Virus record (IMG/VR): IMGVR_UViG_3300029181_000093
Location: 1 to 4,983 of that record
Length of the DNA stretch: 4,983 nucleotides
Reading direction: 5' to 3' (one strand)
Origin: a virus
Lineage: Duplodnaviria > Heunggongvirae > Uroviricota > Caudoviricetes
In this document: piece after piece, positions 1 through 4,983 of the stretch
How the letters are laid out: each line of letters opens with the position of its first letter
Position numbering within the stretch: position 1 is the stretch's first letter
The notes under the pieces: model-generated
Told to the model about the DNA's origin: nothing
Database searches by the model: none
What the model saw: only the letters and a program-made list of their open reading frames with translations
Made by a program: the position numbers and the translations under genes

Positions 1-157
1 CAGCCGGAATATCTGGCGGTGCAATATCGGTACTGTTTGCTGGCAGACCTGTATGAGGCGGAATATATGCGTCACCTTCACCAATAAATTCATTAGTTCC
101 GGCCAGCAGATTATAAATTTTTATGGTCCGTGGTTGTTCACTCATTCTGAATGCCAT
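1..157 (-). CDS. tfa: Tail fibre assembly protein Tfa, N-terminal 52 codons only; the 3' end lies beyond the left window edge
   Basis: Reverse-complement translation from the ATG at 155-157 gives [52 protein letters not shown], matching phage lambda Tfa N-terminus as I recall it. Its ATG overlaps the stf stop in a TAATG arrangement, as in lambda stf-tfa. It is absent from the ORF track because it is cut by the window edge. Confidence 0.9.
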
Positions 158-3100
158 TATGCAAGCCTCACAATATAGTTAAATGCGATGTTTTTGACGG
201 TGTTTTCCGCGTTACCAGCAGCGTTAACGGTGATGGTGTGTCCATGTGAACCAATCGCAACGGAGTGCGTGTGTGCACCAATACCGACAGTATGTGCGTG
301 TGCACCTGCAGATGCTGCTGTGCCGGACAGTGAGTGGCTATGGTTACCATCTGTACTGGTATTAGCTAACGCCCCCGTAGACATACCTACTGAGCCTTGT
401 ACACCCCAGGTATTTTGACCTGAGCTTGTATAACCATATTGATAAGTATCTTTAAAAACACTGGGGTTAAATCGACGGCCATCTCTATGGCTGTGATTAC
501 CAGCTGCATTCGTGCTGCCACTTAAACTATGGGTATGCGCACCAGTGTTATTCGTGGATTTAGTGCCGTAATCAAACGACGATGTGGTTTTCGTCCCCAA
601 ATCCGTACTGGATGCGCTGGCGCTGTGGGTATGCGATTTTATGCCGTCCTGTTCCTGAGACAATACGGCACGACCACTGGCGGGCTTGCCCTTAATCGTC
701 CAGCCACGCATATCAGGGATCACGCCTGACGGATAAGCGGCTGCAAGTTTCGGGTAGGCAGATTTGTCAAAAGTCTGCCCCTGCATCAGGGCATAACCAG
801 ACGGAACGGTATCTGATGGCCACGGGATTGGTGCGCCGACTGGGTAGCTTTCTGGTGGAAGATTTTTCGAGGTATAAACTTCTGCCCAGTCTTCCTCAAA
901 ACCATAACCGTCTCTTGAAGAACGGTAGAACAGACCACCATTTCTGTAATGCGCCTTCATCTGCAGGGTCCGGCAACTTCCGACTCCGGTATAGAAGTTA
1001 ACCAGAATATAGCTGTCGCCAGAGCGGGTGACATTATAAGCGCCTGATTCGGCATTCCAGGGAACGCCACCATCCGCATCGGCATATGTATCCGTTGCCC
1101 TTCTGGCAAAAGCAGCCACATGCGCGGCGGTTAAAGTAATATCTTTGGAACCATCAAACTCAACACCAGAAACCCGTCTTGGCGTTTGCAGCTTTGTTGC
1201 TGTTAATGCATTACCGTTCAGACTTGCGGACAGTTTGGTTCCAATAACCAGTTCGCCGGTTGCGTTATCAATAGCAAACGGTCTTAATGTATTCCAGCCA
1301 CCATAAACATCACCTTGATTGGTAAGCAGCAGGTAAGTTTTAGCGCCATCATTACGCCATAATGCCCCATACTCCCCACCTATCATTCGAATCTGATTAC
1401 CACCACGCGCTACAATTTCGTCTGTGGCAAAAAGTTTTTTGCACGACAAGTTATCGTTAACGATTAACGAATGAGACTCATAAAAACCACGCCCACTCTT
1501 AAAATCAAGGATAACGTCCGCCGCGATACATTCAGTCGCCGGATTTGTTGCCCCAAACTTATAGGTCGTATCATTAACAACGAGATCAGCACCAGGTGCG
1601 GATATTGACAGGCCATCTTCGATAAACGCAAAAACAGGGAAAGCAGCGCCATCAACATAGAACACAGAGCGCAAATCATCGCCCTTATTACTCATCATTA
1701 TTGAGTGGATGGCTCGTTCATTGTTTTGATATTGCCAGAACATTCCATAAGCATAACGCCCCCTGTCAGTCCAGCCACCAGGCATAACAAATCCGTTAAA
1801 CTCGCAGTTATTCATCGGATCGCCTGCGGTTCGCGTTGCCGTGGTGATAATGACCCTTGATGCCAGTTCGCTTACTGAGCCAGCAGAACGCATAACAACA
1901 ACAGGGTAATATTTTCCAGATGTTGCACCTGCAGGAGCGTTAACCCGCACATAACGCATACCACGCTTATCAGCAAAGTCTGTTTTACTGACCGCGTTAA
2001 TGTTGTTCAGGAAGCGTCCCTTATCGGGTATATCCGCACCGTTCTGGTCTTTCTGCAGACGTTTCTCAGCATTGTCATAGGCTGTTTTTACTGCCTTTGG
2101 TGTCGCGGCAAGCGTTTCAGACGTGCTGTTGGTCGCGCTGCTTAGCTGGATTATCCCTTTCTGTGCTGTCGTTGCATCCTGTGCGGTGTATTTCCCGTTA
2201 GCCAGGTCATACGCGGCCTTAACGGCTTTTGGTGTTGCCGCCAGTGACTCGGAAGTGCTGTTAGTCGCACTACTGAGCTGTACTATCCCCTTTTTCGTCG
2301 TGCTCGCATCCTCAAGCGCCACAGCGGATGCAATATCCTCTGCCCGTTTTGCTGCTGTCTCGGCGCGCGTTGCTGCGGATTCTGCCGTACTCTTGCTCTG
2401 TGCTGCCGCCGTCGCACTGCCAGCAGCCTCTGTTGCCTTCGTGGATGCCGTCGTGGCGCTGCCCTTCGCTGCTGACGCTTGTCTGGTCGCCTCATCTTTT
2501 GAAGCAGACGCCGATGAGGCCGATGACGCCGCCGAACTGGCGGACGATGCGGCAGCCGTTTTTGAGGATTCTGCGCTGGTTTCCGACGCTTTCGCGTTCG
2601 TTTCGGATGTCTTTGCTGCGGAAGCTGACCTCGCTGCTGCGCTGGCCTGTTCAGTGGCTTCGCCAGCCTTCGTTGTGGCTGTTGAAGCAGACGATGCGGC
2701 ACTTTCTGCCGACTTTCCGGCAGCGGTGGCACTGGCTGAGGCCTGCCCGGCACTTGTTGATGCGGCACTGGCAGATGATGCAGCCGCTGTTTTTGAGCCT
2801 GCCGCAGCTGAGGCACTCTGTCCCGCTGCCGTTTCAGAAGACCTGGCGTTCGTCTCGGACGTTTTTGCCGCCTTCGCGGAATTTCCTGCCGCCGTTGCCG
2901 AGGAAGCTGCGCTACTGGCGCTCGAGGATGCGTTCGTTTCTGATGATTTTGCCGCCTCTTTTGAAGCCGACGCATCCCGGGCTGAGGTGGCAGCTTCTGA
3001 CGCTTTCGTAGTCGCGGTGGATGCAGAAGTGGCTGCTGATTGTTGTGACGCTGCAGCATTCGTTTCTGACGTTTTCGCGGCACTGGCACTGGTAGCTGCC

Positions 3101-3459
3101 GCGCTTTTTGAGGACTCTGCAGCGGCAGCACTTTTTTCCGCTTCAGTGGCCTTTGTTGATGCCGTTCCTGCGCTGGAAGACGCTGACTGAGCCGACGAAG
3201 CGGCCTGTCCGGCTGACGTGCTGGCTGCGCGTGCTGAGCCTGCAGCATCAGTCGCATGGGTTGCCGCCTCACGGGCAGATGTGCCGGCATCGCCGGCTGA
3301 CTTCTTCGCGGCTGCCGTGTTCTGTGCCACCGCGGACGCGTTACGCGCCACCTCTTCCACCATCAGTTCAAAACGGCGCAGAGCCTCCGGACGGGCCTCA
3401 TCCTCCGTCATGGCACCGAGAAAATCATTCAGCGTACCGGGTCGGGAATCTTCATACAC
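157..3459 (-). CDS. stf: Side tail fibre protein Stf, long mosaic variant of 1100 aa, N-terminally truncated relative to lambda Stf
   Basis: A 3303-nt minus-strand ORF. Residues 1-40 ([13 protein letters not shown]...[12 protein letters not shown]) align with lambda Stf from about residue 79. It is followed by an Ala/Ser/Thr-rich shaft with recurring KTSETNA motifs, two tandem copies of the phage fibre repeat KGI(V/I)[11 protein letters not shown](S/T)LAATPKAVK, and a C-terminal region with [13 protein letters not shown]...[16 protein letters not shown] and clustered HxH motifs, ending [11 protein letters not shown] like lambda Stf and T4 gp37. The first codon is GTG; start choice is uncertain because the next in-frame ATG is at codon 17. 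Confidence 0.88.
2068..2292 (-). repeat. Tandem duplication (2 copies of about 132 bp, 44 aa) of the phage tail-fibre repeat motif inside stf
   Basis: Stf residues 390-433 and 434-464 are near-identical ([29 protein letters not shown] versus [29 protein letters not shown]). The corresponding DNA shows a clear direct repeat. This is coding, not CRISPR. Confidence 0.8.
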
Positions 3460-3652
3460 GGTGATGGTCCCGGCATGTGACGGCGGGAACGGGCGCTGAA
3501 TAATGCTCTTTCCGCTCTGCCATCACTTCAGCATCCGGACGTTCGCCAATTTTCGCCTCCCACGTCTCACCGAGCGTGGTGTTTACGAAGGTTTTACGTT
3601 TTCCCGTACTCGCACCGAAAATGTCAGCCAGCTGCTTTTTGTTGACTTCCAT
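3452..3652 (-). pseudogene. nu1: Chimeric terminase remnant: small terminase Nu1 codons 1-15 fused in frame to about 41 codons from the interior of large terminase gene A, terminating out of frame inside stf-homologous sequence
   Basis: The translation begins MEVNKKQLADIFGAS, the lambda Nu1 N-terminus, with lambda-like upstream sequence and RBS. From codon 16 it reads [41 protein letters not shown], which I recognise as an internal segment of lambda gpA. The last 9 codons ([10 protein letters not shown]) are stf DNA read in the wrong frame. Breakpoints are at about 3605-3608 (Nu1/A) and about 3484-3490 (A/stf). Confidence 0.75.
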
Positions 3653-3674
3653 TGTTCATTCCACGGACAAAAAC

Positions 3675-3795
3675 AGAGAAAGGAAACGACAGAGGCCAAA
3701 AAGCTCGCTTTCAGCACCTGTCGTTTCCTTTCTTTTCAGGGGGTATTTTAAATAAATACATTAAGTTACGACGAAGAAGAACGGAAACACCTTAA
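3675..3795 (-). other. cosB-like terminase binding region with three R elements (R1 3677..3688, R2 3722..3733 inverted, R3 3778..3789)
   Basis: The reverse complement is near-identical to the lambda left end between cosN and the Nu1 start. The R1 and R2 regions form a perfect 15-bp inverted repeat (gaaaggaaacgacag at 3678..3692 and ctgtcgtttcctttc at 3718..3732). R3 carries one substitution relative to lambda as I recall it. Confidence 0.8.
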
Positions 3796-3829
3796 ACCGG
3801 AAAATTTTCATAAATAGCGAAAACCCGCG

Positions 3830-3841
3830 AGGTCGCCGCCC
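3830..3841 (-). other. cosN cohesive-end site (12-nt GGGCGGCGACCT on the minus strand)
   Basis: The plus strand reads aggtcgccgccc, whose reverse complement is GGGCGGCGACCT, the lambda cohesive end. It is flanked on one side by CGCGGGTTTTCGCTATTTATGAAAATTTTCCGG (lambda left end) and on the other by lambda right-end sequence ending ...CGACAGGTTACG. Confidence 0.85.
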
Positions 3842-3892
3842 CGTAACCTGTCGGATCGCCGGAAAGGACCCGCAAAATGATAATAATTATCA
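3842..3892 (-). other. cosQ-side right-end region of cos, including a 15-bp palindrome TGATAATAATTATCA (3878..3892)
   Basis: This matches the lambda right-end terminal sequence with several substitutions. The palindrome is seen directly and has a near-identical counterpart in lambda. The exact cosQ element boundaries are not resolved here. Confidence 0.6.
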
Positions 3893-4040
3893 TCTGCATG
3901 TCACAACGTGCATCTACGCCATCAAACCACGTCAAATAATCAATTATGACGCAGGTATCATATTAATTGATCTGCATCAACTTAACGTAAAAACAACTTC
4001 AGACAATACAAATCAGCGACACTAAATACGGGACAACCTC

Positions 4041-4274
4041 ATGTCAACGAAGAACAGAACCCGCAGAACAACAATCCGCAACATCCGCTTTCCTAACCAA
4101 ATGATTGAACAAATTAACATCGCTCTTGATCAAAAAGGGTCCGGGAATTTCTCAGCCTGGGTCATTGAAGCCTGCCGCCGGAGACTGTGCTCAGAAAAAA
4201 GAGTTTCTCCTGAAGCAAACAAAGAAAAGAGTGACATTACTGAATTGCTCAGAAAACAGATCAGACCAGATTGA
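4041..4274 (+). CDS. Small basic ribbon-helix-helix (Arc/CopG-like) putative DNA-binding protein, 77 aa
   Basis: The ORF starts about 200 bp from cosN and is transcribed away from cos. The N-terminal 50 aa (MSTKNRTRRTTIRNIRFPNQMIEQINIALDQKGSGNFSAWVIEACRRRL) follow a beta-strand, helix, G-S turn, helix pattern typical of RHH folds, and match the lambda right-end ORF as I recall it. The C-terminal tail (CSEKRVSPEANKEKSDITELLRKQIRPD) differs from the lambda counterpart. No strong Shine-Dalgarno is seen. Confidence 0.65.
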   Translation: MSTKNRTRRTTIRNIRFPNQMIEQINIALDQKGSGNFSAWVIEACRRRLCSEKRVSPEANKEKSDITELLRKQIRPD

Positions 4275-4330
4275 AGCAATTTAGATAATCGTGCAGACTA
4301 CGCCCCTCATATCACATGGAAGGTACCACA

Positions 4331-4741
4331 ATGGCTCAGGTTGCCATTTTTAAACAAATATTCGATAAAGTGCGAAATAATTTAAACTATCACTGGTTTT
4401 ATTCTGAACTAAAACGTCACAATGTCTCACATTACATTTACTATTTAGCTACAGAGAATATTCATCTTGTTCTTGAAAACGATAATACGGTTTTAATAAA
4501 AGGACAGGGTAAGGTTGTAAATGTAAGATTTTCAAAAAATAAATGCCTTATAGAAGCCACCTTAAAAGGATTCAAATCAGGAGAGTTATCATTTTACGAA
4601 TACAGGAAAAATCTTGCTACAGCAGGGGTTTTCAGATGGATTACAAATATCCACGAAAACAAAAGGTATTACTATACCTTTGATAATTCATTACTCTTTA
4701 CTGAGAACATTCAGAACACTACACAAATATTTCCGCACTAA
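4331..4741 (+). CDS. ybcV: DUF1398-family protein resembling YbcV of E. coli cryptic prophage DLP12, 136 aa
   Basis: The ATG at 4331 is preceded by GGAAGG (4318..4323) at 7-nt spacing. The ORF-track start at 4316 has no RBS. The product ([18 protein letters not shown]...[31 protein letters not shown]) matches my recollection of YbcV (136 aa). The gene is strongly AT-rich compared with the neighbouring stf. Confidence 0.75.
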
Positions 4742-4893
4742 ATCATAACGTCCGGTTTCTTCCGTGCCAGAACCGGACTCGCTGGCATGATGAAATATGT
4801 GTACCCGGTAACCCCGGTGTGCATCGTTTTTGATTATTCCCGCACACTCGCGCAGAAGGAGTTCCCCGTCGGGCTACGGTCTCTGTTAATACG

Positions 4894-4983
4894 GGAACTC
4901 AGCCTGATGTTTTTCAATAAAGACATACTTCATTTCAGGCGCTTCGCGAAGTATGTCGCGGCCTTTTGGAGGATAGCCAGCTC
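4894..4983 (-). mobile_element. IS3-family insertion sequence fragment: 3' end of orfA (insE-like, 4930..4983, partial) and first 13 codons of orfB (insF-like, ATG at 4931..4933), truncated at about 4894
   Basis: The minus strand encodes ...ELAILQKAATYFAKRLK-stop, then ATGAAGTATGTCTTTATTGAAAAACATCAGGCTGAGTTC (MKYVFIEKHQAEF) in the -1 frame with the typical AAATGA overlap. I recognise this as the IS3 orfA/orfB junction. Homology stops abruptly after orfB codon 13, followed by PY-stop, so most of orfB and the far end of the IS are missing. Confidence 0.8.

What the first reader, a model, noticed from the sequence alone, without database searches (positions are those of the whole stretch)
157..3525. 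stf is N-terminally truncated and its expression probably depends on the upstream chimeric ORF
In the stf frame, homology to lambda Stf ([15 protein letters not shown]) continues 5' of the annotated GTG up to an in-frame stop at 3523..3525, with no start codon in between. The only plausible starts are the GTG at 3457..3459 with at most a weak GGGA upstream, or the ATG at codon 17. The chimeric Nu1'-A' ORF ends at TGA 3452..3454, 5 nt downstream of that GTG, an arrangement compatible with termination-reinitiation coupling. The protein would lack the N-terminal roughly 78 residues of lambda-type Stf, which probably anchor the fibre to the tail. It may therefore be an orphan fibre, a reservoir for host-range recombination, or a pseudogene.
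Basis: partly seen in the sequence, partly recalled or inferred. Interest (0 to 1): 0.5.

Follow-up and report, generated by a model that had tools for sequence, protein, structure and literature searches.

The report
Beheaded tail-fibre gene in decayed prophage
This is a deletion scar in a decayed lambda-like prophage of E. coli that left a side tail fibre gene without the part that anchors it to the tail; it is ordinary prophage decay, except that the cut falls at a spot in the gene where many unrelated deletions also end.

Summary
On the minus strand the window reads cos, Nu1 codons 1-15, gpA codons 350-390, then stf from codon 67, then tfa. Both joints are microhomology deletions: TA, in frame, and GTTCC, out of frame.

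Small corrections are needed. Stf homology stops at F67 (3489), and the next 11 codons up to the stop are gpA DNA read out of frame. The loss is 66 codons at DNA level, 76 residues from the GTG, or 92 from the ATG.

The lost part is strands 1-5 of the collar domain that clamps the fibre to gpV/gpM, so the product could not mount on a tail. The locus is a DLP12-type cryptic prophage with no tail genes.

The 8-nt stop/start overlap fits termination-reinitiation. However, that geometry arises by chance at about 20% of such stops in this gene, the SD-like match is at background level, and expression cannot be tested here. The best reading is a pseudogene-like remnant usable as a recombination donor.

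One thing was unexpected: stf nt 193-199 is a recurrent right-hand deletion endpoint with at least eight different left partners in E. coli and Salmonella. The mechanism is unknown.

The parts
1..157 (-). 5' part of tfa (tail fibre assembly gene). Its ATG at 157..155 overlaps the stf stop (TAATG). The gene runs off the window.
   Evidence: Sequence. The window is similar to the lambda stf 3' end and tfa start over 343..1. In the 99.8%-identical contig L003 a 194-aa Caudo_TAP gene is called from the last base of the stf stop.
157..3489 (-). stf remnant: codons 67 to the end of a lambda/Rac-type side tail fibre, with stop TAA at 157-159. It is open throughout (1100 codons from the GTG).
   Evidence: 94-97% nt identity to K-12 stfR from nt 199. 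Pfam hits are PF08400 positions 77-134 only, then Phage_fiber_2 x2, Gp34_trimer and Collar.
3457..3459 (-). GTG, the first start-type codon in the stf frame. It equals lambda Stf V77, the last residue of beta-strand 6.
3409..3411 (-). ATG at codon 17. It equals lambda Stf M93, the first residues of the flexible linker (92-101).
   Evidence: PMC12617516.
3486..3490 (-). Joint J2, gpA nt 1879 to stf nt ~195-199, with microhomology GTTCC. It is out of frame (gpA frame = stf frame +2). It lies in a recurrent deletion endpoint.
3486..3608 (-). Terminase large subunit gpA fragment, codons 350-390, 123 nt, 100% identical to lambda 1757-1879.
   Evidence: Pfam GpA_nuclease positions 36-75 of 294.
3607..3608 (-). 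Joint J1, Nu1 nt 236 to gpA nt 1757, with microhomology TA. It is in frame.
3608..3652 (-). Nu1 (terminase small subunit) codons 1-15, with the native lambda-type translation start.
3452..3652 (-). 66-aa chimeric ORF: Nu1(1-15) + gpA(350-390) + 10 out-of-frame codons from stf. It ends at TGA 3452-3454.
   Evidence: The identical protein is called on 5 metagenome/Logan contigs.
3523..3525 (-). TGA that closes the stf reading frame upstream. It lies in gpA-derived DNA.
3653..3871 (-). Complete lambda-type cos: cosQ 3871..3865, cosN overhang GGGCGGCGACCT 3841..3830, and cosB up to the Nu1 start.
   Evidence: 95.7% identity to lambda 48141-48502 + 1-236, colinear.
4041..4274 (+). ylcI/ynfO-type gene (DUF3950), divergent from the cos-nu1' side.
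4316..4741 (+). ybcV/ydfO-type gene (DUF1398).

Best explanation
The region is a deletion scar in a DLP12-type cryptic lambdoid prophage of E. coli.

Two microhomology-mediated deletions removed nu1 codons 16-181 plus gpA codons 1-349, and then gpA codon 391 through the whole head and tail gene block, lom and stf codons 1-66. What remains is cos-nu1'(1-15)-A'(350-390)-'stf(67-end)-tfa.

The stf remnant has lost three things:
- its own ribosome-binding site and start codon;
- five of the six beta-strands of the collar domain;
- the beta4-beta5 loop that contacts gpV and gpM.

Any product therefore could not be mounted on a lambda-type tail, and the element has no tail genes anyway.

The 66-aa ORF and its 8-nt overlap with the first GTG of the stf frame are incidental results of the out-of-frame A'|stf joint. 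Low-level reinitiation there is possible, but nothing shows it and nothing suggests it was selected.

The most likely biological role of the intact shaft, receptor-binding part and tfa is passive. They are homologous DNA that infecting or resident lambdoid phages can recombine with to change host range.

Shown: the anatomy, the joints, the domain loss, the locus and the rarity of this allele. Inferred: the lack of virion function and the donor role. Untested: transcription and translation.
For: Anatomy and joints.

Domain loss:
- Pfam PF08400 matches positions 77-134 of 134, against 1-134 in StfR.
- PDB 9E7M/9MGH covers Stf 1-94.
- PMC12617516 describes residues 1-91 as a collar of 12 copies around the gpV/gpM junction, with the beta4-beta5 loop making the contacts, then a linker at 92-101 and a coiled coil from 102.
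- The AF2 model of a full-length N-terminus places the strands at 2-8, 20-26, 32-36, 48-54, 56-64 and 70-77, with a helix at 86-91.
- Canonical homologues start MAVKISG....

Locus: contig L003, 99.8% identical, continues into tfa, a tfaX-like gene, appY, ompT, envY, ybcH and nfrA. This matches K-12 DLP12.

Annotation: PGAP marks the same A'|stf joint in strain GmM062 as two pseudogenes.

No sign of a dedicated start:
- SD-like energy is -4.0 kcal/mol, at the background level.
- Promoter-like sites are not above shuffles.
- The -8 geometry arises by chance at 20% of frame-2 stops.

Donor role: lambda recombines with DLP12 (cos, nu1, A) and with Qin and Rac (stf, tfa) at measurable frequency (PMC3945230).
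Against: The 3.3-kb ORF is fully open in the window and in all independent contigs that carry this allele.

The two known carriers of the A'|stf joint (the window and GmM062) differ at dS 0.14 with dN/dS 0.28. This could mean purifying selection on the truncated gene. Gene conversion from intact stf copies would give the same pattern.

The -8 overlap is a configuration that does support termination-reinitiation in native gene pairs (PMC10666635).

A truncated cryptic-prophage Stf (StfE2 of e14) has been reported to block phage T2 adsorption when produced (PMC12529663). A host-level function for an orphan fibre is therefore not excluded.
Confidence: 0.72

Rival explanations
1. The truncated Stf is made, through termination-reinitiation after the Nu1'-A' ORF or through initiation at ATG codon 17. 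It acts in the host cell as a collar-less fibre together with Tfa, for example by masking an outer-membrane receptor or interfering with incoming phages. This is the role reported for StfE2 of e14.
For: - The 8-nt overlap lies within the -8..+10 window used as predictive of termination-reinitiation.
- The Nu1 translation start is the native lambda one.
- A start at M93 would begin exactly at the linker and give a cleanly delimited shaft plus receptor-binding protein.
- The ORF and tfa are intact, and dN/dS between carriers is 0.28.
- StfE2 provides a precedent.
Against: - No promoter or SD signal exceeds chance.
- The geometry has a chance rate of about 20%.
- Among eight independent joints at the same stf site, only three are in frame with the upstream gene, which is the random expectation. 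Nothing therefore suggests selection for expression.
- It is unclear how a cytoplasmic fibre would reach surface receptors.
- The allele is rare: 0 of 5,426 complete genomes carry both joints.
Confidence: 0.12
2. On origin: the A'|stf joint is not a random deletion. It is the product of a site-preferring, directional process acting at stf nt 193-199. Candidates are a sequence-specific break followed by one-sided degradation and microhomology joining; a Cas3-like process was considered.
For: The same right endpoint is joined to at least eight different left partners:
- gpA (window, GmM062);
- Nu1 (FG31-1 and 3 more genomes);
- antisense ylcI (S43, MB06022, 3 metagenome contigs);
- gpJ (2014EL-1346-6, IMG/VR);
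- Lom;
- gpW;
- in Salmonella, an Ead/Ea22-like gene and gpI.

Left ends lie 0.5 kb to more than 20 kb away and always on the same side, with 3-5 nt of microhomology.

In samples not conditioned on the site, 7 joints fall at the site against 3 elsewhere in the first ~300 nt. About 0.2 would be expected at a 7-nt site if endpoints were uniform.

A type I-E PAM (AAG or AGG) sits immediately 5' of the retained sequence in both E. coli and Salmonella.
Against: - No matching CRISPR spacer in the expected register was found in 5,426 genomes.
- There is no significant hairpin (z about 0).
- The nearby Chi-like octamer is in the wrong orientation and is lost in the joints.
- Two of the joints (Lom, gpW) are known only from draft or Logan assemblies.
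- The DNA-pattern searches could only find joints at this site.
Confidence: 0.55
3. The remnant still serves as a virion fibre in trans, assembling on the tails of a co-resident or infecting lambdoid phage.
For: The shaft, receptor-binding region and chaperone gene are intact.
Against: Strands 1-5 of the collar and the beta4-beta5 loop that binds gpV/gpM are deleted. Each fibre is held by three collar domains.
Confidence: 0.03

Closest known systems
Qin cryptic prophage of E. coli K-12: nohA-stfQ-tfaQ
   Same: It has a cos-nu1 remnant fused by deletion to a 5'-truncated stf followed by tfa. The two ORFs overlap, and ynfO/ydfO lie on the other strand upstream.
   Different: K-12 keeps nearly all of nu1 (to lambda nt 719) and only the last ~320 codons of stf. 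It has no gpA fragment and lies at a different chromosomal locus.
DLP12 cryptic prophage of E. coli K-12: ylcI-nohD-aaaD-tfaD-ybcY-tfaX-appY-ompT
   Same: It has the same locus and flanks: ybcV, ylcI and cos on one side, and a tfaX-like gene, appY, ompT and envY on the other.
   Different: K-12 has full nohD, a gpA N-terminal fragment (aaaD) and no stf. The window has 15 codons of nu1, a different gpA fragment (codons 350-390) and a 1,100-codon stf.
Qin prophage of E. coli GmM062 (NZ_CM183653.1)
   Same: The gpA(390)|stf(67) joint is identical to the nucleotide. PGAP calls both parts pseudogenes.
   Different: It has full nohA and gpA 1-390, and sits at the Qin locus. The flanks are 3-6% diverged, so the joint is either old or arose twice.
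Lambda PaPa stf (orf-401/orf-314) versus Ur-lambda Stf
   Same: Both are laboratory-known cases of an inactivated side tail fibre gene in a lambdoid genome. The protein family and the collar domain are the same.
   Different: Lambda PaPa carries a frameshift in the middle of the gene and keeps the collar. Here the collar is deleted and the rest is intact.
StfE2 of cryptic prophage e14 (PinQ/PinE inversion; PMC12529663)
   Same: It is a truncated cryptic-prophage Stf with no virion to join, for which a host-level role is claimed.
   Different: StfE2 is created by site-specific inversion and is small. No invertase site or pin gene is present in this window, and no phenotype is known for this allele.

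Membership tests
Lambda-type side tail fibre Stf (functional virion fibre) | Complete N-terminal collar domain (Pfam PF08400; lambda residues 1-91) that binds gpV/gpM | tested here: not met
   Only profile positions 77-134 of 134 match. Codons 1-66 are absent. Strands 1-5 and the beta4-beta5 loop are lost.
Lambda-type side tail fibre Stf (functional virion fibre) | Own start codon with an SD downstream of lom | tested here: not met
   The native start (GGGGTGAAT-ATG, -6.0 kcal/mol) is deleted. The first start-type codon is an internal GTG with a background-level SD.
Lambda-type side tail fibre Stf (functional virion fibre) | Shaft repeats, trimerisation and collar-type distal domains, followed by tfa with stop/start overlap | tested here: met
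   Phage_fiber_2 x2, Gp34_trimer and Collar are present. The TAATG overlap with tfa is visible in the sequence.
Gene pair coupled by termination-reinitiation | Co-directional ORFs with distance -8 to +10 nt | tested here: met
   GTGTATGA gives an overlap of 8 nt. The range is taken from PMC10666635.
Gene pair coupled by termination-reinitiation | The upstream ORF is translated, and downstream translation falls when it is blocked | not testable with these tools
   This needs reporter fusions or ribosome profiling.
Gene pair coupled by termination-reinitiation | The arrangement is more than chance or maintained by selection | tested here: inconclusive
   The same geometry occurs at 15 of 75 frame-2 stops in this gene. 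It follows automatically from the joint and is shared by the other out-of-frame alleles.
DLP12-type cryptic prophage | cos-nu1 region flanked by ylcI/ybcV on one side and tfa-tfaX-appY-ompT-envY on the other | tested here: met
   The window holds ybcV-like, ylcI-like, cos and nu1'. Contig L003 (99.8% identical over 3.9 kb) continues into appY, ompT, envY, ybcH and nfrA.
DLP12-type cryptic prophage | Integration next to argU with intD | not tested
   This lies outside the window and outside the contigs fetched.
Lambda terminase (Nu1 / gpA) | Complete Nu1 and gpA ATPase and nuclease domains | tested here: not met
   15 codons of Nu1 and 41 codons of gpA remain.
Type I-E CRISPR self-targeting deletion (considered for the recurrent endpoint) | PAM next to the fixed endpoint, with deletion on the PAM side | tested here: met
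   AAG/AGG lies immediately 5' of the retained GTTCC... or TATCC... in E. coli and Salmonella. All deletions extend to that side.
Type I-E CRISPR self-targeting deletion (considered for the recurrent endpoint) | A spacer matching the protospacer in CRISPR arrays | tested here: not met
   No repeat-spacer-repeat match was found in 5,426 E. coli genomes. The best places are generic arrays at about 90% identity in two pieces. Other registers, I-F arrays and Salmonella arrays were not searched.

The most novel reading that the evidence does not exclude
The boundary before stf codon 67 (GGGTTCC / GGGTATCC, just 5' of CCNCCGTCACATGCCGG) is a site-specific, one-directional deletion hot spot in enterobacterial lambdoid prophages. 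It would be driven by an unidentified nuclease or defence-type process.

The process repeatedly produces collar-less stf-tfa modules fused to whatever lies upstream. These modules would persist because they serve the host (receptor masking) or phages (host-range cassettes). The window would then be one product of this process rather than a random scar.
Probability: 0.12. Interest if true: 0.65.

Novelty: new member of a known kind. Interest (0 to 1): 0.3.

Why it matters
In itself it matters little. It is one more decay allele of a cryptic prophage, and automatic annotation treats such remnants inconsistently. The same kind of remnant is called a pseudogene in GmM062, S43 and FG31-1 but an intact CDS in 2014EL-1346-6.

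It is useful as a worked case. The recent Ur-lambda structure lets one state exactly which structural elements a 5'-truncated stf has lost, and therefore that it cannot be a virion fibre.

The side observation could matter more. If deletions in lambdoid prophages repeatedly end at one 7-nt site of stf in two genera, prophage decay there is not random. The cause, whether a break-prone sequence, a nuclease or a defence system, would become directly testable.

Tried and rejected
- **Search for the exact allele in 5,426 complete E. coli genomes.** The double joint is absent, the A'|stf joint is present once, and the Nu1'|A' joint is absent. The allele is real nonetheless: five metagenome/Logan contigs are 99.8-100% identical.
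- **Dedicated expression signals.** The promoter and terminator scan is not above shuffles. The SD strength is at background. There are no Rfam families.
- **Natural short isoform.** Rejected, because canonical homologues start at residue 1. The few proteins starting MYEDS or MTEDD are gene-caller products of truncated loci.
- **Selection for in-frame fusion at the recurrent site.** Three of eight joints are in frame with the upstream gene, which is the random expectation.
- **Hairpin at the hot spot.** z-scores are 0.0-0.6 on both strands in E. coli and Salmonella.
- **Chi-protected end.** The Chi-like GTTGGTGG lies on the deleted side and faces the wrong way, and no complement of Chi lies just to the right (read from the sequence, not scanned with a tool).
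- **Pin/Gin-type crossover site and integron-type GTT core.** No sequence match; considered from memory only.
- **CRISPR self-targeting.** The PAM fits, but no spacer was found.
- **Count of the Lom|stf joint in complete genomes.** Uninformative, because lom and stf are normally close enough to be joined into one place.
Full report
**What is in the window**

All features below are read on the minus strand.

- A complete lambda-type cos is present: cosQ at 3871..3865, the cosN overhang GGGCGGCGACCT at 3841..3830, and cosB. This stretch is colinear with lambda 48141-48502 + 1-236 at 95.7% identity.
- It is followed by the native Nu1 start and Nu1 codons 1-15 (3652..3608).
- Next come 123 nt of gpA that are 100% identical to lambda 1757-1879, codons 350-390 (3608..3486).
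- Then comes stf from codon 67 to its stop (3489..157).
- The start of tfa overlaps the stf stop as TAATG.
- On the plus strand lie a ylcI/ynfO-type gene (4041-4274, DUF3950) and a ybcV/ydfO-type gene (4316-4741, DUF1398).
- No Rfam family matches anywhere in the window.

**The two joints**

- Nu1|gpA joins AGTA to CGGG with two shared bases (TA) and is in frame.
- gpA|stf joins GCGCCCGTTCC to CGCCGTCAC. Many intact stf alleles read GAAGGGTTCCCGCC, so the shared bases are GTTCC.
- The gpA frame enters stf in frame +2 and stops after ten codons at TGA 3452-3454.
- The resulting 66-aa ORF is Nu1(1-15) + gpA(350-390) + [10 protein letters not shown].

Every coordinate is right. Three details need correction.

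1. Stf homology 5' of the GTG is ten codons long and ends at F67. The other eleven codons up to the TGA at 3523-3525 are gpA DNA read in another frame.
2. The GTG is lambda V77 and the ATG is lambda M93. The loss is therefore 66 codons of DNA, 76 residues from the GTG, or 92 from the ATG.
3. The 'weak GGGA' pairs with the anti-SD at -4.0 kcal/mol. About 32% of all positions in the gene body reach that value. The native stf start scores -6.0.

**What the lost part does**

- Pfam PF08400 matches the window protein only at profile positions 77-134 of 134. K-12 StfR matches positions 1-134.
- Lambda Stf residues 1-94 have been solved in the Ur-lambda tail (PDB 9E7M and 9MGH).
- The paper (PMC12617516) describes six antiparallel strands and a helix. 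Twelve copies form a collar around the gpV/gpM junction.
- The beta4-beta5 loop makes the contacts to gpV E63, gpM R80, K2 and W6.
- Residues 92-101 are a flexible linker, and the coiled coil starts at 102.
- An AF2 model of a full-length homologue was built from 30 sequences (mean pLDDT 63, so only the secondary structure is used). It places the strands at 2-8, 20-26, 32-36, 48-54, 56-64 and 70-77, with the helix at 86-91.
- The deletion therefore removes strands 1-5 and the contact loop. A start at the GTG removes strand 6 as well. A start at the ATG would begin exactly at the linker.
- Among 120 short homologues of this region, the great majority begin MAVKISG... The few that begin MYEDS or MTEDD are gene-caller products of truncated loci.
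- The refutation condition 'full-length homologues naturally start here' is therefore not met.

**Where it comes from**

- No complete E. coli genome among 5,426 has both joints. One genome (GmM062) has the gpA|stf joint and none has the Nu1|gpA joint.
- The allele is nevertheless real. The 66-aa ORF is called on five metagenome or Logan contigs that are 99.8-100% identical to the window.
- One of these contigs, L003, continues through tfa, a tfaX-like fragment, appY, ompT, envY, ybcH and nfrA. This is the right end of DLP12 in K-12.
- The element is thus a DLP12-type cryptic prophage that decayed along a different path from K-12. K-12 has nohD-aaaD-tfaD and no stf.
- Other strains show still other paths.
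- PGAP marks the same gpA|stf joint in GmM062 as two pseudogenes.

**Is expression coupled to the chimeric ORF?**

- The geometry is compatible. An 8-nt overlap is the third most common class among native gene pairs. Distances from -8 to +10 are taken as predictive of termination-reinitiation, which fades by about 20-40 nt (PMC10666635).
- The arrangement is, however, simply what the out-of-frame joint produces.
- Within this same stf, 15 of 75 frame-2 stops (20%) have an in-frame ATG/GTG/TTG at -8..+10.
- Promoter-like sites in 3300-4983 number 4, against 2.6 +/- 1.7 in shuffles. The best one (3904..3877, minus strand) lies in conserved cos-flanking DNA.
- The native late promoter lies outside the window, beyond two genes on the opposite strand.
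- Transcription and translation cannot be assessed with these tools. Coupling therefore remains possible but unsupported.

**Signs for and against function**

- The 3.3-kb ORF and the tfa start are intact in every copy seen.
- The window and GmM062 alleles differ at dS 0.14 and dN/dS 0.28. These values are similar to comparisons with full-length StfR (0.19).
- There are four differences even inside the 123-nt gpA fragment, and a near-identical block in the middle of stf.
- This pattern fits purifying selection. It fits equally well repeated gene conversion from intact stf copies in the same genomes, or two origins of the joint. The data cannot separate these.
- Experimental precedent exists for the passive role. 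Lambda recombines with DLP12 in the cos-nu1-A region, and with Qin and Rac in stf-tfa. Breaks at cos stimulate the exchange (PMC3945230). The window keeps cos and all the needed homology.
- A precedent for an active role also exists. StfE2 of e14 was reported to block T2 adsorption when produced (PMC12529663).

**An unexpected finding: a recurrent deletion endpoint**

The right end of the gpA|stf joint is shared by many unrelated deletions. Immediately 5' of CCGCCGTCACATGCC (E. coli) or CCCCCGTCACATGCC (Salmonella), the following left partners were found.

| Left partner | Where seen |
|---|---|
| gpA nt 1879 | Window, GmM062 |
| Nu1 nt 705, in frame | FG31-1 and three more complete genomes |
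| Antisense ylcI | Complete genomes S43 and MB06022, and three metagenome contigs |
| C-terminal part of gpJ | Complete genome 2014EL-1346-6, and an IMG/VR contig |
| Lom codon ~109, in frame | Draft genome |
| gpW codon 35 plus 12 nt of filler, in frame | Logan assembly |
| Ead/Ea22-like gene | Salmonella |
| gpI | Salmonella |

- All left partners lie upstream of stf, 0.5 kb to more than 20 kb away.
- Each joint has 3-5 shared bases, and three of eight are in frame with the upstream gene, as chance predicts.
- In samples not conditioned on the site (the protein search and the first genome search), seven joints lie at the site and three elsewhere in the first ~300 nt. About 0.2 would be expected at a 7-nt site if endpoints were uniform.
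- In the 46 IMG/VR loci that carry the downstream 25-mer, the only joint inside stf 1-198 is at this site.
- The pattern searches could only find joints at this site and are not used for that estimate.

**Tests of explanations for the hot spot**

- No significant hairpin forms on either strand in either genus.
- A Chi-like octamer lies on the deleted side in the wrong orientation (read from the sequence).
- A type I-E PAM (AAG/AGG) lies exactly at the boundary, and one-sided loss on the PAM side is what Cas3 would give. However, no matching spacer exists in the expected register in 5,426 genomes.
- The cause remains open.
- Weaker coincidences were also seen at Nu1 nt 236/237, Nu1 nt 701/705 and gpA nt 1755/1757.

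**Verdict**

The finding describes a real but ordinary object: a 5'-truncated stf in a decayed DLP12-type prophage. It cannot be a virion fibre. Its apparent coupling to a chimeric upstream ORF is a by-product of the deletion. It most plausibly survives as recombination material.

The interest of the finding itself is low. The recurrent endpoint at stf codon 66/67 is the one feature that deserves follow-up.

Noticed in passing
window 3486-3490 (stf nt ~193-199); also L001, L012, L015, L016, L030, L063-L065, L068-L070, L072, L073: This position in stf is a recurrent right-hand deletion endpoint. At least eight different left partners are joined there, each with 3-5 nt of microhomology: gpA, Nu1, antisense ylcI, gpJ, Lom and gpW in E. 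coli, and Ead/Ea22-like and gpI in Salmonella. All partners lie on the upstream side. The mechanism is unknown. Hairpin, Chi and CRISPR-spacer explanations were checked and not supported.
   Followed up: partly
window 3607-3608 and 3608; L002 3130-3131; L011 ~4595; L012 ~5063: Other breakpoints nearly coincide among DLP12/Qin decay variants. Nu1 nt 236/237 is used with two different partners (gpA 1757 here, the lom end in NCTC9040). gpA nt 1755/1757 is used with two partners (Nu1-236 here, Nu1-701 in strain 573). Nu1 nt 701/705 is also used with two partners. GATAC/GTATC occurs at three of these sites.
   Followed up: partly
window 3653-3871 (-): A complete lambda-type cos (cosQ, cosN, cosB) survives although the terminase genes are gone. 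A helper lambdoid terminase could in principle cut here. De Paepe et al. found that cos in DLP12 stimulates recombination with lambda.
   Followed up: partly
window 3380-3608 versus L001 3998-4226: The two carriers of the identical gpA|stf joint sit in different prophage loci (DLP12-type here, Qin in GmM062). They differ by 3-6% on both flanks, including 4 differences inside the 123-nt gpA fragment. The joint is therefore either old and spread by recombination, or it arose twice.
   Followed up: partly
L073 4051-4060 (E. coli 2014EL-1346-6); L072 4057; L001 955-4107: PGAP treats equivalent 5'-truncated stf remnants inconsistently. They are pseudogenes in GmM062, S43 and FG31-1. In 2014EL-1346-6 the remnant is an intact 925-aa CDS, because the gpJ|stf joint happens to create GTG GCG TTC in frame.
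   Followed up: no
window ~2090-2290 (-): This stf carries two tandem copies of the Phage_fiber_2 repeat (…[15 protein letters not shown]…AATPKAVK…), and both copies align to the same stretch of K-12 stfR (nt 1376-1482). The distal ~200 nt before the last 190 nt are also unrelated to StfR, so the receptor-binding module differs.
   Followed up: no
window 3877-3904 (-): This is the best sigma-70-like match in the region (GTGACA-16-TATCAT, 10 of 12), pointing towards cos and nu1'. It lies in DNA conserved with the lambda right end, and the number of such sites is not above shuffles.
   Followed up: no
window 4130-4279 (-) and L063-L065, L072: The antisense strand of ylcI carries an open frame with an ATG (MTQAEKFPDPF…). 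In the ylcI|stf deletion allele this frame runs straight into stf codon 67.
   Followed up: no

What the first reader, a model, noticed from the sequence alone, without database searches (positions are those of the whole stretch)
862..2052. About 400-aa central Stf domain of unknown function that is not part of the lambda Stf architecture
Between the tandem fibre repeats (ending about residue 465) and the conserved gp37-like C-terminal block (from about residue 870) lies a non-repetitive globular region ([33 protein letters not shown] ... [16 protein letters not shown]). By my recollection lambda Stf has a shorter, unrelated segment here. Such insertions in tail fibres are often receptor-binding or glycan-degrading modules. 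Its composition is ordinary and it contains several Cys residues, with no recognisable catalytic motif visible by eye.
Basis: partly seen in the sequence, partly recalled or inferred. Interest (0 to 1): 0.45.

Follow-up and report, generated by a model that had tools for sequence, protein, structure and literature searches.

The report
StfR-type mosaic shaft of side tail fibre
The 400-residue stretch is the already-known middle part of the Escherichia coli Rac-type (StfR) side tail fibre: three separate, shuffled fibre-shaft modules, not one new domain, sitting here in a truncated gene of the Qin cryptic prophage.

Summary
Residues 470-866 of a 1100-aa minus-strand Stf ORF (window 862-2052) are non-repetitive, of ordinary composition, hold all 4 Cys of the protein, and have no counterpart in lambda Stf.

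It is neither new nor a single domain. Residues 489-866 are 100% identical in protein to E. coli K-12 Rac StfR. The DNA occurs at >=80% coverage in 1307 of 5426 complete E. coli genomes, against 584 for the lambda-type middle segment, and the protein is 100% identical in phage mEp332.

The region splits into three independently shuffled modules:
- **A (489-666):** a conserved all-beta domain, always internal in long tail fibres of several phage groups. It has no Pfam model and no solved structural relative.
- **B (667-750):** the T4 gp34 triple-beta-helix/P4 type (Pfam Gp34_trimer), also in Mu S.
- **C (780-866):** follows a conserved linker and is homologous to the Mu(-) fibre S' and to P2-like and T5-like fibres. 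It always lies just before the distal tip.

I found no beta-helix, depolymerase, lectin or intramolecular-chaperone signature.

The most likely role is trimeric shaft and knob modules carrying the gp37-like tip that Tfa helps to fold. An accessory binding role for A is not excluded.

The gene here is 5'-truncated, so it is probably inert in place.

The parts
157..3459 (-). stf ORF, 1100 aa, GTG start. It is a 5'-truncated StfR/StfQ-type side tail fibre gene that begins at the equivalent of StfR residue 77.
   Evidence: ORF list. It is 89.9% identical to K-12 StfR residues 77-1120. Pfam phage_tail_N matches only model positions 77-134 of 134. The equivalent gene in strain G4/9 Qin is annotated as a pseudogene missing its N-terminus.
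2050..2307 (-). Two Phage_fiber_2 repeats (residues 385-470), forming the proximal border of the finding.
   Evidence: Pfam PF03406, 128 bits, 2 stretches, the best at 430-470. K-12 StfR has only one copy.
1999..2052 (-). Junction motif [18 protein letters not shown] (residues 470-487).
   Evidence: The same motif is aligned in Mu fibre chains 5yvq and 8ju3 at residues 153-172, and a second copy in 8ju3 at 186-205. It is conserved in P0066, P0099 and P0109, upstream of module A variants of differing identity.
1462..1995 (-). Module A (residues 489-666): a self-contained all-beta domain with no Pfam family and no solved homologue.
1210..1461 (-). Module B (residues 667-750): the gp34-type triple-beta-helix turn plus P4-like triangular five-stranded domain.
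   Evidence: Pfam Gp34_trimer, 95.7 bits. Its envelope is 631-730, so it overlaps the end of module A. PDB matches are T4 gp34 1036-1107 (E 4e-12 to 1.5e-11) and Mu S 268-336 (E 9.7e-13). The AF2 monomer shows five strands at moderate confidence. Domain definitions come from PMC5537660.
1123..1209 (-). Linker motif (residues 751-779): [28 protein letters not shown], a conserved tail-fibre repeat that acts as a recombination joint.
   Evidence: It recurs one to eight times in other fibres. Many E. coli genomes share the region only from this point onward; partial hits start at query nucleotides 829-967.
862..1122 (-). Module C (residues 780-866): a pre-tip beta domain of the Mu S' / P2 H type.
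   Evidence: Matches PDB 8ju3 residues 321-405 at E=5.9e-23. Also matches the P2-like H protein at 632-767 of 919, the Kamaji T5-like long tail fibre at 839-942 of 1197, and SUSP2 at 461-760, co-linear with the collar and tip. AF2 pLDDT is about 79-84 in this part.
160..861 (-). Collar plus gp37-like His-rich distal tip (residues 867-1100). This is outside the finding and is the probable receptor-binding end.
   Evidence: Pfam Collar at 875-922 and Phage_fiber repeats. It is 71% identical to lambda orf-314. The lambda tip's resemblance to T4 gp37 is reported in PMC7291167.
1..156 (-). Start of tfa, the tail fibre assembly gene. Its ATG overlaps the stf stop, and it runs off the window.
   Evidence: Sequence read. 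tfaQ/tfaR sit in the same position in G4/9 and K-12.
3452..3652 (-). 66-aa fusion ORF combining the N-terminus of Nu1 with a fragment of the gpA nuclease domain. It marks the deletion that removed the head and tail genes and the 5' end of stf.
   Evidence: Pfam GpA_nuclease at E=1.5e-7 and Phage_Nu1 residues 1-16.

Best explanation
The region is the central shaft of a Rac-type (StfR) side tail fibre. It is a mosaic of three independently exchangeable trimer-forming modules joined by conserved fibre motifs.

- **Module A** is a roughly 175-residue beta domain. Three copies would form a knob on the fibre.
- **Module B** is a T4 gp34-type triple-beta-helix turn with a P4-like triangular domain.
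- **Module C**, after a 'TATKLQTAR..GV.FDGS' linker, is the pre-tip domain also found in the Mu(-), P2-like and T5-like fibres.

Together they add about 400 residues per chain between the N-terminal attachment and Ala/Ser-rich part and the collar plus gp37-like tip, which Tfa helps to fold. Their job is mainly architectural: length, trimer register, and knobs or hinges. Host specificity would reside in the distal tip. The conserved junction motifs let such cassettes be swapped between lambdoid, P2-, Mu-, T4-, T5- and rV5-like phages.

In this window the gene lacks its first ~76 codons and sits in the Qin cryptic prophage. Here it is most likely an unexpressed relic that can still donate modules by recombination.

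Shown: the identity, the modular anatomy, the internal position of each module, and the homologies. Inferred: the architectural role.
For: **Identity**
- Residues 489-866 are 100% identical to K-12 StfR, and the DNA is 99.1% identical.
- The 397-aa protein is 100% identical by tblastn in phage mEp332.
- The locus is Qin.

**Modularity**
- P0099 has A and C without B. P0095 has B and C (with the end of A) followed by a Peptidase_S74 tip. P0109 has a P2-H N-terminus followed by A and B. P0063 diverges after B.
- 81 of the ~130 representative clusters carry A with otherwise unrelated flanks.
- An alternative module C' occupies the C position in P0057.

**Internal position**
- A leaves roughly 40 to 1280 residues C-terminal to it in sequences that are not obvious fragments. 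It lies at 561-721 of 1071, 420-589 of 1152 and 598-704 of 1266 in T5-like, T4-like and rV5-like fibres.
- C lies 80-260 residues before the C-terminus.

**Known shaft homologies**
- B matches gp34 1036-1107, which is triple beta-helix plus the P4 knob.
- The Phage_fiber_2 repeats match in sequence the repeat consensus of the gp34/gp12 helix-containing repeat domains; this correspondence is my reading, not a tested alignment.

**Conservation pattern in A**
- The most conserved parts are loops shared by phages of E. coli, Aeromonas, Vibrio and Salmonella. This fits a host-independent structural role better than receptor recognition.

**Engineering precedent**
- Lambda Stf tolerates fusion of foreign distal parts at residue 393, by the Phage_fiber_2 repeat, and at 528 (PMC11338833).

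**Recombination reservoir**
- Lambda recombines with the Rac and Qin stf/tfa regions (PMC3945230).
Against: - No experiment or solved structure exists for module A, so its role is inferred from position and conservation only.
- The A alleles in E. coli differ strongly (58-67% identity) between otherwise near-identical flanks. That pattern is also expected for a host-interaction surface.
- The AF2 models are monomers. The B-link-C model is only moderately confident (pLDDT 68.9, pTM 0.38), so trimer geometry is not shown.
- afdb50 was not available, so non-viral proteins with the module A fold were not searched structurally.
Confidence: 0.65

Rival explanations
1. Module A, and possibly C, is an accessory glycan- or LPS-binding knob. 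It would give the fibre a second, low-affinity contact with the cell surface in addition to the distal tip.
For: - A is a self-contained beta-sandwich-like domain, a shape common among lectins and CBMs.
- A alleles diverge to 58-67% identity within otherwise near-identical Stf genes.
- In Mu(-), the C-type domain lies in the variable, host-range-determining half of S' (the position of the G-segment boundary is from my memory).
Against: - The most conserved residues are loops shared across phages of unrelated hosts.
- The domain is always internal.
Confidence: 0.2
2. The modules act chiefly as folding or trimerisation nuclei, that is, intramolecular registration points that let the long fibre trimerise correctly. 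They would not have a role in the mature fibre's mechanics.
For: - Pfam names the B-type domain a 'trimerization domain'.
- Granell et al. propose that gp34 folding may start at a large knob domain with many inter-monomer contacts (PMC5537660).
- Module A folds confidently as an autonomous unit.
Against: - That proposal concerned gp34 P5, not the P4 domain that B resembles.
- Stf already has a dedicated chaperone, Tfa, encoded immediately downstream.
- Lambda Stf and the P0099 variant do without B.
Confidence: 0.1
3. The region contains an enzymatic module, such as a depolymerase, esterase or deacetylase, that degrades surface polysaccharide.
Against: - No Pfam, NCBIfam or PHROG enzyme family is matched.
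- There is no parallel beta-helix; the domain has about 175 residues and 14 short strands.
- Foldseek finds nothing significant.
- Matching PHROGs are 'tail fiber protein' or of unknown function.
Confidence: 0.03

Closest known systems
E. coli K-12 Rac prophage side tail fibre StfR (WP_000279097.1, 1120 aa)
   Same: It is co-linear over the whole ORF at 89.9% identity. Modules A, B, the linker and C are 100% identical in protein. tfa lies immediately downstream.
   Different: The window gene lacks StfR residues 1-76 and lies in Qin, not Rac. It has two Phage_fiber_2 repeats instead of one. Its distal tip is only 80% identical.
Bacteriophage lambda Stf (orf-401 + orf-314 of lambda PaPa; 774 aa in Ur-lambda)
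   Same: The N-terminal part, the Ala/Ser-rich part and the first Phage_fiber_2 repeat match at 58%. The collar and gp37-like tip match at 71%. Tfa lies downstream.
   Different: Lambda has a ~135-residue unrelated middle segment where this protein has ~450 residues. None of modules A, B or C is present (tblastn E=1.1).
T4 proximal long tail fibre gp34, triple beta-helix/P4 region (PDB 4uxe, 5nxf, 9x3r; Pfam PF21446)
   Same: Module B aligns to gp34 1036-1107 (E 4e-12 to 1.5e-11) and exceeds the Pfam cut-off. The predicted five strands fit the five-stranded P4 sheet.
   Different: Only this ~75-residue unit is shared. The gp34 P3 and P5 domains and its C-terminal cap are absent.
Phage Mu tail fibres S (gp49, PDB 5yvq) and S' (gp52, PDB 8ju3)
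   Same: The junction motif K(D)xNGADIP.K..F..N is shared. A B-type domain occurs in S (268-336) and a C-type domain in S' (321-405, E=5.9e-23).
   Different: Mu carries B and C in alternative fibres selected by G inversion, whereas here they sit in tandem in one chain. Mu lacks module A. The Mu tips differ from the gp37-like tip here.
Long tail fibres of T5-like (Kenya-K18, Kamaji), rV5-like (CM1) and T4-like Aeromonas phages
   Same: They carry module A (29-37% identity) or module C at internal positions.
   Different: Everything else differs: different N-termini, repeats and tips, for example the Peptidase_S74 chaperone tips of T5-like fibres.

Membership tests
Rac-type StfR side tail fibre | Full-length co-linearity with StfR, including the central A-B-linker-C block | tested here: met
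   89.9% identity over StfR 77-1120; residues 489-866 are 100% identical.
Rac-type StfR side tail fibre | Complete N-terminal tail-attachment domain (Pfam phage_tail_N, 134 positions) | tested here: not met
   Only model positions 77-134 are present. The ORF starts at StfR residue 77, after a Nu1/gpA fusion remnant. The homologous Qin gene is annotated as a pseudogene missing its N-terminus.
Rac-type StfR side tail fibre | tfa chaperone gene immediately downstream | tested here: met
   The ATG overlaps the stf stop at window 154-156, giving [20 protein letters not shown]....
Lambda Stf architecture | The lambda-type middle segment between the fibre repeat and the collar | tested here: not met
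   No similarity between residues 470-866 and lambda 18500-23500 (E=1.1).
Pfam PF21446 Gp34_trimer (module B) | Score above the curated gathering threshold | tested here: met
   95.7 bits against a cut-off of 27, residues 631-730. Direct PDB matches to gp34 at E 4e-12 to 1.5e-11.
Mu S' / P2 H pre-tip domain (module C) | Significant sequence homology to the solved Mu(-) fibre domain, and a position just proximal to the tip | tested here: met
   8ju3 residues 321-405 at E=5.9e-23. The domain lies 80-260 residues from the C-terminus in Mu S', P2-like, T5-like and SUSP2 fibres, and 234 residues here.
Tailspike depolymerase (right-handed parallel beta-helix) | A beta-helix fold or a glycosidase/lyase family match | tested here: not met
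Intramolecular chaperone (Peptidase_S74 / endosialidase chaperone) | A C-terminal PF13884 domain | tested here: not met
   Absent from this Stf. It is present only in variant P0095, distal to modules B and C.
Lectin / carbohydrate-binding module (module A) | Fold or sequence match to a known CBM or lectin family, and sugar binding | tested here: inconclusive
Invertase (Gin/Cin/Pin) switched fibre segment | An intact 26-bp crossover site inside the fibre gene | tested here: not met
   The core AAACCNNGGTTT is not found beyond chance: 2 hits with 2 mismatches, both outside stf. The consensus was recalled from memory. pinQ is adjacent in the related locus.

The most novel reading that the evidence does not exclude
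Module A (Stf residues 489-666) may be a structurally novel fibre domain with a function of its own. It has no Pfam family, no solved homologue, and only 136 clusters at 50% identity among 1.84 billion proteins. Its invariant loops (DPMNN, GGW(S/T)D, ERAIHS) could form a conserved metal- or sugar-binding site, giving long tail fibres of lambdoid, P2-, T4-, T5- and rV5-like phages a shared secondary adhesion point.
Probability: 0.15. Interest if true: 0.4.

Novelty: already known. Interest (0 to 1): 0.15.

Why it matters
There is little to discover here. The sequence is that of a long-catalogued K-12 prophage protein, and tail-fibre mosaicism has been described since the early 1990s.

Two practical points remain:
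1. Lambda is not the typical Stf architecture in E. coli. The StfR-type centre is about twice as frequent, which matters when lambda Stf is used as the template for annotation or for engineering chimeric fibres.
2. Module A is a well-defined, confidently foldable, widely shuffled fibre domain that still lacks a Pfam model and a solved structure. It is a reasonable target for a domain definition and a trimer structure.

Tried and rejected
- **Single-domain reading:** rejected, because the parts occur separately in other proteins.
- **afdb50 fold search:** the library was not available.
- **Relic invertase crossover site at the N-terminal junction:** there is no intact core in the window. By eye, TTCCTGAACAAC at about 2001-2012 resembles one half-site of the gix sequence as I recall it, but the other half does not match. 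I do not claim it.
- **Hidden features on either strand:** no Rfam family. Promoter-like sites are at chance. There are four weak terminator-like hairpins inside the coding sequence, against 1.3±1.3 expected, which I do not consider meaningful. The plus-strand ORFs of 51-71 aa in the region are short and unsupported.
- **Mu(-) fibre paper (PubMed 38382161):** not held in the library.

Full report
**What is in the window.**
The window holds a 1100-codon ORF on the minus strand, at 157..3459 with a GTG start. Pfam places five features on it:
- the C-terminal part only of the prophage tail fibre N-terminal domain (model positions 77-134 of 134) at residues 1-58;
- two Phage_fiber_2 repeats ending at residue 470;
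- Gp34_trimer at 631-730;
- a Collar domain at 875-922;
- weak His-rich Phage_fiber repeats.

A tfa gene starts at window 156, overlapping the stf stop. Upstream lie a 66-aa fusion of the first 16 residues of Nu1 with a gpA-nuclease fragment, then ynfO (DUF3950) and ydfO (DUF1398). In E. coli G4/9 the same arrangement is the Qin cryptic prophage: ydfJ-ynfT-ydfK-pinQ-tfaQ-stf-nohA-ynfO-ydfO-gnsB. There the stf is annotated as a pseudogene missing its N-terminus.

**Checking the observation.**
- There are no tandem repeats in it.
- A+S+T is 24%, against 74% in residues 61-384.
- All four cysteines of the protein (552, 644, 673, 829) lie in it.
- Against lambda (NC_001416 18500-23500), the Stf matches at residues 1-423 (58%) and 872-1100 (71%). 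The central 397 residues give only a chance hit, E=1.1.

So the observation, and the recollection that lambda has something shorter and unrelated there, are both confirmed.

**It is the StfR centre, and it is common.**
The whole ORF aligns to K-12 Rac StfR residues 77-1120 at 89.9% identity. Segment by segment, residues 489-866 are 100% identical in protein to StfR. The differences lie in the number of Phage_fiber_2 repeats (two here, one in StfR) and in the tip, which is 80% identical.

The central DNA is present at >=80% coverage in 1307 of 5426 complete E. coli genomes, and at >=99% identity in 1041 records. By tblastn the protein is 100% identical in phage mEp332. The lambda-specific middle segment reaches >=80% coverage in only 584 genomes, mostly at 60-90% identity.

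**It is three modules, not one domain.**
PDB sequence search splits the region:
- Central residues 205-277 match T4 gp34 (4uxe, 5nxf, 9x3r; E 4e-12 to 1.5e-11) and Mu S (5yvq 268-336).
- Central residues 311-395 match the Mu(-) fibre chain 8ju3 at residues 321-405, E=5.9e-23.
- The first 20 residues, [18 protein letters not shown], match a motif present in both Mu fibres.

Natural variants carry the parts separately:
- P0099 has A and C, with linker repeats in place of B.
- P0095 has B and C (with the end of A) followed by a different tip carrying a Peptidase_S74 chaperone.
- P0109 joins a P2-H-type N-terminus to A and B.
- P0063 diverges after B.
- P0057 carries an alternative module at the C position.

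Partial DNA matches in E. coli genomes start in the linker and the beginning of module C, at query nucleotides 829-967.

**Module A (residues 489-666).**
A full HMMER scan of 1.84 billion representative proteins finds only 136 clusters. In these the domain sits inside proteins of about 400-2700 residues, with roughly 40 to 1280 residues following it. The flanks are usually unrelated: 81 clusters share A only.

Among phage records it occurs in 260 genomes. These include lambdoid, P2-like and P1-like phages, T5-like phages, T4-like Aeromonas phages, rV5-like phages, ~60-kb siphoviruses such as Seurat and slur01, and Vibrio, Stenotrophomonas and Campylobacter-labelled phages. It lies at 561-721 of 1071, 420-589 of 1152 and 598-704 of 1266 in three examples.

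None of 36 diverse members hits any Pfam family. A profile of them finds no solved relative, only chance Ig VH hits.

With that alignment AlphaFold2 gives a confident monomer: pLDDT 88.4, pTM 0.83, about 14 beta strands. Structural searches gave:
- Foldseek against the PDB: best E 0.03, TM<=0.31.
- BFVD: only other phage tail fibres.

The best-conserved stretches are loops (NAPxGxxxGK, DPMNNC, GGW(S/T)D, NERA, AFP) shared across phages of unrelated hosts.

**Module B (667-750).**
The gp34 segment it aligns to, 1036-1107, spans the end of a triple-beta-helix stretch (1014-1047) and what lies before the next one (1105-1128). From the paper's residue ranges that is the P4 domain: a 3.8-nm triangular knob built from three five-stranded antiparallel sheets (PMC5537660). 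The assignment of 1048-1104 to P4 is my inference from those ranges. The AF2 monomer of B-link-C is only moderately confident (pLDDT 68.9). It does show five strands in B and a better-defined six- or seven-strand unit in C, at pLDDT 79-84.

**Module C (780-866).**
Besides Mu S', it occurs in these fibres:
- a P2-like H protein, at 632-767 of 919;
- a T5-like L-shaped fibre, at 839-942 of 1197;
- phage SUSP2, co-linear with the collar and tip, at 461-760 of 782.

It is always 80-260 residues from the C-terminus, so it is a pre-tip domain and not the tip itself.

**Mechanism.**
All three modules are internal, and two belong to structurally known shaft or knob types. The conserved features of the third are host-independent, and no enzyme, lectin or chaperone signature appears.

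The best reading is that the region forms trimeric shaft and knob cassettes. These would lengthen the fibre and keep it in register between the attachment end and the gp37-like, Tfa-dependent tip. Specificity would reside in that tip, as in lambda (PMC7291167).

The conserved junction motifs explain how the cassettes move between phage groups. These motifs are the Phage_fiber_2 repeat, KDxNGADIP and TATKLQTAR..GV.FDGS. Engineered lambda Stf chimeras fused at residue 393, by the Phage_fiber_2 repeat, and at residue 528 are functional (PMC11338833).

I put about 0.65 on this, 0.2 on an accessory binding role for A (its E. coli alleles differ by 33-42% between near-identical flanks), 0.1 on a mainly folding-nucleus role, and 0.03 on an enzyme. 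None of these was tested experimentally.

**In situ.**
The gene here lacks the first ~76 codons and all upstream morphogenesis genes, so it is almost certainly not a working fibre gene. Lambda has been shown to recombine with the Rac and Qin stf/tfa regions (PMC3945230). The realistic biological role of this copy is therefore as a reservoir of modules.

**Verdict.**
The feature is real and correctly delimited, but already known and ordinary. The only loose end of some value is that module A is a recurrent, well-folding fibre domain with no Pfam entry and no solved structure.

Noticed in passing
window 3452-3652 (-) and 3459: stf is 5'-truncated and starts at the equivalent of StfR residue 77. 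It abuts a 66-aa ORF that fuses Nu1 residues 1-16 to a gpA-nuclease fragment. This is the scar of a deletion that removed the head and tail genes. The locus is the Qin cryptic prophage.
   Followed up: yes
window ~2308-3279 (Stf residues 61-384): A 324-residue segment with 74% Ala+Ser+Thr, no aromatic residues, GC 56-64% and a strongly negative AT skew. The long ORFs in other frames and on the other strand (2123-3190 +, 2283-3290 -, 2328-3011 +) are most likely by-products of this composition.
   Followed up: partly
window 2050-2307 (-): There are two Phage_fiber_2 repeats here, against one in K-12 StfR, so repeat copy number varies between alleles.
   Followed up: partly
L002 (phage mEp332) 4493-7899: The mEp332 stf is split into two overlapping ORFs (4493-5179 and 5176-7899). 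This suggests a frameshift like that of lambda PaPa, or a sequencing error. The record annotates both parts as hypothetical proteins.
   Followed up: no
P0057 and related proteins, aligned to window 862-1122: Some Stf alleles carry an unrelated alternative module (…VSRNRVTALSGS…GEGELLIGWSG…RSRRD…) in place of module C, with the same linker before it and the same collar after it.
   Followed up: no
one search hit list (P0021, P0022, P0027, P0028, P0032, P0065, P0089; also P0030, P0084): Several database fragments of this Stf are named 'short-chain fatty acid transporter', an evident misannotation. Others are named 'terminase large subunit' or 'Clp protease proteolytic subunit' and carry those Pfam domains. 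These may be fusion ORFs created by prophage deletions like the one in this window; that reading was not checked.
   Followed up: no
window 1201-1800: GC content falls to 43-45% over modules A and B, against 50-64% in the flanking stf sequence. This is compatible with import from lower-GC phages, but it is confounded by the Ala-rich codons upstream.
   Followed up: no
L009 (phage SUSP2) 1543-3891: In the Ounavirinae phage SUSP2, module C, the collar and the gp37-like tip are co-linear with Stf 774-1075. C plus tip therefore travels as one unit in some lineages, while in P2-like and T5-like fibres the similarity stops at the collar.
   Followed up: partly
window 4041-4274 (+) and 4316-4741 (+): ynfO (DUF3950) and ydfO (DUF1398) homologues lie upstream of the prophage scar, in a markedly AT-rich stretch (GC 30-36% at 4201-4800).
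   Followed up: partly

What the first reader, a model, noticed from the sequence alone, without database searches (positions are those of the whole stretch)
3452..3652. Three-part chimeric junction cos-Nu1(1-15)-A(internal)-stf replaces the whole morphogenesis block
In lambda, Nu1 and stf are separated by roughly 19 kb of head and tail genes. Here the Nu1 start codon and first 15 codons are joined in frame to a roughly 123-bp internal piece of gene A ([41 protein letters not shown]), which then joins stf at about lambda Stf residue 68. Both junctions show short microhomology (AC/TAC at about 3605; TTCC at about 3486). A patch of A between the breakpoints implies at least two successive illegitimate recombination events rather than one deletion. 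The result keeps the Nu1 promoter-proximal RBS and ATG directly upstream of stf.
Basis: partly seen in the sequence, partly recalled or inferred. Interest (0 to 1): 0.6.

Follow-up and report, generated by a model that had tools for sequence, protein, structure and literature searches.

The report
Deletion scar in a DLP12-type prophage
The three-part join (start of terminase gene Nu1, a 123-base scrap of terminase gene A, then the side-tail-fibre gene) is real, but it is an ordinary decay scar in a defective lambda-like prophage of E. coli, not a working gene fusion.

Summary
On the minus strand, window 3841..3607 matches lambda 1..236 (cos to Nu1 codon 15). Window 3608..3486 matches lambda 1757..1879 (inside gene A, 123/123 identical). 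Window 3489 downward matches lambda stf from 19848 (codon 67). The joins overlap by TA and by TTCC.

Nu1'-A' is in frame and gives a 66-aa ORF. It is out of frame with stf and stops at a TGA beside the first GTG of the 1100-aa stf' ORF.

The locus is the right arm of a DLP12-type cryptic prophage: cos is intact and a contig with the same joins continues into tfa, appY, ompT, envY and nfrA. The same sequence occurs in five independent assemblies. It is absent from 5,426 complete E. coli genomes, 50,697 phage records and 72,556 plasmids.

One complete genome (GmM062, Qin prophage) has the A/stf join alone. K-12 DLP12 and Qin carry analogous scars with other breakpoints.

Best reading: two or more microhomology-mediated deletions in a decaying prophage. 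This is ordinary.

One unexplained point: each of the window's four breakpoints recurs, within 3 bp, in other strains, three with different partners and the A-1879/stf-19848 pair as the same join in GmM062 (P about 5e-4 to 2e-5).

The parts
3452..3652 (-). Chimeric 66-aa ORF: Nu1 codons 1-15, then 41 codons of gene A, then 10 out-of-frame codons read from stf DNA, then TGA.
   Evidence: ORF list. Pfam GpA_nuclease at residues 18-57 and Phage_Nu1 at 1-16. The exact protein is found on 5 contigs. It has no name and is not in NCBI.
3608..3652 (-). Nu1 start codon and first 15 codons (lambda 191-236).
   Evidence: BLAST against lambda.
3607..3608 (.). Join 1: Nu1-236 joined to A-1757, with 2-bp microhomology TA.
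   Evidence: Parental and junction sequences shown side by side.
3486..3608 (-). Internal patch of terminase large-subunit gene A (lambda 1757-1879).
   Evidence: 123/123 identical to lambda and to E. coli strain 573; 4 mismatches to GmM062.
3486..3489 (.). Join 2: A-1879 joined to stf-19848, with 4-bp microhomology TTCC (minus strand).
   Evidence: The identical join is present in GmM062.
157..3489 (-). N-terminally truncated side-tail-fibre gene stf'. The DNA starts at lambda codon 67. The open frame runs from GTG 3459 to the stop at 157 (1100 aa).
   Evidence: Pfam phage_tail_N (profile 77-134 only), Phage_fiber_2, Gp34_trimer and Collar. The first 700 nt are 99.4% identical to the full-length stf of a Qin-site prophage in H9Ecoli.
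2..145 (-). 5' part of the tail-fibre assembly gene tfa. The full 194-aa gene is seen in contig L005.
   Evidence: Caudo_TAP. 95% identical to the tfa genes of Qin and DLP12-type loci.
3653..3900 (-). Intact lambda-type cos region. The cosN cohesive-end sequence GGGCGGCGACCT lies at 3841..3830. The cosB repeats lie between it and the Nu1 ATG. The cosQ side is upstream.
   Evidence: Alignment to lambda 48444-48502 plus 1-236: nine substitutions (five of them upstream of cosN) and a 1-nt deletion. BLAST at 94-98%.
4041..4274 (+). ylcI/ynfO-type gene (DUF3950).
   Evidence: Pfam PF13132, 74.7 bits. Annotated as such in the related loci.
4316..4741 (+). ybcV/ydfO-type gene (DUF1398).
   Evidence: Pfam PF07166, 147 bits..
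4895..4983 (-). Internal fragment of IS3 (IS3 nt about 309-397: end of insE and the first 13 codons of insF). It is joined to prophage DNA at 4895-4898. This is a third illegitimate join.
   Evidence: 89/89 identical to K-12 IS3A. The join is absent from contig L006, which has joins 1 and 2. It is also absent from all complete E. coli genomes.

Best explanation
This is a decay scar, not a device. The window is the right arm of a DLP12-type defective lambdoid prophage of E. coli.

Illegitimate, microhomology-mediated deletions removed almost all of Nu1, all of A except 123 bp, every head and tail gene, lom, and the first 66 codons of stf. That is about 19.6 kb in lambda coordinates.

The most likely history has two steps:
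1. A large deletion joined A-1879 to stf-19848 through TTCC.
2. A 1.5-kb deletion then joined Nu1-236 to A-1757 through TA.

What is left is an intact cos site, a meaningless 66-aa Nu1'-A' ORF, and a 5'-truncated stf' followed by tfa.

Shown: the anatomy, the parental origins, the microhomologies, the chromosomal location, and the presence of the sequence in several independent samples.

Inferred: the mechanism (RecA-independent slippage or end-joining at 2-4 bp homologies), the order of the steps, and the loss of function. No terminase can be made. Stf' lacks the part of its N-terminal domain that would attach it to a tail. It could be translated only by re-initiation at GTG 3459, which sits 2 nt upstream of the stop codon of the 66-aa ORF.

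Plausible residual roles, inferred from the literature: a cos site that a superinfecting lambda-like phage could cut, and stf-tfa DNA available for recombination into such phages.
For: Segment mapping and junction sequences.

Location: contig L005 has the same joins and continues into tfa, ybcY', tfaX, appY, ompT, envY, ybcH and nfrA. That stretch is 99.6% identical to K-12 581659-588218.

cos is conserved.

Candidate intermediate: GmM062 has join 2 alone.

Analogous single or multiple joins with 0-5 bp microhomology:
- K-12 DLP12 (A-1018 to tfaD) and K-12 Qin (A-719 to stf).
- About 16 other E. coli strains.

Pfam shows only fragments of Nu1 and gpA, and a truncated phage_tail_N domain in Stf'.

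The same sequence is found in five assemblies.

Literature: lambda recombines with DLP12, Qin and Rac through exactly these regions, and cos breaks stimulate that recombination (PMC3945230).
Against: - No genome or contig with join 1 alone was found.
- The only genome with join 2 alone carries it in a Qin-site prophage. Its flanks differ from the window by 3-6%, so it is not a direct ancestor.
- Join-2-alone could also be regenerated from the window form by homologous recombination with an intact phage.
- Very short retained patches recur in other strains: 115 bp of A in MIN11, and 104 bp of H plus 496 bp of J in the BE2-5 type. They look somewhat too frequent for independent random deletions.
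- The window's breakpoints are reused elsewhere with other partners. A purely random two-deletion model does not predict this.
Confidence: 0.6

Rival explanations
1. One complex event. A single replication or repair accident with serial template switching copied Nu1 up to 236, jumped to A-1757, copied 123 nt, then jumped to stf-19848. This would be of the MMBIR/FoSTeS type, or a joining of three fragments, and would create both joins at once.
For: The retained patch is very short (123 bp), and both joins have 2-4 bp microhomology with no filler. Other strains show similar small patches between large deletions: MIN11 keeps 115 bp of A, and the BE2-5 type keeps 104 bp of H plus 496 bp of J. Join 1 was never seen without join 2.
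Against: Join 2 exists alone in GmM062. Strain 573 has an independent join at the same A-1757 position. The pieces of the scar therefore also exist separately.
Confidence: 0.2
2. Assembly from pre-existing deletion alleles. Homologous recombination occurred inside A 1757-1879 between a 573-type allele (Nu1-697 joined to A-1757...) and a GmM062-type allele (...A-1879 joined to stf-19848). A further small deletion of Nu1 237-697 followed.
For: The A patch is exactly the overlap of the A segments kept in those two alleles. The window is 99.1% identical to strain 573 over 1291 bp left of join 1 and 100% identical in the patch, but only 90% identical to GmM062 on that side. The stf side resembles Qin-type alleles. 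Lambdoid prophages exchange these regions readily (PMC3945230).
Against: The predicted intermediate (Nu1-697/A-1757-1879/stf-19848) was not found in 5,426 genomes. The last deletion would have to end exactly at the older join.
Confidence: 0.12
3. A selected, working arrangement. The short Nu1'-A' ORF would serve as a leader that drives translation of the truncated Stf' by termination and re-initiation. Stf'-Tfa would be kept for a host benefit such as blocking phage receptors.
For: The stf' frame is open for 3.3 kb. The leader's stop TGA (3454..3452) lies 2 nt after GTG 3459. A cryptic-prophage Stf chimera has been reported to block phage T2 adsorption (PMC12529663).
Against: There are no expression data. 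No clear ribosome-binding site precedes the GTG. The N-terminal domain is truncated. The allele is rare: it is absent from 5,426 complete genomes. The carriers are nearly identical, so an open frame says little about selection.
Confidence: 0.06
4. Assembly or chimeric-contig artefact.
For: Repeated prophage sequences often break or mis-join assemblies. Three of the contigs end near window 3923-3931.
Against: Five assemblies from different samples and different assemblers agree across both joins at 99.8-100% identity. Both joins lie inside unique, well-covered sequence.
Confidence: 0.01

Closest known systems
E. coli K-12 cryptic prophage DLP12, nohD-aaaD'-tfaD' region
   Same: Same chromosomal locus and same flanks: ybcV/ylcI-type genes, cos, then tfa/ybcY/tfaX/appY/ompT. 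The same kind of scar replaces the morphogenesis block.
   Different: K-12 keeps all of Nu1 (nohD) and A up to lambda 1018, then joins directly into tfaD, so stf is lost. The window keeps only 15 codons of Nu1 and 123 bp of A, but nearly all of stf and a whole tfa. Neither form can be derived from the other by deletion alone.
E. coli K-12 cryptic prophage Qin, nohA-stfQ'-tfaQ-pinQ
   Same: cos and Nu1 are joined to a truncated stf, followed by tfa. ynfO/ydfO-type genes lie on the other side of cos.
   Different: Different locus (ydfJ). The join is at lambda 719 into the C-terminal third of stf. There is no A patch. A pin invertase is present.
Qin prophage of E. coli GmM062 (NZ_CM183653)
   Same: Identical A-1879/stf-19848 join with the same TTCC overlap.
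   Different: Nu1 and A 1-1879 are intact upstream, so join 1 is absent. It sits at the Qin site. Its flanks are 94-97% identical to the window.
Patchwork scars in other E. coli strains
   Same: These are multi-part joins that keep 100-500 bp scraps of late genes between large deletions, with 0-5 bp microhomology. The BE2-5 type (at least 9 genomes) is Nu1-261/H 104 bp/J 496 bp/stf-19927. MIN11 is Nu1-583/A 115 bp/tfa. Strain 573 is Nu1-697/A-1757..2986/J/stf.
   Different: The breakpoints and retained pieces differ. None has the window's join 1.
Short-homology illegitimate recombination in E. coli (spontaneous deletions between short repeats; alternative end-joining)
   Same: Joins occur at 2-4 bp of shared sequence, with no filler and with both flanks collinear with the parent.
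   Different: The genetic requirements (recA independence and so on) cannot be tested from sequence. The reuse of endpoints seen here is not a stated feature of that process.

Membership tests
Lambda-type cos site | 12-nt cohesive-end sequence GGGCGGCGACCT with its cosN flanks. | tested here: met
   Identical at window 3841..3830, and the cosN flanks are identical too.
Lambda-type cos site | cosB terminase-binding repeats (R3, R2, R1) between cosN and the Nu1 ATG, and the cosQ side upstream. | tested here: met
   Alignment to lambda 48444-48502 plus 1-236 shows nine substitutions, five of them upstream of cosN, and a 1-nt deletion. The R2 and R1 sequences are unchanged.
Lambda-type cos site | Cleavage and packaging by a lambda-type terminase. 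| not testable with these tools
   This needs a helper-phage packaging or transduction assay. The DLP12 cos region of K-12 is reported to recombine with lambda and to work in it (PMC3945230).
Terminase small subunit Nu1 (Pfam PF07471) | Complete winged-helix DNA-binding domain and the C-terminal gpA-binding part (181 aa in lambda). | tested here: not met
   Only codons 1-15 remain. The Pfam score is 16.9 bits against a cut-off of 30.
Terminase large subunit gpA (Pfam PF05876 / PF20454) | ATPase domain plus a complete endonuclease domain (641 aa in lambda). | tested here: not met
   Only 41 codons remain, matching positions 36-75 of the 294-position nuclease profile.
Lambda side tail fibre Stf | Complete N-terminal domain (Pfam phage_tail_N). 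| tested here: not met
   Only profile positions 77-134 of 134 are matched. The DNA starts at lambda codon 67 and the first start codon is at codon 76.
Lambda side tail fibre Stf | Fibre repeats and collar domain, followed by a tfa chaperone gene. | tested here: met
   Phage_fiber_2, Gp34_trimer and Collar are found. tfa lies at 2-145, and the full gene is seen in L005.
DLP12 cryptic prophage of E. coli | Right arm adjacent to tfaX-appY-ompT-envY-ybcH-nfrA. | tested here: met
   Contig L005, which has the same joins, is 99.6% identical to K-12 581659-588218.
DLP12 cryptic prophage of E. coli | K-12 gene content nohD (full), aaaD' and tfaD'. | tested here: not met
   The window has different breakpoints and retains stf. 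It is a different allele of the same prophage locus.
Microhomology-mediated deletion junction | Flanks collinear with the parent, 1-10 bp shared at the crossover, and no inserted bases. | tested here: met
   TA at join 1 and TTCC at join 2. The IS3 join has TTC plus nearby imperfect homology.
Site-specific recombination product (Int, Pin or Xer type) | Recognisable recombinase core sites at both parental positions. | tested here: inconclusive
   Inspection of the parental sequences showed no shared site beyond TA. Direct and inverted repeats within 12 nt of the breakpoints are no longer than chance. No formal motif search against known core sites was run.

The most novel reading that the evidence does not exclude
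The scar is one node in a network of reused breakpoints. Deletions in lambda-like prophage remnants of E. coli would then start and end preferentially at a small set of positions: Nu1-236, Nu1-697, A-919/921, A-1757, one site in lom, stf-19845/8 and stf-19892/5. These positions are joined to different partners in different strains and in different prophage loci.

That would mean prophage decay is channelled by site-preferring breakage or joining rather than by random illegitimate recombination. Candidate causes:
- A nuclease that cuts related prophages, for example the free-standing GIY-YIG genes seen next to cos in some of these prophages.
- Trimming of recombination intermediates at the ends of homology between differently deleted prophages.
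- An IS-linked process.
Probability: 0.35. Interest if true: 0.55.

Novelty: new member of a known kind. Interest (0 to 1): 0.22.

Why it matters
On its own it matters little. It is one more allele in the well-known decay series of DLP12/Qin-type cryptic prophages. It shows that the ancestral DLP12 carried stf-tfa, and that cos and stf-tfa outlast the packaging and morphogenesis genes.

It is useful as a marker of a rare E. coli lineage. It was seen only in gut metagenomes and one sequencing-run assembly, not in any complete genome.

The part worth following is the reuse of breakpoints. If confirmed on a large genome set, it would give a handle on how prophages are dismantled. It would also explain why the same cos-(Nu1')-stf-tfa architecture keeps arising.

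Tried and rejected
- **Exact join 1 elsewhere.** A 36-mer across join 1 gave no match in 185,579 species-representative genomes. An anchored pattern found only the known contig in JGI metagenomes. It found only the NCTC9040-type join in IMG/VR.
- **Anchored pattern for Nu1-697 in species representatives.** It gave only chance matches in unrelated MAGs.
- **Anchored patterns for A-1757, stf-19848 and the lom site in IMG/VR.** These mostly returned wild-type allelic variants. A scan of 224 such loci for deletion joins added almost nothing, because IMG/VR holds mainly intact prophages.
- **Restriction-site explanation (CCNGG-type sites).** It fits two or three breakpoints and fails for the rest, so it was rejected (sequences).
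- **Hairpin or inverted-repeat explanation.** Join 1 has GTATCC/GGATAC near its two ends. However, across 20 joins neither direct nor inverted repeats within 12 nt exceed chance, so it was rejected.
- **RNTAY motif around the 'TA' joins, and a TCCG tetramer after several left breakpoints.** By rough hand estimates (no tool call), neither was significant once the post-hoc choice was allowed for.
- **Common descent of the Nu1-697 series.** The Nu1 haplotypes differ among carriers, so they are not one clone. The last 110 nt before the join carry no informative sites.
- **Selection for in-frame fusions.** The frames differ among strains, so it was rejected.
- **Literature.** No paper in the library describes recurrent prophage deletion breakpoints.

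Full report
**1. What is in the sequence**

The feature lies on the minus strand. BLAST against lambda (NC_001416, fetched) divides window 3841..2780 into three collinear blocks:

- Window 3841..3607 = lambda 1..236 (97.9%).
- Window 3608..3486 = lambda 1757..1879 (123/123 identical).
- Window 3489..2780 = lambda 19848..20557 (86.8%).

Lambda Nu1 starts at 191, A spans 711-2636 and stf (orf-401) starts at 19650. The blocks are therefore the cos end plus Nu1 codons 1-15, an internal piece of A (about codons 350-390), and stf from codon 67.

Parental and junction sequences side by side show a 2-bp overlap at join 1: TA, from GCGAGTA|TCCG and GGGGATA|CGGG. They show a 4-bp overlap at join 2: TTCC, from CCCGTTCC|TGAC and GGATTCC|CGCC. 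There is no filler at either join.

The ORF table gives a 66-aa ORF at 3652..3452: MEVNKKQLADIFGAS / TGKRK...SAPVP / [10 protein letters not shown].

- Nu1' and A' are in frame with each other.
- The last ten codons are stf DNA read in the wrong frame.
- The 1100-aa stf' ORF (3459..157) starts at a GTG whose last base is 2 nt before that TGA.

Pfam confirms the fragments:

- GpA_nuclease: profile positions 36-75 of 294.
- Phage_Nu1: residues 1-16, below the cut-off.
- Stf': phage_tail_N profile positions 77-134 of 134 only, plus fibre repeats, Gp34_trimer and Collar.

**2. It is real and natural**

The exact 66-aa protein is encoded on five contigs from different samples. Four are ENA gut-metagenome assemblies and one is a Logan assembly of run ERR3330176. 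They are 99.8-100% identical to the window through both joins. The protein and Stf' have no name and no NCBI copy.

The joins are absent from:

- 5,426 complete E. coli genomes.
- 50,697 phage records.
- 72,556 plasmids.
- One genome for each of 185,579 species.

**3. Where it sits**

Contig L005 continues past tfa into ybcY', tfaX, appY, ompT, envY, ybcH and nfrA. That stretch is 99.6% identical to K-12 581659-588218. This is the right arm of the DLP12 cryptic prophage.

On the other side of cos lie ylcI/ynfO-type (DUF3950) and ybcV/ydfO-type (DUF1398) genes.

cos is intact. The 12-nt cohesive end, the cosN flanks and the R2 and R1 repeats are identical to lambda. The aligned 295 nt carry nine substitutions, five of them upstream of cosN, and a 1-nt deletion.

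At the right end of the window, 4895-4983 is an internal piece of IS3. It is 89/89 identical to K-12 IS3A and is joined to prophage DNA through a short homology. Contig L006 has joins 1 and 2 but not this third join, so the IS3-linked deletion is younger.

**4. Relatives and history**

K-12 carries analogous scars with other breakpoints:

- DLP12: lambda 1..1018 joined into tfaD.
- Qin: lambda 1..719 joined into the C-terminal third of stf.

Among complete genomes, only GmM062 has join 2. There it sits in a Qin-site prophage, with Nu1 and A 1..1879 intact upstream. The flanks are 94-97% identical to the window, and the A patch differs at 4 of 123 positions.

Strain 573 has lambda 1..701 joined to 1755..2986, so its right breakpoint is the same as that of the window's join 1. 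The window is 99.1% identical to strain 573 over 1291 bp left of join 1 and 100% identical in the patch.

The first 700 nt of stf' are 99.4% identical to the full-length stf of a nearly complete Qin-site prophage in H9Ecoli.

The locus is therefore a mosaic of alleles that also occur at other prophage sites. This fits the documented exchange between lambda-like phages and DLP12, Qin and Rac (PMC3945230).

The simplest history is two deletions, join 2 first and then join 1. This is not proven, for three reasons:

- Join 1 alone was never seen.
- The GmM062 form could be regenerated from the window form by homologous recombination with an intact phage.
- The A patch equals the overlap of the A segments kept in the 573-type and GmM062-type alleles.

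A single complex template-switching event also remains possible. Similar short patches occur in MIN11 (115 bp of A) and in the BE2-5 type (104 bp of H plus 496 bp of J; at least 9 genomes).

**5. How it works**

It does not work as a unit. No terminase can be made and no head or tail genes remain at the locus.

Stf' lacks the first 66-75 residues of its N-terminal domain. It could be translated only by re-initiation at the GTG beside the stop of the 66-aa ORF. No clear ribosome-binding site precedes that GTG.

The promoter-like match upstream of cosN (3904..3877, minus strand) is only a consensus hit.

Two things plausibly still matter (inference): the intact cos, and the stf-tfa DNA as a recombination reservoir for incoming phages (PMC3945230). 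A report that a cryptic-prophage Stf chimera blocks T2 adsorption (PMC12529663) keeps a domesticated role formally open. Nothing here supports that role.

**6. An unexplained extra: reused breakpoints**

I mapped 20 distinct deletion joins found without anchoring the search on a breakpoint (sequences). Twelve of them share one endpoint, within 3 bp, with another join that has a different partner.

| Breakpoint | Joined to (strain) |
|---|---|
| Nu1-236/237 | A-1757 (window); 19574 (NCTC9040) |
| Nu1-697 | A-1757 (573); stf ATG 19653 (PEC41); stf-19794 (G4/9); lom (L725 type, 14 genomes) |
| A-919/921 | stf-19892 (2016-17-292); A-1536 (WI1) |
| A-1757 | Nu1-236 (window); Nu1-697 (573) |
| lom site | Nu1-697 (L725); A-2160 (ET490) |
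| stf-19845/8 | A-1879 (window, GmM062); Nu1-705 (M37H) |
| stf-19892/5 | Nu1-551 (BR1220); A-919 (2016-17-292) |

Scans anchored on a breakpoint added three more partners:

- Nu1-697 joined to A-2487 and to another lom position.
- The C-terminus of J joined to stf-19845/8.

Under a conservative uniform null the expectation is 3.3 joins involved and 1.8 pairs, against 12 and 12 observed (P about 5e-4 and 2e-5). With the Nu1-697 series collapsed to one event, P is about 0.009 (earlier version).

The Nu1 haplotypes of the 697 series differ, and some shared flanks are different alleles. One clone therefore cannot explain the pattern. Homologous recombination cannot swap the two halves of a join.

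I found no restriction-site, hairpin, repeat or recombinase-site explanation (and inspection). Candidate causes are:

- A site-preferring nuclease. A GIY-YIG gene lies next to cos in the BE2-5-type prophage.
- Trimming of recombination intermediates at homology boundaries between differently deleted prophages.
- An IS-linked process.

The sample is small and the strains were not weighted by phylogeny, so this is a lead, not a result.

**7. Verdict**

The thing itself is an ordinary deletion scar in a cryptic prophage: a new allele of a well-known kind and of low interest. The only aspect that could be of wider interest is the apparent reuse of deletion endpoints across strains and prophage loci.

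Noticed in passing
window 3607-3608 and 3486-3489; loci L002, L004, L013, L014, L012, L017, L018, L021, L023, L262, L037, L039, L081: Deletion endpoints in lambda-like prophage remnants are reused with different partners in different strains. The positions are Nu1-236, Nu1-697, A-919/921, A-1757, a lom site, stf-19845/8 and stf-19892/5. Twelve of 20 unbiased join types share one end within 3 bp, against a null expectation of 3.3 (P about 5e-4). No mechanism was found.
   Followed up: partly
window 4895-4983: An internal IS3 fragment (nt about 309-397, 100% identical to K-12 IS3A) is joined to prophage DNA through a short homology. This third illegitimate join is absent from contig L006 and from all complete E. 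coli genomes, so it is younger than joins 1 and 2.
   Followed up: yes
L020 2819-3405 (E. coli BE2-5; the same structure in at least 9 complete genomes) and L016 3641-3754 (MIN11): Other multi-part scars keep very short scraps. One is Nu1-261/104 bp of H/496 bp of J/stf-19927. The other is Nu1-583/115 bp of A (1829-1943)/tfa. Short retained patches look more common than independent random deletions would give.
   Followed up: partly
window 2123-3190 (+), 2283-3290 (-), 2328-3011 (+): Long ORFs (355, 335 and 227 aa) lie in other frames, on both strands, within the Ala/Ser-rich repeat region of stf. They are almost certainly by-products of the biased, repetitive composition and not genes.
   Followed up: no
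window 3607-4897 compared with L004, L003 and L002: The locus is a mosaic. The cos/ylcI/ybcV side is 99.1% identical to a prophage next to bioA in strain 573, but only 90% identical to Qin and 83-97% identical to K-12 or NCTC9040 DLP12. The stf 5' part is 99.4% identical to a Qin-site prophage in H9Ecoli. Alleles are evidently exchanged between prophage sites.
   Followed up: partly
L039 6676-7358 (IMG/VR UViG_640753024_000006): This Nu1 gene is only 54-74% identical to lambda over its first 250 nt, but 92-100% identical over the last 250 nt before a Nu1-697/lom join. A recombination boundary therefore lies inside Nu1, close to a deletion join.
   Followed up: no
Genome-contig loci L029-L035: The 20-nt pattern built on Nu1 680-699 matched seven unrelated MAGs and genomes purely by chance, with unrelated flanks. 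Patterns with only 18 fully specified bases are not specific in a collection of 596 Gb.
   Followed up: yes

What the first reader, a model, noticed from the sequence alone, without database searches (positions are those of the whole stretch)
3675..3892. Intact-looking cos site retained in a prophage remnant that has no terminase
cosN, the three R elements with the R1/R2 inverted repeat, and the right-end palindrome are all preserved at near-lambda identity, while Nu1 is reduced to 15 codons and A to a 41-codon scrap. A chromosomal cos without its own terminase is a substrate for terminase from a superinfecting or co-resident lambdoid phage. This could cause cleavage at cosN and unidirectional packaging of adjacent DNA, leftward in this window through stf-tfa, in the manner of cos-type satellite hijacking. 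Alternatively the conservation may simply reflect recent decay.
Basis: inference. Interest (0 to 1): 0.5.

Follow-up and report, generated by a model that had tools for sequence, protein, structure and literature searches.

The report
Lambda cos site in decayed prophage
This is a genuine lambda-type DNA-packaging (cos) site left in a recently decayed E. coli prophage that lost its packaging enzyme genes, a common and already described situation with no sign that the site is being specially preserved.

Summary
Window 3675-3892 holds a complete lambda-specificity cos: cosQ, cosN, R3, the I1 region, R2 and R1, plus an upstream palindrome. Nu1 is cut to 15 codons and gpA to 41 codons (350-390), fused to a 5'-truncated stf.

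The locus is a mosaic prophage remnant of the DLP12/Qin kind. Its cos is 100% identical to one in E. coli NWU_3 and 99.6% identical to K-12 DLP12. This cos type occurs in 3985 of 5426 complete E. coli genomes, with a median of 2 copies among genomes that have any match.

Retention is best explained by recent decay plus exchange between cos copies. An intact prophage (strain MS6198) matches the window over 1291 nt except for 5 SNPs. Those SNPs form a 65-bp patch in cosB carrying the K-12 DLP12 haplotype, which looks like gene conversion.

Across 88 terminase-intact and 29 remnant loci, remnant cos sites are no better conserved. If anything they are slightly relaxed.

Cleavage or packaging by a helper terminase is plausible and the stated direction is right. 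This has already been published for homologous cases (K-12 DLP12; O157 Sp4). Nothing supports satellite-like hijacking. Interest is low.

The parts
1..157 (-). 5' part of the tail-fibre assembly gene tfa. Its ATG overlaps the stf stop codon.
   Evidence: Sequence. In L003 the same gene is complete (194 aa, Caudo_TAP).
157..3486 (-). Side tail fibre gene stf, lacking about its first 66 codons. The listed ORF is 157-3459 (1100 aa).
   Evidence: Pfam phage_tail_N (profile positions 77-134 only), Phage_fiber_2, Gp34_trimer and Collar. Junction mapped against the full-length stf of ET490.
3486..3606 (-). gpA (large terminase) scrap, codons 350-390. It is joined to stf codon ~67 through a TTCC microhomology.
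   Evidence: Pfam GpA_nuclease, profile positions 36-75 of 294.
3607..3652 (-). Nu1 (small terminase) codons 1-15, joined to gpA nt ~1047 through a 2-nt (TA) microhomology.
3452..3652 (-). 66-codon fusion ORF: Nu1(1-15), then gpA(350-390), then out-of-frame stf. It marks this remnant architecture.
   Evidence: The exact protein is found on 5 metagenome/Logan contigs but in none of 5426 complete E. coli genomes.
3677..3692 (-). cosB R1 (lambda 151-166), CTGTCGTTTCCTTTCT.
   Evidence: Element definition from PMC9026076.
3718..3733 (+). cosB R2 (lambda 109-124). Same 16-mer as R1, inverted relative to R1.
3751..3763 (-). Putative core of IHF site I1 (lambda 79-91). It matches WATCAANNNNTTR at 8 of 9 specified positions on the other strand. 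The T85A change (3757) falls on an N position.
   Evidence: My own reading of the sequence (inference).
3777..3792 (-). cosB R3 (lambda 50-65). The core 55-63 is identical to lambda. C53T at 3789 is a common polymorphism.
   Evidence: 53T in 11 of 64 intact haplotypes..
3740..3804 (.). 65-bp patch of 5 SNPs (3740, 3757, 3769, 3789, 3804, i.e. lambda 102, 85, 73, 53, 38). These are the only differences from same-scar contigs and from the intact MS6198 prophage. The alleles are those of the K-12 DLP12/NWU_3 cos. Probable gene-conversion tract.
3828..3843 (-). cosN (16 bp). The 12-nt cohesive end is at 3841-3830. Predicted nicks lie between 3842|3841 and 3830|3829.
   Evidence: Definition.
3865..3871 (-). 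cosQ, GGGTCCT (lambda -30..-24).
   Evidence: The cosQ coordinates are from my own knowledge (Wieczorek & Feiss 2001).
3877..3893 (.). 17-nt palindrome upstream of cosQ (ATGATAAT-A-ATTATCAT). It is present in lambda with a different centre. No known role in packaging.
3894..4040 (.). Lambda right-end non-coding DNA between cos and the DUF3950 gene.
4041..4274 (+). ylcI/ynfO-family gene (DUF3950).
   Evidence: RefSeq names.
4316..4741 (+). ybcV/ydfO-family gene (DUF1398).

Best explanation
The 218 bases are a complete lambda-specificity cos site inside a recently decayed, mosaic lambda-family prophage of the DLP12/Qin kind.

Two microhomology deletions destroyed the packaging genes. One (about 1.5 kb) runs from Nu1 codon 15 to gpA codon 350. 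The other (about 18 kb) runs from gpA codon 390 to stf codon ~67. Both left cos untouched.

cos looks intact for two reasons. First, little time has passed since the deletions. Second, the many lambda-type cos copies in E. coli exchange short sequence patches, so remnant copies keep being overwritten with working haplotypes. It is not under detectable selection in the remnant.

Mechanistically (inferred), it should behave as a passive target. Any lambda-specificity terminase made in the same cell can bind R3/R2/R1 with IHF and nick cosN. The main consequence would be a double-strand break that promotes recombination or gene conversion with other lambdoid DNA. At most there would be inefficient one-ended packaging leftward (stf, tfa, then appY-ompT). 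It would not give efficient satellite-like transfer.
For: Shown:
- Every cos element is present, with correct order, orientation and spacing.
- The window differs from the consensus of 88 terminase-intact loci at only 3 of 433 positions. Two of these are shared polymorphisms. The third (85A) also occurs next to a full Nu1 and a gpA intact over the 584 codons held.
- The same cos type is in 3985 of 5426 complete E. coli genomes, with a median of 2 copies among genomes that have any match.
- It is 100% identical to the NWU_3 cos and 99.6% identical to K-12 DLP12.
- Recency: the intact MS6198 prophage at the DLP12 site is identical to window 3607-4897 except for 5 SNPs.
- Exchange: those 5 SNPs cluster in 65 bp, are the only differences from four contigs with the identical 66-aa scar over 3.8-4.7 kb, and jointly equal the K-12 DLP12 haplotype.
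- No extra conservation. Private variants per haplotype are not fewer or more in remnants (Mann-Whitney p = 0.51). The core/non-core diversity ratio is 0.70 in intact loci against 1.12 in remnants (permutation p = 0.05). 7 remnant haplotypes are identical to intact ones. One remnant (L046) is truly decayed.
- Among closely related intact loci the cos region is locally the most variable stretch, not the most conserved.

Literature:
- K-12 DLP12 cos region: recombination junctions cluster at cos, and recombinants carrying DLP12 nu1/R/Rz are viable (PMC3945230).
- Terminase-defective Sp4 is packaged, most likely through a near-identical cos (PMC2669165).
Against: - Nothing here shows cleavage. 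Function is inferred from sequence.
- The I1 assignment and the harmlessness of T85A are my own reading.
- The 5-SNP patch could be an assembly chimera between two cos copies if the window comes from a short-read assembly.
- The direction of conversion rests on parsimony with few, possibly clonal, contigs.
- The comparative samples are phylogenetically non-independent and have low power. Eight private remnant variants outside L046 fell in spacers and none in core elements. The chance of that is about 0.2, so weak purifying selection cannot be excluded.
- The chromosomal site is inferred from related contigs (L003, MS6198), not from the window itself.
Confidence: 0.8

Rival explanations
1. Satellite-like hijacking. 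The remnant keeps cos under selection so that helper-phage terminase packages it and its neighbours, spreading stf-tfa and flanking host genes.
For: - cos is intact and of the common lambda specificity.
- Co-resident lambda-type terminases are frequent: 88 of 138 sampled loci are intact, and the median is 2 cos copies per genome that has any.
- Defective lambdoid prophages can be packaged by other prophages (PMC2669165).
- E. coli PICIs do use lambda-type cosN (PMC6092414).
- Many independent deletions spare cos.
Against: - There is no excess conservation of cos in remnants.
- The sparing of cos is largely an ascertainment effect of anchoring on the neighbouring gene. About 3.5 breakpoints would be expected in the cos interval and 1-3 were seen (my estimate from the breakpoint lists).
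- The window encodes no replication, excision, Rpp or capsid-size functions.
- Cos-type terminases need a second cos to finish packaging.
- PICIs depend on replication to give tandem cos sites.
Confidence: 0.07
2. The site is already dead. The changes C53T in R3, T85A in the IHF region and the others make it a non-functional relic that merely resembles cos.
For: - 85A was absent from all 64 intact haplotypes of the anchored sample and was seen only in DLP12-type remnants there.
- Spacing and R3 mutations can be severe (PMC9026076).
Against: - 53T occurs in 15 terminase-intact loci.
- The R3 core 55-63, cosN, cosQ, R2 and R1 are identical to lambda.
- 85A lies at an unspecified position of the IHF consensus (inference). 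It occurs next to a full Nu1 and a gpA intact over 584 held codons in L225.
- K-12 DLP12 carries 85A. Lambda recombinants that took DLP12 nu1 together with a marker in ybcV, and so must span cos, were viable.
Confidence: 0.07
3. The stretch is retained for a non-packaging role, for example as promoter or leader DNA for the divergent DUF3950 gene, or as part of the late transcript that now reads into stf-tfa.
For: - It lies between divergent ORFs.
- A sigma-70-like site overlaps the palindrome (3904-3877, minus strand).
Against: - Promoter-like sites are not above the shuffle expectation (3 found against 1.3 +/- 1.4).
- There is no Rfam match.
- The region is locally the most polymorphic among close relatives.
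Confidence: 0.04

Closest known systems
cos site of cryptic prophage DLP12 of E. coli K-12 (ylcI - cos - nohD - aaaD' - tfaD', next to appY-ompT)
   Same: - The cos haplotype is the same, including 85A: 99.6% over 236 nt.
- The gene order on the right side is of the same kind (DUF1398, DUF3950, cos).
- A contig with the same scar continues into appY-ompT-envY-ybcH-nfrA, which is the DLP12 site.
- The large terminase is destroyed.
- The K-12 copy is reported as a recombination hot region with lambda.
   Different: - K-12 keeps a full Nu1 homologue (nohD) and gpA codons ~1-100, and has lost stf.
- This window keeps only Nu1 1-15 and gpA 350-390 and has a 1100-aa stf.
- ybcW is absent.
- The DUF1398 region is only 83% identical.
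- Neither architecture can be derived from the other.
cos region of cryptic prophage Qin (tfaQ-stfQ-nohA-cos-ynfO-ydfO)
   Same: - The layout is identical: tfa, stf, terminase scrap, cos, DUF3950, DUF1398.
- The very same gpA390::stf67 scar is present at the Qin site of strain GmM062.
   Different: - The right flank and cos are only about 90-96% identical to K-12 and GmM062 Qin.
- K-12 Qin has Nu1 1-176 fused to stf 844-1100.
- From my own knowledge, not verifiable in the paper library: the Qin cos was shown functional through lambda qin111 (Espion et al. 1983).
Terminase-defective lambdoid prophage Sp4 of E. coli O157 Sakai, packaged through a co-resident prophage's terminase
   Same: A lambdoid prophage without an intact terminase but with a cos nearly identical to that of a co-resident prophage. 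The published inference is that the other prophage's terminase packages it (PMC2669165).
   Different: - Sp4 is a nearly full-length prophage that is amplified and excised.
- Its defect is an IS insertion in nu1.
- Here about 19.5 kb of head and tail genes are gone, and excision or replication capacity is unknown.
cos-type phage satellites (E. coli PICIs such as EcCICFT073; P4)
   Same: Chromosomal elements without their own terminase that carry a lambda-like cosN and are packaged by helper terminase (PMC6092414, PMC9026076).
   Different: - PICIs have their own integrase, replication module and helper-induced derepression.
- PICIs have a different cosB and use Rpp to redirect TerS.
- This locus has the phage's own cosB, phage tail-fibre genes and none of those functions in the window.

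Membership tests
lambda-specificity cos site | cosN: the 12-nt cohesive-end sequence GGGCGGCGACCT with flanking symmetric bases | tested here: met
   3843-3828 is identical to lambda. Definition from PMC9026076.
lambda-specificity cos site | cosB with order R3-I1-R2-R1, R2 inverted, and the R3 contact core (bp 55-63) intact | tested here: met
   R3 at 3792-3777 (core identical; C53T lies outside the core). R2 at 3733-3718 and R1 at 3692-3677 are identical 16-mers in opposite orientation.
lambda-specificity cos site | Exact cosN-to-cosB spacing | tested here: met
   The alignment from cosN to R3 is ungapped.
lambda-specificity cos site | cosQ (GGGTCCT about 30 bp upstream of the nick), needed for termination | tested here: met
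   3871-3865. The coordinates of cosQ are recalled from the literature and were not checked in a held paper.
lambda-specificity cos site | IHF site I1 between R3 and R2 | tested here: inconclusive
   A consensus-like match lies at lambda 79-91 (window 3763-3751). T85A falls on an N position. This is my own reading, with no binding data.
lambda-specificity cos site | Cleavage by terminase and ability to support packaging | not testable with these tools
   Indirect only. The same haplotype elements are seen next to intact terminase genes. The K-12 DLP12 cos region is viable in lambda recombinants.
DLP12/Qin-type cryptic lambdoid prophage remnant | Lambda late-region synteny (lysis, DUF1398, DUF3950, cos, Nu1, A ... 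stf, tfa) with internal deletions | tested here: met
DLP12/Qin-type cryptic lambdoid prophage remnant | Chromosomal position (argU...appY-ompT for DLP12; ydfJ...dicB for Qin) | tested here: inconclusive
   The window does not reach the host DNA. The same-scar contig L003 runs into appY-ompT-envY-nfrA. The right flank equals the MS6198 prophage at that site. But the gpA::stf scar also exists at the Qin site.
cos-type phage satellite (PICI / P4-like) | Own integrase/excision, helper-responsive regulator and autonomous replication module | tested here: not met
   There are none among the window's ORFs (Pfam). The rest of the element was not seen.
cos-type phage satellite (PICI / P4-like) | Packaging redirection (Rpp with a distinct cosB, or capsid-size remodelling) | tested here: not met
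   cosB is the phage's own. There is no such gene in the window. Criteria.
cos-type phage satellite (PICI / P4-like) | High-frequency helper-dependent transfer | not testable with these tools
   Needs an experiment.

The most novel reading that the evidence does not exclude
The remnant cos is in regular use. Terminase from co-resident or infecting lambda-specificity phages cuts it, and two things follow. First, break repair from other cos copies keeps remnant cos sites "fresh"; the 65-bp DLP12-type patch beside cosN would be a footprint of this. Second, one-ended in situ packaging moves the adjacent host genes (appY, ompT, envY, nfrAB and beyond). That would be a cos-phage analogue of lateral transduction, seeded by the thousands of orphan cos sites in E. 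coli chromosomes.
Probability: 0.1. Interest if true: 0.5.

Novelty: already known. Interest (0 to 1): 0.15.

Why it matters
As it stands this is an ordinary feature. Orphan or near-orphan lambda-type cos sites in cryptic prophages have been known since the work on DLP12 (qsr') and Qin, and they are present in about three quarters of complete E. coli genomes.

Their practical meaning is threefold:
- They are places where any lambda-specificity terminase can break the chromosome.
- They are preferred crossover points through which infecting phages pick up remnant genes, here stf-tfa and the late-region morons.
- They are repeats that break assemblies and mediate rearrangements.

The one new point here is small. 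Two copies of the same remnant differ only by a short patch next to cosN that was copied from another cos type. This fits concerted evolution of cos copies rather than selection or simple decay.

Tried and rejected
- Source of the window. An exact 30-mer across the Nu1::A junction is absent from the GTDB species representatives. No complete E. coli genome has both scars. Only 5 metagenome/Logan contigs carry the exact fusion ORF.
- Selection on cos. Private-variant counts, per-element diversity, a permutation test and a Fisher test gave no evidence of extra constraint and have low power. Deletion breakpoints sparing cos are explained by ascertainment.
- 85A as a remnant-only decay mutation. 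Rejected after finding it next to a full Nu1 and a gpA intact over the 584 codons held.
- Structured RNA or tandem repeats in the region. Rfam gave 0 matches and TRF gave 0.
- A promoter in the palindrome. Not above chance.
- Literature. Murialdo 1988 (terminase lethality in rec- cells) was not found in the held library. Espion 1983 (lambda qin111) surfaced only as the search term inside other papers, which I did not open. Both are cited from memory only.
- My first guess that the locus was Qin, from the ynfO-ydfO layout, was revised. The flank identity to MS6198 and contig L003 point to the DLP12 site, with a scar shared with Qin.

Full report
**1. What is there**

The window's minus strand is colinear with the lambda map. 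From right to left in window coordinates it reads as follows:
- an internal IS3 fragment (4898-4983);
- a DUF1398 gene (4316-4741);
- a DUF3950 ylcI/ynfO-family gene (4041-4274);
- 147 nt of lambda right-end non-coding DNA;
- a 17-nt palindrome (3877-3893);
- cosQ GGGTCCT (3871-3865);
- cosN (3843-3828, with the cohesive end at 3841-3830);
- R3 (3792-3777), the I1 region, R2 (3733-3718) and R1 (3692-3677);
- the Nu1 ATG (3652);
- Nu1 codons 1-15, then gpA codons 350-390;
- an stf gene lacking about 66 codons (to 157), and the start of tfa.

The element definitions are those of Murialdo and Feiss (PMC9026076). The R1/R2 inverted repeat and the palindrome are also returned by the repeat finder.

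This includes "15 codons" and "41 codons", both 100% matches to lambda Nu1 1-15 and gpA 350-390.

The two deletion junctions have 2-nt (TA) and 4-nt (TTCC) microhomologies.

**2. What locus this is**

The layout equals that of K-12 Qin (tfaQ-stfQ-nohA-cos-ynfO-ydfO). The cos haplotype, however, is that of K-12 DLP12: 99.6% identity, including the otherwise rare 85A.

The exact 66-aa fusion ORF is absent from 5426 complete E. coli genomes and from the GTDB representatives. It is present on five gut-metagenome or Logan contigs. One of these, L003, continues through tfa into appY-ompT-envY-ybcH-nfrA, which is the right boundary of DLP12.

Strain MS6198 carries an apparently complete lambda-like prophage at that site, running from Q and the lysis genes through Nu1, A, the head and tail genes, J, lom and a truncated stf to appY-ompT. 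Its right end is identical to window 3607-4897 except for five SNPs.

The gpA390::stf67 scar, on the other hand, is found without any gap at the Qin site of strain GmM062. Other strains show other scars:
- gpA488::lom in ET490;
- Nu1-172::stf in NWU_3;
- Nu1-176::stf-844 in K-12.

So the window is a mosaic remnant. It was produced by deletion and by exchange between lambdoid prophage sites.

**3. How common is this**

The 240-nt cos is found at 80% coverage or more in 3985 of 5426 complete E. coli genomes. There are 8834 places in all, with a median of 2 per genome among those that have any match.

I anchored on the neighbouring DUF3950 gene, which is independent of cos conservation, and collected 207 loci from species-representative genomes, metagenomes and IMG/VR. 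Of these, 138 carry the full 433-nt stretch (right end, cos and Nu1 codons 1-15). They break down as follows:
- 88 have full-length Nu1 and gpA;
- 29 are remnants, with at least about 20 different breakpoints in Nu1 or gpA, many fused to stf.

A further 18 loci keep cosQ-cosN but switch at lambda +41..45 to another cosB with a divergent Nu1. That is the known specificity module boundary.

**4. Is cos specially conserved in remnants?**

No.
- The window differs from the consensus of the intact loci at 3 of 433 positions. 53T and the change at 4024 are shared polymorphisms, and the third is 85A.
- 85A is also found beside a full Nu1 and a gpA that is intact for the 584 codons held.
- Seven remnant haplotypes are identical to haplotypes of intact loci. 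12 of the 18 remnant-only haplotypes have no private variant. Private variants per haplotype do not differ between the classes (p = 0.51). One remnant (L046) is heavily decayed, with 31 private changes including changes in cosN, R2 and R1.
- Diversity in the core elements relative to the rest is 0.70 in intact loci and 1.12 in remnants (permutation p = 0.05). If this means anything, it indicates relaxation.
- Among closely related intact loci, the 400 nt around cosN carry 4-10 times more differences per base than the adjacent coding DNA. "Near-lambda identity" of cos is therefore not a sign of unusual conservation.

All these samples are phylogenetically non-independent and small. They can exclude strong extra constraint but not weak selection.

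**5. The patch**

Four contigs with the identical scar (L003-L006, aligned over 3.8-4.7 kb) and the intact MS6198 prophage (1.3 kb) differ from the window at the same five positions: 3740, 3757, 3769, 3789 and 3804. L004, L005, L006 and MS6198 differ nowhere else. L003 has three extra differences at the tfa end.

Five differences confined to 65 of 4657 bases cannot be independent mutations (order 1e-7). The window's five alleles are jointly those of the K-12 DLP12/NWU_3 cos.

This is a short conversion tract. Its minimum length is 65 bp. If the donor was NWU_3-like, its maximum is about 290 bp, and it may include cosN, which lies 26 bp from the last marker.

It shows that remnant cos copies are overwritten from other cos copies. 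That can keep them looking intact without selection. It also fits what De Paepe et al. reported for K-12 DLP12, where half of the lambda x DLP12 junctions lay next to cos.

Caveat: if the window comes from a short-read assembly, a chimeric consensus of two cos copies would look the same.

**6. How it most likely works**

Shown: the sequence has every element that lambda terminase needs.

From established knowledge:
- TerS binds R3/R2/R1 across an IHF bend and positions TerL to nick cosN.
- The cosB side is then translocated into the prohead, so packaging would run leftward in the window.
- Termination needs a second cos about one genome length downstream.

Inferred: in a cell that makes a lambda-specificity terminase, this site would be cut. 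The break would mostly be repaired, or would stimulate recombination with phage or prophage DNA. One-ended packaging would rarely give a transducing particle, because no downstream cos and no replication of the element are evident.

Published parallels exist for DLP12 and for the terminase-defective prophage Sp4 of O157.

From my own memory, not verifiable in the held library: lambda qsr'/qin111 recombinants, docL particles and Murialdo's terminase lethality in rec- cells point the same way.

**7. Verdict**

Helper cleavage is plausible and already described. Satellite-like hijacking is unsupported. Recent decay plus exchange between cos copies is the best explanation.
- The kind of feature is already known.
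- Interest is low (0.15).

Noticed in passing
window 4898-4983: An internal IS3 fragment abuts prophage DNA at 4897. On the minus strand it reads the end of orfA (...ELAILQKAATYFAKRLK*) and the start of orfB (MKYVFIEKHQAEF). It is not an IS end. Relatives L004 and MS6198 continue with prophage DNA here, so this is a further rearrangement scar specific to the window's source.
   Followed up: partly
L015-L054, e.g. L025 = CP136411.1 'Arcanobacterium hippocoleae plasmid unnamed1', 3566 bp: Dozens of assemblies of unrelated bacteria hold lambda right-end DNA. Examples are Cohnella, Brevibacillus, Streptomyces, Pseudomonas and Shewanella. The DNA sits on contigs of about 3.5 kb or about 48.4 kb, some of them labelled as plasmids. 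These look like sequencing control-DNA contamination. A 'Candidatus Nanosynbacter' MAG contig (L011) is E. coli prophage DNA.
   Followed up: no
L222 about 6100-6110 (GmM062, Qin site) versus L003 (DLP12 site); window about 3483-3486: The identical gpA-codon-390::stf-codon-67 deletion scar occurs at two different chromosomal prophage sites in different strains. The scar-bearing segment has therefore moved between lambdoid remnants by homologous recombination.
   Followed up: partly
18 loci, e.g. L014, L085, L092, L194 (homology to the window ends at lambda +41..45, window about 3797-3801): cosQ-cosN and the right end are shared, but cosB and Nu1 are replaced by other types. Nu1 identity is 36-52% in some and about 83% in others, with a gpA of about 66% or about 98%. 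This is a sharp module boundary between cosN and R3.
   Followed up: partly
L046 (E. coli ECGI0523, 1.62 Mb, Qin site): A genuinely decayed lambda-type cos. It has 31 private changes in 433 nt, including an insertion in cosN and substitutions in R2 and R1. It sits next to a 71%-identical Nu1 homologue with no large terminase. This shows what real decay looks like.
   Followed up: partly
lambda position 14 (window 3828) in L146, L139, L198, L011: A cosN G14T variant, 2 bp beyond the nick, is carried by 4 remnant loci and by only 1 of the 88 terminase-intact loci. It may be a hitch-hiking haplotype or a decay mutation.
   Followed up: no
window 2123-3190 (+) and 2283-3290 (-): Long ORFs of 355 and 335 codons lie antisense or out of frame within the Ala/Ser-rich repeat region of stf. 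These are compositional artefacts of that region, not genes.
   Followed up: no
window 3904-3877 (-): A sigma-70-like site (GTGACA, 16 nt, TATCAT) overlaps the palindrome just upstream of cosQ and points toward Nu1. The number of such sites in the region is not above the shuffle expectation.
   Followed up: partly
L217 (E. coli O155 NWU_3, 4.757-4.764 Mb): A cos 100% identical to the window's lies in a small remnant: rzpD, iss/bor, ylcI, cos, Nu1 1-172, tail-fibre scrap, tfa, exo', bet, gam. The remnant is wedged between murB and an rRNA operon, which is an unusual position for a lambdoid remnant.
   Followed up: no

What the first reader, a model, noticed from the sequence alone, without database searches (positions are those of the whole stretch)
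4041..4741. AT-rich two-gene accessory pair (RHH-like protein plus DUF1398/YbcV-like protein) beside cos
Both genes are transcribed away from cos on the plus strand. The DUF1398-like gene is markedly more AT-rich than stf, suggesting horizontally acquired accessory DNA that may be H-NS-silenced. The RHH-like protein shares its first 50 residues with the lambda right-end ORF but has a different C-terminal tail. A small RHH DNA binder next to an uncharacterised protein is the typical layout of regulator-effector or antitoxin-toxin pairs, but neither function is known. This is the most system-like candidate in the window and remains speculative.
Basis: inference. Interest (0 to 1): 0.5.

Follow-up and report, generated by a model that had tools for sequence, protein, structure and literature searches.

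The report
Known prophage genes ynfO and ydfO
The two genes are real but already catalogued (E. coli prophage genes ynfO and ydfO, also present in phage lambda), and comparison across genomes shows they are separate accessory genes that happen to be adjacent here, not an obligate toxin-antitoxin or regulator-effector system.

Summary
Window 4041-4274 (+) encodes a 77-aa DUF3950/YlcI-YnfO protein. Window 4331-4741 (+) encodes a 136-aa DUF1398 protein with 31% GC. Both read away from cosN (3830-3841). They are orthologues of K-12 Qin ynfO-ydfO, in the same stf-noh-ynfO-ydfO order.

- DUF3950 occurs without DUF1398 in at least 111 phage records and in 53 of 80 IMG/VR loci. In Stx phages it sits alone and is followed by a terminator-like hairpin.
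- DUF1398 occurs without DUF3950 at K-12 ycgX and in 20 of 20 distant enterobacterial loci.
- In lambda and DLP12 an opposite-strand gene (lambdap79/ybcW) separates the two genes.

DUF1398, together with the DUF3950 tail, fills a variable slot. The slot lies between a nearly invariant 50-aa DUF3950 domain and a conserved 150-bp flank.

Both genes are under purifying selection. DUF3950 has ribbon-helix-helix topology, but no comparison reaches significance. DUF1398 has an orphan fold (only PDB 2HH8). No PADLOC defence model gave a significant match to either protein.

Best reading: accessory "moron" genes in the lysis-packaging junction, with function still unknown. Low novelty and low interest.

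The parts
3830..3841 (-). cosN, the 12-nt cohesive-end sequence GGGCGGCGACCT of a lambda-type phage
   Evidence: Single exact match, with none in 200 shuffles. Window 3607-4203 is 96% identical to the lambda right end and Nu1 start.
4041..4274 (+). ynfO orthologue: 77-aa DUF3950 / YlcI-YnfO family protein. It has a basic N-terminal arm, a putative ribbon-helix-helix domain (residues ~12-54) and a Qin-type C-terminal tail.
   Evidence: Pfam PF13132 E 5e-21, NCBIfam NF041551 and phrog_949. It is 94% identical to K-12 YnfO. pN/pS is 0.16 over codons 1-50. Homology with Stx-phage copies starts exactly at the ATG. The AF2 model has an extended segment 12-18 and helices 19-32 and 37-54.
4041..4203 (+). 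Conserved module coding for the nearly invariant DUF3950 domain. This is the left anchor of the variable slot.
   Evidence: 96-97% identical to lambda and DLP12, and 86% identical to BP-4795/2851 over 4041-4181. There are 32 invariant residues in 14 diverse sequences.
4204..4257 (+). Qin-type junction. This 54-nt stretch replaces 613 bp of lambda that carry lambdap79/ybcW. It encodes most of the distinct YnfO tail.
   Evidence: blastn breakpoints are window 4203/4258 against lambda locus L001 2097/2711. At least 7 different tails occur on the same domain.
4318..4323 (+). Shine-Dalgarno-like GGAAGG, 7 nt upstream of the DUF1398 start codon
   Evidence: Read directly from the sequence. It supports the 136-aa start used in K-12.
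4331..4741 (+). ydfO/ybcV-type gene: 136-aa DUF1398 protein. This is the AT-rich (31% GC) cargo gene of the slot.
4742..4897 (.). Conserved non-coding flank and right anchor of the slot. It is shared with lambda, DLP12, Kati and Stx phages that lack DUF1398. In HK629 its distal end carries the annotated bor promoter.
   Evidence: Alignments and blastn. No Rfam family matched.
4898..4983 (-). Internal fragment of IS3 that truncates the prophage here. It is context, not part of the pair.
   Evidence: 100% identical to annotated IS3 transposase genes in 3,998 E. coli genomes.
3452..3652 (-). Remnant ORF that fuses Nu1 residues 1-15 to a gpA fragment. It shows that this is a decayed prophage. It is context, not part of the pair.
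   Evidence: Pfam Phage_Nu1 positions 1-16 and GpA_nuclease positions 36-75. ORF listing.

Best explanation
The pair is the Qin-type version of the accessory ("moron") region that lambdoid phages carry between the lysis genes and the packaging genes. This region is read antisense to the late operon. It holds two separable genes.

(1) ynfO encodes a small basic protein. Its nearly invariant 50-residue domain most likely folds as a dimeric ribbon-helix-helix DNA binder. By analogy with Arc, Mnt and CopG, it would repress or tune its own leftward transcription unit. This gene is the constant anchor of the region.

(2) The DUF1398 gene is exchangeable AT-rich cargo. It sits in a slot bounded on one side by the 3' end of the DUF3950 domain and on the other by a conserved 150-bp flank. 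In Stx phages the slot holds no gene. In this window and in Qin it holds DUF1398. In lambda and DLP12 it holds lambdap79/ybcW plus DUF1398.

In this window the two genes are 56 nt apart, and no promoter or terminator was detected between them. They are probably co-transcribed, so the small protein may control DUF1398 expression simply because of where it sits.

DUF1398 is a compact non-enzymatic alpha/beta protein with an orphan fold. It probably acts by binding a partner in the lysogen, giving a stress-related or phage-host conflict phenotype. It is not a toxin.

Shown: gene identity, coding constraint, the mosaic borders and the lack of obligate co-occurrence. Inferred: DNA binding, autoregulation, co-transcription and any cellular role.
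For: Identity and synteny with K-12 Qin (stfQ-nohA-ynfO-ydfO). Comparison with DLP12 and lambda.

Decoupling of the two genes:
- tblastn finds DUF3950 in 154 phage records and DUF1398 in 43.
- In BP-4795 and phage 2851, DUF3950 stands alone between Rz and HNH-TerS-TerL. In BP-4795 a terminator-like hairpin on the same strand follows 132 nt later.
- Of 80 IMG/VR loci found with the Stx-type query, 58 have DUF3950 without DUF1398. In 53 of these, at least 1.5 kb of downstream sequence was available.
- None of 20 distant DUF1398 loci has a DUF3950 ORF within 5 kb.
- ycgX is a solo copy of DUF1398.
- E. coli strains carry up to 12 DUF3950 copies but at most 6 DUF1398 places.

Slot borders.

Coding constraint: pN/pS is 0.16 for DUF3950 and about 0.3 for DUF1398.

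Ribbon-helix-helix topology:
- The AF2 model has the expected strand-helix-helix order.
- The only PDB profile hit is a CopG-family protein, aligned in register (E 1.4).
- hhalign against Arc, Mnt, CopG and 9kkd gives P 0.0017 in the canonical register.

Orphan fold of DUF1398. No significant PADLOC hit.

Literature:
- Lambda escapers of the Vulcan defence system lose lambdap79 through what the authors interpret as recombination with Qin. They would then carry this Qin-type arrangement and remain viable (bioRxiv 10.64898/2026.09.04.749371).
- lambdap78 is non-essential by CRISPRi (PMC10695390).
- ydfO mRNA is inducible, and YdfO overexpression is reported to increase oxidative-stress resistance (PMC4077768).
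- ybcW-ylcI is listed among convergent overlapping-transcript pairs detected from RNA-seq coverage (PMC12288877).
Against: - No sigma-70-like promoter passed the scan on the + strand upstream of 4041, and no intrinsic terminator was found after 4741. The transcription unit is therefore inferred.
- The census is almost entirely Escherichia and its lambdoid phages. Very distant DUF3950 relatives were not sampled, and the HMM used to call DUF3950 absent was built from close homologues.
- When both genes are present they are always in the same order and orientation (175 of 175 loci with both). Some functional link within this arrangement is therefore not excluded.
- The Qin-type tail is itself conserved (pN/pS 0.13, low power). 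That could reflect a partner-binding role.
Confidence: 0.68

Rival explanations
1. Dedicated regulator-effector operon. YnfO is the specific transcriptional regulator of ydfO, and the two evolved to work together. The lambda/DLP12 layout would be a derived disruption.
For: The genes share a strand, are 56 nt apart, and no promoter or terminator was detected between them. The order and orientation are the same in all 175 loci that have both genes. The ~210 bp upstream of the lambda DUF1398 leader (L001 2501-2710, the presumed ybcV promoter region) is missing here, because homology resumes only 73 nt before the ATG. ydfO therefore probably depends on upstream transcription.
Against: The DUF3950 domain is nearly invariant across phages that have no DUF1398 at all. 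DUF1398 is kept without DUF3950 in ycgX and in 20 of 20 distant loci. In lambda and DLP12 the genes are separated by a convergent gene, and ybcV shares a divergent intergenic region with ybcW that contains a PdhR site.
Confidence: 0.17
2. Type II toxin-antitoxin pair. YnfO would be a ribbon-helix-helix antitoxin with a toxin-binding tail, and the DUF1398 protein would be the toxin.
Against: Co-occurrence fails in both directions. PADLOC, Pfam and NCBIfam returned no toxin or defence family for the DUF1398 protein. Its fold has no enzymatic or toxin neighbour. YdfO was produced for an NMR structure, which implies mg-scale overexpression, presumably in E. coli (my inference from PDB 2HH8). Its overexpression is reported as beneficial. 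The lambda gene is dispensable. The 56-nt gap is unlike the overlapping or abutting genes typical of type II modules (my own knowledge).
Confidence: 0.03
3. The DUF3950 protein serves the lysis-packaging junction itself. For example, it could control read-through of late transcription or act near cos. DUF1398 would be an unrelated passenger.
For: The gene's position is conserved immediately before the packaging module in phages with two unrelated packaging systems, Nu1/A and HNH-TerS-TerL. It always lies antisense to the late operon. Its domain is almost invariant among phages of different immunity, which suggests a shared target.
Against: To my knowledge, lambda packaging needs only about 200 bp of cos in cis. 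The upstream DNA is unrelated between the two phage types, so no shared nearby operator is evident. No published phenotype for the DUF3950 gene was found. A conserved position may only reflect a permissive insertion site.
Confidence: 0.1
4. The 77-aa ORF is not translated. On this view its conservation reflects a DNA or RNA element next to cos.
For: The Shine-Dalgarno sequence is weak (GGGA, 7 nt before the ATG). The ORF is unannotated in the lambda reference records. No promoter was detected.
Against: Variable sites fall 14, 15 and 35 at codon positions 1, 2 and 3. pS is 0.36 against pN 0.06. Homology between phage types starts exactly at the ATG, and the Stx-type copy has a strong GAGGA ribosome-binding site. 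The gene persists beside a different packaging module without lambda cos.
Confidence: 0.02

Closest known systems
E. coli K-12 Qin prophage genes ynfO (b4533) and ydfO (b1549)
   Same: Same two families, same order, orientation and spacing, and same neighbours (stf, noh/Nu1 remnant). DNA is 90% identical over window 3607-4779. YnfO is 94% identical.
   Different: The DUF1398 protein here is a different allele: pS 0.46 and pN 0.13 against K-12 ydfO. This allele is 100% identical to the one in the phages Kati, Chlobot, PhiR49_1 and ev099. Downstream, this window has the lambda-type flank and then IS3, not gnsB.
Phage lambda right end and DLP12: ylcI - ybcW/lambdap79 - ybcV/lambdap78 - bor
   Same: Same cos-proximal position and leftward orientation. 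The DUF3950 domain matches at 48 of 50 residues. The DUF1398 protein is 76% identical. The conserved flank downstream is the same.
   Different: Lambda and DLP12 carry an extra 613 bp with the opposite-strand gene lambdap79/ybcW, which is reported to activate the Vulcan NADase defence system. Their YlcI is 64 aa with another tail. There, DUF1398 has its own upstream region.
Stx-converting phages (BP-4795, 2851): solo DUF3950 gene
   Same: The DUF3950 domain is the same (86% DNA identity over 141 nt). The antisense position between the lysis and packaging genes is the same, and so is the right-hand flank.
   Different: There is no DUF1398. The slot holds about 230 bp of AT-rich non-coding DNA with a terminator-like hairpin. 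The packaging module is HNH-TerS-TerL, not Nu1/A.
Arc, Mnt and CopG ribbon-helix-helix repressors
   Same: The size matches. The N-terminal strand motif NIRFP aligns with Arc NLRWP. A glycine-containing turn precedes helix B, and the overall order is strand-helix-helix.
   Different: There is no significant sequence or fold score. Dimerisation, DNA binding and an operator are all untested. Pfam files the protein as DUF3950, not as a ribbon-helix-helix family.
Phage morons such as lambda bor and lom
   Same: The cassette lies between functional modules. Its orientation opposes the late operon. Its base composition differs from the neighbours. It shows presence/absence polymorphism among close relatives with sharp borders.
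   Different: Its own promoter and terminator, which are part of the usual moron definition, were not found here. No lysogenic-conversion phenotype is established.

Membership tests
DUF3950 / YlcI-YnfO family (Pfam PF13132, NCBIfam NF041551) | Score above the curated cut-off of the family models | tested here: met
   Pfam 74.7 bits against a cut-off of 25. NCBIfam 35.7 bits against a cut-off of 30.
DUF1398 (Pfam PF07166), YdfO-like fold | Score above the Pfam cut-off over the whole domain | tested here: met
   147.1 bits against a cut-off of 22, covering profile positions 1-119 of 119.
DUF1398 (Pfam PF07166), YdfO-like fold | Same three-dimensional fold as the solved member 2HH8 | tested here: met
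Ribbon-helix-helix (Arc/MetJ/CopG) DNA-binding superfamily | Strand-helix-turn-helix topology with a glycine-containing turn before helix B | tested here: met
   AF2 model: extended segment 12-18, helix 19-32, loop KGSGNFS, helix 37-54. pLDDT is about 82 in the helices.
Ribbon-helix-helix (Arc/MetJ/CopG) DNA-binding superfamily | Statistically significant sequence-profile or structural similarity to known members | tested here: inconclusive
Ribbon-helix-helix (Arc/MetJ/CopG) DNA-binding superfamily | Dimer with an intersubunit beta-sheet that binds a repeated operator | not testable with these tools
   No multimer prediction or binding assay is available. Only short repeats are present upstream of the gene.
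Type II toxin-antitoxin module | The two genes co-occur as a conserved pair across genomes | tested here: not met
   DUF3950 without DUF1398: at least 111 phage records and 53 of 80 IMG/VR loci. DUF1398 without DUF3950: ycgX and 20 of 20 distant loci.
Type II toxin-antitoxin module | The downstream protein belongs to a toxin family or has a toxin-like fold | tested here: not met
   Pfam and NCBIfam returned no toxin family. The only PADLOC match is a non-significant one to Csx23 (E 0.023). The fold is an orphan. No dedicated toxin-antitoxin library was searched.
Type II toxin-antitoxin module | Toxicity of the downstream gene that is neutralised by the upstream gene | not testable with these tools
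   Literature only: a beneficial YdfO overexpression phenotype is cited, and lambdap78 is dispensable.
Phage moron (accessory cassette) | Presence/absence between closely related phages, with sharp borders at gene boundaries | tested here: met
   The borders are at window ~4181-4203 and ~4742-4751 when compared with lambda, DLP12 and Stx phages.
Phage moron (accessory cassette) | Base composition distinct from the flanking phage genes | tested here: met
   31.1% GC against 53.2% for stf. Distant DUF1398 genes have a median of 41.7% against 50.6% for their flanks.
Phage moron (accessory cassette) | Own promoter and terminator, and expression from the prophage | tested here: inconclusive
   The consensus scan found no + strand promoter or terminator here. 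A terminator-like hairpin follows the solo gene in BP-4795. Published data show that ydfO mRNA is measurable and inducible, and ybcW-ylcI is listed as an overlapping-transcript pair.
Known anti-phage defence systems (PADLOC-DB 2.0) | Match to any defence-system protein model | tested here: not met
   YnfO has 0 hits. DUF1398 has only a weak match to Csx23 (E 0.023, 12.7 bits).

The most novel reading that the evidence does not exclude
The nearly invariant DUF3950 domain gene may mark a hot-swappable cargo slot shared by lambdoid phages. The slot lies close to the right end of the packaged chromosome, which from my recollection is the end that enters the cell first. It reads inward from that end. 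Its cargo includes lambdap79, now reported as the trigger of the Vulcan NADase defence system, and DUF1398. These could be early-acting players in phage-host immune conflict, with the ribbon-helix-helix-like protein as their common regulator acting in trans across co-resident prophages (up to 12 copies per genome). DUF1398 would then be an unrecognised counter-defence or defence-decoy protein with an orphan fold.
Probability: 0.1. Interest if true: 0.6.

Novelty: already known. Interest (0 to 1): 0.15.

Why it matters
It matters little as a discovery. Both genes are named y-genes of E. coli K-12, they are present in phage lambda, and one has a solved structure.

The useful results are these:
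- A tempting "small DNA binder plus unknown protein equals system" reading does not survive neighbourhood analysis.
- The region is better described as a conserved anchor gene plus a variable cargo slot.
- That slot also holds lambdap79, a newly reported defence trigger.
- The lambda reference annotation lacks the YlcI-like ORF.
- The "head protein" label for DUF1398 is unsupported.

If the cargo-slot idea were pursued, it could give a function to two long-standing orphan families.

Tried and rejected
- **Toxin-antitoxin reading:** rejected on co-occurrence, fold and literature.
- **Defence-system membership:** PADLOC gave no significant match.
- **Known RNA in or around the pair:** an Rfam scan of 3600-4983 found nothing near any gathering score.
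- **Promoter and terminator for the unit:** the consensus scan found no + strand site, and manual inspection of 3900-4040 found only poor hexamers.
- **Operator search:** only short repeats and one 8-bp palindrome (3877-3893) lie upstream. None is convincing as an operator.
- **First genome-collection query:** A narrower alignment worked.
- **First IMG/VR scans:** the window proteins as queries returned only near-identical loci, which were uninformative for co-occurrence. The Stx-type query fixed this.
- **H-NS silencing:** a literature search gave nothing specific. The report of >1000-fold up-regulation of ybcV/ybcW on T4 MotB expression is confounded by concurrent up-regulation of lambda DE3 genes.
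- **"Head protein" (PHROG 413):** rejected as a label without support.
- **Mutations reported in ylcI:** two evolution studies list them, but no functional role is shown and they may be paralogue mapping effects.

Full report
**What is in the sequence**

The window is a decayed lambda-type prophage, and its plus strand corresponds to lambda's minus strand. From left to right it contains:
- an stf tail-fibre gene that lacks its first ~76 codons (157-3459, minus strand);
- a remnant ORF that fuses Nu1 residues 1-15 to a gpA fragment (3452-3652, minus strand);
- cosN, an exact GGGCGGCGACCT at 3830-3841 on the minus strand, with none found in 200 shuffles;
- the two genes of the finding;
- a 156-bp conserved flank (4742-4897);
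- an internal IS3 fragment (4898-4983).

The first gene (4041-4274, 77 aa) matches Pfam DUF3950 (E 5e-21), NCBIfam YlcI_YnfO_N and phrog_949. The second gene (4331-4741, 136 aa) matches Pfam DUF1398 (E 3e-43) and matches K-12 YdfO, PDB 2HH8, at E 2.9e-67. An in-frame ATG at 4316 would add five residues. The GGAAGG 7 nt before the ATG at 4331 and the K-12 annotation favour the 136-aa form. GC content is 31.1% for DUF1398, 43.6% for the small gene and 53.2% for stf.

**Identity**

K-12 MG1655 has the same layout in the Qin prophage: stfQ, nohA, ynfO (b4533, 77 aa), ydfO (b1549, 136 aa). DNA is 90% identical over window 3607-4779. DLP12 and lambda carry a variant: ylcI (64 aa), then ybcW/lambdap79 on the opposite strand, then ybcV/lambdap78, then bor.

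It is a 64-aa ORF on lambda's minus strand, identical to DLP12 YlcI. It matches the window protein at 48 of the first 50 residues. It is not annotated in J02459 or NC_001416.

DNA homology between the window and lambda runs 3607-4203 (96%) and resumes at 4258-4897 (83%). The 54 nt in between replace 613 bp of lambda that contain lambdap79. The different C-terminal tail is therefore a mosaic junction inside the 3' end of the gene. The exact allele of this window (99-100% identical) is carried by the phages Kati, Chlobot, PhiR49_1 and ev099.

**Are both genes real?**

Across 37 distinct alleles of the first 150 nt of the DUF3950 gene, variable sites fall 14, 15 and 35 at codon positions 1, 2 and 3. 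pS is 0.36, pN is 0.06 and pN/pS is 0.16. Homology between lambda-type and Stx-type phages begins exactly at the ATG. The upstream DNA is unrelated, and the Stx copy has a strong GAGGA ribosome-binding site. DUF1398 alleles give pN/pS of about 0.3. Both are therefore protein-coding genes under constraint. Published work measures inducible ydfO mRNA and lists ybcW-ylcI among convergent overlapping-transcript pairs found from RNA-seq coverage.

**Is the pair a system?**

DUF3950 without DUF1398:
- In 50,697 phage records, tblastn finds DUF3950 in 154 and DUF1398 in 43. All 43 are lambda-like.
- In the Stx phages BP-4795 and 2851, the DUF3950 gene stands alone between Rz and an HNH-TerS-TerL packaging module. 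In BP-4795 a terminator-like hairpin on the same strand follows 132 nt later.
- Of 80 IMG/VR loci retrieved with the Stx-type protein, 58 have DUF3950 but no DUF1398. In 53 of these, at least 1.5 kb of downstream sequence was available.
- E. coli genomes hold up to 12 DUF3950 copies. O157:H7 strains have eight or nine DUF3950 copies, and one O157:H7 strain listed has a single DUF1398 place.

DUF1398 without DUF3950:
- K-12 ycgX is a solo DUF1398 gene beside bluR.
- None of 20 distant DUF1398 loci has a DUF3950 ORF within 5 kb or a small same-strand ORF directly upstream. These loci come from Kluyvera, Klebsiella, Salmonella diarizonae, Raoultella and Pseudocitrobacter. The caveat is that the HMM used was built from close homologues.

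When both genes are present they always have the same order and orientation. So a positional link exists, but not an obligate one.

**A better description: anchor plus slot**

Stx phages share with the window only two pieces. One is the DUF3950 domain (window 4041-4181, 86% identical). The other is about 100 bp of the flank after DUF1398 (4799-4897, 88% identical). The multiple alignment extends that similarity back to a few nucleotides after the DUF1398 stop codon.

The region between these anchors is variable. In Stx phages it is about 230 bp of AT-rich non-coding DNA with a terminator-like hairpin. Here and in Qin it is DUF1398. In lambda and DLP12 it is lambdap79/ybcW plus DUF1398. At least seven different tails of 11-27 aa follow the nearly invariant 50-residue domain.

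A 2026 preprint reports that lambda-vir mutants escaping the Vulcan NADase defence system have lost lambdap79. The authors attribute this to probable recombination with Qin. That exchange would produce the arrangement seen in this window, and the escapers are viable phages. CRISPRi scores lambdap78 as non-essential.

**What the proteins look like**

DUF3950: the AF2 model has an extended segment at 12-18, a helix at 19-32, the loop KGSGNFS and a helix at 37-54. pLDDT is about 82 in the helices and about 55 in the tail. Several tests agree in direction:
- The only PDB profile hit is a CopG-family ribbon-helix-helix protein aligned in register (E 1.4).
- hhalign against Arc, Mnt, CopG and 9kkd aligns NIRFP with Arc NLRWP at P 0.0017, but with probability 15%.
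- Foldseek's top hits are TCP domains (E > 4).

The topology fits, but no test is significant. "RHH-like" is therefore reasonable but unproven.

**Mechanism**

The most likely reading has two parts. YnfO is a small dimeric DNA binder that tunes its own leftward transcription unit in the lysogen. This is an inference by analogy with Arc, Mnt and CopG. DUF1398 is exchangeable AT-rich cargo that here lies 56 nt downstream, so it is probably co-transcribed. No promoter or terminator was found between the genes, and the ~210 bp upstream of the lambda DUF1398 leader is absent here. DUF1398 would act by binding some partner.

Published hints are limited to these:
- transient induction by an ionic liquid, and a cited oxidative-stress benefit on overexpression;
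- PdhR-dependent ybcV/ybcW expression;
- induction in a sabinene-tolerant strain;
- a TraDIS-only "essential" call for ydfO.

H-NS silencing could not be tested. Low GC relative to the flanks in every host is consistent with it. The MotB result is confounded by concurrent up-regulation of lambda DE3 genes.

**Verdict**

The genes are real, AT-rich accessory genes, and the small one is RHH-like. The pair is not a conserved two-gene system and is very unlikely to be a toxin-antitoxin module. Both genes are already catalogued, so novelty is "already known" and interest is low.

The most novel reading that remains open is that the DUF3950 anchor marks a cargo slot for defence-related genes near what I recall to be the first-injected end of the chromosome. 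I give this about 10%.

Noticed in passing
window 4742-4897: A segment of about 150 bp directly after the DUF1398 stop codon is conserved in lambda, DLP12 and Kati. It is also conserved in Stx phages that lack DUF1398. It has 1-nt indels and no consistent ORF, so it looks non-coding. In HK629 its far end carries the annotated bor promoter. Its own function is unknown.
   Followed up: partly
window 4898-4983 (junction at 4897/4898): An internal piece of IS3, not an IS end, abuts the conserved flank. A deletion has therefore removed the rest of IS3 and the lysis side of the prophage. The exact window arrangement is not contiguous in any of 5,426 complete E. coli genomes.
   Followed up: partly
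window 3452-3652 and 157-3459 (minus strand): One remnant ORF joins Nu1 residues 1-15 to a gpA endonuclease fragment. It overlaps the start of an stf gene that lacks its first ~76 codons. Together they record several deletions that removed the whole head and tail gene block.
   Followed up: no
window 3877-3893: A perfect palindrome, ATGATAAT-A-ATTATCAT, lies between cosN and the ynfO start. A promoter-like site on the minus strand (GTGACA-16-TATCAT, 3904-3877) overlaps it and points towards cos. Lambda has a near-identical stretch.
   Followed up: no
L001 1935-2129 (lambda DE3); NC_001416 about 48303-48109, complement: Phage lambda encodes a 64-aa YlcI-type DUF3950 ORF about 200 bp from its right end. 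The ORF is not annotated in the J02459 or NC_001416 records.
   Followed up: yes
window 4331-4741; NC_001416 lambdap78: PHROG 413 labels DUF1398 as "head protein", and several records, including RefSeq lambda, carry that label. Nothing here supports a virion role. The older label "putative envelope protein" also rests on no evidence seen here. The annotated 177-aa lambdap78 start (GTG) is probably too far upstream, because the homologues start at MAQVAIF.
   Followed up: partly
L162 3229-3460 (BP-4795): In Stx phages the slot after the DUF3950 gene holds about 230 bp of AT-rich non-coding DNA. It includes a terminator-like hairpin on the same strand (9-bp stem followed by seven T). That suggests a single-gene transcription unit there.
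   Followed up: partly
L164-L171, L177, L181, L183 (Kluyvera and relatives), about 250-470 bp upstream of the DUF1398 gene: A conserved 74-aa ORF (MLEGYFDLD...) lies on the opposite strand, divergent from the distant DUF1398 homologues. It was not identified.
   Followed up: no
protein search results P0014, P0029, P0063, P0093 and many 3.5-kb ENA contigs: YlcI and DUF1398 sequences attributed to Staphylococcus, Bacillus, Klebsiella, a spider and a "Campylobacter phage" are near-identical to lambda or E. coli. They are probably contamination, for example from lambda control DNA used in sequencing.
   Followed up: no
K-12 ydfO (literature, PMC5821084): ydfO is listed as "essential only by TraDIS", which means few transposon insertions were recovered in it. 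The paper treats TraDIS-only calls as disagreeing with the single-gene deletion libraries. The reason was not examined. An AT-rich, protein-bound region is one possibility.
   Followed up: no
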